A stretch of DNA of 64,000 nucleotides from positions 9,836 to 73,835 of IMG/VR virus record IMGVR_UViG_3300009702_000023; one strand, 5' to 3'. Shown piece after piece: positions 1-64,000 of the stretch. This stretch comes from a virus. The position numbers were made by a program, and so were the translations under genes. Every line of letters starts with the position of its first letter. The first letter of the stretch is position 1. A model generated the notes under the pieces. That model was not told where the DNA came from, did not search any database, and saw nothing but the letters and a program-made list of their open reading frames with translations.

Positions 1-644
1 GCATCTGCAATTCTTTTAACAACATACGGGCTTTTTGGGAGCGTTTGAGCATTATCTAATGCATCTGAAATATCATTTTCTATTTGAACCGCATATTGAT
101 CTTGCATACGTTGAATTTCGGCACTACGAGCTTCTTCTTGCTCTTTTTCTCGCTCATTCTTAAGTTTTTCAATTTCTCTTTGAAGATTTTCTCGTTCCAA
201 TTGTTCGGGGGATTTTTGCATTTCTTCAATTCGGCGTTGAATATGCTGTTCGGCAAGTGCATCAACGTCAAACCCCATTTGGTCTAAAGCTGATCCGGGA
301 TCTTGTTGCAGGGCATGGAAAAATGATTCCATTTCTTTGCGCATTCTTGAGGCTTCTTGCCACTTTTCATCAGCAGAATATCCCATTTGAGCACGTTTAA
401 TAAGCTCATCTTCATCATCAATTTCAATTTCTTTTCCACCAACTTTAAGTTTCCACGCTTTTCTTTCGGGCTCTTCAACTAATTCTTCGGTTTCTTCACC
501 TTCGGCGGGGACTTCTTCACCGGAATCTTCGCCATTTAAACCCAGGCTATTTAGTACTTCATCAGCGGGGTTTACTGGCGTTTCTTGAGCTTGTTCGGTT
601 GATTCAGGGGCGATTTGTGATGTTTCGGCTGCTACATCAGACAT
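1..644 (-). CDS. Capsid scaffolding protein (partial, runs off window start)
   Basis: Not in ORF track. Hand translation MSDVAAETSQ...KLKVGGKEIEIDDEDELIKRAQMGY...; acidic N-terminus plus coiled coil; AGGAG RBS at 651-655; downstream of portal, preceded by late motif. Confidence 0.7.
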   Translation of the reverse strand, partial: MSDVAAETSQIAPESTEQAQETPVNPADEVLNSLGLNGEDSGEEVPAEGEETEELVEEPERKAWKLKVGGKEIEIDDEDELIKRAQMGYSADEKWQEASRMRKEMESFFHALQQDPGSALDQMGFDVDALAEQHIQRRIEEMQKSPEQLERENLQREIEKLKNEREKEQEEARSAEIQRMQDQYAVQIENDISDALDNAQTLPKSPYVVKRIAD

Positions 645-711
645 TTTATTCTCCTTTTCTATCCCATTTAGGGGTAAGTGATAATATATTGAGTTCTTTA
701 ATAAAGATTAC

Positions 712-728
712 TCATAAATATTTGTTAA
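712..728 (-). promoter_or_regulatory. Putative phage late promoter TTAACAAATATTTATGA
   Basis: Identical 17-mer also at 6009, 9540 and 14909, always intergenic and upstream of minus-strand late genes. Confidence 0.7.
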
Positions 729-906
729 ATGGTAAATTTAAGCAAATAATCCTCTCGCTAGAGGAATTTGTTAATAATAAATATAACTAATAATACATTA
801 GTTAATAAACTAAAATATAATACATATTTAGAATATTTTTTTCTACGAATATGTCTTTTTTTATATTTTTTTGGTGCATCTTTATCTAAAAAGTATATTT
901 TAGCCA

Positions 907-1533
907 TTATGTTCTCGTATATAGGTCCATATTAATATAAACTGTTACCGTATTAATTACATTTGTATTAGTATAATTAACTCTCATATATAATCCTGCC
1001 GCAGGTAATTCAACAGCGGAAATATCTTGCATTGAGATTGGGCCACTATTTGTTGTTGATTGCATATATGCTTTACTAACTGGTGTTCCTAAAATATAAT
1101 TTACACCATTTCCTAAAACATTATCAATGTCAATTAATTGAATAGTCACATAATCACCTAAATTTATATCACTAGATAAATATACAATCCCCCTAAATAA
1201 ATAAGAATTGTTTAGTAAATAGTCGTGCGAAGACGTTGTATTTTTAGGTGCAGTAAATGAAAAAGCTTGTATTCCAATATTTAAATTATCTTCAGCTAAA
1301 GTTAGTGCTACTTGCTGTATAACTTGTTTATTATTTGTAATTAAAGATTTGTAATTAGTTTCAAAATCAGTTTGATCAGAATTTGCTGGACTTGTTTTTT
1401 GTATAATAGTAAATGCACTAAAATTACCATCATTCATAACTAAACGATAATATGTTAATTTATCAAAATAATTTATAGTGCTTTTTCTTAAGACTAATTG
1501 ATTTTTAAATTCAGACCAAGTTATATGAATCAT
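907..1533 (-). CDS. Hypothetical virion protein
   Basis: ORF in structural operon; ATGA overlap with upstream gene; beta-rich C-terminus. Confidence 0.5.
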   Translation of the reverse strand: MIHITWSEFKNQLVLRKSTINYFDKLTYYRLVMNDGNFSAFTIIQKTSPANSDQTDFETNYKSLITNNKQVIQQVALTLAEDNLNIGIQAFSFTAPKNTTSSHDYLLNNSYLFRGIVYLSSDINLGDYVTIQLIDIDNVLGNGVNYILGTPVSKAYMQSTTNSGPISMQDISAVELPAAGLYMRVNYTNTNVINTVTVYINMDLYTRT

Positions 1534-1754
1534 TCCCAATCACCACTTGTATAAATTATATTTTGAATTTCAGCCTGGGTATATAGAGAATATCCTAAAA
1601 TTGAAACTTCTAAAGGAATATCATTATATGCAAATTTTAAAATAACCTTTGTTCCATCTAAACTAGTTCGTAAACTAAATGGATTATCTTGTAAAACTTT
1701 ATCTAAAATAGACTGAGTTAAATCTGTTTTTATTAAAATAGTATAATATATCAT
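1530..1754 (-). CDS. Small hypothetical protein coupled to LamG gene
   Basis: ATGA-coupled to LamG gene; LRTSLDGTKVILKF motif. Confidence 0.55.
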   Translation of the reverse strand: MIYYTILIKTDLTQSILDKVLQDNPFSLRTSLDGTKVILKFAYNDIPLEVSILGYSLYTQAEIQNIIYTSGDWE

Positions 1755-3277
1755 GGAACATCTCCATTGATATAATCAGTTATTTCCATATTAATTAATG
1801 TTCCATTTATTGAAGCTTTATTATCTACTTCTGTCGGAAAAGAACTGTTAGTATTTAATTTCCACCAAGATAATAAATTGGCAGATGCACTATGAGAATT
1901 TAAATCTGCTGGACTACCGGAATTATATAATTCACTAACTTCGGCGGCACTTAATTCTTTATTCCAAACACTAATTTGGTTCATATTTCCTGAAAAATGA
2001 AAACCTGTACCTCTAGCTGCAATTGTTAATGGGTCAGTTACTGTCCAGGCATTTAAAGACTGACTAGATGGGGCCGATTCAACTGCGCCATTTATGTACG
2101 CTTTAAGCCCATTCATATTTGACCCGCCAGCATAAGTAAAACAGATATGATACCAAGTTCCGGCAGTCATAACGGTGGGGTAGGTATGTGCTCTTAATGT
2201 TCCTGAAGCTCTAACTTGAGCATATAATTTACCGGCAGAAGTATGCTGAAAACTATAACCATAAACATTAGCGTCTTGTGCCGTTTTTGCTATAAAACAT
2301 CTTTGAGATGCAAAATTGTTTGCTTTAAACCAAAAAGACCAACTAAAGGCTGTGGCCGGGCCAAAAGTATAATTATCCCCAACATTAATATATTCATCTA
2401 CCCCATCAAATAATAAACTAGCTGGATTTGAAAGAACTGGCGTTGGAAAAAGACTTTCTCTATCATCCCAAATTTGATCATATTGGCCATTATTAGCATA
2501 TTCCGTAGTGACTGTATTACTCTGGGTTAATTGTCTTTGAATTTGCCAACTAGCATTACTTGTTAGTGCTGCGGTATTAAATGATTTTCCTATATATGTT
2601 ATTTGTGAATTTTTTACTTCAGAAATTATTTTTGCAATTGATTCGTCATTAATATGCTCAATACCTTCTATAATAGATAATTGAGATTGAACTCTACCAT
2701 TCACACTCCCATCAGCAGTACCGGCAGTACTAGTTCGAAATCTAATAGATTTTAATCCAATAATAGAACCAATTACATCTTGGGTTGTAGAAACTGAACT
2801 TGTAAATATTGAACTTTCAAGTGATCTAAATAAAATAGAAAACCAATTGGTTCCATCAAATGTCCCTTCAAAAGTTATAATACCACCAGTTGGCGGAACA
2901 ACACGACATCCTATATGACTATAGCCAATAGTATTTATATATGTATAACTTGAATTTAAAGTTTGACTAAGTGTACTTGAAAAATCCTCATACTTTTGTG
3001 TATTTGTAATAGTGTCTTGTAAATAAGATAAATCTCTAATATCTAAATTCGGAGTAATAATATTTACATCTAAACCATGATCGGCACCAACAGTTGTTCC
3101 GGTAAATAAAGTTGTCCCATCACCAATTGCAATAGTGTCCGCTGTTTGATCTAATATAACTTCAACCTGGCCTATTTGGGCTGATATCTGAGCATCAACT
3201 CTTATTCTATTTCCCGCAGGATCATAAATACTACGCAGTACTTGCTGACCATCAATTGTTTTTAAATTATTTGCCAT
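1751..3277 (-). CDS. Virion protein with C-terminal LamG/concanavalin A-like domain
   Basis: SLLFDGVDEYI...FSWSFWFK...WYHICFTY...FSGNMNQISVWNKELSAAEV is a typical LamG pattern. Confidence 0.8.
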   Translation of the reverse strand: MANNLKTIDGQQVLRSIYDPAGNRIRVDAQISAQIGQVEVILDQTADTIAIGDGTTLFTGTTVGADHGLDVNIITPNLDIRDLSYLQDTITNTQKYEDFSSTLSQTLNSSYTYINTIGYSHIGCRVVPPTGGIITFEGTFDGTNWFSILFRSLESSIFTSSVSTTQDVIGSIIGLKSIRFRTSTAGTADGSVNGRVQSQLSIIEGIEHINDESIAKIISEVKNSQITYIGKSFNTAALTSNASWQIQRQLTQSNTVTTEYANNGQYDQIWDDRESLFPTPVLSNPASLLFDGVDEYINVGDNYTFGPATAFSWSFWFKANNFASQRCFIAKTAQDANVYGYSFQHTSAGKLYAQVRASGTLRAHTYPTVMTAGTWYHICFTYAGGSNMNGLKAYINGAVESAPSSQSLNAWTVTDPLTIAARGTGFHFSGNMNQISVWNKELSAAEVSELYNSGSPADLNSHSASANLLSWWKLNTNSSFPTEVDNKASINGTLINMEITDYINGDVP

Positions 3278-3395
3278 ACTTCTTCAACTTATCTTTGAGT
3301 TTTTTAAATTTAATTGTTTTTCGTTTATTTGATTTAGGATATTGTTCTTTAAAATTTGGTTTTAATGAAGTAAAGGTATTAGCACTATTTGCCAT
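3267..3395 (-). CDS. 42-aa basic peptide, putative internal head protein
   Basis: Hand translation MANSANTFTSLKPNFKEQYPKSNKRKTIKFKKLKDKLKKYGK; fills the gap in the operon. Confidence 0.6.
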   Translation of the reverse strand: MANSANTFTSLKPNFKEQYPKSNKRKTIKFKKLKDKLKKYGK

Positions 3396-3400
3396 TTGTA

Positions 3401-3931
3401 TTATTCCCCAAATAATTTCTTTTTAAACCTATTGTATTTTTTTACATAATCTGAGTTTTGATAATCTCGTTGTTCAACTTCTTTTGGTTCCAAATTATGC
3501 CCATATTTCCAACTATAAGCAGCCTCTTGTTCATTCGGAAATTCAGTTAAAACTTTATCGGCTAATCTTTGCGCAAACTCGCCTTCAACTTGAGGATTTG
3601 CCTCGATTTGTTGCTTCATTTTATCAGCAGGAAGTTGACTAATATCAAATGCTTTATTAGATAATGGATAACCCGAATTAGCTGCGCTATGTTCAATTTC
3701 TCTAATAGTATTCGGCATTAAACCATATTGTCCCGCAGCAGTTGTTCCGGATTGTATTCCTTGGGTAATTGGCCTATGGTTAAAATTTGTTCCGCCGGAT
3801 GATTCAATTTGACTAATGATTTTTAAAAAATTATCAACAGCTTTTTGACTTTCATAATCTTCTTTTTCTCTACGTTGTTGATCCATTCGTTGAGCTAAAG
3901 CTAATGCTTTTTTTAAATCATTATTAGGCAT
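3401..3931 (-). CDS. Lysozyme-like/lytic transglycosylase, probably virion-associated
   Basis: IESSGG catalytic-Glu motif and TAAGQYGLM motif. Confidence 0.7.
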   Translation of the reverse strand: MPNNDLKKALALAQRMDQQRREKEDYESQKAVDNFLKIISQIESSGGTNFNHRPITQGIQSGTTAAGQYGLMPNTIREIEHSAANSGYPLSNKAFDISQLPADKMKQQIEANPQVEGEFAQRLADKVLTEFPNEQEAAYSWKYGHNLEPKEVEQRDYQNSDYVKKYNRFKKKLFGE

Positions 3932-3934
3932 ACT

Positions 3935-6001
3935 TTATCCTTCGGTTGGCACTTCAGCCGGATTAGTTGGTAGATTTTGAAATGGTGCTGGCGGTTTAGC
4001 CGGTTCTGGTAAATTAGCTGGAGCTACATTCGGTGTAGGGGGCATTGCTGTCGGAGCTTGCGGCGGTCCCGATGGCATTTGACTTTGGTTAGGTTGCATT
4101 TGTGGCACATTTCCCGGAGCAACTGGTGAGCCGCCTTGTGGCCCTAATGGTTTTTCTCCCATCATTGCTAATATATCTGGATCAGTTGTGCGCAGCAAAT
4201 CAATGTGTTGTTGAATATGATTAGCAACTCGTTGGACCAAATCGGGGTCTTTCTTTAAATCTGCATCAGATAAAATATATTTATGTTCTTTAATATGCAA
4301 TGAATGTTGTTCAGTAAATACTGCGGGAATATCTTCACCTTCAATTAATTTTTCATTTTCAGATTTAATTAAAAGCAATTCAGATTGTGGGTTTTCTGTT
4401 AAGAAATCTAATTCCCCGGTGTTAATTACATTGAAATATTGTTCGGGTTCTGTTATTACGCCCATTTGAATCATATCTTTGGCCATTTCAACTCGGCCCG
4501 CTGTTGTCCTCGCGAGAGCATTCCCCATATCAACAATAACTCTATTAATTTTATTTAAATCTTCGCCAGTAAATTCTTTCATTAATGTTCTATGTTTTTT
4601 ACCACTAATCATTGCAATTCTGGGGACAGATGCAAATTTTTGCAGCATTTTTATCAGCCCGGTTCCAACATCTTCAATTAATTCAACATAAGATTGCTGT
4701 AAACCTGACATATATTGAATTGACATACTTTGTACTAATGCCAAAGCTGTTCCAGTTTTTAAACTTGACTCCGGATTGCCACGAGAAACAGAACTAATAC
4801 CAGAGATAGTTTCCATTACTCGTTCTAACATTCCTAAATATTCAAAAACTTCTCTAGGAGTTGCTGTTAAATTTAATGCTTCTGGTTTTCCCATTTGAGC
4901 ATTATACTCAATTAAATTTAGACCACCGACTAAGGTAGACGGGTTAATATCAGTTCCGCGTGGCATTAAAATATTTTGAACACCGAAGGCATTTTGGTTA
5001 CTTAAAATTGTGCTATACAATGAATTAACTGCATCTTGAATTGGGAGTAAATCAAGCATAGGAGTATAACCATAAGGTGTGCCTAAAATATTTGATGGGG
5101 CAATACGATAAATTGGAAGCTCATCATACGGCATTACTGTGTCCATTAAAATAATATCTTTAGCTAGAAATAAAAGATATCGTCCATCGGGCATAGATTC
5201 AGTTGATCTATGAAATAATTCATATACCGGAATATCGTCAGTTTCGACATAACCTAAACTATTAAATCTAAAACGATAGTATTCTTCCTTGGTATCCATT
5301 TTGATAATTTCATCTTCAAGTTCAGGATATTTTGCTGCTAGATCAAATTTATTTTTAAATGAACGGGTAACAATCCAATCATGAGTATCAGTATCTTCTT
5401 TTGTACTATCAACAACAACATCAAATGGTGAAAGATTTGAGAAAACAACATCGCCTTCAAAAATTGGATATCCTTCTTCTACTACATTACCTTGTGCGTC
5501 ATGTTCGGGCTCAATTGTATCATACAATGGTCCCGCCATGGCATTCCATTCCATTTTAATATAACCAGCACCCAAAACGACAGCATATTCTACCGCAGTT
5601 TGAAGATATTTTTCCAGCTTTTTCTCTCGCATATAATAATCGAGTAATCCATTAGCGAGAATTGTTTGGGATTGTGATTTGTAATCAGTATTAACTGCTC
5701 TAGCCTCAAATGTTGGTCGCGTTGCTGTAACCATAACCAACATATGTTGTGCTATATTACGAAAATGATTAATCGGCAAATTGGCCAGTTCGCCTTGCTC
5801 ACCACCAAATGTAATTTTATGCCCATCATTAAATCCGGCATAATATATTCCGTGATATGCTGCCCACATTTCCCGAAGTTTATCTAAATATCCATTAGAA
5901 TCTAAATTATTAAACCAGTTTCCGGCTTTTTCTAATAATATACCGGCAGTTTCTTCTGGATCTCTATTTGCGAAATATTTGTCACCATGATGATTTGCCA
6001 T
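3935..6001 (-). CDS. Portal protein
   Basis: 688 aa directly after terminase; P22-like portal features; Pro/Gln-rich tail. Confidence 0.85.
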   Translation of the reverse strand: MANHHGDKYFANRDPEETAGILLEKAGNWFNNLDSNGYLDKLREMWAAYHGIYYAGFNDGHKITFGGEQGELANLPINHFRNIAQHMLVMVTATRPTFEARAVNTDYKSQSQTILANGLLDYYMREKKLEKYLQTAVEYAVVLGAGYIKMEWNAMAGPLYDTIEPEHDAQGNVVEEGYPIFEGDVVFSNLSPFDVVVDSTKEDTDTHDWIVTRSFKNKFDLAAKYPELEDEIIKMDTKEEYYRFRFNSLGYVETDDIPVYELFHRSTESMPDGRYLLFLAKDIILMDTVMPYDELPIYRIAPSNILGTPYGYTPMLDLLPIQDAVNSLYSTILSNQNAFGVQNILMPRGTDINPSTLVGGLNLIEYNAQMGKPEALNLTATPREVFEYLGMLERVMETISGISSVSRGNPESSLKTGTALALVQSMSIQYMSGLQQSYVELIEDVGTGLIKMLQKFASVPRIAMISGKKHRTLMKEFTGEDLNKINRVIVDMGNALARTTAGRVEMAKDMIQMGVITEPEQYFNVINTGELDFLTENPQSELLLIKSENEKLIEGEDIPAVFTEQHSLHIKEHKYILSDADLKKDPDLVQRVANHIQQHIDLLRTTDPDILAMMGEKPLGPQGGSPVAPGNVPQMQPNQSQMPSGPPQAPTAMPPTPNVAPANLPEPAKPPAPFQNLPTNPAEVPTEG

Positions 6002-6008
6002 TTACACC

Positions 6009-6025
6009 TCATAAATATTTGTTAA
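6009..6025 (-). promoter_or_regulatory. Putative late promoter for portal
   Basis: TTAACAAATATTTATGA running into the GAGG RBS and then ATG. Confidence 0.7.
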
Positions 6026-6034
6026 TTCAAACAT

Positions 6035-8668
6035 TTAATGCTTTTTTAAACTTGATCGGGGTTTAAATATATTAATAAATGCCTCATATTCTTTATTTTT
6101 CTCGGCATTAGTTTTAATAAATAAATCTTTATTTTCGCCTAAACCATATCCAGGGGGGTATGGATTTTTAGATTCTTGAACATTTCGTATAAAATATGTA
6201 ATTGCATCGCAATTATGAACGGCAATATCATTAACGGTATAACTATTGTCTTCTTCAACTTCCAGATTATATACTTTTCCCGTATATAAACTCTCACTTT
6301 TTGTTAATTTTTTAAAATTCGATGGGTAATTATACTTATTTTTCGAAATTATATCATGTATTAACTTATCTTCAAATATATAAGCTAAATCTTCATTTTT
6401 ATTAATGTTTGTTATTAGATCTATGGCTTGTTGCTTATCTAAGTGCCAAATATATTGATCTTTTGCCGAAGGAGAAGATTTCCATCTTCCTTCCCGCTTT
6501 TGAAATGTAATATTACCCACTAATCCTAATTTTCTAGATAATATATCAACCCCATGTATAATTTCTTTACTAATGCTATTACCGATTATTCCGGTTTTAG
6601 AAAAATAACCATCGCCAAATAAATAACCAAGTAACATATACATAGATTGTTCTTTATTCAAATCATATATAAATGGGGGAAAATGTTTTTGGGTACTAGT
6701 GCCTAATTTTTTCAACTCTGATCTAAGTTCGGATTGTGTAACACATATAATTCTACCATTATCACTGTCTTTTTTATAATATCGGGCCTTCGTGCTTCGA
6801 GGTTTACACTCTCCATTTTTATGTCGGTTAATAGATCGCCTAGATACGCCACGTTTACCTTTTCCATATGTATTATGTACTGCCTTTTCTAATATACCTA
6901 AAACATTTTTTTCTCTTTTATGACCGGCAAAAGATATTTGGTGCCCATTCCCACCAACAGATCCTTCGGCAACATAATATCCGTATAAAAAACATAATTC
7001 TTTTGTAATATTAATATTTCCTTCTTCAATAAAAGGAATATAAGCTTTATGATTTTCAAAATTTAATTCAGCAGCGGGACTCCAGTTAGTGCCAGTAATT
7101 ATTTTTTGACCAGTAAAACCTTCTTTTCTATTTTTTTCAACATTGCCAACATATAACCGATGATTAGGTGTACATTGCATCAACTCTCTTCCCGGAACTT
7201 TTATGTCACAAATTTCCCCAGAATAATCTCTATTCATAGTATTTGTAACTTTTTTAAATCTACCTTGGTGAGTTAATACTTGATCTCCGATAACAATATC
7301 TTCTATTTTTTTATACCCAGCATTGGTTAAAACTTTTTGGCCAGGCAAAAAACAGGCATCGTAATGTCCTGAAGGAATAAAAATTGTATTATTTTCTTCA
7401 TCATATAAAGTTACAGCGGGAGATTTAACATATTTCTTTCGATTTTTATCCCATGTAGCATTTTTTAAATGATGTATTAAAACTTTGCATCTGGGGTGTA
7501 TTATAATTTTTTCTGATGCAATCCTCATCCTGAGATTGTTTAATGCAGCGTCTTTATTATCTTTTGCTGTAGGAATAAATAATAAATTATGTTTATAATT
7601 TAAATCATTCAATAAAATTAAGTTATTATTATCAGATACTCTTAAATATGGCTCTTTATATTCTCCCGATGCCGGGTTAGAATATACTTTCTGTTCTTTT
7701 TTCTTAATTTCCTTAGCTAATACATCTGTACGTAATGCTTGACCTTTAATATAAAATTCATCCTCAATAACGGTAACGGCATTTTTAAAATCATAATATC
7801 CAAACAAAACCACTGTTAAATCATCAAATCCTATGTCCATTGACACATAGGCGTCATAAAATGGGGGTCTTGGCCAGGCTTTTATACATTTTTCTTGAAT
7901 AGCTGTTGTAAATTCGGGAATTACGGCTTTTTCAGAGTCAATAATAATTTCACAAAGGTATTCTCGGCGGAAATCATCATCTTTTTCTTTTAAAGGGTAA
8001 CGATTAATGATTTTTTGTCTTTTTTCGGGAGTCATCATGGGATTATCAAATAACGTGTACTTAATTAACTCCCCCGTCAACTCGTTTGGTTGAACAAACT
8101 CCGTTATAAATTCATGATCGGGCTTAGGTGATGGTGTAGAAGCTAAAATGCCCCGACCGCCGGTAGTATCCGCCGTTGGAGCAAGGACAGAATTAACAAT
8201 ATCCTTCAATTCATCGCAAAAACCTGCCTCATCGACAATCCATAGATCGGATTTACCTCCGCGAAGTGATTGGTAGTGGCCATTATCTGTTCCTGCTATC
8301 TGAATTTGACTTCCATTAGGAAAAAGGTACATTTTGGCATTAGTTTTATATTCTGGGCGCAATTCCGGGGGGCAATCTTTAAAAATATCTTGCATAATCG
8401 GTTTAATAATCTTTTGCACCATGTCTTGCTTAGGACAAACATATTTAACAATAGAATCTGGTTTTTTGAGACACTGTTCAACAGATAATACACATAATAA
8501 ATAACTTTTGCCCAATCTTCGGGCACAAGTAATAACCGTTATTTCTTTATTGAAATCATTAATAGAGTTATACATGCGTTTTTGAACTTCATGTAATTTC
8601 CAATGAATAACCCCTCGTCGCCAAAGAGTAAATAATGCCTCTTTAGGTGTTGGTTTTTTTATTTCCAT
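6035..8668 (-). CDS. terL: Terminase large subunit, intein-containing
   Basis: ARRLGKS Walker A, LRGG, WIVDEAG Walker B, ASTP, RNase H-like MDIG and HYDA^CDA motifs. Confidence 0.92.
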   Translation of the reverse strand: MEIKKPTPKEALFTLWRRGVIHWKLHEVQKRMYNSINDFNKEITVITCARRLGKSYLLCVLSVEQCLKKPDSIVKYVCPKQDMVQKIIKPIMQDIFKDCPPELRPEYKTNAKMYLFPNGSQIQIAGTDNGHYQSLRGGKSDLWIVDEAGFCDELKDIVNSVLAPTADTTGGRGILASTPSPKPDHEFITEFVQPNELTGELIKYTLFDNPMMTPEKRQKIINRYPLKEKDDDFRREYLCEIIIDSEKAVIPEFTTAIQEKCIKAWPRPPFYDAYVSMDIGFDDLTVVLFGYYDFKNAVTVIEDEFYIKGQALRTDVLAKEIKKKEQKVYSNPASGEYKEPYLRVSDNNNLILLNDLNYKHNLLFIPTAKDNKDAALNNLRMRIASEKIIIHPRCKVLIHHLKNATWDKNRKKYVKSPAVTLYDEENNTIFIPSGHYDACFLPGQKVLTNAGYKKIEDIVIGDQVLTHQGRFKKVTNTMNRDYSGEICDIKVPGRELMQCTPNHRLYVGNVEKNRKEGFTGQKIITGTNWSPAAELNFENHKAYIPFIEEGNINITKELCFLYGYYVAEGSVGGNGHQISFAGHKREKNVLGILEKAVHNTYGKGKRGVSRRSINRHKNGECKPRSTKARYYKKDSDNGRIICVTQSELRSELKKLGTSTQKHFPPFIYDLNKEQSMYMLLGYLFGDGYFSKTGIIGNSISKEIIHGVDILSRKLGLVGNITFQKREGRWKSSPSAKDQYIWHLDKQQAIDLITNINKNEDLAYIFEDKLIHDIISKNKYNYPSNFKKLTKSESLYTGKVYNLEVEEDNSYTVNDIAVHNCDAITYFIRNVQESKNPYPPGYGLGENKDLFIKTNAEKNKEYEAFINIFKPRSSLKKH
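6212..7354 (-). mobile_element. Intein (381 aa) with LAGLIDADG homing endonuclease
   Basis: Starts CFLPGQKV, TPNH block B, LYGYYVAEGS and LLGYLFGDGY motifs, ends VYNLEVEEDNSY...VHN followed by Cys+1. Confidence 0.93.
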
Positions 8669-9107
8669 TAGCAGATCCCGCAATTTGAATTAATTCGGTT
8701 TCACTTAGATTTTTATATTGAGTATTATCTAGATTAATAGTGCTTTGTTCTCTTGATAATCGTTTATTTTTAACTAAAAGATCATATTGGCGGGTTTCTT
8801 CTAAAGTCAATTTACGATTTCGAGCATCTTGTCGGAGTTTTTCTAATTGCAATTCTGCAATTTCTTCTTCGGGGGCAATCTCAATACTAATTATTTTTTG
8901 TTCTTTTTTATTTTCAATTAGAACTGGGACATTTTGTTCGACAAGAGATTTTAAATGAACGATTTCTTCATCTTTTTTTCTTGCATTACGAATTAATTTA
9001 TCAATTGTCTTAAAAGCTGCCTTATTTTCTCGTTTTAAACGGGCCAATTCAGTTTGTAACTCAGCAACTTCCTTCAACTCTGTTATATTTTTAACATTTT
9101 TATTCAT
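8643..9107 (-). CDS. Coiled-coil protein, possible terminase small subunit
   Basis: Directly upstream of and overlapping terL; positional evidence only. Confidence 0.4.
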   Translation of the reverse strand: MNKNVKNITELKEVAELQTELARLKRENKAAFKTIDKLIRNARKKDEEIVHLKSLVEQNVPVLIENKKEQKIISIEIAPEEEIAELQLEKLRQDARNRKLTLEETRQYDLLVKNKRLSREQSTINLDNTQYKNLSETELIQIAGSANGNKKTNT

Positions 9108-9114
9108 TTTTTAA

Positions 9115-9414
9115 TTACCATTTTAAAGTTCGGGGTTTTATATTATTTTCCATTTGCGTATCCCGAATTCTTTTTTGAATTTCATTAATTTGCGCTTGCA
9201 CTTCAGCATTAATTTGAATTGGTTCGGGCTTTTTGGATTTTAAATAAAGAGTATATCCATAGAGAGCCGAAGCTGCAATAAAAATAAAAGCATCAGCTAA
9301 GACTGCCCCGCGATAAATTGCGTGAAATGTATAAGAGAGAAGAATGAAAAGCGCAAAATTCATGCCAAATACGGCATTTTTAAACAAAATAGATAAATTT
9401 TTCAATTTTTCCAC
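9115..9414 (-). CDS. Two-TM membrane protein (holin-like candidate)
   Basis: Two hydrophobic helices and a charged C-terminus; first gene after late motif. Confidence 0.4.
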   Translation of the reverse strand: MEKLKNLSILFKNAVFGMNFALFILLSYTFHAIYRGAVLADAFIFIAASALYGYTLYLKSKKPEPIQINAEVQAQINEIQKRIRDTQMENNIKPRTLKW

Positions 9415-9539
9415 ACGACAATCCTTTTTTTGGGTATGTTATATTAAGTTAATATATGCATCGCAGCGTGATAGCTGGTTTATTCTTACTTCCCCGTTGG
9501 GCCAAGCCCGTTGCTGTGGAGGCAAAATAATAACTCTAT

Positions 9540-9556
9540 TCATAAATATTTGTTAA
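9540..9556 (-). promoter_or_regulatory. Putative late promoter for terminase operon
   Basis: TTAACAAATATTTATGA. Confidence 0.7.
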
Positions 9557-9580
9557 AAGGTAATTTTGGGCAAAAAAAGC

Positions 9581-9609
9581 TTGACAAATAAAATAATATG
9601 TATTATATT
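9581..9609 (+). promoter_or_regulatory. Sigma70-type promoter
   Basis: TTGACA-N17-TATATT with upstream A-tract. Confidence 0.65.
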
Positions 9610-9632
9610 AATTACAACACATAAGGAGCAAA

Positions 9633-10553
9633 ATGCATAATTTAAAACTATACCCATATAAAATGGCCAGCGAATCTGGAAAAGACTTATCCCGACTACT
9701 TGGTATTAAACGGGTAAAACCAAATGGGAATTATGTGCCGAAAAGGGGCCATACTGTTGTAAATTGGGGAAATAGTCGATTTCCCGATTGGCTTGAACTA
9801 GCAAATAGACGAAACGTAACTATCCTAAATGATGTTGGTGCTGTAGGAAATGCTACCAATAAACTTACCACTTTGAGAATTTTAAATGAAGCAAGGGTAA
9901 ATATTCCACGGTTTACAGTAGATAAGCAAAGTGCTATGATCTGGTTAGAAGATTGCAATACCGTTATAGAACGACACAAATTGACCGGAAATAGCGCAGA
10001 AGGCATTCGGGTTGTAAATATAGATGATCCTGATATGCCTAGCGAATTAAATGATGCCCCACTTTATACTAAATTTATTCCTAAATCTAATGAATTCCGT
10101 GTTCATGTTTTTCGTGGAGAAATTATTGATTACCGCGAAAAAAAGAAACGAAAATTAGAAAATCGCCCAGAGAATTTTAATAAATATATTTCTTCTCATA
10201 CTATGGGCTGGGTTTTTTGTAAAAATAATATTAAACATATTGATAGTGTCAAAGAAGAGGCAATTAAAGCGGTTAATGCTTTGGGCCTTGATTTCGCTGC
10301 GGTTGATGTTATTTTTTATGAAGGCACCCCATATGTATTAGAGGCAAATACTGCGCCCGGAATTATGGGTACAACTCTAGCAATATATGCTAATACTTTT
10401 CGAAATTTTATGGGCCTACCCAGTATTGAAATTATAAATGATAATAATGTAACTTCCGAAGCTGTCGTCGAGACATTAGACTCCGGTTTAGTTACCTTAA
10501 CACTCGATTATACTACGGCAAGAAAACTGAAGGCATTACTTGCTGATGTATAG
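9633..10553 (+). CDS. ATP-grasp ligase (phiEco32-like/RimK-like)
   Basis: NWG, NKL, EFRVHV, LGLDFAAVDV and VLEANTAPG motifs. Confidence 0.85.
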   Translation: MHNLKLYPYKMASESGKDLSRLLGIKRVKPNGNYVPKRGHTVVNWGNSRFPDWLELANRRNVTILNDVGAVGNATNKLTTLRILNEARVNIPRFTVDKQSAMIWLEDCNTVIERHKLTGNSAEGIRVVNIDDPDMPSELNDAPLYTKFIPKSNEFRVHVFRGEIIDYREKKKRKLENRPENFNKYISSHTMGWVFCKNNIKHIDSVKEEAIKAVNALGLDFAAVDVIFYEGTPYVLEANTAPGIMGTTLAIYANTFRNFMGLPSIEIINDNNVTSEAVVETLDSGLVTLTLDYTTARKLKALLADV

Positions 10554-10565
10554 ATTAATACTCCT

Positions 10566-10618
10566 ATTAGTTGTTTGCTGCCCCGGAAAAGGAATTCTGG
10601 GGTAGTAATTTAACTGAT
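10566..10618 (+). other. Long intergenic stem-loop (processing site or terminator)
   Basis: TTGCTGCCCCGGAA/TTCTGGGGTAGTAA inner stem plus ATTAGTTG/TAACTGAT outer stem. Confidence 0.5.
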
Positions 10619-10773
10619 ATAAAAAGGATTTAAAAAATGATTAGTATAATAATAGCATTATCAATAATTACAATAATCTCTTTATTAATTACTCAATTAG
10701 TAATGAGTGTAAATGATTTATATGATAAAATATATGAATTAGAATATTATATTAATGATTTGGAGGCTTTTAT

Positions 10774-11010
10774 ATGTGGCGAATGATATTAATTTGTTTA
10801 TTTTGTATTGGCTGCGGAAGTTTAAATTCAAAAAATACAAGTTATCATATTTGGCAGCTTAAAAAATATAATCGGCAAATGACATCTATTGAAAAGGTAA
10901 CATTTAGTGGGTGCAGTTCAACTGTAATTGATATTAAAAGAGGGCCAATCCACTATATAGTTGTTATATGTAAAAATTCAATTAAATTTATTCCGGGAAT
11001 AGGGCGATAA
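10774..11010 (+). CDS. Small lipoprotein-like hypothetical protein
   Basis: Hydrophobic N-terminus ending IGC; GGAGG RBS. Confidence 0.45.
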   Translation: MWRMILICLFCIGCGSLNSKNTSYHIWQLKKYNRQMTSIEKVTFSGCSSTVIDIKRGPIHYIVVICKNSIKFIPGIGR

Positions 11011-11133
11011 TGATTTTATTATCAACAAGTGACTATTTCCACCAAATCGGAAGGATTTCAATACCCATGGATGGGTTTTTATTTTGGTATATTATAATTG
11101 GTATTATATTATTAATAATCATAAGGAGTTAAT

Positions 11134-11373
11134 ATGGATAATGTTGTATTGTTGGGAAGTTTAGTTGCAGTTTTTAGCGCAGTTGCTGGATTTTTATTCC
11201 GAGGTTTATTTGGGTCAAAAGGAAAATTAAATAAAGAATTAATCAATGCTGTAGCTTCGGGAAGAGAGGTAATGATTTTAATTGATCGAGAGGGAGTCGC
11301 ATATAAAAAAGAAAATAATAAACTCAATACTTATCGTATTGTATTAGGTGAAGAAGAAAATGTCAATAATTAA
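11134..11373 (+). CDS. Hypothetical protein with N-terminal TM
   Basis: AGGAG RBS; ORF track. Confidence 0.55.
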   Translation: MDNVVLLGSLVAVFSAVAGFLFRGLFGSKGKLNKELINAVASGREVMILIDREGVAYKKENNKLNTYRIVLGEEENVNN

Positions 11374-11729
11374 TATGGTATGGTTATTCTGTGCAATTTT
11401 TAATATAGTGGATTTTGTTTCTTTTTTGTTGACAAATATCTCTAAACATAGTAAAGTAAATTATGGATGGGCGTTATTTTTTTCAATTTTTGCATTATTA
11501 TTAGGCCCAGTTTGGACACTTGGTGTCATTTACTATAAAGGAGTAATACAATGAAAACAATTGACAATGTGATAGAAGAAATAATGGCCAATTCTGATAA
11601 AAAAGAATTTAAACTTGATATTACGGGATTAAATCCTGTAGATCGGGCAACTATTATTGATGGTTTGGAATGTGAAGGTTTTTTGGTAGACACATATCAC
11701 GGTAGTGATTATTTGGAGGTTCATAAATA

Positions 11730-12008
11730 ATGGATGGATTTTATACATACCCTAATAGAACAATATGTGACGTATTAGAAGAAATGCGAAAATTAAATAA
11801 AACTCGAAATTATTCTGCTTTAGCTGGATTAATTGAAGAAATTCAATCTATGGCAAATAAGATGGAAGCCGCGTTAGGTGATAAAAAAGATGTAAAACTG
11901 TGGACTAAAAAACGTGCAAGTCTTAAGGAAGAAATTAAAAAATTAATTAAAATAAAAGAAGGACTAGATGAAAATAATAATTCTGACAATCGGACTGATG
12001 ACAATTAG
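11730..12008 (+). CDS. Hypothetical coiled-coil protein
   Basis: GGAGG RBS; ORF track. Confidence 0.6.
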   Translation: MDGFYTYPNRTICDVLEEMRKLNKTRNYSALAGLIEEIQSMANKMEAALGDKKDVKLWTKKRASLKEEIKKLIKIKEGLDENNNSDNRTDDN

Positions 12009-12097
12009 TTTTGCAAGTTTTTATCTTGGGGCTAATCATGGTTATACCATAGGTTATAAAACAGCAATTGCGAATAAAACTGTTGTAGGAATAAAAA

Positions 12098-12325
12098 ATG
12101 GAAAAGTTGAGTGTCATTATATTAAATAGTTTGGTTGTTTTAAATGTGTGTGTTCCACCAAAAATTATTAACACAACAAATGTTTGGAATAATTTCGATA
12201 CAAGACAATTAAAATTTTCATTAACTAGGTGCCCATCATTATATAAGGATGCCCCTTGTCTTAAATTATTTTGGAAATATGAAGAAAACAGCTATAGAGC
12301 TATATGCGGGAGAAATGAGAAATGA
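12098..12325 (+). CDS. Cys-rich small secreted hypothetical protein
   Basis: Signal-like N-terminus; CP..CLK..YRAICG. Confidence 0.5.
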   Translation: MEKLSVIILNSLVVLNVCVPPKIINTTNVWNNFDTRQLKFSLTRCPSLYKDAPCLKLFWKYEENSYRAICGRNEK

Positions 12326-12516
12326 AATTTTTTACTATAAAACGGGGGGAAAATCGGTATGAAGGAATGTTTATCGCCCCTAATGAAATTGTGGCGCGAG
12401 AGATTGCCCGAAAAAATGGGTTTAAAATTGATGATGATACTGTATTCGAAGATGTGTCAGTTGAAAGAACCGAAGCTGAGAAAAAAAATAGCCCAATTCT
12501 AGGGGGAAGTAAATGA
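12322..12516 (+). CDS. Hypothetical protein
   Basis: ATGA coupled; ORF track. Confidence 0.5.
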   Translation: MKFFTIKRGENRYEGMFIAPNEIVAREIARKNGFKIDDDTVFEDVSVERTEAEKKNSPILGGSK

Positions 12517-12821
12517 ATTTATTAAATTTTAAAGCAAAAAATTGCGAATATTGTGGTGCTGTCTTAAATGGAAATAACCAATTAGAATTAGACAATCATT
12601 ATACTTCTTGTAAAAAACGAAAAGAAAAAATTGATAAACTTATGAAAAAAAATAAAGATATTTTAGAAAAATTAGCAGATGGTTTAGATAATACATATGT
12701 TCGTCATTTAGAAGATGAATTATTACAATTAAAAGAAAAAATAAAAGAATTAACAAAAGAACGAGATGCTGCTCGGCAAATCGCATATGAAGCAAAACAC
12801 GGAGTATTTGAAAAACCATAA
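12513..12821 (+). CDS. Zn-finger plus coiled-coil hypothetical protein
   Basis: CEYC...HYTSC. Confidence 0.5.
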   Translation: MNLLNFKAKNCEYCGAVLNGNNQLELDNHYTSCKKRKEKIDKLMKKNKDILEKLADGLDNTYVRHLEDELLQLKEKIKELTKERDAARQIAYEAKHGVFEKP

Positions 12822-12830
12822 GGAAATGTT

Positions 12831-13163
12831 ATGAATATAAATGAATTAGCAAATAAATGTTATGGAGATGCAAAATCTTTGGGTTGGTATGATGACAATA
12901 AAACTAAATCCGATGTAGAATCGTTAATGCTGACGGTCTCTGAACTATCTGAAGCAGTTGAAGAACTTCGTAAACCTGAAACACAAATTGAGTATGAAGG
13001 TAAAAATGGTAAACCGGAGGGTTATGGTGTTGAACTTGCTGATGCCATAATTAGATTACTAGATTTAGCTGCCTTTCGGGGAATTGATATTGGCGGAATA
13101 ATTGAACGGAAATTGGCTTATAATCTAAAACGCGGCTACCGTCATGGGAATAAAAAATATTAA
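12831..13163 (+). CDS. MazG-like nucleotide pyrophosphohydrolase
   Basis: SELSEAVE...ELADAIIRLLD...KLAYN.KR.YRHG. Confidence 0.85.
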   Translation: MNINELANKCYGDAKSLGWYDDNKTKSDVESLMLTVSELSEAVEELRKPETQIEYEGKNGKPEGYGVELADAIIRLLDLAAFRGIDIGGIIERKLAYNLKRGYRHGNKKY

Positions 13164-13813
13164 TGGAACTTGTATTTTTAAGTGATACTCATTATTGCCA
13201 TAAAGAATTTGATGTTGGTCAAGGTGATGTATTAATTCATTCTGGGGATGCGGAAATTAACAGTAAAGATGCTTGTGTTAGTTTCGCCCAGTGGATGGAT
13301 CAACAGAAATTTAAATATAAAATATTTGTTCCCGGAAATCATGATAGTTATTTAGCCGATAAAACACAAGAGGCTATTTCAATATTTCATGATTATGGAA
13401 TTAATGTTTTAATTGATGATGGAATTAAAATTAATGACTATTTATTTTGGGGAACACCGTATGTGCCACAATTTGGTCGCTGGGATTTTATGAAAAAAGA
13501 AAGTGAACTTCTAGCTCACTACAAACAAATCCCACCAGAAGTAGATGTATTAATTACTCATGGCCCTCCGAAATATATCTTAGATCAGAATCATCGAGGT
13601 GATTGGTGTGGAAGTGAATTTTTATCACAATTAGTTATGCAAAAAAAACCAATTGTCCATGCTTTTGGCCATATACACGATAGTTATGGTTATAAAAGTT
13701 TTCATGATATTTTATTTATTAATTCGGCAGTAGCGCCAACATTTGATATGGGACCTAATGAGCCAATCAGAGTTATCTTAGAATATAAAAAAGTAGTTGA
13801 TATTATTTCTTAA
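13163..13813 (+). CDS. Calcineurin-like metallophosphoesterase (MPPED-like)
   Basis: SDTH, HSGD, PGNHD, THGPP, FGHIH. Confidence 0.9.
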   Translation: MELVFLSDTHYCHKEFDVGQGDVLIHSGDAEINSKDACVSFAQWMDQQKFKYKIFVPGNHDSYLADKTQEAISIFHDYGINVLIDDGIKINDYLFWGTPYVPQFGRWDFMKKESELLAHYKQIPPEVDVLITHGPPKYILDQNHRGDWCGSEFLSQLVMQKKPIVHAFGHIHDSYGYKSFHDILFINSAVAPTFDMGPNEPIRVILEYKKVVDIIS

Positions 13814-14537
13814 GAAGTTTTTTCGGAACTATAACTTTTTTTTGTCCATAACCAAAACGATTTGCAATTCCAGGAAATTGATCATATAAATTTTGAGTTT
13901 CTTCTTGACCAAAGATGTTATTGAGATTAGTTTCTACTTTAGATTCCGGCAATCCTGCTCTATATTGATTTATAACATTAGCTTTTATCGGACCTTCCTC
14001 TAAACCAGTTTGAATTACTTTACCATAATCTTTCGGGCCTTCTTCTAAGCCCTTTCTAATAACTTTCCCTAAAGCGGGTTCTTCTTCCAAACCAGTCCTA
14101 ATAACTTTTCCCAAGGCCGGGGTTTCTTCTAAACCAGTTTGAATTAATTTGCCAAATTTTCCGCCCTGTTTAATAAATGGGGCGACAGCAGCTAGAGCTT
14201 TAACACCTTTACCAACTTCAGCTAATTTACCTAAAGGAGTTGGATCAAATACATCGGCACTTGTGGCAATGGCAGTTTTAATATATGGATTTTCTAAACC
14301 AGTTCGTTCTGCTATATCATAACCTGTGGGGGCTTCACTCGAAGGTCTCGTAAGTTGATGAGCAAATGCTCGACCTGCGGCTAAAGGATCACTAGGGTTA
14401 AAGTCTTGTGCCGCATAAATGCCGCTACGAGATGCCGCCCCCATTCGATCAAGATAATCTAGGATTTTATCTCCTACCCCTTGATTTTGGGATAATTGTT
14501 GTAGGGCTTTTTTCTTAGCATCTTTAGGATCAGCCAT
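13803..14537 (-). CDS. Late hypothetical protein with 14-15 aa repeats (putative internal virion protein)
   Basis: Last gene of a late-motif operon; four GK(V/L)IxxGLEE repeats. Confidence 0.55.
   Translation of the reverse strand: MADPKDAKKKALQQLSQNQGVGDKILDYLDRMGAASRSGIYAAQDFNPSDPLAAGRAFAHQLTRPSSEAPTGYDIAERTGLENPYIKTAIATSADVFDPTPLGKLAEVGKGVKALAAVAPFIKQGGKFGKLIQTGLEETPALGKVIRTGLEEEPALGKVIRKGLEEGPKDYGKVIQTGLEEGPIKANVINQYRAGLPESKVETNLNNIFGQEETQNLYDQFPGIANRFGYGQKKVIVPKKLLKK
13991..14153 (-). repeat. Four ~42-45 bp coding repeats GK(V/L)I(Q/R)(T/K)GLEE
   Basis: Seen in both DNA and protein. Confidence 0.8.
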
Positions 14538-14722
14538 TATTTTGCGCCTTTCATCTTTTTTCTTAATTTAGCAAATCTTTTAGATTTTTTTTCTGGCAGA
14601 CTTTTCGGAGATTGACCTTTGACATACTCTGCTGCTTTTTTTCTTGATAGGCCGGGGGCTTTAATACTTCCGTGGGCCACTCCCTGCATAAAACGAAATT
14701 GGGCTTTGGATTTAGCTGGCAT
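14537..14722 (-). CDS. Small basic protein (MPAKSKAQFRFM-type)
   Basis: K/R-rich; TAATG coupling. Confidence 0.7.
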   Translation of the reverse strand: MPAKSKAQFRFMQGVAHGSIKAPGLSRKKAAEYVKGQSPKSLPEKKSKRFAKLRKKMKGAK

Positions 14723-14892
14723 TATTTCTTTTTACCTTTGGCTGCTATTTTTTGGAATTTCTTTTTTCCATATTTTTTACGACCAATGGAAGCGGCAAGA
14801 GCTTCGGGGTGTTCTATGCCTTTTTGGCGTGATAATTGTTTTTTCAAATTAGAAAATCTTTTTCCGGAACCAAGTTTGGGTTTACGCGACAT
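14722..14892 (-). CDS. 56-aa basic protein
   Basis: Hand translation MSRKPKLGSGKRFSNLKKQL...ALAASIGRKKYGKKKFQK; GGAGG RBS; not in track. Confidence 0.7.
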   Translation of the reverse strand: MSRKPKLGSGKRFSNLKKQLSRQKGIEHPEALAASIGRKKYGKKKFQKIAAKGKKK

Positions 14893-14908
14893 AATACAAT
14901 TCCTCCAT

Positions 14909-14925
14909 TCATAAATATTTGTTAA
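14909..14925 (-). promoter_or_regulatory. Putative late promoter
   Basis: TTAACAAATATTTATGA. Confidence 0.7.
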
Positions 14926-14946
14926 TATATATAAAGAAACTATATT

Positions 14947-15381
14947 TTAAAATGTTTGTTTTTTTACTCGGCCAAATAATTCGTCATTATAATAATCTCG
15001 ATGGCGCTCATATTCAGAACCATTGATGTGATAAACCTCCATAATTGACGCTGGTCCGGTATGATTACGATTTAGGTCACAATGGCCCAATTCATGAAAT
15101 ATTAATGTCTGTTTATCATTATCAGTAGTATTAAACCAGAATTCGGGATCAATTTGAATATATCTCTCGCCATTATCATAAATAGTACATAGACCTATAG
15201 TATGGCCCGGTAGTGTACTGAATAGCATAGAAATCTGTTTATTAATATATCCATGCTTTAATTTTTGATAATTAACTATGTATTTATTAAATGCCGGATC
15301 AATATTTGTATTATTTATTGAAGTAAATCCGGCGGTACAACCAATTAATATAAAAAATAATATATTTAGGATTTTTTTCAT
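14947..15381 (-). CDS. Secreted/lipoprotein zinc metallopeptidase (metzincin-like)
   Basis: Signal with LIGC; HELGHCDLNRNH and SIM Met-turn. Confidence 0.75.
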   Translation of the reverse strand: MKKILNILFFILIGCTAGFTSINNTNIDPAFNKYIVNYQKLKHGYINKQISMLFSTLPGHTIGLCTIYDNGERYIQIDPEFWFNTTDNDKQTLIFHELGHCDLNRNHTGPASIMEVYHINGSEYERHRDYYNDELFGRVKKQTF

Positions 15382-15400
15382 TTTAGCCCCTTCTATTAAA

Positions 15401-15467
15401 AATGTACCACAATATTTTTATATTGTCAAGTATTTTTCTTGACAGATTATTTTATATGTGTTAATGT
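15401..15467. promoter_or_regulatory. Back-to-back sigma70-type promoters
   Basis: TGTCAAG-tattttt-CTTGACA; TTGACA-N17-TACATT on minus, TTGACA-N17-TAATGT on plus. Confidence 0.55.
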
Positions 15468-15652
15468 TAATAACATAAAAGGAGATATTATGCTAACAGT
15501 TTATATATTATGTTCCTTTCTATCTAGTGATATGGTCACATTAAATAATGTCAACCTTGTTGCCAAAGAAGATTCAACCTATAAAATAGTTACCCCCGAA
15601 AAGGTGTATTATTTTCCAATAAACTCCTGCGCAATAAGTTTTAAGAGGAAAT

Positions 15653-15961
15653 ATGAAAAAAGGTGATAAAGTAAGACATACCGTCAGTGGAAAAACTGGA
15701 ATTATTATTAAAGTGGAGGCTAACCCATATATTATTATGGGCTCCCCACAATCTAGCTTATATACTGTCGAATTTCAGGATAAATCAACTTTAGTCTGTT
15801 CTGCCGGGGACATATGGCCAGAAGATAATGGGGTGCTCCCGAAATCCGGAGATAATACACCCAAAGCCGGGGCTAATACAATTAAGAAAAAAACATGCAG
15901 TTGCGGGGTAAGCTCAGCCAGAGCCGGGGGCAGACATAGCGATTGGTGCGATTTATTTTAA
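15653..15961 (+). CDS. SH3-like plus Zn-binding hypothetical protein
   Basis: KKGDKVRH...G.G.I; CSCG...HSDWC. Confidence 0.55.
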   Translation: MKKGDKVRHTVSGKTGIIIKVEANPYIIMGSPQSSLYTVEFQDKSTLVCSAGDIWPEDNGVLPKSGDNTPKAGANTIKKKTCSCGVSSARAGGRHSDWCDLF

Positions 15962-16588
15962 CGGAGCCAACCACGTTTTTCGATTTAGCGATCACGCTTT
16001 ATGGCACTTAATACATGATTAATGTGTTTTTTTAGGATATTTTTTTCATTTTTCTTTAAACATATCAATAATTAATAAAAAATTGTGCCCACATAGACCC
16101 AACCATAATAATCAAAAATATGATCAATGATAAAAAGCCTAAATCTACGATTTTATTTAAGAATATGTGTAAAAATCCGTAAATTATTGGCAAAATAAAA
16201 ATGAATATTAAAACTATAAATACTACCATGTATAAAGTATATAATACTTCGATTAATTTGTCAAGATTTATTATTTTGTGTGCTCCCGAAAGCATAATTG
16301 ACCCACATATTGTGTCAATTACCCCCGATTCGCCCATATTTGGCCTGTACCAGGTTTTTAGTAGGTAAGACGGGTACTTATGTGCCTTTACTATTTTTAT
16401 TCAATCTAGGGCATTCTAAGCCCTCGAACATGTATTAACTTAAAAATCTATTTTAAATTTTTTTCAGGATTTTATTTTATCTTAATGTTTTCAACATTAT
16501 AGCCCCGATGTATTAAGTTTATTTTCCCCTATACGCGCTCTGAGATACTCAACGTAAACATCGAGTTCAAAGTAACCCTACCCCCCCC

Positions 16589-16734
16589 TGGCACAACAAT
16601 TGCAATTACAAAATCCATACCAAAAAACAATCCTAAAATGAGACATAAAAAAGTTGGCATGAAAATTGCTAATGCAAAGTCTGGGCCGGGAACTGGTGAG
16701 AATGTTGGTTGAGAATTTTGGCACGAAAATTGAA
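16589..16734 (+). promoter_or_regulatory. Three tandem sigma54 (-24/-12)-like sites
   Basis: TGGCACaacaaTTGCA 16589, TGGCATgaaaaTTGCT 16655, TGGCACgaaaaTTGAA 16719. Confidence 0.6.
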
Positions 16735-16836
16735 TGCAATCTACTTCAAAACTATACTGTCCACAAAAAATAATATTAAAGTTTATATACATTGCGCCGA
16801 TATATATGATATATTAAGTAAATCGGGAGAGATAAT

Positions 16837-17256
16837 ATGATCAAATATATAAATCAAATAATATTGAATGAGAGTCAAAAAATAAAATATATTGTCAAAG
16901 ATGATGCACCAAATACATTTGAGAGCCTTGTAAACACTCCTAGCTTAGTTGTATGGTCGGGAGAGAGCCACAACACAATATTTCAAGATAAAACCGTCAA
17001 TTGGGCATTTCGTGCGTTACATGATACGGTACATCTTGCAACTAGGATAGGGTTTGCTCCTGAAGAAGAAGTTAGACTGGCTAAAATTCAGGCAAATAAA
17101 TACTCAAAAAATTGCCAACAACTAATTGCAGACTTAATATATATTGAAGTTGCGGAACAAGCCAAATATTATAAACAATTTAATCAATTTCTAGGTGACA
17201 AACAAATACAATTCACTATGAAACATTTAAATAAATTAGGCTATGTATTTAATTAA
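16837..17256 (+). CDS. First early gene, FRAxHDxxH-motif hypothetical protein
   Basis: NWAFRALHDTVHL...GF..EEE suggests a metal-binding site. Confidence 0.6.
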   Translation: MIKYINQIILNESQKIKYIVKDDAPNTFESLVNTPSLVVWSGESHNTIFQDKTVNWAFRALHDTVHLATRIGFAPEEEVRLAKIQANKYSKNCQQLIADLIYIEVAEQAKYYKQFNQFLGDKQIQFTMKHLNKLGYVFN

Positions 17257-17271
17257 ACCGGGAGAAAAAAC

Positions 17272-17622
17272 ATGAAAATAATACTTGCGCTTAATACAGA
17301 TCATCCAAGCGAAGAGGCTATAATTAAGTCACTAGACTTACCATATCAAAAACTAATTGGTTGTTACAAGGGTCAATGTGAAGATAGCTATATGGTTGAA
17401 TACAAAAATCTATGTGATTTATATAAAATTGTGGCTTTGGCTCAAAAACATAACCAAGAATCAATCCTAAGTATTGGTGATGATCTTAGTTGTATCCTGA
17501 AATACATCAAATTGACTCAGGATGATGTTTCATTGGGAACATGGACTCAAGTACCCAAAGCTGAAGCATTCAACTGTGACGCTTGGAGCTTGATTGACGG
17601 TCAATATTATATTTGTAAATAA
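17272..17622 (+). CDS. SAM lyase (T3 SAMase-like), anti-restriction
   Basis: GCY.....E, LA...QESIL and GTW..VPK are collinear with T3 SAMase motifs as recalled (GCY..EE, LA..EQDCVL, GSF..VPK). Confidence 0.7.
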   Translation: MKIILALNTDHPSEEAIIKSLDLPYQKLIGCYKGQCEDSYMVEYKNLCDLYKIVALAQKHNQESILSIGDDLSCILKYIKLTQDDVSLGTWTQVPKAEAFNCDAWSLIDGQYYICK

Positions 17623-18139
17623 AATAATCATAAGTTATGGATTGAATTTCATGAGTCAAATGAAGCCAAATGTTTAAGTAATATGTTAGATAATTTATCT
17701 AATAAAGATGAAGAAAAATTGAAAAATTATTTATTTTAATCAATGATTGAAAATCGGGAGATAAATAATGTATAAACTAATTGCTTTAAATGATGGAACA
17801 TGGGAGATTAAATTCTATTACAGCAATGGCATTCCTTGGAATAAATCATTTGTCAAGGCGACGCCAACGGATTGTTTAAGTATTGCTGCGGGTTTAGGCA
17901 TTCATTTAGAACCCCAGCACAAAATATTATTAACGCTTGTTTAATTGTATTAAATATGTAATAATCGAATAATATTAAACCGGGAGAAAAATAATGTCAG
18001 CAAAAATAATAGGCTTTAAAACAAAAAGATTGATTGAAAACCAAACCGAGTTAAATACTGAATTGTCTCTATGGGAGAAACAAAAACCAAAAAAGAGACG
18101 TCGTGTTAAATTATCATCTTTAACTTCCGGAGGTGTAAA

Positions 18140-19180
18140 GTGAAAACGGAGCTTAAGTTAAATAAAAACATAAAATTGAGTAAAACCCAATTGCATTATT
18201 ACAATAAATTGTCGAGTAAAGACAAACAAAAATATCTATTGTCAAAATTGGGAGTGAAATTTGGTGTTCCTATGAAGGTTGATAAACTTCATAATTATAA
18301 AATTGATAAATTATGTCAAAAAGGGAGAAATAGCATATTGCGTCAATTTCGGGAGATAACTAATTGTTCCAGTTGTGCGGAGCACAAACCAATAAATGGA
18401 CTTAAAGGTTCATTCTGGGTGGGAGTGGAAATTGAATGCAATATACCTGATTATATTGGGGAATGCACTGAATGTGGTGGAACTAGTGAGGTAACATGTT
18501 ATGATTGTGGCGGTAATGGTTGTGAAGAATGTGGTGGTTATGGTGAAATTAATTGTCTCGAATGTGATAGCGGGAGCATGGGTTTTAATTATTTAAGAGA
18601 CAAAATTAAACAAGCCGGGATTAGACGAGCTTCAGTGCGTCGAGATGCGTCTCTATGCTCAGTTTGTGGTGGGGTGGAGATTACCCTTCTCTTTAATGCT
18701 GCGCGTAGCTATGAGCCTCTCAGGCGCTTGTGCGACCTTTTGGGTGACCTAGATGCTGAAATTGATTCTGATTGCGGTTTACATGTTCATTTAGATATGA
18801 AAGATAGGACAAAAAGACAAGTTATGTATATGAGTAAAAAAATAGAAAAATACATTATTCCTCTGTCTCTTATGGTCCCTGCGTCAAGACGAGATAATAG
18901 ATATTGTAGATTAAAAGCCGGAGATATTGATAAACATAATGATAGATATAACGCAATTAATACTGACTCGTGGAGAAAACATAAAACAATTGAGATTAGA
19001 CTGCATTCCGGGAGCACTAATTTTAAGAAAATTAAGAATTGGATTGAATTATTGCGAAAAATTGTTAATAAACCCGGTCCTAAGGTTAAATTAAACGAAA
19101 CTAATGAAATGATCCGACATTTGGGCATTAAATACCCATTGGCAAGATATATTAAACAGCGGGAGAAAAAACATGTGTAA
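18140..19180 (+). CDS. Putative amidoligase (COOH-NH2 ligase) with DnaJ-like Zn-finger insert
   Basis: GVEIE, DASL, GVEI, CGLHVH, RY.AIN, TIEIRLH; CxxCxGxG repeats. Confidence 0.85.
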   Translation: MKTELKLNKNIKLSKTQLHYYNKLSSKDKQKYLLSKLGVKFGVPMKVDKLHNYKIDKLCQKGRNSILRQFREITNCSSCAEHKPINGLKGSFWVGVEIECNIPDYIGECTECGGTSEVTCYDCGGNGCEECGGYGEINCLECDSGSMGFNYLRDKIKQAGIRRASVRRDASLCSVCGGVEITLLFNAARSYEPLRRLCDLLGDLDAEIDSDCGLHVHLDMKDRTKRQVMYMSKKIEKYIIPLSLMVPASRRDNRYCRLKAGDIDKHNDRYNAINTDSWRKHKTIEIRLHSGSTNFKKIKNWIELLRKIVNKPGPKVKLNETNEMIRHLGIKYPLARYIKQREKKHV

Positions 19181-20186
19181 AATATTAACATTTACAAACG
19201 GCGCTAAGCTTAATACGAGTGATATACAAAAAATCGGTCAAGAAATGTTATACCTTGACCCAGACGGTTTTGGTTATGCAATTAAAGGAACTAAAGGCAT
19301 ATTCGGTGAGAAATATATCGGTTCTAAATTCACGGTCAGTATTACCAATACTAAGCCTCTCCCTAAAATGCTATTAGAGCCTTTAAGAGAAACATTCGGC
19401 GAATACTCCAAGATTGATGGCCCCGCGTTGTTCCATGGCCGGACTTCGACTAATTGTCTTAATCTTAATAATACTCATCCTATACAAAAAAATAATTGGA
19501 ATTTAATACATAATGGTGTCGTAACCGATCATGGTCCTAAATATAAAATGATTACAACTAATGACTCGGAACATGTATTAGAACATTTGATAAACGGTGG
19601 CATTAAAGAGGTCTCCGAACATCTCAGCGGGTATTATGCATTTACAGCCATTGACCCTAACGGATTACTCCACATTTGTCGTGACGATGTTGCTAAACTC
19701 TTCTCCACTTGGTCCCCATCTCACGAAACATATATATTTAGTACCACTCCCGATTTGCTGACTAATATAGCTAAATTGTGTAATATTACAATTGACTCAA
19801 TAGAATTAGTAAAATCAGAAACTTATTCAACCTGGAATAATAATGAATTGATTAATGCCGAGACTTTTAACTCTCGTGGGTTTACATCACATGAACAAAA
19901 ACATTCTAAACGCTCATTGGGGTATGATCTCCCGAATTCCGGGGATAATATAGTCGATGTTACAGATACGGGTGATAATTATAACTATGATGATTATAAT
20001 GACGATTATTATAATGAACTGGACTATTTAGACGATGAATATAAAATCTACGACGATCATGGCTCCCGAATGACGGTCTCCGAATTTTATCAATTAGATG
20101 ATATTAATCAATTATTATGTACTATTGTGCGTCCTGATGGTACGGAGATTAATTTAACTAAATACGAAAAATATTATGCGGGGTGA
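19173..20186 (+). CDS. Class II (Ntn) glutamine amidotransferase
   Basis: N-terminal Cys2, DGFG, HGRTST, NTHP, HNG, NDSE. Confidence 0.85.
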   Translation: MCKILTFTNGAKLNTSDIQKIGQEMLYLDPDGFGYAIKGTKGIFGEKYIGSKFTVSITNTKPLPKMLLEPLRETFGEYSKIDGPALFHGRTSTNCLNLNNTHPIQKNNWNLIHNGVVTDHGPKYKMITTNDSEHVLEHLINGGIKEVSEHLSGYYAFTAIDPNGLLHICRDDVAKLFSTWSPSHETYIFSTTPDLLTNIAKLCNITIDSIELVKSETYSTWNNNELINAETFNSRGFTSHEQKHSKRSLGYDLPNSGDNIVDVTDTGDNYNYDDYNDDYYNELDYLDDEYKIYDDHGSRMTVSEFYQLDDINQLLCTIVRPDGTEINLTKYEKYYAG

Positions 20187-20189
20187 TTT

Positions 20190-20384
20190 ATGGACCACAT
20201 TATAATTGCATTTACTATATGTTTATTATTATATAAATACTTTGGTTTATCATTATTAGGTTGTTTTTTTATATTAATGTTTCTAGGTATAGGTAAAGAA
20301 TTTACTGATACTTATGTTTCATATGTTGATTTATTATGCAATACAATCGGTTTTATGTTATTTTATGTTTTTACTGAACATTAA
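20190..20384 (+). CDS. Small membrane protein (VanZ/YfiM-like motif)
   Basis: Hydrophobic; GKE..D...DL..N..G. Confidence 0.45.
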   Translation: MDHIIIAFTICLLLYKYFGLSLLGCFFILMFLGIGKEFTDTYVSYVDLLCNTIGFMLFYVFTEH

Positions 20385-20430
20385 ATCCTAAAATGACGTA
20401 TAAAACGATTTATAACATACTTCTCCCTTT

Positions 20431-20464
20431 AATATCCCGGTCTTATATGATCGGGGTATTTTTA
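20431..20464 (+). terminator. Stem-loop terminator (possibly bidirectional)
   Basis: AATATCCCGGTC/GATCGGGGTATT followed by T-run. Confidence 0.55.
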
Positions 20465-20860
20465 ACTCTAGAGGTAATTTCTCCCGAAACTCGTATTGAG
20501 GCAAGTCACTCAAAAATTGTGGTAATTTTTTTCGTTTATATTTTTTTCTTGTTGATTCGTCCCGGCTATCGCTGCTCCCGCTTTTGGCTCCGCAGCGGCC
20601 TGACTTATTATTTTGAATTAGCTTTTGGTTTACATTTAATAAAGCTGTCGCTATACCTTATATATATAAAAGGGATGTTTGGATCGCCCCGGTGGCACCT
20701 ATTTAAGGCTCCTGAGTTTCTTTCTACCCCGTTTGCCCCCACTTATGTATTAGGCTGGTCGACGAATAAGCTTTACAGCACTTATTTGCATGCCTGTCTT
20801 TAACTCCGATCTTTTAAGACTTCTAGAGTAGGTAGGCTTACCCCTTACATGGTCTTTACA
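20431..20860 (-). ncRNA. Putative ~430-nt non-coding RNA or origin transcript
   Basis: No credible ORF, elevated GC, hairpins, preceded by a late motif and a sigma70 promoter. Confidence 0.45.
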
Positions 20861-20874
20861 GTAATATTTGTTAA
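20858..20874 (-). promoter_or_regulatory. Late promoter variant TTAACAAATATTACTGT
   Basis: 12-bp core identical to the other five sites. Confidence 0.55.
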
Positions 20875-20898
20875 TCAACAACACTACTATACACATAT

Positions 20899-20927
20899 AC
20901 TATAGCATAGTGGGTTTAGGATGTCAA
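20899..20927 (-). promoter_or_regulatory. Sigma70-type promoter with extended -10
   Basis: TTGACA-N17-(TGc)TATAGT. Confidence 0.65.
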
Positions 20928-20998
20928 GAATTATTTTTAATATAATAAAGTTGTATTAAAATAAAAGATGTATTATATTATGTATAAAGGAGTGATAA

Positions 20999-21202
20999 AT
21001 GAAACGAGTCTTAAAACGCTTTAAAAGCCTTATAGGATGTGTTGATAGTTATGTGTGTGAAACACTAGCCCCGGATGGTAAAAAGGCCGTGTGCAGCCAA
21101 TGTGGCCTTGTGACGAATAGTTGTGACTCACTTCCATTTTTTCAAAAAAGAGTAGACAAACCCACCGACATATATTATTGTGGTTGTCGTGGTTGGAACT
21201 AA
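20999..21202 (+). CDS. Cys-rich hypothetical protein
   Basis: CSQCG...LPFF...YYCGCRGW; AGGAG RBS. Confidence 0.6.
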   Translation: MKRVLKRFKSLIGCVDSYVCETLAPDGKKAVCSQCGLVTNSCDSLPFFQKRVDKPTDIYYCGCRGWN

Positions 21203-21219
21203 AAACGGGAGAATATAAT

Positions 21220-21444
21220 ATGAAATACATAATACATGATGTGATATTAATAATTTTGATTATTATTATTACGGCAATTGGTAATAATTTAATATATGCG
21301 GCACAGACTAAAAGGTGTAGCCCCGAAATTACACAACTAGAAAGAACAAGACAAATTAAACAAATTGTGGTAAAATTAGATGAGGCAATTAAAAGAGCCA
21401 AACTAGACCAGAAAAAAAGAGAAATTGAGTTAAAATTGAGGTAA
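21220..21444 (+). CDS. Hypothetical protein with N-terminal TM
   Basis: GGGAG RBS before ATG 21220. Confidence 0.5.
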   Translation: MKYIIHDVILIILIIIITAIGNNLIYAAQTKRCSPEITQLERTRQIKQIVVKLDEAIKRAKLDQKKREIELKLR

Positions 21445-21451
21445 ATAAAAT

Positions 21452-21775
21452 ATGAAAATTTGTAATGGTAATTTAACCATAAATAAAGACAATGTTAATG
21501 ATTTTAAAAACCTTGAAGTTGTAATAGGACGTATAAAATTTGAAAATAAAGTTAAATTTAATGCACCTAAATTAAAAATTGTTGGCTCTTGGATTTTTAT
21601 GAATGAAGGTATGGAGTTTAATGCGCCAAAATTACAAATTATTATGGGAGCTATTAAGATGGTTAATAATGCCAAGTTTAATGCACCGAAATTAGAAATA
21701 GTCTGTGACTATGTTGGTTTATATAATGGCGCTAAATTAATAGCCCCAAAATTAAAAATAAAGGCAGGTAAATAA
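21452..21775 (+). CDS. Short 20-aa repeat (LRR/beta-solenoid-like) protein
   Basis: FNAPKLxI repeats; paralogue of 26246..27271. Confidence 0.7.
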   Translation: MKICNGNLTINKDNVNDFKNLEVVIGRIKFENKVKFNAPKLKIVGSWIFMNEGMEFNAPKLQIIMGAIKMVNNAKFNAPKLEIVCDYVGLYNGAKLIAPKLKIKAGK

Positions 21776-22332
21776 TGAAATATCTATTAATTGTATTATC
21801 TTTTAGTTTGCTTTATTGTGGCAAATCTCTTCACTACGGGCCGGTATGCCATAGTGAGCTAAGACCAGGGGCATTAGACACAGTGCCAACATTGGGCCGT
21901 TATGGAGCAATGAGCACCTATCCACTATACTCCTGTGTTAATTCCCCGGACAATGTTGTTGTGGAGCGAGATGCGAGGGTTATATACTCAGTTTATATAC
22001 CCAGGGGTCGGAAGCATCGTAAAATATCGTATTCGGCTTATGGCGAATTAACTAATGACGTGGGTAAACAAATGGAAGTGGATTGGTATTTTGTTTTATC
22101 TGATAGCCCGACTAATGTATTAGGCACAGAGATTACAAGACGAAAGGGATATAATATTAGCCCCGAAATGCACCATGGGATTGTTGGAGAGTCGGGGGTA
22201 TATGTATTCCCTAAAGAGTTTCATGGTTATTTAAATTTTGTTGTATATTCTGCAAGTGGCGAGTTAAATTATTTTAACGAGATGGTGAAAGTTGAAACCT
22301 ATGGTCAAATGTCAGTAGTTAATTTACACTAA
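21775..22332 (+). CDS. Putative lipoprotein
   Basis: MKYLLIVLSFSLLYC signal. Confidence 0.5.
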   Translation: MKYLLIVLSFSLLYCGKSLHYGPVCHSELRPGALDTVPTLGRYGAMSTYPLYSCVNSPDNVVVERDARVIYSVYIPRGRKHRKISYSAYGELTNDVGKQMEVDWYFVLSDSPTNVLGTEITRRKGYNISPEMHHGIVGESGVYVFPKEFHGYLNFVVYSASGELNYFNEMVKVETYGQMSVVNLH

Positions 22333-22343
22333 GGGAATATAAT

Positions 22344-23414
22344 ATGAAAGGATATAAAGCATTTAATAAAGATTTAACTTGTCGAAAGTTTCAGTTTGAA
22401 ATTGGCAAAACTTATGAGCATTCGGGAGAATTAAGTTTATGTAACTCGGGTTTTCATTTTTGCACCAAATTGGCAGATTGTTTTAGTTATTATATTTTTA
22501 GTGATAAACCTATTATTTGCGAAGTTGAAATATTGGGTAAAGTATTAACAGATAGTCAACGAGACTCTAAAGCCTGTACTGATAAAATAAAAATTATTAG
22601 AAAATTATCATGGGATGAAGTTTTAAATTTAAGCAATTCGGGCTATAATAATTCGGGCTATAATAATTCGGGCAATTATAATTCGGGCAATTATAATTCG
22701 GGCGATTATAATTCTGGTCATTATAATTCGGGCTATCGTAATTCGGGTCATTATAATTCGGGCAATCGTAATTCGGGCAATTATAATTCGGGCGATTATA
22801 ATTCTGGTCATTATAATTCGGGCTATCGTAATTCGGGCAATTATAATTCGGGCGATTATAATTCGGGCGATTATAATTCGGGCTATCGTAATTCGGGCAA
22901 TTATAATTCGGGCTATCGTAATTCGGGCGATTATAATTCGGGCGATTATAATTCGGGCGATTATAATTCGGGCTATCGTAATTCGGGCAATTATAATTCG
23001 GGCGATTATAATTCGGGCTATCGTAATTCGGGCAATTATAATTCGGGCAATTATAATTCGGGCAATTATAATTCGGGCAATTGTAATTCGGGTTTTTTTA
23101 ACACTAACAATCCTAAACTTAGATTATTTAATAAAGAAACAAATTATGAATCTAGTAATGAGATATATAATAAATTACAAAAATTACAAAAATATAGTAA
23201 ACCCATTTTAATATGGGTTTCAGAAAATAAAATGACTGATCAAGAAAAAAAAGACAATCCTAAATATGAAACAACTAAAGGATATTTAAAATATACTGGC
23301 AAACAAAAATGGGATAAATTAAGTAAAGAGGATGAGGATTGGCTTACATCATTGCCCGAATTTGACTCTGATATATTTTTTGAATTAACAGGACTAAAAC
23401 TGGAGAAAAAATAA
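22344..23414 (+). CDS. NSGxx pentapeptide-repeat protein with DUF7666-like N-terminus
   Basis: KGYKAF..DLTCR.FQFEIGKTY...CNSGFHFC; 31 NSGxx units. Confidence 0.85.
   Translation: MKGYKAFNKDLTCRKFQFEIGKTYEHSGELSLCNSGFHFCTKLADCFSYYIFSDKPIICEVEILGKVLTDSQRDSKACTDKIKIIRKLSWDEVLNLSNSGYNNSGYNNSGNYNSGNYNSGDYNSGHYNSGYRNSGHYNSGNRNSGNYNSGDYNSGHYNSGYRNSGNYNSGDYNSGDYNSGYRNSGNYNSGYRNSGDYNSGDYNSGDYNSGYRNSGNYNSGDYNSGYRNSGNYNSGNYNSGNYNSGNCNSGFFNTNNPKLRLFNKETNYESSNEIYNKLQKLQKYSKPILIWVSENKMTDQEKKDNPKYETTKGYLKYTGKQKWDKLSKEDEDWLTSLPEFDSDIFFELTGLKLEKK
22635..23099 (+). repeat. 31 x 15-bp coding tandem repeat
   Basis: AATTCGGG(C/T)-N6 units. Confidence 0.95.
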
Positions 23415-23576
23415 TGACATGGATTATGTTAGCACTTTGTTTACATGGTAGTCCCATGATTGTCAATTTCGGGAGTGATAAAAATAAATGTGAGGTTGTT
23501 GCTAACGAATTTATAAGGTCAGGCATGAAATGTGATTTTAAATGTTTGAGAATAAAATAAAAGAGGAGATTAAATA

Positions 23577-24851
23577 ATGATTGAAAAATTAACAGATAAA
23601 CAAGAAAAATTAGTTTCGGTTTATAGAGATAAATGGCTGGAAATCGGGAGATCAGTTAAACCTATAGATAAAGAAAAAACCACAAAGTCAATTAATTGGC
23701 TATATAAATTTGGGAAACGTAGTGAAACCCCTTATATGTGGTTTTGTGATAGCCCATTACAAATGCAATTAATAATTAATTTATTGCGAGATGAAGATTT
23801 TAAAAAAGTATTGGTGGAAAATCTTAGGTCTAATCTAGGGTCTAATCTTAGGTCTAATCTTAGGTTTAATCTAGGGTCTAATTTAGAGTCTAATCTTAGG
23901 TCTAATCTAGGGTCTAATCTAGGGTCTAATCTTAGGTCTAATCTAGGGTCTAATCTTAGGTCTAATCTAGGGTCTAATTTAGAGTCTAATCTTTGGTCTA
24001 ATCTAGGGTCTAATCTTTGGTCTAATCTAGGGTCTAATCTTTGGTCTAATCTTAGGTCTAATCTTAGGTCTAATCTTAGGTCTAATCTAGGGTCTAATCT
24101 TAGGTCTAATCTAGGGTCTAATCTTAGGTCTAATCTTTGGTCTAATCTAGGGTCTAATCTTTGGTCTAATCTAGGGTCTAATTTAGAGTCTAATCTTTGG
24201 TCTAATCTTAGGTCTAAAAATTTAAAATTTGAACATTTTTTTAGTCCCAATATTGAATCGTATTGGGTCGGATATTATGATTATATTTTACATGAATTAT
24301 TTCCGGAAAAAATAAATGAATTTGAAGAATTTAGTAAAAATTGTATAAATTTTTATAAAAATACATATTTAATTGTCCCATTTGAAAATATTTGTTTTAT
24401 TTCAGAAAGGCCAATAGAATATAATTTAAATGAAGAAGGTAGATTACATAGTTTAGATAAACCATCAATGAAATTTAAAGATGGATATGAATTTTATAGT
24501 TTAGATGGTATAACTATAGATAAAACAATTATTGATGCTTGTAATGAAAAAACGGAGCCCAATAAAATATTAAGTTTAAAAAATGTAGAGCAAAGATTAG
24601 TTGGAATTAAATATTTTGGAATTGAGAATATGTTAGAACAATTGGGGGGTAAAATTATAGATGAATATAAATATTATAAATTATTAGAGGTTGAAATCGA
24701 GGGTAGCAAAGAAAAACTATTGCAGATGGAAAATCAAAGTGGTAATCAAATACATTACGAATTTGTAACTCCCGATATTACTACTTGCAAAAAAGCATTA
24801 TCTTGGAGAATAGGATTAGATATATATAATGAACCAAAAGCAATCTCATAA
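23577..24851 (+). CDS. Tetrapeptide-repeat protein with DUF6745-like C-terminal domain
   Basis: IEKLT..QE N-terminus; NL(R/G/E/W)S repeats; ERP...GRLH...P...F.DG...Y. Confidence 0.8.
   Translation: MIEKLTDKQEKLVSVYRDKWLEIGRSVKPIDKEKTTKSINWLYKFGKRSETPYMWFCDSPLQMQLIINLLRDEDFKKVLVENLRSNLGSNLRSNLRFNLGSNLESNLRSNLGSNLGSNLRSNLGSNLRSNLGSNLESNLWSNLGSNLWSNLGSNLWSNLRSNLRSNLRSNLGSNLRSNLGSNLRSNLWSNLGSNLWSNLGSNLESNLWSNLRSKNLKFEHFFSPNIESYWVGYYDYILHELFPEKINEFEEFSKNCINFYKNTYLIVPFENICFISERPIEYNLNEEGRLHSLDKPSMKFKDGYEFYSLDGITIDKTIIDACNEKTEPNKILSLKNVEQRLVGIKYFGIENMLEQLGGKIIDEYKYYKLLEVEIEGSKEKLLQMENQSGNQIHYEFVTPDITTCKKALSWRIGLDIYNEPKAIS
23820..24215 (+). repeat. 33 x 12-bp coding tandem repeat
   Basis: Units AATCTTAGGTCT, AATCTAGGGTCT, AATTTAGAGTCT, AATCTTTGGTCT. 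Confidence 0.95.
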
Positions 24852-24862
24852 AGGAGAAAATT

Positions 24863-25237
24863 ATGAAACCATTTAATGAAAGTAAAAAACCGCGAGTTCC
24901 AGAAATGAAAAATGCTGGAGATTATGTGCTACACGGAGATGTAGTAATTGAAAAAGTTTCCGAAGTATCAACGGAATTTTGTGATTTAAAAAAATCTAAA
25001 GATTCGACTTTGGCATACGGCGAAGTAACTGGCCATATTCATCAACTAAGCGGGGGTGAATTTGATTTGCGTATTGATAAAAAGAACCCAGCAAATAGGC
25101 ATTTAAAGGTTGTAACGCCCGTTCTATTAAGACATCAAGAACATTTGCCAATTTTATTGCCGCCGGGAGAATATATTACCAGAATTCAAAAAGAATATGA
25201 TCCATTTGAAAAAAAGATTAGAGAGGTTCAAGACTAA
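24863..25237 (+). CDS. His-rich partner of DUF6745-like protein
   Basis: HGDV...LAYGEVTGHIH...HQEH...PGEY....Q.EY. Confidence 0.7.
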   Translation: MKPFNESKKPRVPEMKNAGDYVLHGDVVIEKVSEVSTEFCDLKKSKDSTLAYGEVTGHIHQLSGGEFDLRIDKKNPANRHLKVVTPVLLRHQEHLPILLPPGEYITRIQKEYDPFEKKIREVQD

Positions 25238-25581
25238 TGGATTATAAAAAAGTGACACCGGAGACATTTGCTATATATTTAAAAATTGCCAATCAACGAG
25301 ATAAATTATATCGCCATAAAACGTGTTATATAGCTTATGATTGTAACTCCGGTTTCGCTATCACTAATAGTGGTCTATTGTGCCATGTATTTAGTTTAAA
25401 GCCGGGAGCGGGGCGACTGGCAGTAAAAAAAGCAATTAAACTTGGTGCAATTAGATTATCATGCTATAATAAACAACAAGAGATGTATTATGGAACATTT
25501 GGGTTCTATACTACCTTTAGATCAAATAATAAATATTGGATGTGTAGAAAAAATATAGGAGGTGCCGCATGCATAGAATAA
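25237..25581 (+). CDS. GNAT-fold-like protein
   Basis: VFS...GAG...AI..G...L.CY.....YY..FGF. Confidence 0.45.
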   Translation: MDYKKVTPETFAIYLKIANQRDKLYRHKTCYIAYDCNSGFAITNSGLLCHVFSLKPGAGRLAVKKAIKLGAIRLSCYNKQQEMYYGTFGFYTTFRSNNKYWMCRKNIGGAACIE

Positions 25582-25931
25582 ATAAACCAAAAGTAATTTT
25601 AATCCCAGTTTCAAGACTACAGAAACTAACATTTATTAGTAAATTAGTTAAACTTAAATCCGAACACTGGTCGGGGGAATTGGCGTTGGCCGCATATAAT
25701 AATAGTGATGAAATTAAACCAATGCTCCAGGAATTGGGGGCTACAGACTACTTCCTAATTGATAAAGAAAGATTCATTAGTTATGTTAACTTGCATGATC
25801 CCGATCTTATGAAAAAAATGAAAAAGGGTTTAGCCGATAAAAGGATTAAATTTGACACAGCGCACAATGCTAAAAAAGAGGATTTTATGATTTATGATGT
25901 AACTTATGATACATATTGGACATTAGTGTGA
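25569..25931 (+). CDS. Hypothetical protein
   Basis: GGAGG RBS; ORF track. Confidence 0.55.
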   Translation: MHRINKPKVILIPVSRLQKLTFISKLVKLKSEHWSGELALAAYNNSDEIKPMLQELGATDYFLIDKERFISYVNLHDPDLMKKMKKGLADKRIKFDTAHNAKKEDFMIYDVTYDTYWTLV

Positions 25932-25934
25932 TAT

Positions 25935-26189
25935 ATGAAATATTCAATTGAACTTATAAAATTATCAAAATCGGGAAGGGCGGTTAGTCGAAAAGAAAAA
26001 TTCTTTTATAATATTAAAGATGTAAAAGAATATTATAATCAAGCTAAAAAAGAATTTAATACATTAATTAATGTTAAATTATATGATAGTACACAAAGCC
26101 CTAAATGGACAAAAAAGTGCGATTATATTATTAGTTTACAACAAGATAAAGGTACTTTTTATATTAGTGAACAAAAAGCGAAAGGATAG
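25935..26189 (+). CDS. Hypothetical protein
   Basis: ORF track. Confidence 0.45.
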   Translation: MKYSIELIKLSKSGRAVSRKEKFFYNIKDVKEYYNQAKKEFNTLINVKLYDSTQSPKWTKKCDYIISLQQDKGTFYISEQKAKG

Positions 26190-26245
26190 AAGATGAATTG
26201 GTATTATTTTCAAACAGATACCAGTTTGATAAAAAGGAGTATTTT

Positions 26246-27271
26246 ATGAAAATTCATAAAGGCGATTTGTTAATTAATAAAGATAATGTTAATGATTTTA
26301 AAGATCTCGAAATTGTAACTGGTTGTGTTTCTATACATGAAAGAGTAAAGTTTATCGCCCCGAAATTAAAAACAATTGGTAAATATACCTCGATATCTTA
26401 TGGGGCAGAATTTACTGCTCCGAAATTAAAAACTATTGGCGGTGATGTATTTATTCAATCGGGGGGAGAATTTAATGCTCCGAAATTAGAAATTATTAGA
26501 CAAGAAGTTTATATTAATCCGCAAGGAAAATTTGTAGCCCCCGAATTAGAAATAATTGGGAAGTACTTATCACTATATAATGGGGCAGAGTTTAATGTTC
26601 CGAGGTTAGAGGCTATCGGAGGCAGAGTCGCCTTATCTAAGGGGGCAAAGCTTCGGGCGGAGAGGTTGGAGGTTGTCGGAGGTTCTGTCTACGTTTATAG
26701 GGGGGCGGAGGCTCGGGCGCCGAGGCTGGGGGTCGTCGGGCATTATGTGTGCTTGTTGGGAGGGGGTAAGTTGGAGGCACCGGGGTTGGAGATAGACCTA
26801 TCTTTGGAAGGTCCACTGATCGCAGAGATGAACCTGCGGTTATTATTGTGGCGAAAGGGCTTCGTTTTAATAGATGGCATCTTATCTAAATTATTAAGTG
26901 AGAAAACTGTTGGCGATGTTAATGTAATGAAAGTATTAAACATTGGAGATACTAAACCGTCATATATTGTGGAAAGGAATAATGCATTTGCTCATGGCAA
27001 TACTATTAAAAAGGCAATAGAGGATATTCGCTACAAAATCGGAGACAGGAATGTATCAGAATTCGGGGGGTGGAAAGACAATCTTGATCAAGAGATTAGT
27101 TTGGATGTCGCTATTACAGGTTATCGAGTTATCACTGGGGCTTGTGAAGCGGGAGTGAGGGGGTTTATTAATTCAATTAAAGTGCCGAAGAAATTAACGC
27201 CTAATGTAATACTTAAATTAACCGAAGGTCAATATGGTAATGACACATTTCGGGAGTTTTTAAACAATTAA
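26246..27271 (+). CDS. 20-aa repeat (LRR/beta-solenoid-like) protein with conserved C-terminal domain
   Basis: AGGAG RBS; about nine 60-bp repeats; AHG.T...A, YRVITGACEAG..F, YG. Confidence 0.8.
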   Translation: MKIHKGDLLINKDNVNDFKDLEIVTGCVSIHERVKFIAPKLKTIGKYTSISYGAEFTAPKLKTIGGDVFIQSGGEFNAPKLEIIRQEVYINPQGKFVAPELEIIGKYLSLYNGAEFNVPRLEAIGGRVALSKGAKLRAERLEVVGGSVYVYRGAEARAPRLGVVGHYVCLLGGGKLEAPGLEIDLSLEGPLIAEMNLRLLLWRKGFVLIDGILSKLLSEKTVGDVNVMKVLNIGDTKPSYIVERNNAFAHGNTIKKAIEDIRYKIGDRNVSEFGGWKDNLDQEISLDVAITGYRVITGACEAGVRGFINSIKVPKKLTPNVILKLTEGQYGNDTFREFLNN

Positions 27272-27287
27272 TTTGGGAGAAAAAACA

Positions 27288-27974
27288 ATGTTTTTAGGTC
27301 AAGAATTTAATGACGGTGATATTGTAAGAGTGAGATTGAAAACCGAAGAACAATTGGATATAGTAATGATAAATATGGATGACTATGATAAATTTTCATT
27401 TTATACCGCAGAGTTTTGGGGCTTTTTAGGAACAGAGATTGATTGTATTTATAATCAAGAATCGGGTTTAAAATTTCATGGTGTTGTAATTCCTCAATTT
27501 ATATGTGACGAAATTATTTCTGGCTATATTAATTGGGCGGAAGTTGAAGATGGGGCGCACTTAAATGTTATGTTATTAAGTCCGTATGAAATAGGATATA
27601 AAGATCTATATAATATTAATAGTAATGGCAATTTAACTTCTACGGATAACAAAACTATATATAACATTCCAATAGACAATTTTTATCAAAAAAATGTTGA
27701 AATCATTTTTAATAAAGAATCAAATAGTTTTTGTTTACGCGGTTATAATCAAAAGCTCCCTTTAGACTTGATTAAAAAAATTAATAATCCGGTAAAATCT
27801 ACACCGAAAACGCCAAATAAATATAAAAAATTAAGATTACCTATTAGTAGAACAGCTTTAATATTTAAAGAAGATGGTAAAATGCAATTAGGCACTTTAA
27901 GTATTAAGAAAAAAGATGCTTTGTTTTTACTTCGCAAATTGGCTATTGAATATAATTATTTAGAGGAAGAATAA
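27288..27974 (+). CDS. Hypothetical protein
   Basis: GGGAG RBS; ORF track. Confidence 0.55.
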   Translation: MFLGQEFNDGDIVRVRLKTEEQLDIVMINMDDYDKFSFYTAEFWGFLGTEIDCIYNQESGLKFHGVVIPQFICDEIISGYINWAEVEDGAHLNVMLLSPYEIGYKDLYNINSNGNLTSTDNKTIYNIPIDNFYQKNVEIIFNKESNSFCLRGYNQKLPLDLIKKINNPVKSTPKTPNKYKKLRLPISRTALIFKEDGKMQLGTLSIKKKDALFLLRKLAIEYNYLEEE

Positions 27975-29219
27975 ATGCAATTTAGTAAAAAATATCCACT
28001 AGAAATTAGTTTTATTGAGCATAGTAATCCGAATATTTCAGCTATTCATATGGATGCTATTAAAAAAATTAGAAAATGTCGAAAGACATTAAAAAATGAT
28101 TATTCTAAAATGTCGGATAATTTAAAAGAACAATTGATTGAAGAAATTCAGAAATATAGAGGAAGAATACATTTTCATAAAGCCAAACGGCGTAAAGCTA
28201 AATTAAAATATAAAGATGTTGAAATGATTGTTCCGGTAAATTCAATGGGAATGATTCTCCCTAGTAAATTTCGGGGGTATAAAAAAGAAATTATTAATCA
28301 ATTACAAAAAAATAGAGAAGATAGAAAAAAACAAAATGAAAAAGTGACATTTATTGGTAGAATAGATTATTCCTTATACGGTGGGGTTCATAAAAAACAG
28401 AAAACGATTTTAAAACTTTTTAGAGAAATTGCCAAGAATAGAGTTAATAGTCCAAGAAATCCTAAAGCCGAAGAAAATCATGTGGGACTTGAAATAGAAT
28501 TTTTTTCAAATTATGATAGAGATACAGTTTGTAATTTTTTTATTGATGCAAAATTATCACAGTTTGTTAGAATAATGACAGATGTTTCAATTAAACCTTC
28601 TAGCGAAAAACCTGTTGGTTTAGAATTATGTCTGATTGCCCCCGAAAGTCGTTTAGAAGAGATTGTTCGGCGAGCTTGTGAGGTATTAACTGATCTTGAT
28701 GCCAAAACTAATGAAAGCTGCGGCCTACACGTTCATCTCGATTGTCGAAATCGCAGTCAAGTAACACTTTTTTATAATATGGTTAAATGTCAAGATTTAT
28801 TATTTAAATTGGTTGATCCTTCAAGAACGGGTAATAAGTTTTGTTTAAAGCAAAGAAGTCCTATTTGGGAAAAAGCAAATACAGGCCATTATGCTGCTAT
28901 TAATAAAGGTTCATATTTAAAACATAAAACTATTGAAATCAGAATGCATCACGGAACAACAAATTATAATGAAATTATCTTATGGGTTAAATTATTAATA
29001 AAAATTGCCAATTATAATAAACATTTTAAGGATATTAACTCAGTTGATAGAATTTCGAAGATATTAAAATTAGATAATAATTTAAAACAGAAATTAAATA
29101 CAAAAATGAGTATAAATAAAAAGAATCCAGAGCAAGGGAGAGTTACTGCTACTGAATTGATGTTTGATACTGCCCGCGATTTTTATTATACGAGACAGTG
29201 GTTGGACTGGGGGATGTAA
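27975..29219 (+). CDS. Second putative amidoligase
   Basis: GLEIEF, DVSI, GLEL, CGLHVH, HYAAIN, TIEIRMH. Confidence 0.85.
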   Translation: MQFSKKYPLEISFIEHSNPNISAIHMDAIKKIRKCRKTLKNDYSKMSDNLKEQLIEEIQKYRGRIHFHKAKRRKAKLKYKDVEMIVPVNSMGMILPSKFRGYKKEIINQLQKNREDRKKQNEKVTFIGRIDYSLYGGVHKKQKTILKLFREIAKNRVNSPRNPKAEENHVGLEIEFFSNYDRDTVCNFFIDAKLSQFVRIMTDVSIKPSSEKPVGLELCLIAPESRLEEIVRRACEVLTDLDAKTNESCGLHVHLDCRNRSQVTLFYNMVKCQDLLFKLVDPSRTGNKFCLKQRSPIWEKANTGHYAAINKGSYLKHKTIEIRMHHGTTNYNEIILWVKLLIKIANYNKHFKDINSVDRISKILKLDNNLKQKLNTKMSINKKNPEQGRVTATELMFDTARDFYYTRQWLDWGM

Positions 29220-29295
29220 TTTTGGGAGGTTTTATGTGGTTTTTATTATATTTGGGTTTATTTTTATTAACTGAACTTTTAATTGGGAGTTTATA

Positions 29296-29526
29296 ATGTC
29301 AATATTGTTAATATTATTTATTAATACACAATGTTTTTCTCAGGAATATATAGATATTAAAGACACATCAAATGGTTATACGCAAATTATATACCATACA
29401 GATAATGGTAAAAGTTATAATTTGGAATTAAAAATCAAAGATTTAAAAAATGAGAAAAAAATAAAGGAATGGTTTGATGAAGTTGCCCCCGATGATAGTA
29501 TGTTTACAGATGATCTATTGAAATAA
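29296..29526 (+). CDS. Small secreted hypothetical protein
   Basis: Signal-like N-terminus. Confidence 0.45.
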   Translation: MSILLILFINTQCFSQEYIDIKDTSNGYTQIIYHTDNGKSYNLELKIKDLKNEKKIKEWFDEVAPDDSMFTDDLLK

Positions 29527-29538
29527 TAAACTTTTTTC

Positions 29539-29567
29539 TTGACAAAGCTTTTTTATTAATATATAAT
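29539..29567 (+). promoter_or_regulatory. Consensus sigma70 promoter
   Basis: TTGACA-N17-TATAAT. Confidence 0.8.
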
Positions 29568-29593
29568 ATTAATTATGACAAGGACGATGTATT

Positions 29594-29989
29594 ATGAAAA
29601 AAAACACAAGTGATTTTCCATTATTGGATGACGATGAAAATTTTCTAGATTTTTCAAACATAGACCCAGAACAAATGGAGCGAGTGTTTCAAGTCATTGA
29701 TTTTTTGGCGAATAAAAAACAATTAATGATGAAATTTAGTCCAGAGGTTATTCATTTTCTAGACAAAAATGATAATATAACAGAAATCGCGTCAGATTAT
29801 GAATTTAATGATCTTATAATTGGTCTTATAAAAAATGAGCTTGTTGATCATTTTAATTTTAATCCAGAAGAAATTATGATATTAACGGAATTTGATTTTT
29901 TAGATCTTGTTACTGATGGATATTTTTTTGATAAAAACAATTATTTACGAGGAGATAATAATGACAAATACAAGAATTCGGTACACTAA
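29594..29989 (+). CDS. Acidic hypothetical protein
   Basis: D/E/F-rich; first gene after promoter. Confidence 0.55.
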   Translation: MKKNTSDFPLLDDDENFLDFSNIDPEQMERVFQVIDFLANKKQLMMKFSPEVIHFLDKNDNITEIASDYEFNDLIIGLIKNELVDHFNFNPEEIMILTEFDFLDLVTDGYFFDKNNYLRGDNNDKYKNSVH

Positions 29990-30224
29990 AGCTGGGGTTA
30001 ATCTAGTTTCCAGGCAAGCATTTCAAGTTAATGAAACTACTTCAGTTAAAGTTGTTCTTAACTCGGAAACAATGAAATACGACATTGTAGATGCAACAGA
30101 TGAATCAAATGTACTAGCGAGCGGGGGTAACACAAAAAACCTGTCTGTGCTTAAGATTCAAGCAAAACGTAATCTTAAAGCTATGGGATTAGAGTTTAAT
30201 ACGGAATCGAGAAATCGTGGATAA
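29961..30224 (+). CDS. Hypothetical protein
   Basis: GAGGAG RBS before ATG 29961. Confidence 0.6.
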   Translation: MTNTRIRYTKAGVNLVSRQAFQVNETTSVKVVLNSETMKYDIVDATDESNVLASGGNTKNLSVLKIQAKRNLKAMGLEFNTESRNRG

Positions 30225-30429
30225 AAAGCTCTTACATCCTAATATTCTTAAAAAAACTAGAGAATTGGCCCAGCATGATTATGTAGATCGGGCCTTTGAT
30301 TTGGATCATCCGGAGCATTTTTTAGCTAAATGTTATGCTTGCGGTTATATTGGGGCATTAGTAAATGCTGGGTATACTATTACAATTGAAAAAGATAACG
30401 AAAAATATATTTATCCAAAGGAAAAATAG
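30217..30429 (+). CDS. Hypothetical protein
   Basis: ORF track; coupled. Confidence 0.5.
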   Translation: MDKKLLHPNILKKTRELAQHDYVDRAFDLDHPEHFLAKCYACGYIGALVNAGYTITIEKDNEKYIYPKEK

Positions 30430-31331
30430 TGGTACAATTAAGCTATTCTGCATCTGAAAAATATCAAATGTCACCCATGTCATATTATTTACATTATATT
30501 TTACGACTTAGACCTGAGAAAATTGGGAGTGCTCTTGTTTTCGGGAGCGCCGTTGATGTTGGTATTAATACTTTGTTAGAAAATAAAATGAATAATGAAA
30601 ATAAATTACCACATGAGGCTTTTTTAAAATTGTGGACAAAAGCATCAATTAACGGAATTGAAACTGATTTACGATATACAGATTTAATCAAATATTCAAA
30701 ATCCGATTATGATGAAAATATTTTAACTGAGCAAGATAAAGAAGCAATTGAAGGTGGGTTAAATAAAAGTTGGGTTAGTTTACATCGTAAAGGTATTTTA
30801 ATGATGGAAGCTTATGAAAAGCAAGTATTACCCCACATTAAAGAAGTTTTGGCTGTTCAGAAATATGTTCAACTATCAAATTCACATGGGGATAAATTTA
30901 TTGGTTGGATTGATTTTGTCTGCAAATGGGAGGATGATAAAATTTATATTGTTGATAATAAGACCACATCAATAAAATATAAAGAAGATTCAGTAAAAAC
31001 AAGCCCCCAGCTTGCGACTTATTTTGAAGGTGTTAAAAAAGAAATTAAAGCTGACGGGGCAATGTATATCGCTGTGCCTAAGAAATTCAGAAAGAGAAAA
31101 GAACCGTTAATCCCAATTGATATTATCAAAGACAAAATTCCCGAAGAACTTATAGAATCGACATTTGATAGATATGATGACACACTTCATGGAATTAAAA
31201 TGGGGGAGTTTCATTGTACCGGATGTGAAAAAAATGTATTCGGATGTCCATATAAAGGATATTGTGAGAGTAATGGAGAAGATACCACGGGACTTATTTA
31301 TGTTAAAGACAAACCTAGAAAAACTTATTAA
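30429..31331 (+). CDS. PD-(D/E)XK (RecB/Cas4-like) exonuclease
   Basis: LSYS, G.ID...IVDNKT, QL..Y, C-terminal C..C....CPY...C. Confidence 0.85.
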   Translation: MVQLSYSASEKYQMSPMSYYLHYILRLRPEKIGSALVFGSAVDVGINTLLENKMNNENKLPHEAFLKLWTKASINGIETDLRYTDLIKYSKSDYDENILTEQDKEAIEGGLNKSWVSLHRKGILMMEAYEKQVLPHIKEVLAVQKYVQLSNSHGDKFIGWIDFVCKWEDDKIYIVDNKTTSIKYKEDSVKTSPQLATYFEGVKKEIKADGAMYIAVPKKFRKRKEPLIPIDIIKDKIPEELIESTFDRYDDTLHGIKMGEFHCTGCEKNVFGCPYKGYCESNGEDTTGLIYVKDKPRKTY

Positions 31332-31496
31332 ACTTATGCCTGATAATACTAATATGGTATATGATGATAAGAATCAAATTTTAACAATTGAGTTAAATAA
31401 TGAAAAAGGTAATTTGATTTATTCATTTCATATTAAAGATGAAAGTCGCATAGATGAAATATTAAAATTGCTAGAAGATAGAAAAGCCAATAACTA

Positions 31497-32117
31497 ATGA
31501 AAAATAATTATTACTGTGATACTAAGATTTGGAATAAGGTATGTGAAGATGATTTATGGATCTTTGATAAATTAATAGTATCTAAAAAATTAGGATATGT
31601 TTGTGGCCCCAAAGGAGTAAATGTCCCCGAACCCGGCTTATATGTAGCGCGACCTTGTGTAAATCTTATGGGAATGGGGCGCGGAGCACGATTCGTAATC
31701 TTAGTAGATGAAACTGATTATTTGATAACTGATGGAACATTTTGGTCTCAAGTATTTAAAGGAAAACATTTGAGTGTTGATTACTATAAAGGCGAGCAAA
31801 AGTTATGTGTTGAAGGTATAAGATCTGATATAAGTAATATACAGAAATGGGACATGTGGAAAAAGGTTAAAGACAAAATGCCTTATCCTAATATATTAAA
31901 TAGTTTAAAAGGTAATTATGATTGGGTAAATGTTGAATTTATTGGCGATAAAATAATTGAAATCCATCTCCGAAGAAATCCAGATTTTAAAGATCATAAT
32001 GCTGATTGCATAATTCCAGTATATGCCGGAGAAGAAATAAAAGATAAACCTTTTATTAAATCGGTAGATTCAAATAGAGTAGGATTTTATTTACAAGAAG
32101 GAGATAATAATGATTGA
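31497..32117 (+). CDS. ATP-grasp-like conserved phage protein
   Basis: DKL..SKKLGY.CGP.G...RPC.NL.GMG.GA...H.SVDY...NVEFIG..IIE.H.R. Confidence 0.55.
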   Translation: MKNNYYCDTKIWNKVCEDDLWIFDKLIVSKKLGYVCGPKGVNVPEPGLYVARPCVNLMGMGRGARFVILVDETDYLITDGTFWSQVFKGKHLSVDYYKGEQKLCVEGIRSDISNIQKWDMWKKVKDKMPYPNILNSLKGNYDWVNVEFIGDKIIEIHLRRNPDFKDHNADCIIPVYAGEEIKDKPFIKSVDSNRVGFYLQEGDNND

Positions 32118-32388
32118 AATAATATTTATCGGAGTGCTTGCTATGGCAGCGCCAACTTATACAAAAGATATTAGGCCAATAGTTATGAATAGATGTACAC
32201 CATGCCATACTGGACAGGTGCAAGGATTGCCTAATTTTTCCAAGTATGAAGTGGCTTTCAAAAAAAGAGATAAAATAATGCTTAGAGTAGTAACTCAAAA
32301 AAGCATGCCCCCTGGAAATTTTACAAATATAACAGATAAAGAACGGAATTTAATTAAGCAATGGATTGACGCTGGGGCAAAGAAATAG
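32110..32388 (+). CDS. Monohaem c-type cytochrome
   Basis: Signal peptide, CTPCH haem motif, SMPP distal Met, I..WI..GA. Confidence 0.8.
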   Translation: MIEIIFIGVLAMAAPTYTKDIRPIVMNRCTPCHTGQVQGLPNFSKYEVAFKKRDKIMLRVVTQKSMPPGNFTNITDKERNLIKQWIDAGAKK

Positions 32389-32417
32389 AAAATACTTGGC
32401 CTGTATCGAGAAAAAGC

Positions 32418-32446
32418 TTGACAAACAAAATTAAATGTGTTACTTT
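32418..32446 (+). promoter_or_regulatory. Sigma70-type promoter
   Basis: AAAAAGC-TTGACA-N17-TACTTT. Confidence 0.6.
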
Positions 32447-32466
32447 AAATATAACGGAGAAAATGA

Positions 32467-32751
32467 ATGGCAAATCAATATGAGAAACGTAAAGCGCGAG
32501 AAGCTGAATTATTAAATGAAGTCTCAAAAAAACGAGAAGCCAAACGAAAAAAAATTAATACCGATTTAACAAATATAGCCTTTGATATTATTAAAGATGA
32601 AAAAGGTAAATATTTGTTGGTCGTTATTAAATATAATTCCGCAACAAAACTTGCTGAAGTTCAGGAAATTAAACCGCTCGGAAATCGAGCTTTGGGGTTG
32701 ATGTTTGAACAAAAGAAAACTGCATTAAAAACATTAAGTAATATAAAATAA
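32467..32751 (+). CDS. Hypothetical basic protein
   Basis: GGAG RBS; ORF track. Confidence 0.6.
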   Translation: MANQYEKRKAREAELLNEVSKKREAKRKKINTDLTNIAFDIIKDEKGKYLLVVIKYNSATKLAEVQEIKPLGNRALGLMFEQKKTALKTLSNIK

Positions 32752-32762
32752 GGAGGCAATAC

Positions 32763-33224
32763 ATGGCCAAAATTTATGGCACATTTAAAACACCGAAAGG
32801 TAGCGAGTTACAATTAATTAGTTTGAAAGGTAAACCCTATCTATTGGCGGCAGATCGCCTATTGTGGTTTCGGGAAGTTAATCCCAATGGCATCGTTAAA
32901 ACCCAGCTTATGTCGCACCAAGATGATACTGCGATTTTTCGTGCAGAAGTTTATACTCTCGGTCAAGATGGTCAAGCACTTCTAGTTGCCACAGCGCATA
33001 AAATGGAGAGTAAAAGTACTTTCCCGGATTATATCGAAAAAGCTGAGACCTCGGCTCTAGCTAGAGCATTGGCAATGGCGGGATTTGGTACACAGTTCAC
33101 AGGGGACGAATTAACCGAGGGTGATAGATTAGCTGATGCTCCAATTGTTCCAGCAAAGCGTAGCGTAAAAGCTAGGAAGGCATCCGGTTTTCGTGATGAA
33201 GCGTCCGTTGGGGATGATTTGTAA
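32763..33224 (+). CDS. Single-strand annealing protein (Rad52/Sak-like)
   Basis: KPYL...RL.WF...EKAETSALARAL...GFG. Confidence 0.7.
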   Translation: MAKIYGTFKTPKGSELQLISLKGKPYLLAADRLLWFREVNPNGIVKTQLMSHQDDTAIFRAEVYTLGQDGQALLVATAHKMESKSTFPDYIEKAETSALARALAMAGFGTQFTGDELTEGDRLADAPIVPAKRSVKARKASGFRDEASVGDDL

Positions 33225-33583
33225 TGGATGAAAAAACAGAGGTGGAAAATAAAGATTTAGGATTTTCTAAAGAAGTTGAGCAAGCATCATATGCTTTTTC
33301 GCATGGATTTCCTGAGTTTAAAAAATTGCTTCAAGGTATTAATAGTTTAAATAGTTTGGCTAGAGTATTTTGCGCAGTTTTAGAATTTCCATTAGCTAAA
33401 GAAATACCACAATTTAAAAGTGATGCTGAAACTAAATTATTTTTAGCTTTTAACGAAATGCTACAACATAAATCAGTTATTATGTCGGCGTTTTTAAATG
33501 AAATGTTGAATAAAAAAGGAGAAAATAATGTCAACAAACAAGAAGAAGTCGTGGCCCAAGATCGGGACAATCAGGAAAAGTGA
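33224..33583 (+). CDS. Hypothetical protein
   Basis: Coupled; ORF track. Confidence 0.55.
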   Translation: MDEKTEVENKDLGFSKEVEQASYAFSHGFPEFKKLLQGINSLNSLARVFCAVLEFPLAKEIPQFKSDAETKLFLAFNEMLQHKSVIMSAFLNEMLNKKGENNVNKQEEVVAQDRDNQEK

Positions 33584-33812
33584 TAGCGGTAATTACATTA
33601 AACTAGAAGAGAATGTCTCTATTCTTGTTGATGGTGAGCCCGTTGAACTTAATCGAAGCCGAACAGTTCGATTGGAAGATCCACGCAAAAAAATTGAATT
33701 TTTGTTCGAAAAAGGTCATATTGACGAAAAAACATATAATAAACGTGCCGAAGTTCTGGCGGAAAATACTTGGTTGCGTTATGAATTGATAGTTCCTCCT
33801 GATAGAAAATAA
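33528..33812 (+). CDS. Hypothetical protein (possible ssDNA-binding)
   Basis: AGGAG RBS; W.KIG beta pattern; recombination operon context. Confidence 0.45.
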   Translation: MSTNKKKSWPKIGTIRKSDSGNYIKLEENVSILVDGEPVELNRSRTVRLEDPRKKIEFLFEKGHIDEKTYNKRAEVLAENTWLRYELIVPPDRK

Positions 33813-33848
33813 TATTCCTCATTGTTAGCCTCCTATGGTCAAAAGTGC

Positions 33849-33878
33849 GGTCGGGGGTAATACCCCGGCCATTTTTTT
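33849..33878 (+). terminator. Rho-independent terminator
   Basis: GGTCGGGG/CCCCGGCC stem followed by A-T7. Confidence 0.75.
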
Positions 33879-33896
33879 GAAAAGTCAAGGATTGAT

Positions 33897-35879
33897 ATGT
33901 CTAAAGAAGAGGAAAAAGATATGAAGTATGTTGCTATAGCTGACGGGTTACATAGCAGAGAATTAGTCCCTATAACATATGATTTTAAGAAATATATATC
34001 CAAGAAATCAGATAAGGATATTTATTTTTCACTTTATAAATACAATAAACGTCATTATGATAAATTTAAAGAAACCCGGTCTTTGGCTGGAATAACTGAT
34101 GTTAAAACTGATAAGCTATTGTTTGATTTCGATGATTCAGCAAATTTAGATAATGCTAGAGCCGATGCTATTGAAATTACAAATAGATTAATTCAACACG
34201 GAATTCCTAAAGATAAAATCGGTATATATTTTTCTGGCGGCAAGGGGTTTCATGTTGAAGTTAAAACCCAAGAAGAATTTAATAGAACTGAATTTGAAAA
34301 CATTGTTTATAACTTAAGTGACGGGTTACAAACATATGATACCGCAATTGTTGATGAACAACGAATTGTAAGAGCGCCGCTAACAAAACATCCCCACAGT
34401 AACTTATATAAAATTCCAATTAGCATTAATCAATTAAATAATCTTAATTGTGAAAAAATAAAAGTAATGGCAGGGCACCCAGAGCAAGTAAGTAAAACTT
34501 TAATGGATCGTTGGGATGAAGTTAGTTTGCCCGATTCAATATTAGAATTAAAAACCAAATCAACAAAAAAACAAAAAACGGAAATTATTCTTGATGAAAC
34601 TCTTTCATTTGAAAAGTATCAATTAGATTTAACTAAATGCCCTAAATGGTTATCCCCCGAACGATATGCTCTTCAGGAAGGATTTTTTTATGGTAGCGAA
34701 TCGGTTTCTGTTGGTGAGCGTAATAATGCTTTTATGATTTTAGCATCAACGTATTTAAAAAATGGAATTAATAAAAACATTGCATTAAATATGCTAAAGG
34801 CGACTGCGGAGTTACAATCGGCCCGAACGGGGGAAAGTGTATTTCCTGAATCTGAATTGAAAAAAACTATTATAGATGTTGTTTATAAAAATAGTTGGAA
34901 TGGCGGGATCTATTCAGCAGACCATATGTTATTGAAAAAAACAAGGCAGAGATTTGATATTCCCGAAATTAAACAAGCCACTGATTTTATATCATCAACT
35001 AATATGTTTTCGTCTTTTGTTAAATATGCATCGAACATTGACGGTAATACTATTAAAACCGGCCTACCAATTGATAACTATATTAAATTAACTATTGGGA
35101 TGCCTGTGGCTCTTCTGGGCGCACCATCAAGTGGTAAAACTACATGTGCGTTAAATATTTTACGCAATACGTCTAAACAAGGTATTCATTCTCTATTCTT
35201 TTCAATGGATATGCACCGGGCACTGGTTTGTCAAAAGCAATTACAACTATTATACAAAGACACTCCTGAACAAATTTATAGAAAAATATTAGATCCTAAA
35301 AAAGCTGAAAAATATGTAAAGGGTTTAGATGAAAATTTTAAAAATGTATCTTATATTACAAAAGCCGGATTAACTATTGATGAAATTAGGAATTTAATAG
35401 AAAAGAAAAAAGAACAAATTGGCGATTCATTAAAATTAGTAATGATAGATTATATGGAATGTATACGCGGCCCATTTTCAGATGCAACATCGAATAGCGC
35501 AATTATTGCTGATGGAATTAAAAATATAGCAGTCGAACTAGATGTATGTGTAATTTTATTAGTTCAGCCCCCAAAGATTACTGGCGGTGCGGCATACCCT
35601 TTAACTAATATGTATAATATTAAAGGCTCAAGTATGGTCGCTCAAGCAATGCGAGTAATTATTGGTATATATCGGGAGGGATTTAGCCCCGATACTCCAT
35701 ATGATGATAATTTTATAACCTTTGTTGGTTTAAAAAATACTATGGGCAATCTATTTAAACAAGACTGTGCCTGGAATGGCAGCCGGGGAGAAATTACATT
35801 ACTTGATGAAATTGGCGAAATGGAATTAAAAAATTTAAGGGATAGATTAAAACAAGAAAGATCTAATAATGACTTCTAA
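33897..35879 (+). CDS. AEP primase fused to SF4 (DnaB-like) helicase
   Basis: FDFD and FSGGKGFH primase motifs; GAPSSGKT Walker A; MIDY Walker B. Confidence 0.88.
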   Translation: MSKEEEKDMKYVAIADGLHSRELVPITYDFKKYISKKSDKDIYFSLYKYNKRHYDKFKETRSLAGITDVKTDKLLFDFDDSANLDNARADAIEITNRLIQHGIPKDKIGIYFSGGKGFHVEVKTQEEFNRTEFENIVYNLSDGLQTYDTAIVDEQRIVRAPLTKHPHSNLYKIPISINQLNNLNCEKIKVMAGHPEQVSKTLMDRWDEVSLPDSILELKTKSTKKQKTEIILDETLSFEKYQLDLTKCPKWLSPERYALQEGFFYGSESVSVGERNNAFMILASTYLKNGINKNIALNMLKATAELQSARTGESVFPESELKKTIIDVVYKNSWNGGIYSADHMLLKKTRQRFDIPEIKQATDFISSTNMFSSFVKYASNIDGNTIKTGLPIDNYIKLTIGMPVALLGAPSSGKTTCALNILRNTSKQGIHSLFFSMDMHRALVCQKQLQLLYKDTPEQIYRKILDPKKAEKYVKGLDENFKNVSYITKAGLTIDEIRNLIEKKKEQIGDSLKLVMIDYMECIRGPFSDATSNSAIIADGIKNIAVELDVCVILLVQPPKITGGAAYPLTNMYNIKGSSMVAQAMRVIIGIYREGFSPDTPYDDNFITFVGLKNTMGNLFKQDCAWNGSRGEITLLDEIGEMELKNLRDRLKQERSNNDF

Positions 35880-36168
35880 AACTATTAAAAAACTTAAAGA
35901 TATTTTTCTAGAGGAACTTGTTGTTTTTTATTTAAAAGAAATGAAGGTTGCCGCTTATGATGAAGAAAATGAAGAATTAAAAATAAGTGGTATGGTGGAA
36001 GGTTATGTAATTGATATAGATGAGGATTTTTATTATTTAGGAAATGAAGAACATGATTTTGAAAAAGTAATAAGTCATAATGTTATTGCTATGGTTGAAA
36101 TAGCTCAATTAGATTTAACCGCAATTGAGGGGCTTAATTACCCCGAAGATAAAGGAGACTTACATTGA
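35869..36168 (+). CDS. Acidic small protein, possible Sm-like fold
   Basis: EGYVIDIDEDFYYL...I....I. Confidence 0.45.
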   Translation: MTSKTIKKLKDIFLEELVVFYLKEMKVAAYDEENEELKISGMVEGYVIDIDEDFYYLGNEEHDFEKVISHNVIAMVEIAQLDLTAIEGLNYPEDKGDLH

Positions 36169-38639
36169 TGTCAGATATGATTTCATTTGGTAAATATAAA
36201 GGACAAAAACTGAAAAATATTCCAATTGATTATATTAAATGGGCAGCCAAGAATATTACACAAAATGATACTCGGAAACTTTTTGAAACTGAATTGCAAA
36301 ATCGGGAGACCAAAAATTATAACCCTTTGATTTTCGGAAAGAACCAAACAGAAAAAATTATTAATATAACTATTGAACCAGGCAATGCTATTATATATAA
36401 AGCAGATAATACCCGTGAAATAATCGAATATGATCCGTGGGTTTTAACCCCATATCCTGCGAAAAAATATCAATCTGAAGAACTTAAAGGAGATCAGTAT
36501 TATAAATATTTAACACATGTCCCAGATAATCACTACAAAGAATTAATAGCAAATCGGTTTAAACGTGATATGTGGGTGCCACGCAGTCTTGAAGAAGGCT
36601 TTATGTTAAAATACGGATATACATATTTCAAGGGAATGAAAGTTTCCGATGTTTCACTTTTAAGCTTTGATATAGAAGCAACTGGACTTAATCCGAAAGC
36701 CAATAACGCTGAAGTTATTTTAATTTCAAATACATTTAGAGATCGAACTGGCGAGATTAAAACCCAATTATTCAGTATTAAAGATTATGATACTTGTAAA
36801 GAAATGATCGAAGATTGGTGTAAATGGGTTAGATTAGTAAACCCAGATATCATGTTAGGACATAATGTATTTGCATATGACCTGCCCTACTTAAGTGAAC
36901 ATGCCGAATTGTCTTTGGGGCGAGATGGTTCTGAAATTACTTTTGAAGAGAAAGACTCTAAATTTCGTAAAGATGGGAGCCAATCTTATACTTATAATAA
37001 TGCGCATATTAATGGTAGAGAAATTATTGATACAATGTTTTTAAGTATTAAATATGATATCGGCAGAAACTTTCCCAGCTATGGATTAAAGCGAATTGAA
37101 AAATATTTAGATCTAGTCGATGATGACCGTATTGAATGGGATTTTAATAAGTATCCAACAAATAAATATAAAGAGTTTAGTGAAGAAACTTGGAATAGTT
37201 TTGTTGAATATTGTAATGCTGATAGTGATAGTCCAATTAAAATGTTTGATTTAATGGTTCCGTCATTTTTTTACTTGAACCAATCGGTGCCTAAAACATT
37301 ACAACAAATGATTAATGAAGCCGCCGGGGGGCAGCTAGATAGCCTCATGATTAGGTCTTATCTTCAGGATGGGTATAGTCAGCCTAAGTCATCAAATCGA
37401 GAATCATTTCAAGGGGCAATTTCAATGGGAACCCCCGGTATATATAAGAATGTTAAAAAAGTGGATGTTGCCAGTCTATATCCATCTATTATGCTTGAAT
37501 ATAATATATATAACAAACAAAAAGATCCTAATCGGCATATGCTAGAAATGCTAGAGTATTTTAGGAATGAAAGATTAACCAATAAAAAACTAGCTAAAGA
37601 AACTAAAGATAGTTATTATGTTGATATGCAATCCAGCCAAAAGATTATCATAAATTCAATGTATGGATTTATGGGCGCAGGTTATGTATTATACAACTAT
37701 CCAGAAGGCGCATCTAATGTGACTAGTCATGGCCGGGAGATTTTACAAAAAGGTGTTGAATGGGCAACTGGGGCTAGATTAAAAAAAGTTGTCAAACAAA
37801 TAAGGAATAAAGGTAAAGAAAATGAAGAAATAAAATATGAATGGGTTTTGGGAGATAAAGTTAGTGAAGGCCGGGGATATGCATTGGTAAATGTAGACAC
37901 AGATTCCTTTTCAGTTACAAATGGAATTAAACCAACGCAAGATGAATTTAATCAAGAAGTTGAGGAACTAAATTCAATATATCCGAAATTAATTCGATGG
38001 GAGAATGATGGCCTCTTCGACAAAGTGATTGTAATAAAAGCTAAGAATTATATTCTTGAGCATGATGGTAAAATTAAGTATAAGGGCAGTTCATTAACTG
38101 ATCAAAAGAAAGAACCAATATTACTTGAATTTCTAGAAAAAATGATTAATTGTTTATTAGAAAATGATTTAGATAAAATTGTAGGATTGTATGATAATTA
38201 TTGTTTGGACGCTTTAACTCTCAATGATATTTCAGCTTGGGTTACTAAAAAGACTATCACAAAATCTGTCTTAAATCCTGAAAGACTTAATGAGCAAAAA
38301 GTATTAGATGCTTGTAATGAAGCTATAGAAAAAAATGTAATTTCGGGGGTACAAGAAGGAGATAAGGTTTGGCTTTATCAAGCGATTGACGGAGAAATAG
38401 AAAAGCGGGCTAAAGGTGAAGTTGTGACATTAAAAGATGGCACACCAAAAATGATAGAAAAAACTGTATTAAGATTTCCGGAGCTATATAAAAATGATCA
38501 CGATAAATGGTATTATGTTGCCCGTGTTTATAAAACATTGAAAATATTAGAAAATGTTGTCGATATAAGCCAATTCACAAAATATAATTTAAAAGCAAAC
38601 CGGAGTAAATTAAAAAAACCCTTGACAAATGAGAAATAA
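36168..38639 (+). CDS. polB: Family B DNA polymerase with 3'-5' exonuclease
   Basis: FDIE, HNVFAYD, DVASLYPS, KIIINSMYG, DTDS, KNY; N-terminal FGKYKG module. Confidence 0.93.
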   Translation: MSDMISFGKYKGQKLKNIPIDYIKWAAKNITQNDTRKLFETELQNRETKNYNPLIFGKNQTEKIINITIEPGNAIIYKADNTREIIEYDPWVLTPYPAKKYQSEELKGDQYYKYLTHVPDNHYKELIANRFKRDMWVPRSLEEGFMLKYGYTYFKGMKVSDVSLLSFDIEATGLNPKANNAEVILISNTFRDRTGEIKTQLFSIKDYDTCKEMIEDWCKWVRLVNPDIMLGHNVFAYDLPYLSEHAELSLGRDGSEITFEEKDSKFRKDGSQSYTYNNAHINGREIIDTMFLSIKYDIGRNFPSYGLKRIEKYLDLVDDDRIEWDFNKYPTNKYKEFSEETWNSFVEYCNADSDSPIKMFDLMVPSFFYLNQSVPKTLQQMINEAAGGQLDSLMIRSYLQDGYSQPKSSNRESFQGAISMGTPGIYKNVKKVDVASLYPSIMLEYNIYNKQKDPNRHMLEMLEYFRNERLTNKKLAKETKDSYYVDMQSSQKIIINSMYGFMGAGYVLYNYPEGASNVTSHGREILQKGVEWATGARLKKVVKQIRNKGKENEEIKYEWVLGDKVSEGRGYALVNVDTDSFSVTNGIKPTQDEFNQEVEELNSIYPKLIRWENDGLFDKVIVIKAKNYILEHDGKIKYKGSSLTDQKKEPILLEFLEKMINCLLENDLDKIVGLYDNYCLDALTLNDISAWVTKKTITKSVLNPERLNEQKVLDACNEAIEKNVISGVQEGDKVWLYQAIDGEIEKRAKGEVVTLKDGTPKMIEKTVLRFPELYKNDHDKWYYVARVYKTLKILENVVDISQFTKYNLKANRSKLKKPLTNEK

Positions 38640-38892
38640 TGTGACAAAATTAAAGAAGAAGGGAGAAAAATTTAATTTAATTGATTATAGATATGCAAAA
38701 GACATAGTGGATGATTACCCAAAGTTATTAAGTGTTTTGGATAAATTAATTCCAATTTTGCGAGAGAGATCACAATATATGGCAGTATGGCAATTATTAC
38801 AAACCGCCGAAGAAAGTAGATTATTATTAAGAAATCAATTTGAATATTATCGAGAAATATATAAAAAGAAAGGTAAGGTAACTCGTGGCTAA
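38629..38892 (+). CDS. Hypothetical protein
   Basis: ORF track. Confidence 0.5.
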   Translation: MRNNVTKLKKKGEKFNLIDYRYAKDIVDDYPKLLSVLDKLIPILRERSQYMAVWQLLQTAEESRLLLRNQFEYYREIYKKKGKVTRG

Positions 38893-40171
38893 TGTTTTAA
38901 GAGATATAGATAGAATTAAAAACGCCATTGAAAAAGCCGCATCTAATGCTAATATACATCCACGTCAAGTCACTAAAACACAAATTTTCGAAACTGATTC
39001 GGAGATTAGCGATTGGATGATTCGAAAGGCTGGCGGGATTAGTGCAATCAAAAATAATTTTGCAATTACAACAAAAGATTTGGCAGAGATTCAGAGTTAT
39101 AAAGATGTTAATAAATATATTGCATCTTTGGAAAAACGGGTGGCTCAAAAAGAGTTATTTGAAAAGGAAGTTAAAGAAAAAATAAACTCACTATTGACCC
39201 CAATTAAAGTAAAACCATATAAAGCTAATAGAAAAGCATCAAAATTAAAAAGAGAAAATGTTGTTATGCTTAATGATGTTCACTACGGATTAATTGTTAA
39301 CCCTGATGAAGTCGGGGGCTCAAATAAATTTAGCTGGACTGAAGCTTGTCGTCGAACTGCATTTTTAACTAAACAAGTTTGTGAGTATAAACTAGATAAA
39401 CGCAATGAAGTTGATCGGCTACATGTAATTTTAAATGGCGATATGTTACAAGGAGTAATTCACGATTTAACAGCTAGAACCGCAGAATTATTAATTCATC
39501 AAGTTAATGGTGCCGTTCATATTTTGGGATATATGATTTCTAATTTAGCTACCAACTATAGAGAAGTTGTGGTTCATGGTGTATCGGGTAATCATGATGA
39601 TGCTCATCACCGGCGCGAAGGTGGGCGAGTTTTATCGCATAAATATGATTCATATACCAATATGGTTTATTTTGCATTAAGTGCAATGTTTAAAGATCAA
39701 CCTAATGTGAAGTTTGATTTTCCTAAGAATTTATATGGAGCAGTTGATTTGCCAAATGGCCGAATTATTTATACACATGGTGATACAATGTTCTCTTCCG
39801 AACTAGGAAATCCGGGTAAAAGTTTAAATACTAAATCTTTAGGAGATTCATTGAGTAGGTTCAATTCGGGGGAAATAGACAAAAACAATCCTAAAGCTAA
39901 AATGTTTTTATTTGGTCATGTACATTCTCATGCCGAATTTACCGCATTTGATGGAACTAAAGTTATGATTGCGCCAAGTTTATCGGGGGTTGATAGTTTC
40001 GCCGCATCTTTGGCGATTAATCATAATCAAATTGGTCAATTACTATTTGAATCAACAAGTGAGTATATTGCTGGAGATAAGAGATTAATTGAATTACTTA
40101 AAGCCGATAAAGATGAATCATTGGATAAAATTATCCCTATTTTTAAGAATAAATTATCATGGATGAAGTAA
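38885..40171 (+). CDS. Calcineurin-like metallophosphoesterase/nuclease
   Basis: NDVH, NGD, GNHD, HGD, GHVH. Confidence 0.85.
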   Translation: MANVLRDIDRIKNAIEKAASNANIHPRQVTKTQIFETDSEISDWMIRKAGGISAIKNNFAITTKDLAEIQSYKDVNKYIASLEKRVAQKELFEKEVKEKINSLLTPIKVKPYKANRKASKLKRENVVMLNDVHYGLIVNPDEVGGSNKFSWTEACRRTAFLTKQVCEYKLDKRNEVDRLHVILNGDMLQGVIHDLTARTAELLIHQVNGAVHILGYMISNLATNYREVVVHGVSGNHDDAHHRREGGRVLSHKYDSYTNMVYFALSAMFKDQPNVKFDFPKNLYGAVDLPNGRIIYTHGDTMFSSELGNPGKSLNTKSLGDSLSRFNSGEIDKNNPKAKMFLFGHVHSHAEFTAFDGTKVMIAPSLSGVDSFAASLAINHNQIGQLLFESTSEYIAGDKRLIELLKADKDESLDKIIPIFKNKLSWMK

Positions 40172-40416
40172 CACTTACCGATCTATCAAAAGAAGAGATT
40201 ATTCAATTATACGAAGAATTACGTAAAGAATGCGCTAGGATTAAATCAAAATCTAGTGCTAGAAAAAGACATCTTCGGGATATGAATAAAAAAATTGAAT
40301 TATATATAGCAATGATTGATGCAAGTATTTCTGATGCAGCACGTTTTAAGGCTGAAACAGAATTATGGAAAAATAGATATTTTGCGTTATTGGAGAAAAA
40401 AGATGGCCTCGACTAG
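40159..40416 (+). CDS. Hypothetical coiled-coil protein
   Basis: ORF track. Confidence 0.5.
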   Translation: MDEVTLTDLSKEEIIQLYEELRKECARIKSKSSARKRHLRDMNKKIELYIAMIDASISDAARFKAETELWKNRYFALLEKKDGLD

Positions 40417-40987
40417 TGTTAAAACTGACGAACTAGATCAATGGCATGAATACGGAGTTTATACCCCCGCTAGATTAATTGATTGTGGCGGCGATATTGA
40501 TGAAGCTAAAGCCACTGAATTAATTAAAAATATTCGTTTATTAGATTATGTTAATAATAATGATATTGTTATATTGATTAATACACAAGGTGGGGACGTT
40601 CATCAAGGAATGGCAATTTTTGATGCAATCAAAGAATGTAATAGTAAAGTAATTACTCATGCTGTGGGACCATGTTGGTCGATGGGAAGCATAATATTAC
40701 AAGCTGGGGATATTAGAAAAATATCAGCAAACGCAACATTAATGTTACATATTGGAACTGAGGAAATGCCGGAAAATCATCCGACTATTAATAGACGATG
40801 GATGAAAGAAAATGATCGAATTGAAAAAGTAATTGTTGACATATTATATAAAAAAATAAAACAAAAGAAAACGAGATTTCAAAAAAAACAGTTGAATGAG
40901 ATGATAGTTTTTGATACAATATTAACATCGAAGCAAGTTATTGAATATGGATTAGTTGATACTATTGAGGAACATAAAGAGTTATAA
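40403..40987 (+). CDS. clpP: ClpP-like protease subunit
   Basis: INTQGGDV, SMG (Ser), R....NATLMLH (His), YGLVD. Confidence 0.85.
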   Translation: MASTSVKTDELDQWHEYGVYTPARLIDCGGDIDEAKATELIKNIRLLDYVNNNDIVILINTQGGDVHQGMAIFDAIKECNSKVITHAVGPCWSMGSIILQAGDIRKISANATLMLHIGTEEMPENHPTINRRWMKENDRIEKVIVDILYKKIKQKKTRFQKKQLNEMIVFDTILTSKQVIEYGLVDTIEEHKEL

Positions 40988-40998
40988 CCGGAGGAATA

Positions 40999-41385
40999 AT
41001 GAATAAAGATGACAGCATTGATTGCAAAAAAATAGTTACAGAAATTAAAGTCGGTAATAGATTTAATGATGATAAAGTTCGTTGGAGAAATTTTCCTTTG
41101 TGGCTGCTCGAAGATTTAATGAAAGTCGGGGCCAAGGGAGAATATAAATACGGAACTTATAATTTTTTAAAAGGATTATATATTAATGACACCCTCGATT
41201 CACTAAAGCGGCATTTGATGAAATTTGAAAGCCCATATTTGCCCGACATAGATGATGAAAGTGGTTTAAATCATTTGTACCACATTGCGTGGAATGCTCT
41301 TGTTGCGGCCCATATGATGCGAACTAGGCCCGAATTAGATGATAGATACAAACTAGAGGAAAAAGATGAGAAATCTAATTTATAA
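40999..41385 (+). CDS. dATP/dGTP diphosphohydrolase domain protein (DUF5664-like)
   Basis: K.RW, G..KYG..N...G, RHL, D.ESGL.HL.H.AWN. Confidence 0.8.
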   Translation: MNKDDSIDCKKIVTEIKVGNRFNDDKVRWRNFPLWLLEDLMKVGAKGEYKYGTYNFLKGLYINDTLDSLKRHLMKFESPYLPDIDDESGLNHLYHIAWNALVAAHMMRTRPELDDRYKLEEKDEKSNL

Positions 41386-41572
41386 ATTATTTGTTAAATA
41401 TTTTTTACCAAAGCACCAGTTAGTAATTGGCGATTATATAAAAGATTTAGCTGATCAAAGATATAGAGTTGAAGCACTTTATTATGATACATCATTACAA
41501 TCAGTTGTCATAGCCGTAGATGAAAATGGTAATTTAAGATCATTTGTTGAAAAAGGAATTGATAAAATATGA
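41366..41572 (+). CDS. Hypothetical protein
   Basis: GAGG RBS. Confidence 0.5.
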   Translation: MRNLIYKLFVKYFLPKHQLVIGDYIKDLADQRYRVEALYYDTSLQSVVIAVDENGNLRSFVEKGIDKI

Positions 41573-41735
41573 AAACTCAATCTATTTGGTATTCGCCCGA
41601 AGAAGATAAAATTAGGCTGTCTACAAGAGAAGATGGTTATATCTTTAAAGATGAATTTGGGGAGTTTCATTGTTGGTTGAGTATGGATTTATATAAAGCA
41701 TATAAACAAGTGAAATATTATTATATAGGTAAATT

Positions 41736-41948
41736 ATGAAAATATATAAAAAGGGGACAAAAGTTAGATTTTATTGGTGTGCTAATATGGTGGGAACAGA
41801 GGATTATGAGGAAGAAGTATTAGAAACTGATTGTACTACGGAAGAACTAGATGAAATAGCAAGAGAATATATGGAGAATAATCTTCGACCGGAATCGTGG
41901 TTTGTTTCCGAAGATAAAGATGGATTTGAACGTGAATCTAGATGGTAA
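41736..41948 (+). CDS. Acidic hypothetical protein
   Basis: ORF track. Confidence 0.55.
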   Translation: MKIYKKGTKVRFYWCANMVGTEDYEEEVLETDCTTEELDEIAREYMENNLRPESWFVSEDKDGFERESRW

Positions 41949-41980
41949 TAAAAATTAGTAGATTAAAAATAAAATATATT

Positions 41981-42097
41981 GCAAGGCAGTGGGGAGTTTG
42001 TGGATTATCTTGGCGGGGTTCGGTAGCCTTAGTCATCGAGTGTAGGGTAGAGGCTATACAAAGCAAACTAGTCAGAGTCGCGTCTGGCCCTTGCGCC
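41981..42097 (+). ncRNA. tRNA-like structured small RNA
   Basis: GCAAGG/CCTTGC acceptor-like stem, GTCAGA-gtcgcg-TCTGGC T-arm-like hairpin, AGTTTG/CAAACT and TAGCCT/AGGCTA inner stems, then GCC and T-run. Confidence 0.6.
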
Positions 42098-42149
42098 TTT
42101 TTTATTAACCTTCCGGATAGTTCAATACTAAAAATTTATAAATAAATCA

Positions 42150-42177
42150 TTGACTTCTCTGACTAATCATGTATAAT
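42150..42177 (+). promoter_or_regulatory. Sigma70-type promoter
   Basis: TTGACT-N16-TATAAT. Confidence 0.6.
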
Positions 42178-42200
42178 AAAGGTATATAAAGGAGAAAATC

Positions 42201-42878
42201 ATGAGTAATTCAAAAAATAATTCGGGTCATGATAATTCGGGCGATTATAATTCGGGCAATTATAATTCGGGCTATCGTAATTCGGGCTATCGTAATTCGG
42301 GCGATGATAATTCGGGCAATCGTAATTCGGGCTATCGTAATTCGGGCAATTATAATTCTGGTCATTATAATTCGGGCTATAATAATTCGGGCAATTATAA
42401 TTCGGGCGATTATAATTCGGGCAATTATAATTCGGGCAATTATAATTCGGGCTATCGTAATTCGGGCCATAATAATTCGGGCGATTATAATTCCGGTTTT
42501 TTTAACACGAATAGTCCTAAACTTAGATTATTTAATAAAGAAACAAATATGAAAAAATCTGATATAGTTATTCCATATTTAAATTTACCAATTACCGAAT
42601 GGATTTCTGAAAAAAATATGACTGATAAACAGAAAAAGGATAACCCAGATTTTCATACTAAGGAAGGAATTTTAATTACCAGATCATATAAAGAGGCATG
42701 GCAAATTGCATGGGCTAAGGCTACTCCAGAGCAAAAACAAGAATTCCTAGATTTACCCAATTTTGATGCCGATATCTTCTTAGAGATAACCGGAGTAGAT
42801 GTTAGGAAGAAAGATTCGTGTGATGGTAAGGTTGTTGAAATTGATGGTAAAAAATATAAACTAAGTGAGATAAAATGA
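42201..42878 (+). CDS. Second NSGxx pentapeptide-repeat protein
   Basis: 19 NSGxx units; C-domain paralogous to 22344..23414. Confidence 0.85.
   Translation: MSNSKNNSGHDNSGDYNSGNYNSGYRNSGYRNSGDDNSGNRNSGYRNSGNYNSGHYNSGYNNSGNYNSGDYNSGNYNSGNYNSGYRNSGHNNSGDYNSGFFNTNSPKLRLFNKETNMKKSDIVIPYLNLPITEWISEKNMTDKQKKDNPDFHTKEGILITRSYKEAWQIAWAKATPEQKQEFLDLPNFDADIFLEITGVDVRKKDSCDGKVVEIDGKKYKLSEIK
42219..42503 (+). repeat. 19 x 15-bp coding tandem repeat
   Basis: Largely the same unit set as 22635-23099. Confidence 0.95.
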
Positions 42879-43168
42879 CCAAAGATGAATTAGAAGTGGG
42901 AATGATTATATGTCGTAAAAATTTTTGTTCAAGAACTATACTTGACATAGGTGAAAAAATGTATTTTTATAAAAATATAGCGGGTGAAGCTACGGCTAAT
43001 ATATCAGAATTAGGACCATGGCAACCAAAAAAGAAAACTAAGACTGTGGAGGTTTTTGAATGGTATTATGTTAATGATGGTGTAGTATCTATATGCTGGA
43101 ATAGTAAACAAATGTTCCCTAATTTTAAAAAGACTGGTAATTCTAAAATGATTGAGGTAGAAGTATGA
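42875..43168 (+). CDS. Hypothetical protein
   Basis: ATGA coupled. Confidence 0.5.
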   Translation: MTKDELEVGMIICRKNFCSRTILDIGEKMYFYKNIAGEATANISELGPWQPKKKTKTVEVFEWYYVNDGVVSICWNSKQMFPNFKKTGNSKMIEVEV

Positions 43169-43362
43169 AATATATTAACTCAAAGATATATATTAATCGA
43201 ATTACTGGCCATATAGTAGAAGCTGGTACATATCAGAAACCTATATCTCGCTATAGTGGTGTGATAATGATAGGATCTTATGTCAAATACGGCAATCATG
43301 GCAAGCAAATATTTATTGATTATGCTGTAGGAAAAGACTATAGATATGTTGGAAAATTATAG
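43165..43362 (+). CDS. Hypothetical protein
   Basis: ATGA coupled. Confidence 0.45.
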   Translation: MKYINSKIYINRITGHIVEAGTYQKPISRYSGVIMIGSYVKYGNHGKQIFIDYAVGKDYRYVGKL

Positions 43363-43380
43363 AAAGTTAAAGGGGAAGAA

Positions 43381-43581
43381 ATGAGCCAAGGATACTGTTA
43401 TAACCCCGATTGCCCAATAAGGACGAAAGAACGTCCCTGGCCTAGGAGCGACTGGAAGTTTAGATATAAAAAAGTTACATCCAAGAACGGCAAAAAGTAT
43501 TACAGAAGACTGCCATTATGTAACCATTGCAATGAGCGGATCACTTTTGTAACGCATATGCAATCAGAACCTTGGTGGTAA
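43381..43581 (+). CDS. Zn-ribbon hypothetical protein
   Basis: CYNPDC...CNHC. Confidence 0.5.
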   Translation: MSQGYCYNPDCPIRTKERPWPRSDWKFRYKKVTSKNGKKYYRRLPLCNHCNERITFVTHMQSEPWW

Positions 43582-43847
43582 AATGATTAAAATAAAGGAG
43601 TAGAATGATGACAGATATTACATATTCAATACAGATTGAAAGTAAATTTGTAGGTTATGCATCTAAAATAGATGAAATATTTATATATTGGTGTGATGGC
43701 GATATTATACATTGTCTTGGTGAATTATGATAGTCGATATGAGTTTTGGTGCAGTTCTAAAAAGAATATGATTTGTTAAGGACAGCGGCGATTAATCATC
43801 ATATTGCTAAAGTTGTCGCTAAATTTTAATAAGGAAAGAAATTTAAT

Positions 43848-44114
43848 ATGGCAAATTTTAAATTTGAAACTATGACAGTTAATCTTACTTGCGAGGAAAT
43901 GTGGACAATTATGTGGGCTCTTTGTAGACAGATAAAAAGTTGTATAGATAACCCTCACTATAAAAGATATCCAGATTCTTTTGAATCAAATATGGAGGAT
44001 CGAATTACTTTAGCAAAACAATTTGGATTAGCATTAGGTCGTCCTGATATACCAGAATCTAGTATTAATGATTTTATAGAATGGTGTAAAAAAATTAAAA
44101 AGGAGATTGATTAG
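43848..44114 (+). CDS. Hypothetical protein
   Basis: ORF track. Confidence 0.5.
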   Translation: MANFKFETMTVNLTCEEMWTIMWALCRQIKSCIDNPHYKRYPDSFESNMEDRITLAKQFGLALGRPDIPESSINDFIEWCKKIKKEID

Positions 44115-44166
44115 ATGAAAATTTATGAATCTATACCTTTTGATTTAAAAATATTAAATTATAATA

Positions 44167-44439
44167 ATGATTAATTTGATAGGATGGTTTGCTAGTTTAT
44201 CTTTCAGTTTATCAGCATTGCCACAGGCATATTATTGTTATAAACATGGTAATGCAAATGGTATATCTTTTTTATTTATTTTATTATGGGGAAGTGGTGA
44301 GATATTAACTTTGGTTTATGTATTATTGAAACATGGTTATGATTTACCATTAGTTACAAATTATTTAATGAATTTATTATTTTTATTTATAATACTGAAA
44401 TATAAATTATTTCCGAGGAGGAATAATGAAAGTAAATAA
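44167..44439 (+). CDS. PQ-loop (SemiSWEET-like) membrane protein
   Basis: Three TMs; LPQ....K...A.GIS motif. Confidence 0.8.
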   Translation: MINLIGWFASLSFSLSALPQAYYCYKHGNANGISFLFILLWGSGEILTLVYVLLKHGYDLPLVTNYLMNLLFLFIILKYKLFPRRNNESK

Positions 44440-44815
44440 GAATGAACTTAGATCGGCATTTGATTGTGATGGGACATTGGTTTTGTGGCCCGACGATCAT
44501 ATGATGCCAAAAGAGGGTAGAGTTAAATTTGACTGTCCCTATGAACCGGGAGTATCATTTTATTTAATTCCGCATAAACAACATATTAATTATCTAATCG
44601 CCAAGAAGAAGCGAGGCTATGAGGTTACCGTATGGTCACAGAACGGGTTTGCTTGGGCCGAGACAGTAGTTAATACACTGGGATTAAAAGAATATGTTGA
44701 TAATGTTGAAACTAAATTTGATACTTATTTTGATGATTTACCAGCAGATCAATGGATGAGTCGAGTGTTTGTTAAACAAAATGTTGATTCAATTGAAAAA
44801 AAGCTTGACAAATGA
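44426..44815 (+). CDS. HAD-superfamily phosphatase
   Basis: FDCDGTL, VWS..G..WA, K, DD. Confidence 0.8.
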   Translation: MKVNKNELRSAFDCDGTLVLWPDDHMMPKEGRVKFDCPYEPGVSFYLIPHKQHINYLIAKKKRGYEVTVWSQNGFAWAETVVNTLGLKEYVDNVETKFDTYFDDLPADQWMSRVFVKQNVDSIEKKLDK

Positions 44816-44833
44816 TTAATCTTATGATATATT
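44805..44833 (+). promoter_or_regulatory. Sigma70-type promoter
   Basis: AAAAAAGC-TTGACA-N17-TATATT. Confidence 0.6.
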
Positions 44834-44985
44834 GGTAATTATGGAAATAAATAAATTAAAAAGTGACATAAATAATTGTGATATTTGCGGAGAAAAGTCT
44901 AATCACGGGGTACATCATTTCGAAGGCCAAGTGGTTAAAAATCAATATTATTGTGAAAAACACTTTTTAAGTGAGGTAAGATATC

Positions 44986-45255
44986 GTGGGCGAAAAAGTA
45001 AAAGTCATAGAAATATTCAAAAAAAGTGAAAAGGTACAACCAACCGGAGTTATCACTTTTCATACCGGATTAGATAATTTGCTTGAGCCGGGGGAATACG
45101 GTATATTAACCCCCGAAGCTGATAATACCGATAAAATTATTCTTAACCCTTTATACACCGGGGGGGAGCTTTTAGTTAAAATGCGCATTATTGGTCAACC
45201 CGCAAAAATGTTTAAAAATGGAGATAAAATAGCTAATCTTGTCATTATGGGATAG
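44986..45255 (+). CDS. Degenerate dUTPase-fold protein
   Basis: HTGL...LEPGEYG.L; Y.G.EL.V; KNGDKIANLVI; catalytic motifs missing. Confidence 0.4.
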   Translation: MGEKVKVIEIFKKSEKVQPTGVITFHTGLDNLLEPGEYGILTPEADNTDKIILNPLYTGGELLVKMRIIGQPAKMFKNGDKIANLVIMG

Positions 45256-45257
45256 TT

Positions 45258-45518
45258 ATGTCTAAAAGCAAAAATAAGAATAAAACGGAAGTTGAACATC
45301 TTCGCGGAATAATTAGGCAATTAAAAGCTCAATTAAAATATTATAGAAAACGCGAGCACCTAAATGAAAAAGATACAGAAGAAGATGAAACAATTGAGAT
45401 TAACGCAAATTGCCCAGAATGCGGTAAAGGAGTATTGGAAGAAGTTGATTTACATTTAATCAAATTAATTCGATGTCCAGTTTGTAAATATGAAAAACGC
45501 GAAAGAAATAAAAGATAA
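45258..45518 (+). CDS. Coiled-coil plus Zn-ribbon protein
   Basis: CPECG...CPVC. Confidence 0.55.
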   Translation: MSKSKNKNKTEVEHLRGIIRQLKAQLKYYRKREHLNEKDTEEDETIEINANCPECGKGVLEEVDLHLIKLIRCPVCKYEKRERNKR

Positions 45519-45870
45519 ATTTTTACGTAATTGGCTTATACAAAAATTAAGACGTATGAGCTATCAATGGCCCGCCAGAAAAGCGGCTCTTAAAAAAGCT
45601 CGTGTATCTCGTGGCAAATATAGATGTGCTATGTGTGAAGATGCAGGAGTTGATGCATTATATGGCCCTAAACAAATTAATGTCGATCATATTATACCAG
45701 TTATATCAGTTGATGATGGATTTGTTGATTGGAATATATATATAGAAAGATTATTCTGTTCCGAAGATGGATTTCAAATATTATGTAAACCCTGCCACGA
45801 AATCAAAACGTATTTGGAAAATGATATTAGACGCCAAGTAAATAGTGAAAAAAATGACGACGATTTATAA
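45490..45870 (+). CDS. HNH endonuclease
   Basis: CAMC...VDHIIP...FQILCKPCH. Confidence 0.85.
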   Translation: MKNAKEIKDKFLRNWLIQKLRRMSYQWPARKAALKKARVSRGKYRCAMCEDAGVDALYGPKQINVDHIIPVISVDDGFVDWNIYIERLFCSEDGFQILCKPCHEIKTYLENDIRRQVNSEKNDDDL

Positions 45871-45878
45871 AAAAAAGC

Positions 45879-45907
45879 TTGACAACCGATAAAATCTATG
45901 CTACATT
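45879..45907 (+). promoter_or_regulatory. Sigma70-type promoter
   Basis: AAAAAAGC-TTGACA-N17-TACATT. Confidence 0.6.
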
Positions 45908-45925
45908 AAAATAAAGGATTAAACT

Positions 45926-46228
45926 ATGTTCAAAGGATTGAAACAGTTCTGGGTTGATGGGAGCGTCAAAGGTTGGCATTTTCCTTTTGCATTTGACCCC
46001 CGAACTCAAAAACCATCAATAACTTTATTGTTTCCTTATATTACTTTCGTATTATCTGTAATATCAGTAATCGCTCTACATTTTAAACCAACCTTAATTA
46101 TTGCAACAACCACCACTCTAGTTTTTTGGGCAGTGTCTGTTGTATTTTATATGTTACGTAAATTATCAAAAGCAAAATTCGATTTAGATGACAAATCATT
46201 TGAACTAGAGTCAGGAGAAAAAAAATGA
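45926..46228 (+). CDS. Two-TM membrane protein
   Basis: DP.T.KPS.T followed by two TMs. Confidence 0.55.
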   Translation: MFKGLKQFWVDGSVKGWHFPFAFDPRTQKPSITLLFPYITFVLSVISVIALHFKPTLIIATTTTLVFWAVSVVFYMLRKLSKAKFDLDDKSFELESGEKK

Positions 46229-47145
46229 TGATGAATAGATTAAAAAGATTAAATGAACAGGTTTTGTCTTTTATGACAAGAAACATTGCTAAAATTATGG
46301 GAGTAGTGGTAGCCGCAGTACTGAGCTTATATGCATTTTCATATGTGCATTACAGCAGGCCAGAAACCGCAGCAGACTTTGCTAATGTATCAGTAATGAT
46401 AGTAAACCTGGCTGAAAATTCGGGGGGATCGGGGGTAATACTATCTTCTAGTCCGTTCCGCAGTAGAATTCTAACGAATAAACATATTTGTCGAATTATT
46501 GAAAAGGGCGGCTATGTTATTCACAATGGTCAAGAATTTATGGTTGATACATACAAAAAATATCCTAAACATGATTTATGCCTAATAACTGTTATTTATG
46601 ATTTAGGTGTAAATACAAAAGTTGCTAGTCATCGTCCTGCTAATTTTTCTGAAGTAAATGTAACTGGTCATCCCGGCCTTATGCCCCCAGTTTTAACTAA
46701 AGGTTATTTTTCTGGTAGAGAAAGAATTCAACTAATTACCGGCCTTAAAAAATGTACTGAAAAAACACCAATACGATATAGAATTTATTGCCTATTTTTC
46801 GGGGGTCTACCAATTGTCGAATCATTTGATGCCCAATTAGTAACTGCAACAATTTCACCAGGAAGCAGCGGTAGCGGCGTATTTAACAAAGAGGGCGAGT
46901 TATCTGGTTTGGTATTTGCTGGTCGCGGTAAAGGTTTGGGATATGGTTATATTGTTCCGCACGAATATATTGTTAATTTCTTAAGAGAAGAAAAACATAT
47001 TAAAGCTAAAAGAGCGGGCATGGGTTATAACTATAAAGACTTCTTTCAACGTATTTTTAATTTCCAAAATAAATGTCAGCAACACGATGTAAAATTTAAA
47101 AACCTTTGTAATTATGTGGAGACATATTTGATATGGAATATTTAG
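46225..47145 (+). CDS. Membrane-anchored trypsin-like serine protease
   Basis: GSG, LTNKH, HDLC, PGSSGSG. Confidence 0.85.
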   Translation: MMMNRLKRLNEQVLSFMTRNIAKIMGVVVAAVLSLYAFSYVHYSRPETAADFANVSVMIVNLAENSGGSGVILSSSPFRSRILTNKHICRIIEKGGYVIHNGQEFMVDTYKKYPKHDLCLITVIYDLGVNTKVASHRPANFSEVNVTGHPGLMPPVLTKGYFSGRERIQLITGLKKCTEKTPIRYRIYCLFFGGLPIVESFDAQLVTATISPGSSGSGVFNKEGELSGLVFAGRGKGLGYGYIVPHEYIVNFLREEKHIKAKRAGMGYNYKDFFQRIFNFQNKCQQHDVKFKNLCNYVETYLIWNI

Positions 47146-47402
47146 TAGGCTTATTAGTTCTCGCATTGGGGGCTATTTTTTATTATAAGAATAAATTTGA
47201 TAAAGCACATCTAGATACATTACTAAAAGATACATCAACTAAAGATGCTCAACTTAAAAAAGATCAAAAAGAAGTAGATCAATCTATTCTGGAAATGCAA
47301 AAAAGAATACGAGATCTTCGGGCTGAACGAGCTAAAAGACGTAAAGAGGCAGTATCAAAGACTAGAGAGGAACGGGCTAAGGATTGGAATAATGGACAAT
47401 AA
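47133..47402 (+). CDS. TM plus coiled-coil protein (spanin-like candidate)
   Basis: N-terminal TM and coiled coil. Confidence 0.35.
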   Translation: MEYLVGLLVLALGAIFYYKNKFDKAHLDTLLKDTSTKDAQLKKDQKEVDQSILEMQKRIRDLRAERAKRRKEAVSKTREERAKDWNNGQ

Positions 47403-47817
47403 TATCCGGATTACCTTAAATAGTCTCTCTATATTTCTTCTAAGTTTAGCTTTTATCTTTAATTCCTGTAATAAAGCACATGCATCTGAATGTGTTAAAC
47501 CTGTTCAAGTAATCTCGGAGAACCAAAAAGCTCAATGTTCAGGATTTTTGTTTTCAGATAAAGCAGAAAAAACTGCGGCCCAAGATCGAGATGACGCTAT
47601 CTATTATAAGAAATTAGTCCCACAATTAGAGCAATTGAATAAGCTAAAAACTGACGAAAACACAATCCTAAATAAAAGATTAGAACTATATATAACTGAA
47701 TCAAATGCATTAATAAAATATAAAGAAAGAACTGAAAATATGAAATTTTGGCAGCAAGCCAGTATGTTTTTTCTCGGAGTAATCGTTACAAGCGCGGCGG
47801 TGAATCTTGCCAGATAA
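47392..47817 (+). CDS. Signal plus coiled-coil plus C-terminal TM protein
   Basis: Topology inferred from hydropathy. Confidence 0.45.
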   Translation: MDNNIRITLNSLSIFLLSLAFIFNSCNKAHASECVKPVQVISENQKAQCSGFLFSDKAEKTAAQDRDDAIYYKKLVPQLEQLNKLKTDENTILNKRLELYITESNALIKYKERTENMKFWQQASMFFLGVIVTSAAVNLAR

Positions 47818-48193
47818 TGAATTAAATGATGAAGAACTTATTGAGATTTTAAAATCGTCTGATGAACCCATTGTTATAGAATCATTAGATGACGTGCATG
47901 AGTTTGTTTTAGCATTTAATATTAAAGAAGTGGAAGAAAAATCACATGTTCGTTGTAAAGATATTTATAATTTGTATAAAAAATGGCGAGCACAAAGCAT
48001 GTATATTCAATACTATAATATTTTTTTTAAGAAGTTTTCAAAACATTTTCAAAAATGCCATAATAGAAAATATGTATATTATAATCTAGACCCAAAACCT
48101 TTTGACTTGACTAATGAGGAATCTAAATACAATCTAGAAGAAGCAATTAAAAATAAACGGAAGAGAAATGCAAATGGGAAAGAAATCGACTAA
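47807..48193 (+). CDS. Winged-helix-like protein
   Basis: V.EF...V...DIY..YKKW...FFK.F resembles the D5 C-terminal wHTH. Confidence 0.45.
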   Translation: MPDNELNDEELIEILKSSDEPIVIESLDDVHEFVLAFNIKEVEEKSHVRCKDIYNLYKKWRAQSMYIQYYNIFFKKFSKHFQKCHNRKYVYYNLDPKPFDLTNEESKYNLEEAIKNKRKRNANGKEID

Positions 48194-48635
48194 AAGAAGT
48201 AAGCAAAAATATCCTTACTTAAAAAAGAGAGTCAATTCTAGGGTTCGTCAAGAAGTCATAGATTATGATTATATTGATAAATTGTCTGATGAAGAGAAAC
48301 AATGGTTAAATGATTTTAGCAGCGAATATTATGGTGCCGATGTTGGTAAACAAGCTGATGAAGGTAAGAATAATAGATTTATTAAAGGCCGAGATAAAGT
48401 AAAAGAAATTCAAGATGAAAATAATGCTCGCAATCGTGATTTATTTGGCCGAGTGAGGAACAAGGTCGGGGCTACTAAACTTTTAAATTATGATGATGTT
48501 ATTAATATAGTTGAGGAGTCTTTATCTAGAGACATCAATCCTGAAAATTTGGAGGATGCTTTGAATGAATTCCTAGACAAAAAATTTGTAGATAGCGGCA
48601 GTAACTCCAATGATAGTGGAAAGAAGTCCGAGTAA
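48168..48635 (+). CDS. Hypothetical protein, last middle gene
   Basis: ORF track. Confidence 0.6.
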   Translation: MQMGKKSTKRSKQKYPYLKKRVNSRVRQEVIDYDYIDKLSDEEKQWLNDFSSEYYGADVGKQADEGKNNRFIKGRDKVKEIQDENNARNRDLFGRVRNKVGATKLLNYDDVINIVEESLSRDINPENLEDALNEFLDKKFVDSGSNSNDSGKKSE

Positions 48636-48872
48636 TTTTAATGCACCATCTACTCTATTAACATGTTGTTTGATTGGTTCGATTTGTTTTTGAACATCTT
48701 TAATAGTATTTTCTGTATAAATTTCGTGTTTATCTAATCTATCTTCCTGTAAATCGCTTCTATATACGTGATGTTTTAATGTTTCATTTTGGGCCACAAG
48801 AATCTTATCAATAGAATCTAATCTATCGTCAAGTTTCTCTAACCGATCAAAAAGTTTATTTTGGAAGTCCAT
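48573..48872 (-). CDS. Coiled-coil plus C-terminal TM (XhlA/holin-like)
   Basis: Topology; last gene of late operon. Confidence 0.5.
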   Translation of the reverse strand: MDFQNKLFDRLEKLDDRLDSIDKILVAQNETLKHHVYRSDLQEDRLDKHEIYTENTIKDVQKQIEPIKQHVNRVDGALKLLGLLSTIIGVTAAIYKFFV

Positions 48873-51093
48873 CGCTTAAACCTTGTTCTTGTTCATTCCG
48901 TATAAGTTCCCTATATTGGGGATTTTGCATAATATTAAATAAAATAGCTTGTCGTGCTCTTTTTCTTAAATACGGAACTTTTCGTAATTCCGCTGCTAAT
49001 CTGCTACTTGATTGATCGCCACGTTGGGATAATTTAGCTGCTATTTTTTGTGCAAATTCCGGTGTTATATCTCTTACGGTTTCGCCAGCAGCTTTCATAG
49101 TTCGGCCAGCAATATTACCTACCGCTATTGGTGCGCCAGCTAGGCCAGTTCTGAGTGTTGTGCCAGATTTACCAGCAACAAGGGCCGGGGCCATTCTTTC
49201 GTAGGCTAAATCCATACGAGTTGCAACATCTTTTAATTTTGCTGATAATTGTCCAGCTAAGTTAGGATCAGCTTTTTGTAGTTCGCCAATAAATTCATCC
49301 ATAATAGCGCCATGTAGATTTCCAGCAGCAGTATCTTTTGCTATTTTATCAATCTTTGGCCCAAGATTTTTAATAACAGCAGCGGCCTTATCATTTCTAC
49401 TAATTCCTAAACTATCTAATGCATTCATAAAATCTGCATATGCTTGGTTCGCTTGTTGTACCCCCGGAATTTGGGTTTCAACAGTTTCTCCCAATTTATT
49501 TGTAATATCTAAAACTTGAGTTGCCCCTTCCCCTGTCATTGGTTTAGATCCAAATGGTGTATATTTTTGAAAGGTTTGTCGTAGTTTTCTTATTTCCGTA
49601 GGACTTACTTCAGGTTTAGGATTGACTCTTTCAATTACTTTTTTATATTTTGTAATCTCATTTTCGGGAACAATTTTTTGATATACTTTACCAGTATTCT
49701 TATCGTGAAATTGAAGAAAACTCAAATTACTTTCAGGATCTTTAACTAGTTGTATATCAGTTAAATCTGGATTTTGTATAATGTCTGCTATATTTTGTGT
49801 TCCTTCTTCTGTCAATTTTTGACTAACCATTGCAGGTTTATTTGCCTCAGTCATGACTTGTTCTGGTGGAGTAAATTCGGGGGGAGTACCGAGTGTTTGT
49901 GCCTGTTCTTTTGCTTGACGAGTTAATATCTTTTGTTCGGCAACATTTGTTGGTTCCCCGGCTTGGAGCTTAGCTTGTATTCCTGCCCGTTTTTGTTGCA
50001 TTTGAGTCATAGCTTTTTGTGCACCAGTTTCGGCGGGAACTAATCTTGTTACTTCTTTACCTTGCAGTTGATTATCAATAATGTCCATTAATTGCTTAGC
50101 TTCGGTAATATCAGTTGGGTCGGGACTAGTTTCAACTATAGATTGTAATTTTTGTTTTACACCATTAAGATCGTCAGCAACATTTATTGTAATACCTTTT
50201 TCTTCGGCATCTTTTAAAATATTTTCAATATTAGTATTTAAATCATTTCCCAATTGTTTCATTTGCGGTTGAATGCTTTTTAAAGTATCAACTAATTCGG
50301 CTGTTGCTTGTTTGCGAGCTTCGGGGCCATTTAGTAGTTGACCCATTTTGCCGCGTCTATATGATTCTAGGAGATTTTGATATGCATCAGTATTTTTAAT
50401 TGCCCTACTTAATTTTTGAGCACCCTTTGCTAATACAGGAAAAGCACCGCCAAGTGCTGCGCCATATTTGGCCCCTTGTTTTATATCTTCACCTAACATC
50501 CCAATATCAGGATTAGGTTTCATAAGCTCGGCTTCACTTTCGCCACCGCCGACTAAACCGCCAGTAGCAGCACCGGCAAGAGCACTTCGCACAATTTGTT
50601 GACCCAAGTTAGCACCTTTACCTATAAAAGACGTAGTTTCTCCCGCAGGTAATGCAAATCCCCCGGCCATTTCTGATGCGAATTCTGTTTTAGGATATTG
50701 TTCTTTTGCCGCTGTTTGACGGGCTCTTTGTAAATCGCGATATTCTTTATATAAATCACTATAAGATTTTTTTTCAGCAGGAATGCCCTCGATTTTTCCA
50801 CCTTGAGCTTTTATTTTAGCTAATACTTCAGGACTGAGATTTTTAGCAATAGCCTCGGCTGGTATATCCATTCCGCCAGTTTGTCGGGACAGATACTCAG
50901 ACCCCCCACCTAAAAGTCCAGCCAATTCATCAGAAAGCCCTAAAGTACCGCCGCGAGCTAAACCTGTTCCAGCAGCTTCTAATTGTGACAATTGTTGTTC
51001 TTGTGGGGGATTTAGTTGTTGATTTATATCAGAAGTTTGTTCAAATTCTGGTATAATTTCTTCAGTATCATTCCATTTAGGTGTATTGGCCAT
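48856..51093 (-). CDS. Internal virion/DNA ejection protein
   Basis: Large Ala/Gly/Gln-rich helical protein; G.TLG.SDEL motif; position after tail genes. Confidence 0.65.
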   Translation of the reverse strand: MANTPKWNDTEEIIPEFEQTSDINQQLNPPQEQQLSQLEAAGTGLARGGTLGLSDELAGLLGGGSEYLSRQTGGMDIPAEAIAKNLSPEVLAKIKAQGGKIEGIPAEKKSYSDLYKEYRDLQRARQTAAKEQYPKTEFASEMAGGFALPAGETTSFIGKGANLGQQIVRSALAGAATGGLVGGGESEAELMKPNPDIGMLGEDIKQGAKYGAALGGAFPVLAKGAQKLSRAIKNTDAYQNLLESYRRGKMGQLLNGPEARKQATAELVDTLKSIQPQMKQLGNDLNTNIENILKDAEEKGITINVADDLNGVKQKLQSIVETSPDPTDITEAKQLMDIIDNQLQGKEVTRLVPAETGAQKAMTQMQQKRAGIQAKLQAGEPTNVAEQKILTRQAKEQAQTLGTPPEFTPPEQVMTEANKPAMVSQKLTEEGTQNIADIIQNPDLTDIQLVKDPESNLSFLQFHDKNTGKVYQKIVPENEITKYKKVIERVNPKPEVSPTEIRKLRQTFQKYTPFGSKPMTGEGATQVLDITNKLGETVETQIPGVQQANQAYADFMNALDSLGISRNDKAAAVIKNLGPKIDKIAKDTAAGNLHGAIMDEFIGELQKADPNLAGQLSAKLKDVATRMDLAYERMAPALVAGKSGTTLRTGLAGAPIAVGNIAGRTMKAAGETVRDITPEFAQKIAAKLSQRGDQSSSRLAAELRKVPYLRKRARQAILFNIMQNPQYRELIRNEQEQGLSDGLPK

Positions 51094-52346
51094 TATTGTT
51101 CATACCTCAAAAATTTCTTTGTTTTTCTATCAAAGATTGCTATTCTTCCATCTTTAGTTTTTCTTTTTACTTCACCAGATTTTTCAGTTTCGCCAAAAGT
51201 AGTATATCCTAATAAACCTTTAATTGTGTGTTCTGGTAAAGTAGGATAAGCGGTGTGCATTCTGCTAGAAGCATTATGGTATACTCGACTAATATCGCCC
51301 TTTAATTTACCAGATAATTCCCCAATATTATTAGTAATATCTTTTAATGTTTCTGGCGAAATTTCGCCTTTCATACCACCAAGATAGTAATCTTTTAACT
51401 TTCGGCCCCAACTTTTTCCAGCAACATAACGAACAACATCAGTATCAGTTAAAACGCCAACTTCACCCATTGCTCTGGCAAGTTTTGTTCCTAAAGCAGC
51501 GACAGCCGCTTGATTTCCTGATCTAGCTAAATTAATTAAATGGTTCACATCATCAAACGCCATTCCTTGTTCTGTTGCCTTTTTAAATCTAGGATCATCT
51601 TTTAAGAACCCACGGGCCGTATTAATTTGTTGCTGATTAATCATATCTTTTTGTGCTTGTACTCGCCTAGCTTCTTCAGCTTTACGTTCTTTCAAAAGTT
51701 CTTCATTATGCCCCATCATATATTTTTGATATGGCGTCATATTGTCTTGAGGCTTTTTCATTTGTTGTAAAAGACCTTCTAATTCTGTAGCTGAGCGCCC
51801 TTGAATCATTTGTTCATATTCCGGGTATTTTTGTATAGATAATTCCTGAATAGATTTAGAATAAGCCGAATTAGGATCATTAGCTTTTTCTTTATTAGCT
51901 AAACCCAATTTAGCACTTTGATTTTTCATTTCTTGAAATTTTTGTGATAAATCTGATAATTTAGCTTTTCTTTGAGTTTCAACATTTTTAACTTCTTCTT
52001 GTGCCCGTTTTCCTAATAAACCTACGCCACTATAATCTGGCTTAAATTTACCACTTTGCCCCCCGGCTATTGCTTGACCAATTTGAAGTGCACCTTGTAA
52101 TAAACCAGCATTTCTAAGCATACTGTCTTTACTGGCCAGAGCGGCCTCTAGATCGCTTTGTGGGGGCTGTTGCGGCAATTGAGGTTCGGGGGCAAGGGTT
52201 GGTTCTGCGACCACTGATGGGGCTTCTGGGGCCGATGCCATTAAAGGAATTTCGGGGCCATTAGTTAATGGGACATTCTGATCTAGTGTCTGATCATCAG
52301 GATTTTTAAGTTTATTATATTGATTTATTAAATCTGTATAATTCAT
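51093..52346 (-). CDS. Internal virion/DNA ejection protein
   Basis: Helical; GVLTD.D motif; operon position. Confidence 0.6.
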   Translation of the reverse strand: MNYTDLINQYNKLKNPDDQTLDQNVPLTNGPEIPLMASAPEAPSVVAEPTLAPEPQLPQQPPQSDLEAALASKDSMLRNAGLLQGALQIGQAIAGGQSGKFKPDYSGVGLLGKRAQEEVKNVETQRKAKLSDLSQKFQEMKNQSAKLGLANKEKANDPNSAYSKSIQELSIQKYPEYEQMIQGRSATELEGLLQQMKKPQDNMTPYQKYMMGHNEELLKERKAEEARRVQAQKDMINQQQINTARGFLKDDPRFKKATEQGMAFDDVNHLINLARSGNQAAVAALGTKLARAMGEVGVLTDTDVVRYVAGKSWGRKLKDYYLGGMKGEISPETLKDITNNIGELSGKLKGDISRVYHNASSRMHTAYPTLPEHTIKGLLGYTTFGETEKSGEVKRKTKDGRIAIFDRKTKKFLRYEQ

Positions 52347-53413
52347 TATGGCATACCATTTATCATATAAGGGTGAATATTTGGGGCAGCAGCATTACCT
52401 ATAGTTGGCGGTTGACTTGGGGCAGGTGTATTACTTGTTGATTTGGGAGCGCTTGCTACCGCACCAATTATGCCGCCTATTCCGGCCCCTACCCCAGCAC
52501 CCATATTTGCGGTATTAGCGGCTTGATTAGCATAATTTTGGGCTTGATTTCCATATTGGCCAGCCATTCCGCCAGCTAATGCAATTTGTTGATTAAATCG
52601 TTGACCAGGTAAGGCGGCTCTATGAGTTTCGGCCTGTTGTTTTAACTGAGCATTCATATTTGCAATTTGTTGTGCATTTTGTAAATTAGTTAATTGTCCT
52701 GTATTTTGTCTATTAACATTTCTAGTTTTTAAATTTTGTTGATTGGCAGCATTCCATGCAGCGATTGCGTCAGCAGCTTTAGCTATGTCGGCTTGTTCTC
52801 CAAATTGTTGTCGCTCCATTTGACTACCGAGATTTGCAGATTGAGTTAATGCTTGTAACGCTCTTGCCTGGGCTTGTTGTGCTAATCTATCAGATGCTTC
52901 ACTACCACGTTGTGCAGATTGTTGGGAAGAATTAAGTTTCGCAGCTAATTCCATGCCACTTCCACCAGTACCACGTCTAGCCATTTCAGCAAGAATAGCA
53001 TTTTGTCTGGCTTGTTCTTGTTGGCTAACTTGACGTTGTAAACTTCTTTCAGCAGCTATATCACCGGGGGCTAATCCGGTTTGACCAAGTTCGGATAAAC
53101 TTCCTAAAGCTTGCATTTGGGCAGCACGTAATCTAGGATCAGTTGTTATTCCTGCCATTTCTGATGGACCAAGATTAACAAGTTGTTCTTGTTCAGGGGT
53201 ATATTGGCCTTGGCTTTGATACATCATTTCTGGTGTAAAATTATAAAGTTGCTCAGCTATAGTTGGTACTTTAATATTTGCATATTGTGCTAAGGCCTGA
53301 TTCATTGCATTATTAGCTGCATTTCGACTACCACGAGCGGCCTCATTACCAACTAATCCCCCGACGACTGGGGCAGCTACCATTAAACCTGCGGTTACTG
53401 GATCAACGCCCAT
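52346..53413 (-). CDS. Internal virion/pilot protein
   Basis: MGVDPVT...GGL.G start; A/Q-rich; Gly-zipper. Confidence 0.65.
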   Translation of the reverse strand: MGVDPVTAGLMVAAPVVGGLVGNEAARGSRNAANNAMNQALAQYANIKVPTIAEQLYNFTPEMMYQSQGQYTPEQEQLVNLGPSEMAGITTDPRLRAAQMQALGSLSELGQTGLAPGDIAAERSLQRQVSQQEQARQNAILAEMARRGTGGSGMELAAKLNSSQQSAQRGSEASDRLAQQAQARALQALTQSANLGSQMERQQFGEQADIAKAADAIAAWNAANQQNLKTRNVNRQNTGQLTNLQNAQQIANMNAQLKQQAETHRAALPGQRFNQQIALAGGMAGQYGNQAQNYANQAANTANMGAGVGAGIGGIIGAVASAPKSTSNTPAPSQPPTIGNAAAPNIHPYMINGMP

Positions 53414-53805
53414 TAAAAACCTCCACAAAGTAGTGTATGCTTATCAACTGTTCTAAAATTCTTTTTTTGAATCAATTTAGTTAATCCTTTCGAATTTGAT
53501 AAACTAATTATATTTTTTATATTATAATGATTAGCTAAAGCTAATAAACCCTCTATACAAAAATTAATAGCATTATATTTTTCTTTTAATCCGGCTTTGG
53601 GGTTTGTTGTTGTCCATGCAATCTGCCCCAAGTTACATCCGGCCATAATGTATAAAAAACTAGCACATATAGGGGTGTTATTATTATAAACAATAAAACC
53701 AAATGGACTTAAACTGTCTCGTTCCATAGAATTATGTTTATGTTCTTTCCACCACATATTAATTAAATTATAATGTTTTTCTTTATCAAATCTAATTAAT
53801 TTCAT
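53413..53805 (-). CDS. GNAT-fold tail assembly protein (T7 gp13-like position)
   Basis: Size, position and WTTTNP...L.....GF-like pattern. Confidence 0.5.
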   Translation of the reverse strand: MKLIRFDKEKHYNLINMWWKEHKHNSMERDSLSPFGFIVYNNNTPICASFLYIMAGCNLGQIAWTTTNPKAGLKEKYNAINFCIEGLLALANHYNIKNIISLSNSKGLTKLIQKKNFRTVDKHTLLCGGF

Positions 53806-55326
53806 TTATTTTATTGGGACAAAAGCTGGTCCCGTTTGTTCTCCATTTATTGCTGTTCCATTTTTAAGACTTGGGCCTAAAAGCGAATTCATTTGTTCCA
53901 ATGATACTGGTGCGCTATTAGCCGTAGTTGCATAAGGGCTGACTTGTTGCCAAATATTATTGCGCATAGTTGCGGCCTCTTCACCTAAAATATTTTGAAG
54001 GTCACTCAATCTATACTGACCATATGGATGTTCTTTATCTGTTATAGCACGAACTCTATTTGTTACGGTTATTGGGTCTAAATGGTATTTATCAACAATA
54101 GATCTTAATTCTCCGCCAGTTACTAGTGCTTTATTTAAATCGCCGTATTGTTGTCGCAGTTCATCTTGTCTTTGTTGATTTATATTATAATTATTAATTA
54201 GTGGCGCAAGTGTTTTTTGTAAAGCTTGTTTTTGCTCATTTATATTTTCTTGTAAAGCTTGTTGATTAACATTATATGGATTAGTATATGTTCCAATATC
54301 TTTTTGGCCAGCTAAATATCCACCCTCAGTGGTTCCCGATAATTGTTGTAATGCCCGAAGTCTTGCGACTTGTTCCGGAGATGCAACTCCAGCAGCAGTG
54401 GGAGTGTTGGCTGTAAGATATTCACCTAAATTTTGCCCAAAAGTTACAGTATCGGGTCTTAAACCAAAACTTGCTAAATCTTGTTTAGTTAATTGATTAG
54501 TTTTTATTCTACCTTGTAATTCTTGTAATGCTTGTGGGGCAGAAGCTTGTATATCTTTTAATTTTTGTTCAATATTACTTTGTATATTTTGTTGACCTTG
54601 GCCCAATAAACTATTTATCTCGCCACTTCTTTGATTTGCTAAATTTTGTAATGCAGCTTGATGGGCACTTACTTGCCCTTGAACTGCGCCTAATTGTTGG
54701 CCAGTTTGAGATGCCAAGTTGCCGAGTGTAGATTGTAATTGCTTTGTTTGTCCTGGAAGAGATTGTAAAAATAATTGATCTAATCTTTGTTGACCAGTTG
54801 AATAACTTGGTTGTCCAAAAGTTTTATTTAACAACTGGAATCGTCCTCGTTCACTACCAGCTAACTGTGCTTCATTTTGAAGATTTTGTTGCTGTTGTTG
54901 ATATTGATTTAAATTTAGTGCTGTGGGTTGTTGAGTTTGTTGCTGACGAAGTTGTTGGAATTGCTTTAATTGTTCTTGGTTTTTTAATATATCTTGAGGA
55001 TTTTGAAACGCCATTTTAACTGGTGATAATTCACTTGTTTTTTGTGTATTTTCATATTTACCAGTTGATTGATTATATGTTCCGGCACCAAGTTGAGATT
55101 CAGCTTGGGCAGTTTGTTGACTAAATTGATTTTGTGCAGCTTGAATCCCAGATTGAATTTGCCCAGCTTGGTGTCGAGCTTTTTGGGATATGTTTTGTGC
55201 TAGATTCGTTCCGGGGGCTTGAGCCTCAAGGTATTGGCGCACATTAGTAACTCGACCCGAACCTTTTTGCTCATGAATTGGGGCAGAAGCTGTGTTAGGT
55301 TGTGTTGGTTTGTATGTTGTAGCCAT
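53806..55326 (-). CDS. Gln-rich internal virion protein
   Basis: Q-rich coiled coil; Y..GQ..LD..L. Confidence 0.55.
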   Translation of the reverse strand: MATTYKPTQPNTASAPIHEQKGSGRVTNVRQYLEAQAPGTNLAQNISQKARHQAGQIQSGIQAAQNQFSQQTAQAESQLGAGTYNQSTGKYENTQKTSELSPVKMAFQNPQDILKNQEQLKQFQQLRQQQTQQPTALNLNQYQQQQQNLQNEAQLAGSERGRFQLLNKTFGQPSYSTGQQRLDQLFLQSLPGQTKQLQSTLGNLASQTGQQLGAVQGQVSAHQAALQNLANQRSGEINSLLGQGQQNIQSNIEQKLKDIQASAPQALQELQGRIKTNQLTKQDLASFGLRPDTVTFGQNLGEYLTANTPTAAGVASPEQVARLRALQQLSGTTEGGYLAGQKDIGTYTNPYNVNQQALQENINEQKQALQKTLAPLINNYNINQQRQDELRQQYGDLNKALVTGGELRSIVDKYHLDPITVTNRVRAITDKEHPYGQYRLSDLQNILGEEAATMRNNIWQQVSPYATTANSAPVSLEQMNSLLGPSLKNGTAINGEQTGPAFVPIK

Positions 55327-55341
55327 AAAAAAAATACTTCC

Positions 55342-55358
55342 TCAATAATATTTGTTAA
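55342..55358 (-). promoter_or_regulatory. Late promoter variant TTAACAAATATTATTGA
   Basis: Core identical; followed by GAGG RBS. Confidence 0.6.
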
Positions 55359-55765
55359 CCGAAAATCAAAAAAGTCAGTCTATACCGCGTATTAGCTGTC
55401 AATCCTTTTATATTACTTACTGAAACTATGCTAGTTGACTGAACAAATGTAGCAAAAGGTGTATTAACTGGTGGGGTGCCCGGTGAGTCTAAATCCTGAC
55501 ATCTAATACATGTCATACCTTGAATTCGAGTTAATAAATCTGACTTATATTTTGCTGGAGTTAGGGGGTTTCCGGTGCTATCAACTGTCACGGTCATTGT
55601 TATAATTTCTTGATTTAAATTATCAAAATCTATTCTTTTGTCTAATACATTAGCAACTTGTTCCATAAATGTATTAATAGGAAATGCCATTTTTGAGACC
55701 AATGCTTGATCTTCTTGGGCAAAATCTTCAGTAGTTATTCTGTTTAAATTTGGAACTCGACCCAT
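55355..55765 (-). CDS. Tail-associated hypothetical protein
   Basis: Follows nozzle gene. Confidence 0.5.
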   Translation of the reverse strand: MGRVPNLNRITTEDFAQEDQALVSKMAFPINTFMEQVANVLDKRIDFDNLNQEIITMTVTVDSTGNPLTPAKYKSDLLTRIQGMTCIRCQDLDSPGTPPVNTPFATFVQSTSIVSVSNIKGLTANTRYRLTFLIFG

Positions 55766-55768
55766 ATA

Positions 55769-58700
55769 TTAATCCCTGTATGCTTTTTCAGATATCATTC
55801 TAAACGTAAATGAAATGCCGAAAATTGAATATTTTTCTCTAGCACTACTATGCTTAAATTTCTTTTTTATAAATCTAGATCGCTGCTTATCTCTGGGCAC
55901 ATATGTCCTCATTGGGACTGCGGAGCCTTTTCCGCCCCAGTTATGTTCACTCCACGTAAATAATCCAAAATCACCAACACCATCACGAATAAATGTAACT
56001 TCTGTGAAATCTGGGCTAAGATCTGAACTAAAAAGAACTGATGCATCAGAAAAGACAGTATTCTCAAACATAATTGTACTTTCATTAACCTGCTTTAATA
56101 TTGATGGATCGCCGAAAGTATAAGGTGCCCAGGTAACTGAGGATTGCACTGCTTTGTATAAAATAATTGGCCCTTCTATAAACGGTAAATTAAATTTGAC
56201 ATTCACTCTAGTAGTTGAATTTCGGACAAGGGATGTAATTTTAACTTCTTTATCAATTGTACCAGATGATAATTTATAATTAATAAATTTTACCCCGGCA
56301 TCTGCATTTAATTTATTTACAATAATATTAAAATCGCTTTGTTGGCCAGCGAAGGTGCTTGTGCCAACAATTGACGCAGCATAATCGGTATCAACAACCC
56401 CAGAATCTGCATCTAACTTAGTTGCTAAATTATTTACTAAATTTCTTAAATCGGCACCAGCAACGGCGGCTAAAGTTGCACTATAATTAGTGTCGCCAAC
56501 AAATGGATCAAGATCTAATTTTTGGAGCAATTGATTAAATTGAAAAATAGTAAGATATTGAGTTTGTACTAAAACGTCCCCAGCAACTGTATTTGAATTA
56601 GAAGATAAATCTATCTGAAGATTAAAAAGAGAATTAGCTGGTATAGATAATGCAAATTGTCTATCAGCATAATCTGTCCTTTTATAATTTTTTCTTTCTC
56701 TTTCAATATAAGCTTCATCAGCGGCGCCAACATATAAACGATTATTTTGAACATTCACAATGCCGCAGGTTTTACTAATTGGCCAACGTGTCCAGCTATT
56801 AGTAAATGTATCATATCTAAAACATTGAGTTGCAACGGTATCATTGGTATTAGTTGGGAGCCAGAGTAAATATGCCCGATCAGTCTCATATGAAACACCA
56901 AATGATGTGTATTTAAAATTATAATTATCACTGATTAATTTAATAATTTCATCTTCAATTGGTCGGGAAATAACATTAACCCCCGTATCTGAAATTGTAG
57001 CAATTCCCTGGGTAGATAAGACATATATTAGATTGTTTAATACAACGGCACTATCGGGGGCCACAATATTTGTGCTACTATCAAATAGATCAATCACAAA
57101 ATTACCAGCTTCGCCAGATAATCTATAAATACCGTCTTCTTTTAAAATAAATAAGGTTTCTCTAAGAGCAAAAATTCTAAAGATTTCTTTATCTTTCGGT
57201 CCAACAAATAAAACATTAACTGATGGAACAGCTTCTGGCTCTTGATATTTTGAATAAAAAAGAGCATTGGCCTGAACTTCATTATCAGAATTGACGGTTG
57301 TTAATCCAAATGTGACGTTTCCGCCAACAGTAACTGTGGAAGATATATCAAAAGTATTAGTTGTTACATTTGAAATAGTATAAGTTCCATCAATAGTGGG
57401 AGTCGATGTGCTGCTATATAAGACAATTTTATTGCCATTAGATAATCCATGGGCAGTAGATGTTATAGTGACAGTCCCTGATCCTGTGGCAACTGTTCCG
57501 CTTAATTCAATTGCTGGCTGTGAATTAAATTGACCAGATGTTGTAGAACTATCTGATAGAATATAAAATTCACCAGTTGTTAATTCTTTTGCTTTTAATA
57601 AGATTTGACCTGGGACATCTTCTGATCCTGATAAATAAAATGCTTCAACAATTTCGCTTGAATTAGAATTAATAATACTAATTAATGATCTGGCCGATTC
57701 ATCAATTTGTTGGGATGGGGTTGCTGCTGATGACAACAAAACATCCAAATTTGCGGAATCTTCACCATCGCCCTGAGTTGTTACATTAATAGCAAATACT
57801 CCACCCATTGCGGTAGCGCCATCAACGGCATCAGTTGTATTGCCATTTTTTGCATTAGTTACAGTGACAACTGCGGCACCAGGGGCCGGGGCACTAAAAT
57901 CATCTAGGGCATCAATTACTGATGCAAAAGCAACAGCTACATCATTTGCTGTTGTTGCAGCAGATATATTTACAGCATAAATTAAGCGACCGGCAGTATC
58001 TCCGGCTGAAGGGGCAGGAGTTGTTCCAGTTTTATCTGCATAAAATACATATTTTCTTTCATCTGATGCCGAATTAAGTAAAAAATACCCACCGTCTACG
58101 GTATTTGCAAATGTATCAAATGTTAAATCGGTTACTTCAGTATCGCCAACAAAAGTATAAGTATTAACTGTTGTCCCATCGGTAAGTGTTAAAGTTGATG
58201 TGCCATTAACCAGTGTAGACACACTTAACATATCTAATTCAACATTTTTGAGTGTTTGTGTGTTTGCATAAAAAACTGTGTCTTTAAATAGGGCGACATC
58301 TTTGGCCATAGGTGGACGATCATTTGATTGTAATACCCCATCACCAGAAACCGGATTAGAGTAAAGAGGAAGCCCGCCATCTCTAATATCAGAGGGAGTT
58401 AGATCATTTGTTGTTACTACTCTAGAAGTTAATTGCGCACTAGACGGAAATTCTTCAATAACTAAAGTCATTTCATCATCAGTTGTTATATCGGCGATAG
58501 TAGTAATTTTATTAAATACAGCGGTTCTATATATCTGATAAAAATAATCAGTATCCGCAGTTGTTATATCATTTGGGATTGAGAATGTAAGATCAATTGT
58601 TCCGGTATCAGTTGTGCTAAAATTTGTAATTTCAGTTCGTTGACTTGCCGAACCTAAAATTAAATTACCATTAACATCTTTGTAGCCCCAGACAACACGA

Positions 58701-59209
58701 TAGGCAACTTTACTTTCTGTAGAAAAGAACCCGGTAGTTGTATAATTAACTGTAGCTTTAACATCTAGGGCAGGAGGAGCGCCAGCGGCGCGAATATAAT
58801 CTGCTGCTGATGTAAATTCTGATGCGGTTGTTGCTGATATCTTTTTAATACCATCATTGGTTGTAAATAATAGATTGCCATTTGCTTCAACCGATTTTAT
58901 TCTTAATCCAGTTTCAACTTCGGTATAACTTCCGTTAAAATCAACAAAAGCCCCAGCATTATCAGAATCAAATGCGAACGATGTAGAATAATGTCTTAAA
59001 ACTCGACCTTTGTAAACGAGTAATTGTTTAACTGTATCAGAAGGATTGGCTAATGCTGTGCCATATTCAGCTAACCCGCGACGGGGTTCAATTACACTAT
59101 CCCGAGAAATATTAACATTGTCGGCCTGAACTAATGCACCTTCAGGAAGTTCGCTGAATTGATTGGGAAAAGTATATAAGCCTTTTGCTTTCAGAAGTTT
59201 TGTCTGCAT
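55769..59209 (-). CDS. Tail nozzle/tubular protein B (T7 gp12/P22 gp10-like) with insertions
   Basis: NV.I......RRG start; LFYSK..EPEA beta-propeller motifs; TAHGLSNG (FCCH-like) insert. Confidence 0.7.
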   Translation of the reverse strand: MQTKLLKAKGLYTFPNQFSELPEGALVQADNVNISRDSVIEPRRGLAEYGTALANPSDTVKQLLVYKGRVLRHYSTSFAFDSDNAGAFVDFNGSYTEVETGLRIKSVEANGNLLFTTNDGIKKISATTASEFTSAADYIRAAGAPPALDVKATVNYTTTGFFSTESKVAYRVVWGYKDVNGNLILGSASQRTEITNFSTTDTGTIDLTFSIPNDITTADTDYFYQIYRTAVFNKITTIADITTDDEMTLVIEEFPSSAQLTSRVVTTNDLTPSDIRDGGLPLYSNPVSGDGVLQSNDRPPMAKDVALFKDTVFYANTQTLKNVELDMLSVSTLVNGTSTLTLTDGTTVNTYTFVGDTEVTDLTFDTFANTVDGGYFLLNSASDERKYVFYADKTGTTPAPSAGDTAGRLIYAVNISAATTANDVAVAFASVIDALDDFSAPAPGAAVVTVTNAKNGNTTDAVDGATAMGGVFAINVTTQGDGEDSANLDVLLSSAATPSQQIDESARSLISIINSNSSEIVEAFYLSGSEDVPGQILLKAKELTTGEFYILSDSSTTSGQFNSQPAIELSGTVATGSGTVTITSTAHGLSNGNKIVLYSSTSTPTIDGTYTISNVTTNTFDISSTVTVGGNVTFGLTTVNSDNEVQANALFYSKYQEPEAVPSVNVLFVGPKDKEIFRIFALRETLFILKEDGIYRLSGEAGNFVIDLFDSSTNIVAPDSAVVLNNLIYVLSTQGIATISDTGVNVISRPIEDEIIKLISDNYNFKYTSFGVSYETDRAYLLWLPTNTNDTVATQCFRYDTFTNSWTRWPISKTCGIVNVQNNRLYVGAADEAYIERERKNYKRTDYADRQFALSIPANSLFNLQIDLSSNSNTVAGDVLVQTQYLTIFQFNQLLQKLDLDPFVGDTNYSATLAAVAGADLRNLVNNLATKLDADSGVVDTDYAASIVGTSTFAGQQSDFNIIVNKLNADAGVKFINYKLSSGTIDKEVKITSLVRNSTTRVNVKFNLPFIEGPIILYKAVQSSVTWAPYTFGDPSILKQVNESTIMFENTVFSDASVLFSSDLSPDFTEVTFIRDGVGDFGLFTWSEHNWGGKGSAVPMRTYVPRDKQRSRFIKKKFKHSSAREKYSIFGISFTFRMISEKAYRD

Positions 59210-59217
59210 TCTTATCC

Positions 59218-60171
59218 TTAACTTCGGCGTCTAAAACGTCTTCTATATAAACCAAATCGTAAAGATCCATTTCTATTTACTAATTTTTGCGGGGCTTCAT
59301 CAACTCTATTGTCAATAATATTTCCTGCTCTATTTTCCATTTCACGAGTTTTGACTTTAGCATTTTGTAACCCCTGAGTGTCGCCCTGGGCTTCTAAAAG
59401 TCTTTCAGCGGTATATTGGGCAAGAAGAACATGCAAATCCGCAGGAACTTGCGGAATAATGCATTCTTCAGCTTTAGTAATATGATCACCGACTGCTAAT
59501 TCAGAGGGTAGATCTGCTGCGGTAAATGTAATTGTTTTTGCTGAGGTGTCGAATGATACTATTGATTTATTGATTGCTAAATGACGATGAGGAGATTCCG
59601 CCATATATAAATCATATTCAATATCTGTTGTAAAGTGACTGGGAATTTTGTCTACCGTAATAATTCCTGTCACCGTATCAATAGCTGTAATAATCGCCGC
59701 TCTAGATTCAGCGACCATTTCATTCGGACTAATAAAATAATAAAACAGCAAATCGCCAGATACACTACCGCCAATTGAAGGAATTAAATGAACCCGATTA
59801 TATTGAACATAGTAATTATATGCCCTATCTTCAACAAATGTGCCTTGATAATGTGGGATATCGCCAACCGAAATTCTTGTCATTTCGAAACGATTATCGC
59901 CAGTATCAGCATATTGTAGTTCATTTAGTTTGTTTCCAATGGACCGGGGCGGAATTCTATACTCACTTTTGTTGGCAACAAGGGGATCTCTTCCTTCGAA
60001 GAGAAAATGGCCTTCGTGCAAACTAAGTATAGACGGAACCAAACTTAATGCTATTTCTTCATTAGCAAATGCTAGAATATCAGTATCAGTAAATGTAGAT
60101 TGATTTGACGGCATACTTATTCGCCGCTTGATACTATCAATCAAAGCATTTGTAGTAAAAACTTTTGCCAC
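59218..60171 (-). CDS. Head-tail adaptor/tail tubular protein A
   Basis: LIDSIKRR...I..FANEE; IP...H.LL; position. Confidence 0.65.
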   Translation of the reverse strand: MAKVFTTNALIDSIKRRISMPSNQSTFTDTDILAFANEEIALSLVPSILSLHEGHFLFEGRDPLVANKSEYRIPPRSIGNKLNELQYADTGDNRFEMTRISVGDIPHYQGTFVEDRAYNYYVQYNRVHLIPSIGGSVSGDLLFYYFISPNEMVAESRAAIITAIDTVTGIITVDKIPSHFTTDIEYDLYMAESPHRHLAINKSIVSFDTSAKTITFTAADLPSELAVGDHITKAEECIIPQVPADLHVLLAQYTAERLLEAQGDTQGLQNAKVKTREMENRAGNIIDNRVDEAPQKLVNRNGSLRFGLYRRRFRRRS

Positions 60172-60180
60172 GGAAACTCC

Positions 60181-60579
60181 TTATGACATTTTTTCTTTCA
60201 GTTTCATTAACTCTTCTATTTTTTGATCAATTTCTTCTGGTGTCATTTCTTCTTCTTCAGCTTGATCATCGGCCATAGATTCTTCTGGATATTCAGAGGC
60301 TTCTTCCTCATCCATCATATCTTCAGGTTTATATTCGGAGTCAGCTTTCTTTGGCCCCTTACCGATTATATCTTGAGCCATTTCTAAACCTTTTTCTAGA
60401 GATTTAGGATTTTTAGCAGCAACTGTCACTTTGCTTAATTTATCATGTAAACCCTCACCCATCATATCAGACGCCATTTTTCGAAGTTCGTCAATAACTT
60501 CCATTTTTGCTTTTCGTTTAGCATCATCTTTTGGCTTTTTAGCACTAGATTTCATGCCCATTAAATCTTTTAGATCCAT
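60181..60579 (-). CDS. Charged hypothetical late protein
   Basis: GAGGAG RBS; K/E/M-rich. Confidence 0.6.
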   Translation of the reverse strand: MDLKDLMGMKSSAKKPKDDAKRKAKMEVIDELRKMASDMMGEGLHDKLSKVTVAAKNPKSLEKGLEMAQDIIGKGPKKADSEYKPEDMMDEEEASEYPEESMADDQAEEEEMTPEEIDQKIEELMKLKEKMS

Positions 60580-60595
60580 TGTATTTTCTCCTCGG

Positions 60596-61075
60596 TTATA
60601 TTAGTAAACTGACAATAAGTCCCAAAATTAATCCATAATTAATATATTTTTGAATTTTAATTTCTTTTTCAATTTTTTGTAATTTTTCGCTTTTTTTATT
60701 ATTACAATCCTGTAATGCAATAATAACTGCGCCTTGATTGTTAATCACACTATCATTTTCTTTAATTTTATCAATAACTTTAGTAAAACTTTCTGCGCTA
60801 CTTTCGCCCAAATTATTAATAGCTTTTTTAATATCATTTATTTCTTGCTCATATTTTTCATTTTCTTCAACTATTAATTCATAAAATTGAGATAAATCTT
60901 TATCATCTTTTACATAAACTGGCACTTCTTTTTCAACTATTTTATCCACCGGAACCTCGACATATACGGGTTTTTCTACAATCTTCTCAACAGGCACTTC
61001 TTTTTCAATATAAATTATTTCTTGATTGGGAAGTTTTTTTGGTGTTTTTGTTTTTCCCATATGTAATTTTCCCAT
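60596..61075 (-). CDS. VEKxV-repeat coiled-coil membrane protein
   Basis: EKEVPVEKIVEKPVYVEVPV repeats; C-terminal TM. Confidence 0.6.
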   Translation of the reverse strand: MGKLHMGKTKTPKKLPNQEIIYIEKEVPVEKIVEKPVYVEVPVDKIVEKEVPVYVKDDKDLSQFYELIVEENEKYEQEINDIKKAINNLGESSAESFTKVIDKIKENDSVINNQGAVIIALQDCNNKKSEKLQKIEKEIKIQKYINYGLILGLIVSLLI

Positions 61076-61079
61076 TATA

Positions 61080-61556
61080 TTATCCTTTTAAATTATATTG
61101 TACGGTAACAGTTCCGGTAGTATTTGTTCCCTTAGTATAAGCAATTCTGAAGTAAGCATAGGGAGCATCTGTTATTAATAAATGATCATTACTCGCACCA
61201 CTTGCAAGAGTTACAGATTGGCCACTTACAGCTTTAAATGTTGTTCCATCAGAACTTGCCTCTAATTGAATGGCACCATCAGCGGCGTCTAAACCGGCGG
61301 CAATAATGCTAATATATATACCTTTATATTTCGAAATATCTACTGCTGAAGAGTTCACTGTTGTACCGGCGGCAACGGCATTTAACAAAACGGTATTAGC
61401 AATGGCCATGGACCGAGTTTCAACACTATCCCCGTCAGTTGCATCTAATTCTATTGCGAAAGATGTTGATGAAGATGGAATAATTTTAATCGCATTTGCG
61501 GTTTCATCATAACTTAACCTAATAATATGATTAGGATCTCTTTGTGACATTGACAT
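61080..61556 (-). CDS. Virion jelly-roll protein
   Basis: LEASSDG..F...YFRIAY pattern. Confidence 0.55.
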   Translation of the reverse strand: MSMSQRDPNHIIRLSYDETANAIKIIPSSSTSFAIELDATDGDSVETRSMAIANTVLLNAVAAGTTVNSSAVDISKYKGIYISIIAAGLDAADGAIQLEASSDGTTFKAVSGQSVTLASGASNDHLLITDAPYAYFRIAYTKGTNTTGTVTVQYNLKG

Positions 61557-61568
61557 AAAAATTACTCC

Positions 61569-63428
61569 TTAAACACTTGTAGTAGTTGCTCTAAATTTCA
61601 TTGTGGCGGCGGTATATCCGGCATAATTAGCCGATGTATATTGCACTTGCCCTGCACTTGTAACACTAAAACTGACTTGAGATACATCGCCATTTGTTGA
61701 TTGTGATAAATCCCAACTAGCACCTTTTTGTACTAATCTAATTACGCCACTTTCATATAATGAAGTGGTAGCACTAATAATAATTGAATATTGTATTTCA
61801 GCCGATCTATTTGTTGCATTAGCAAAAGCTAAGCCAGTTACATTAGCCGCTGTACTTTGATTATTTGCAATTGTAAATGAAGTTTCATCTAAATCACCAG
61901 TAACAAAAGTTGTATTATCATCAACATATTTTTTTGTAGCAGCGTCTTGGTTATTAGTTGGATCGGCCAAACTAGTAATATTATTTGAATTAACATTAAT
62001 TGATGTATCATCACTATTTATAGATATTGATCCAGAATCTAGAATTATTGCACCCCGAACTCCCGTAATACTAATTCCAGTCTTAAGTTGTATTTTACCG
62101 GAATTATGTCCGCCAGAGACACCATTTTGATTACCACTTTCAATATAAACTGAGCCAGTATCATTAGCTGTGTTTGTGGTATTAGAAGTTATTACTCCTG
62201 ATGAATAGAGATTATTTGATCCAGTGAGTCCAACAACCGGGGTAGCTCCCGATGGTGTTACTAAAGTTGTATTAATTGAGCCTCTTCTACTGCCACTAGT
62301 ATATAATATTAAACTTGTTGAATAAAGAGTGACCCAAGGTTTAGTTATTGATCCTAAATACCTACTAGTAGTTGCTGGAATTAAATCAGCATTAATTGCT
62401 GTTGTGCCTAAATTATCTAATTGAGTTGACGCTTTTCCATCTATTTGTGTTTGTGCATCACTAAGTAATCCACCAATATAACCAAACTCGGTATTTGTAA
62501 CTGAACCATCATGTATTTTTGTGGCATCAATTGCCGCTGCGGCCCGAATTTCATTATTATCTATATTCGTAATTGTATTAGTATCAGCATCTATAGATTT
62601 ATTTGTTAGGATGTCTGTTGTTGCTTTACCAACTAGAGTATCATTGGCATCGGGAAGAGTATAGGTTCGTGTGGTGCTAGTTGCAATGCCAGATAATTCA
62701 AATGCAGCTTGTTTTGTTGTATCAACATTATCTTGTAAAGTAAATAATGTATCTTTAACTGTTACAGTATTAGTATTATTAATTGTTTTATTAGATAGGG
62801 CTTGATTTGATGATATGTCAGCAACTTCCACCTCGGAACCAATTGCACCAAGCTTAAATTTAGAAGTTAAAGCGTCTTCATATACAAAGGAGCCATTAGT
62901 AGTCGCCCTTTCTACGGTTAATCCTGCGCCTTCAGCAGAAATGTCATTACCACCTTTATTAACTGTAATATTGGTATCGGTAACATCTAGAGTTGCGGTA
63001 TTTAAAGTCGTGGTAGTCCCGTTAACTGTTAAATTGCCAGTTACAATGACATCATTACTAAATGTTTTATTACCAGCAAGAGATTGTGCACTAGTTGTCA
63101 CAATTCCCGGAAAGGATGCGCTGGCAGGTTCTAGAACTAATTCATTTGTTCTAAGGCTGGGGGTGCCAGTATTTTCAGATATAGAATAACCTTGGGAATT
63201 AGCTGTTGCGCCAATGCCAGTAGTTGTTTGAATTTGTTGATTCTCCCAACGAGCAGAAGCATCATCCCAAACCCAGATTTCATCTGTATCTAAAGTAACG
63301 CGGGCATCTCCATCAGAATTACCTGTAGTAGGTAAAGCTGCGGCATTAGCAACTGGATCTTTCCAAGTTGCTCCACCAACAATAACTTGGTCGAGATTCC
63401 CAGTAAATGGATTAAATTTATAACTCAA
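61569..63428 (-). CDS. Tail fibre/spike protein
   Basis: FNPFTG.LD start; GNLTVNGTTTT, LTNK, DAATK.YVD fibre motifs. Confidence 0.75.
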   Translation of the reverse strand: MSYKFNPFTGNLDQVIVGGATWKDPVANAAALPTTGNSDGDARVTLDTDEIWVWDDASARWENQQIQTTTGIGATANSQGYSISENTGTPSLRTNELVLEPASASFPGIVTTSAQSLAGNKTFSNDVIVTGNLTVNGTTTTLNTATLDVTDTNITVNKGGNDISAEGAGLTVERATTNGSFVYEDALTSKFKLGAIGSEVEVADISSNQALSNKTINNTNTVTVKDTLFTLQDNVDTTKQAAFELSGIATSTTRTYTLPDANDTLVGKATTDILTNKSIDADTNTITNIDNNEIRAAAAIDATKIHDGSVTNTEFGYIGGLLSDAQTQIDGKASTQLDNLGTTAINADLIPATTSRYLGSITKPWVTLYSTSLILYTSGSRRGSINTTLVTPSGATPVVGLTGSNNLYSSGVITSNTTNTANDTGSVYIESGNQNGVSGGHNSGKIQLKTGISITGVRGAIILDSGSISINSDDTSINVNSNNITSLADPTNNQDAATKKYVDDNTTFVTGDLDETSFTIANNQSTAANVTGLAFANATNRSAEIQYSIIISATTSLYESGVIRLVQKGASWDLSQSTNGDVSQVSFSVTSAGQVQYTSANYAGYTAATMKFRATTTSV

Positions 63429-63430
63429 AA

Positions 63431-63700
63431 TTAACTCCTAGTTACACTAGCCAATCTATTTGATGCATCATAGGATAGAGTTAGTGTCGCAATTGCAGTT
63501 CCACTAGCTCCACCTTGTTTATAAGTTGCGGTTTCAATTTCTCCAGCCCCATTTCCGGAGGCCACATAAGTTAATGCTATATAATCATAACTATTGGGAA
63601 TTAAACTGGACAAATTTATGATTTGCGCCGCATGATTATTGATATCATGAACATCGCGCAGTACTTGTTGACCATCATATTGCGATAAATTATTTGCCAT
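63431..63700 (-). CDS. Small virion protein
   Basis: YDYIALTY...TYK.GG.SG...ATLTL.YD. Confidence 0.6.
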   Translation of the reverse strand: MANNLSQYDGQQVLRDVHDINNHAAQIINLSSLIPNSYDYIALTYVASGNGAGEIETATYKQGGASGTAIATLTLSYDASNRLASVTRS

Positions 63701-64000
63701 TATTTAATTCTCCTTGCTGATATTTTATAAGCGATTGCTGGAGATCCCGTAATTGTTGCTTGATAAGCTTTTAAATAATATGTTGTAGATGAATTTACAT
63801 TAACACCATTAACCGTTAAATTAATACTTAATATTCCATTTATTGTATTAGATCCTCTGGTAGCAGTATCATCATATATTAATCCCGTGCTATCATTTCC
63901 AGGATTAGTTGATAAACCTATATTTGGAGTTGTTGCAGATGTATTAGCTGAAAAAATAGCCTGTAAGGTTATATCATATTCTCCAGGATTTAATGATATA
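63700..64000 (-). CDS. C-terminus of tail-fibre-like protein (partial)
   Basis: Hand translation ...ISLNPGEYDI...TTYYLKA...ISARRIK*; TAATG coupling. Confidence 0.55.
   Translation of the reverse strand, partial: ISLNPGEYDITLQAIFSANTSATTPNIGLSTNPGNDSTGLIYDDTATRGSNTINGILSINLTVNGVNVNSSTTYYLKAYQATITGSPAIAYKISARRIK

What the first reader, a model, noticed from the sequence alone, without database searches (positions are those of the whole stretch)
26590..26880. Localised A:T->G:C hypermutation tract inside a repeat-solenoid gene
Seen: the gene is built of 60-bp repeats that act as an internal control. Upstream copies read CGAAATTAGAAATTATT(A/G)G (P-K-L-E-I-I). Downstream copies read CGAGGTTAGAGGCTATCGG, AGAGGTTGGAGGTTGTCGG, CGAGGCTGGGGGTCGTCGG and CGGGGTTGGAG. 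Almost all changes at conserved positions are A->G or T->C, many non-synonymous (K->R/G, I->V/A, E->G), with density peaking near 26700-26760 and fading on both sides. Hand count: GC 121/200 (~60%) at 26601-26800 versus 79/240 (~33%) at 26341-26580. Known: DGRs mutate A to any base on one strand and need an RT and template repeat, neither seen in this window. Inference: a focal, two-strand adenine-directed process (adenine deamination, or dG/dI misincorporation under skewed dNTP pools) is diversifying or scarring this binding-type protein. Such transitions cannot create stop codons, so the intact ORF does not prove selection.
Basis: partly seen in the sequence, partly recalled or inferred. Interest (0 to 1): 0.85.

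Follow-up and report, generated by a model that had tools for sequence, protein, structure and literature searches.

The report
G-rich island inside phage repeat gene
A 280-base stretch of one phage repeat-protein gene is far richer in G (and somewhat in C) than anything else in this AT-rich genome; it is real and the protein is intact, but the data cannot show whether local A-to-G mutation or imported DNA caused it.

Summary
Window 26582-26864, covering the last three 20-aa solenoid coils and the linker of gene 26246-27271, has 57% GC against 33% for the genome. Its third-codon-position GC is 0.68 against 0.22 (z about 6), the strongest outlier in about 700 kb of phage DNA examined. An independent assembly of the source run reproduces it without a difference. 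At strictly conserved repeat columns, 18 of 21 changes are A>G or T>C. A>G dominates: 71% of conserved A changed, against 17% of conserved T. So the shift is coding-strand G enrichment, not a two-strand process.

- GC-richer arrays from unrelated phages give the same transition-only spectrum against the AT-rich copies, so the signature is not diagnostic.
- The family consensus agrees with the tract as often as with the upstream copies, so the direction of change is unproven.
- The tract coils are as conserved as the flanks, and the fold is predicted intact.
- The record holds no RT, template repeat, deaminase or error-prone polymerase, so this is not a DGR.

My odds are about 0.40 for directional change within the array, cause unknown, and about 0.35 for import of a GC-richer allele by recombination. 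Interest is moderate.

The parts
26246..27271 (+). Gene for a 341-aa phage protein (ATG start; an upstream TTG at 26198 gives 357 aa). It has an N-terminal beta-solenoid of 20-aa coils, a linker helix and a conserved alpha/beta C-terminal domain of unknown function.
   Evidence: ORF. Homologues. AlphaFold2 model with pLDDT 95.4. Beta-helix matches at Z about 15 for residues 1-189. No Pfam or PHROG hit of its own.
26300..26599 (+). AT-rich solenoid units o0-o4, 60 bp each, 30-37% GC, GC3 about 0.21. The consensus is P-K-L-(K/E)-(T/I)-I-G.
26582..26864 (+). The compositional island: 57% GC, with G 116, C 46, A 52 and T 69. These are the change-point boundaries.
26600..26779 (+). G-rich solenoid units o5-o7 (PRLEAIGG.., ERLEVVGG.., PRLGVVGH..), in exact 60-bp register with the AT-rich units. 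They are predicted as regular coils.
   Evidence: pLDDT is 94-98 over residues 119-178.
26780..26863 (+). Degenerate last coil plus linker helix (residues 179-206), still inside the island. Its motif IAEMNLRLLLWRKG is shared only with the closest relative, P0062.
26864..27268 (+). Conserved C-terminal domain (D210, H250-G251, Y293..T297-G-A-C300) at ordinary AT-rich composition (GC3 0.32).
21452..21775 (+). Truncated paralogue of 107 aa. Its head is 80% nt identical, followed by four AT-rich 20-aa units and a nine-codon stub. It has no C-terminal domain. I used it as extra AT-rich reference units.
26700..26740 (+). Relaxed G-quadruplex-type motif (four G3+ runs, loops of 12 or fewer) on the coding strand. 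The only other such motifs on the + strand lie in two 15-bp repeat arrays.
   Evidence: This is a pattern match only.

Best explanation
The island arose within this lineage's own repeat array. The last three coils and the linker underwent a directional change dominated by A>G on the coding strand, affecting synonymous and conservative non-synonymous sites alike. Purifying selection meanwhile kept the beta-solenoid fold. Shown: the shift is real, fixed in the assembly, unique in the genome, G-specific and in register, and the protein is predicted intact. Inferred: that the change happened in place rather than by import, and that it accumulated under selection rather than in one burst. The cause is not identified. 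Candidates are a local mutation or repair bias that favours G on the coding strand, or selection for a G-rich coding strand or mRNA. It is not a DGR, and no encoded enzyme accounts for it.
For: (1) The tract keeps the exact 60-bp period, frame and motif of the AT-rich units. Periods in the family range from 18 to 21 aa.
(2) At strictly conserved columns, 18 of 21 changes are transitions and 15 are A>G. Third-position A changed in 8 of 9 cases. At positions 1 and 2, 14 of 33 conserved A changed to G and 12 were kept, as expected if selection filtered the changes.
(3) Third-position codon choice fits 'own usage plus transition shift' (lnL -81.4, pA 0.68, pT 0.36). This is better than the codon usage of mid-GC loci (-88.8) or GC-rich loci (-88.1). 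Arg AGR:CGN is 5:3 and Leu TTR:CTN is 8:5, like the genome itself and unlike GC-rich loci.
(4) G3/(G3+C3) is 0.75, in the top 0.13% of 1531 windows of comparable GC3 from 53 phage loci. An imported segment of typical composition would not look like this.
(5) The head, upstream units, tract units and linker all have the same nearest relative, P0062, at rank 1-2.
(6) No donor was found. The best non-self match to the tract is 55% identity among 1.84 billion representatives. A search of the 5.8-billion set restricted to the tract region found only the protein itself. None of 79 related loci matches at the nucleotide level.
(7) The tract units are as diverged from each other (59% nt identity) as the upstream units are (61%). 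Most arrays in this family are homogenised.
Against: No mechanism is known that would raise G on one strand of about 280 bp of a dsDNA phage by this much.
- The record encodes no RT, deaminase or error-prone polymerase. Its replicase is a family B polymerase with a proofreading domain.
- The transition-rich spectrum and the preserved purine/pyrimidine pattern are reproduced by foreign GC-richer arrays.
- Polarity is unproven.
- AT>GC transversions occur (T>G 5-9).
- GC by codon position (0.65/0.48/0.66) resembles ordinary arrays of 40-45% GC phages of the family, such as L003 and L025.
- Some relatives' arrays are also rich in TTR and GGG codons, such as L001 and L002.
- Both boundaries abut the most conserved motifs, P-K-L-E and G-x-x-x-D-G-I-L, where crossovers between diverged alleles would be expected.
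- Counts from the three tract units are not independent, because o5 and o6 share derived states.
Confidence: 0.4

Rival explanations
1. Recombinational mosaic. The last three coils and the linker were replaced, or converted, by the corresponding part of a GC-richer allele of the same subfamily. The crossovers lay in the conserved P-K-L-E unit motif and at the start of the conserved C-terminal domain. The A>G look then arises simply because the same protein motif is written in GC-richer codons.
For: Foreign arrays give the same spectrum against our AT-rich units: L006 24/24 transitions, L035 24/28. L006 has purine/pyrimidine identity of 0.84 with the upstream units, against 0.75 for the tract. 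The family is extremely modular: at least four unrelated repeat types sit on one C-terminal domain. Arrays of 40-45% GC relatives have GC3 of 0.63-0.76. The boundaries lie at conserved motifs, and a sharp-edged plateau fits as well as a gradient. The tract units are more like the family consensus than the upstream units are.
Against: No donor above 55% identity exists in any collection searched. The G over C excess is in the top 0.13% of comparable windows. The tract uses AGG, TTG and GGG codons rather than the CGN, CTN and GGC of GC-rich usage. The tract has the same nearest relatives as the flanks. A donor would need the same 20-aa period and an equally unhomogenised array. It would also have to infect the same AT-rich host.
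Confidence: 0.35
2. Enzymatic or pool-driven adenine-directed hypermutation. Either adenines of the coding strand are deaminated, or dGTP/dITP is misinserted during local resynthesis. This happens in repeated rounds filtered by selection.
For: 71% of conserved A changed to G, against 17% of conserved T to C. A preceded by A changed in 12 of 12 cases. Third-position A changed in 8 of 9 cases. Thr, Gln and Phe are absent from the 80 codons and Asn occurs once, as A>G at first and second positions would predict.
Against: No deaminase, RT or error-prone polymerase is in the record. No precedent is known to me in dsDNA phages, and a literature search found none. T>G and A>C changes are not explained. 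The neighbour preference is confounded with codon position. The calibrators show that the spectrum is not specific. The tract is not more diverged from relatives than the flanks are.
Confidence: 0.12
3. Selection for a nucleic-acid feature on the coding strand or mRNA: G-runs or a G-quadruplex, Shine-Dalgarno-like GGAGG pause sites, or a cluster of rare codons before the C-terminal domain.
For: Six of the genome's 27 plus-strand GGAGG lie in the tract (codon-shuffle P 0.03). There is a relaxed G4 motif at 26700-26740. The Gly15 codon is GGG in six of the eight units o0-o7, although GGG is only 16% of Gly codons in the genome. All the enriched codons are rare in this genome.
Against: RNA folding is unexceptional (z -1.56) and there is no Rfam match. 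The GGAGG excess follows from the repeated Gly-Glu-Gly codon pattern. None of these features explains the K>R and T>A replacements.
Confidence: 0.06
4. A DGR variable region written from a template repeat and RT located elsewhere, either in the missing 12% of the phage or in the host.
For: The patch is A-depleted on the coding strand and lies in a binding-type protein.
Against: The record holds no RT and no template copy. A changes to G rather than to any base, and T changes as well. The target is a beta-solenoid rather than a C-type lectin or Ig fold, and the tract is not at the C-terminus.
Confidence: 0.03
5. An assembly or sequencing artefact, such as a chimeric join or an error patch.
For: This is a single metagenome sample, and only contigs could be inspected.
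Against: An independent Logan assembly gives an 18-kb contig at word depth 17 with 0 differences. No other contig of the run covers the tract at 85% likeness or more. The JGI and ENA assemblies encode the same protein. The tract is in frame, in register and folds.
Confidence: 0.03

Closest known systems
Diversity-generating retroelements (Bordetella phage BPP-1 mtd/TR/brt)
   Same: Adenine-centred change on the coding strand, confined to a short patch of a phage binding-type protein, with the reading frame kept open.
   Different: There is no RT and no template repeat. A changes almost only to G, and T also changes. The patch lies in a beta-solenoid in the middle of the gene, not in a C-terminal lectin fold. 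There is no evidence of ongoing variation.
ADAR-type biased hypermutation of RNA viruses (clustered A>G / U>C, as in persistent measles virus; own knowledge)
   Same: Dense, clustered A>G changes. Adenines that follow A or T are hit more often than the first A of a run.
   Different: This is a dsDNA phage with its own family B polymerase. No RNA stage is known, bacteria have no ADAR, and the record has no deaminase. The context signal is confounded with codon position.
GC-biased gene conversion, proposed for bacteria (Lassalle et al. 2015, PMC4450053)
   Same: A directional AT>GC shift that includes synonymous sites, in a region (a tandem array) prone to recombination. Arrays of this family show a GC3 excess of +0.15 in 16 of 17 loci.
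   Different: gBGC should be symmetric between strands. Here G rises 0.23 and C 0.05. The family-wide excess is mostly in C3, whereas this tract's excess is in G3. The tract units are not homogenised.
Ordinary phage mosaicism (compositional islands from recombination between diverged phages)
   Same: A segment of deviant GC3 with edges at conserved motifs, in a highly modular gene family.
   Different: No donor has been found. The G/C asymmetry is unusual and the codon families resemble the genome's own.
Repeat-induced point mutation (RIP) of fungi (own knowledge)
   Same: A transition-only signature that affects repeated DNA.
   Different: RIP runs in the opposite direction (C:G to T:A) and is a eukaryotic process. 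Here the duplicated part (head plus first units, which has a paralogue) is the AT-rich one, but that composition is simply the genome norm.

Membership tests
DGR (diversity-generating retroelement) | Reverse transcriptase (RVT_1-type) encoded nearby | tested here: not met
   PF00078 finds nothing in the 73.8-kb record at E<=1. The record is 88% complete, so the remaining 12% is unseen.
DGR (diversity-generating retroelement) | Template repeat nearly identical to the variable region except at adenines | tested here: not met
   blastn-short of the tract against the whole record gives only chance hits of 18 nt or fewer.
DGR (diversity-generating retroelement) | Substitutions only at template adenines, to any base | tested here: not met
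   A>G 22-26 against A>C/T 7-8. T also changes: T>C 6-7 and T>G 7-9.
DGR (diversity-generating retroelement) | Variable region at the C-terminus of a C-type-lectin or Ig-like target | tested here: not met
   The tract covers residues 113-206 of 341, in a beta-solenoid and linker.
Deaminase-driven A>G hyperediting (ADAR/TadA-like) | Clustered A>G with few other changes | tested here: inconclusive
   A>G accounts for 15 of 21 changes at invariant columns. Foreign GC-richer arrays give similar spectra, and polarity is unproven.
Deaminase-driven A>G hyperediting (ADAR/TadA-like) | A deaminase available to the element | tested here: not met
   PF00383 and PF00962 are absent from the record. The host is unknown.
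Deaminase-driven A>G hyperediting (ADAR/TadA-like) | Sequence-context preference around edited A | tested here: inconclusive
   A after A changed in 12 of 12 cases, while the first A of a run was often kept. This is confounded with codon position and K>R selection.
Horizontally acquired / recombinant segment | Composition at synonymous sites deviates from the host genome | tested here: met
   GC3 is 0.68 against 0.22, z about 6.
Horizontally acquired / recombinant segment | Identifiable donor lineage, or different nearest relatives than the flanks | tested here: not met
   The best non-self match is 55% identity or less. The nearest relative, P0062, is the same as for the flanks. The databases are sparse for this clade.
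Horizontally acquired / recombinant segment | Codon usage typical of a GC-richer genome | tested here: inconclusive
   A shift of the genome's own usage fits better than pooled mid-GC or GC-rich usage, and the G3 bias is extreme. Some relatives' arrays use TTR and GGG codons too.
GC-biased gene conversion | AT>GC bias for both transitions and transversions, symmetric between strands | tested here: not met
   The bias is present (45 AT>GC against 3 GC>AT) but strongly asymmetric: G +0.23, C +0.05.
Phage 'repeat array + YRxITGAC C-terminal domain' protein family (unnamed) | Conserved ~140-aa C-terminal domain with invariant D, HG, Y..TGAC, preceded by tandem repeats | tested here: met
   58 homologues and 200 viral loci were found. 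The invariant columns are D210, H250, G251, Y293 and T297-C300.
Pfam LRR_5 / Recep_L_domain | Match above the Pfam gathering score | tested here: not met
   The protein has no Pfam family at E<=0.01. Only some homologues carry PF01030 or PF13306. The fold is a beta-helix.

The most novel reading that the evidence does not exclude
A focal, coding-strand-specific adenine-to-guanine mutator acts on a dsDNA phage gene without a reverse transcriptase. It could be a host or phage DNA/RNA adenine deaminase, or G-biased patch synthesis. It would rewrite the last coils of a binding-type solenoid while selection keeps the fold. That would be a targeted mutagenesis mechanism distinct from DGRs.
Probability: 0.12. 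Interest if true: 0.85.

Novelty: new member of a known kind. Interest (0 to 1): 0.42.

Why it matters
If the shift happened in place, it would be the first sign of a targeted, strand-specific A>G process in a DNA phage that works without a retroelement. That would bear on how phages diversify binding proteins. If it is imported DNA, it is a clean example of sub-domain mosaicism in a very modular and uncharacterised family of early phage proteins. The work also gives a general caution. Comparing GC-rich and AT-rich copies of a conserved protein repeat yields an apparently transition-only 'hypermutation' spectrum, whatever the cause. Internal repeats are therefore not a safe ancestral control. 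A side result is that repeat arrays of this family carry a systematic GC3 excess that is unexplained.

Tried and rejected
- The DNA of the closest relatives, P0062 and P0061, was not found in viral contigs or metagenome contigs. Only a distant locus, L080, came back.
- The phage database gave no nucleotide match.
- No related phage was found through the neighbouring amidoligase gene.
- Only one sequencing run holds the stretch. It is probably the source sample and is kept as contigs, so read-level polymorphism, strand bias and read quality could not be examined. No RNA holder is listed.
- The purine/pyrimidine identity test looked supportive at first (tract against upstream 0.75, upstream against upstream 0.78). 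I rejected it as non-diagnostic once foreign arrays scored 0.65-0.84.
- I considered the codon-family argument (AGR, TTR) decisive at first. I weakened it because the arrays of L001, L002, L024, L027 and L035 use such codons too.
- I examined a link to the family-wide GC3 excess of arrays. It is doubtful, because that excess is mostly in C3 while this tract's is in G3.
- The shape of the island (gradient or plateau) cannot be resolved.
- There is no structured RNA (z -1.56, no Rfam match).
- Alternative-frame ORFs in the tract are open only because the stretch is GC-rich, and they lack starts.
- One terminator-like hairpin, at 26817-26842, is no more than chance would give.
- Foldseek against the PDB gave no significant match for the whole model. 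The fold of the C-terminal domain was not searched separately.
- A literature search found no described A>G tract in phages.

Full report
**1. What is there**

The window belongs to a 73.8-kb linear virus record from a subsurface metagenome (33.4% GC, 88% complete by CheckV). It is a tailed phage with these genes:
- an SU10-like portal;
- a large terminase that carries a LAGLIDADG intein;
- a DnaB-type helicase;
- its own family B DNA polymerase with an exonuclease domain.

The finding lies in gene 26246-27271 (+), which encodes 341 aa. The protein has an 18-aa head and then 20-aa (60-bp) units starting at 26300 in perfect register. A linker and a conserved C-terminal domain follow.

AlphaFold2, run with 50 homologues, gives pLDDT 95.4:
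- a regular three-stranded solenoid through residues 1-178, including the tract (pLDDT 94-98);
- a helix at 189-203;
- an alpha/beta domain.

The solenoid superposes on beta-helix adhesins and tailspikes at Z about 15. Foldseek found nothing significant for the whole model. The protein has no Pfam or PHROG family of its own.

**2.

- GC reaches 0.72 in 60-nt windows.
- The island is the strongest in the record.
- A change-point fit places it at 26582-26864.
- It is not an amino-acid effect only. GC at codon positions 1/2/3 is 0.65/0.48/0.66, against 0.43/0.30/0.21 just upstream.
- GC3 of 0.68 lies 6 sd above the genome mean of 0.22, and the runner-up window is 0.48.
- In a scan of the genome plus 79 related viral loci (about 700 kb) it is again the top outlier, z 6.1 against 3.8.
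- An independent Logan assembly of the only run that holds the sequence gives an 18-kb contig at word depth 17 with no difference across 25600-27800. No second contig covers the tract.
- The JGI and ENA assemblies encode the same protein.

So the tract is real and fixed in the assembled population. Raw reads were not available.

**3. The spectrum**

Against the four upstream units, the changes are as follows.

| Change | Count |
|---|---|
| A>G | 26 |
| A>C | 4 |
| A>T | 4 |
| T>C | 6 |
| T>G | 9 |
| T>A | 1 |
| GC>AT (all) | 3 |

I found a truncated paralogue at 21452-21775: the head is 80% nt identical, followed by four AT-rich units. This raised the AT-rich reference to seven units.

At the 16 invariant columns the changes are A>G 15, T>C 3, T>G 1, C>G 1 and C>A 1. 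The change is very one-sided, though:
- 71% of conserved A changed, against 17% of conserved T.
- Overall, G rises by 0.23 and C by 0.05.
- G3/(G3+C3) is 0.75, in the top 0.13% of 1531 windows of similar GC3 from 53 phage loci.
- Third-position A changed in 8 of 9 cases. At positions 1 and 2, 14 of 33 conserved A changed to G and 12 were kept.

**4. Why the hypermutation reading is not established**

*(a) The spectrum is not specific.* I treated the arrays of unrelated phages of the same family as mock tracts and scored them at the same columns against the same AT-rich consensus. L006 gives 24/24 transitions, L021 9/9, L035 24/28 and L001 9/11. L006 also keeps the purine/pyrimidine pattern better than the tract does (0.84 against 0.75-0.77). 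A conserved P-K-L-E-x-[IV]-G-G motif written in GC-richer codons therefore looks 'A>G/T>C-mutated' by construction.

*(b) The upstream units are not a safe ancestral control.*
- Across 90 family members the consensus is V at column 6, G at 7 and G at 8. The tract matches this; the upstream units do not.
- The tract units are 51-55% identical to the nearest relatives, against 38-46% for the upstream units.
- Only R (or G) at column 2 and E at column 1 are clearly derived in the tract.

*(c) No machinery was found.* The record holds no RT, no CDA-type or adenosine deaminase, no Y-family polymerase and no template-like copy of the tract. A DGR is excluded on four counts (see the membership test).

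*(d) The shape is uninformative.* A gradient and a plateau fit equally well.

**5. What favours change in place over import**

- The 20-aa period and the register are identical to the flanks, whereas the family ranges from 18 to 21 aa.
- Third-position choice fits the genome's own usage shifted by transitions (lnL -81.4). This is better than pooled mid-GC or GC-rich usage (-88.8, -88.1). The choice of Arg and Leu codon families is like the genome's own.
- The G over C excess is extreme.
- The tract units are as unhomogenised as the upstream ones.
- The closest relative, P0062, is the same for the head, upstream units, tract and linker. It was found only by an exhaustive phmmer search and has the same 20-aa period and a shared IAE(I/M)NL.L.LW.KG linker motif.
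- No donor above 55% identity exists among 1.84 billion representatives, or in a region-restricted search of the 5.8-billion set.

**6. What favours import**

- The family swaps whole arrays. At least four unrelated repeat types sit on one C-terminal domain.
- Arrays of 40-45% GC relatives have just this GC profile.
- Some relatives use TTR and GGG codons.
- The edges sit at the two most conserved motifs.
- AT>GC transversions occur.
- No precedent or mechanism is known for a G-specific local mutator in a dsDNA phage.

**7. Verdict**

My odds are:

| Reading | Probability |
|---|---|
| Directional change in place, cause unknown | about 0.40 |
| Recombinational import | about 0.35 |
| Adenine-directed mutator specifically | about 0.12 (listed on its own; I have not settled how much of it overlaps the 0.40 for change in place) |
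| Selected nucleic-acid feature (GGAGG excess P 0.03, relaxed G4 motif, unexceptional fold) | about 0.06 |
| DGR acting in trans | about 0.03 |
| Artefact | about 0.03 |

The decisive data are raw reads and the nucleotide sequences of P0062-like relatives.

**8. Side result**

After correcting for amino-acid composition and the codon usage of each locus, the repeat arrays of this family have a GC3 excess of +0.15 in 16 of 17 loci (Wilcoxon P 4e-4). The excess is mostly in C3, so it is probably a different phenomenon from this G3-rich tract.

Noticed in passing
L001-L079: In well over half of the 79 IMG/VR loci, the homologous gene sits at the very end of its contig, with the repeat array facing or cut by the end. 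Assemblies seem to break in these arrays, either because they are repeats or because they vary in the population.
   Followed up: no
L041, L043, L045, L048, L005, L025, L056, L062, L003, L004, L063: One conserved ~140-aa C-terminal domain (YRxITGAC motif) is fused in different phages to at least four unrelated tandem-repeat types: 18-21-aa LRR-like, 8-aa SSRVEAWG, 9-aa ASSGDYSKL and 8-aa GCTFKTGS. The family is unnamed, highly modular and of unknown function.
   Followed up: partly
17 related loci: The repeat arrays of this family have a GC3 excess of +0.15 over expectation from amino-acid composition and the codon usage of each locus. It is positive in 16 of 17 loci (P 4e-4), mostly in C3, and occurs in AT-rich and GC-rich phages alike. 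The cause is unexplained.
   Followed up: partly
window 21452-21775 (+): A truncated paralogue of the solenoid gene, 107 aa. The head is 80% nt identical, followed by four AT-rich units. It ends nine codons into a fifth unit, which in the full gene is close to the point where the G-rich tract begins.
   Followed up: partly
window 6035-8683 (-): The large terminase subunit is interrupted by an intein with a LAGLIDADG homing-endonuclease domain (Terminase_6N plus Hint/Intein_splicing plus LAGLIDADG_3).
   Followed up: no
window 22344-24851 (+): Two neighbouring early genes also carry long short-period arrays: NSG(x)Y pentapeptides at 22344-23414, and SNL(R/G/W) tetrapeptides with a DUF6745 C-terminal domain at 23577-24851. 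The 15-bp arrays hold most of the genome's relaxed G4-type motifs on the + strand.
   Followed up: no
window 26826 (ATG, in frame): An in-frame ATG (M194) lies at the right edge of the G-rich tract. Initiation there would yield the linker helix and C-terminal domain alone. Short homologues of 189-229 aa, which align with the query mainly over the C-terminal domain, exist in other phages (P0004-P0010). No clear ribosome-binding site is seen.
   Followed up: no
L034:3205-3933; L026:3325-3576: Other odd repeat ORFs turn up in related phage loci: a long (VW)n/(GW) frame in L034 and an HSQS/HRQS repeat in L026. Both appear among the GC3 outliers.
   Followed up: no
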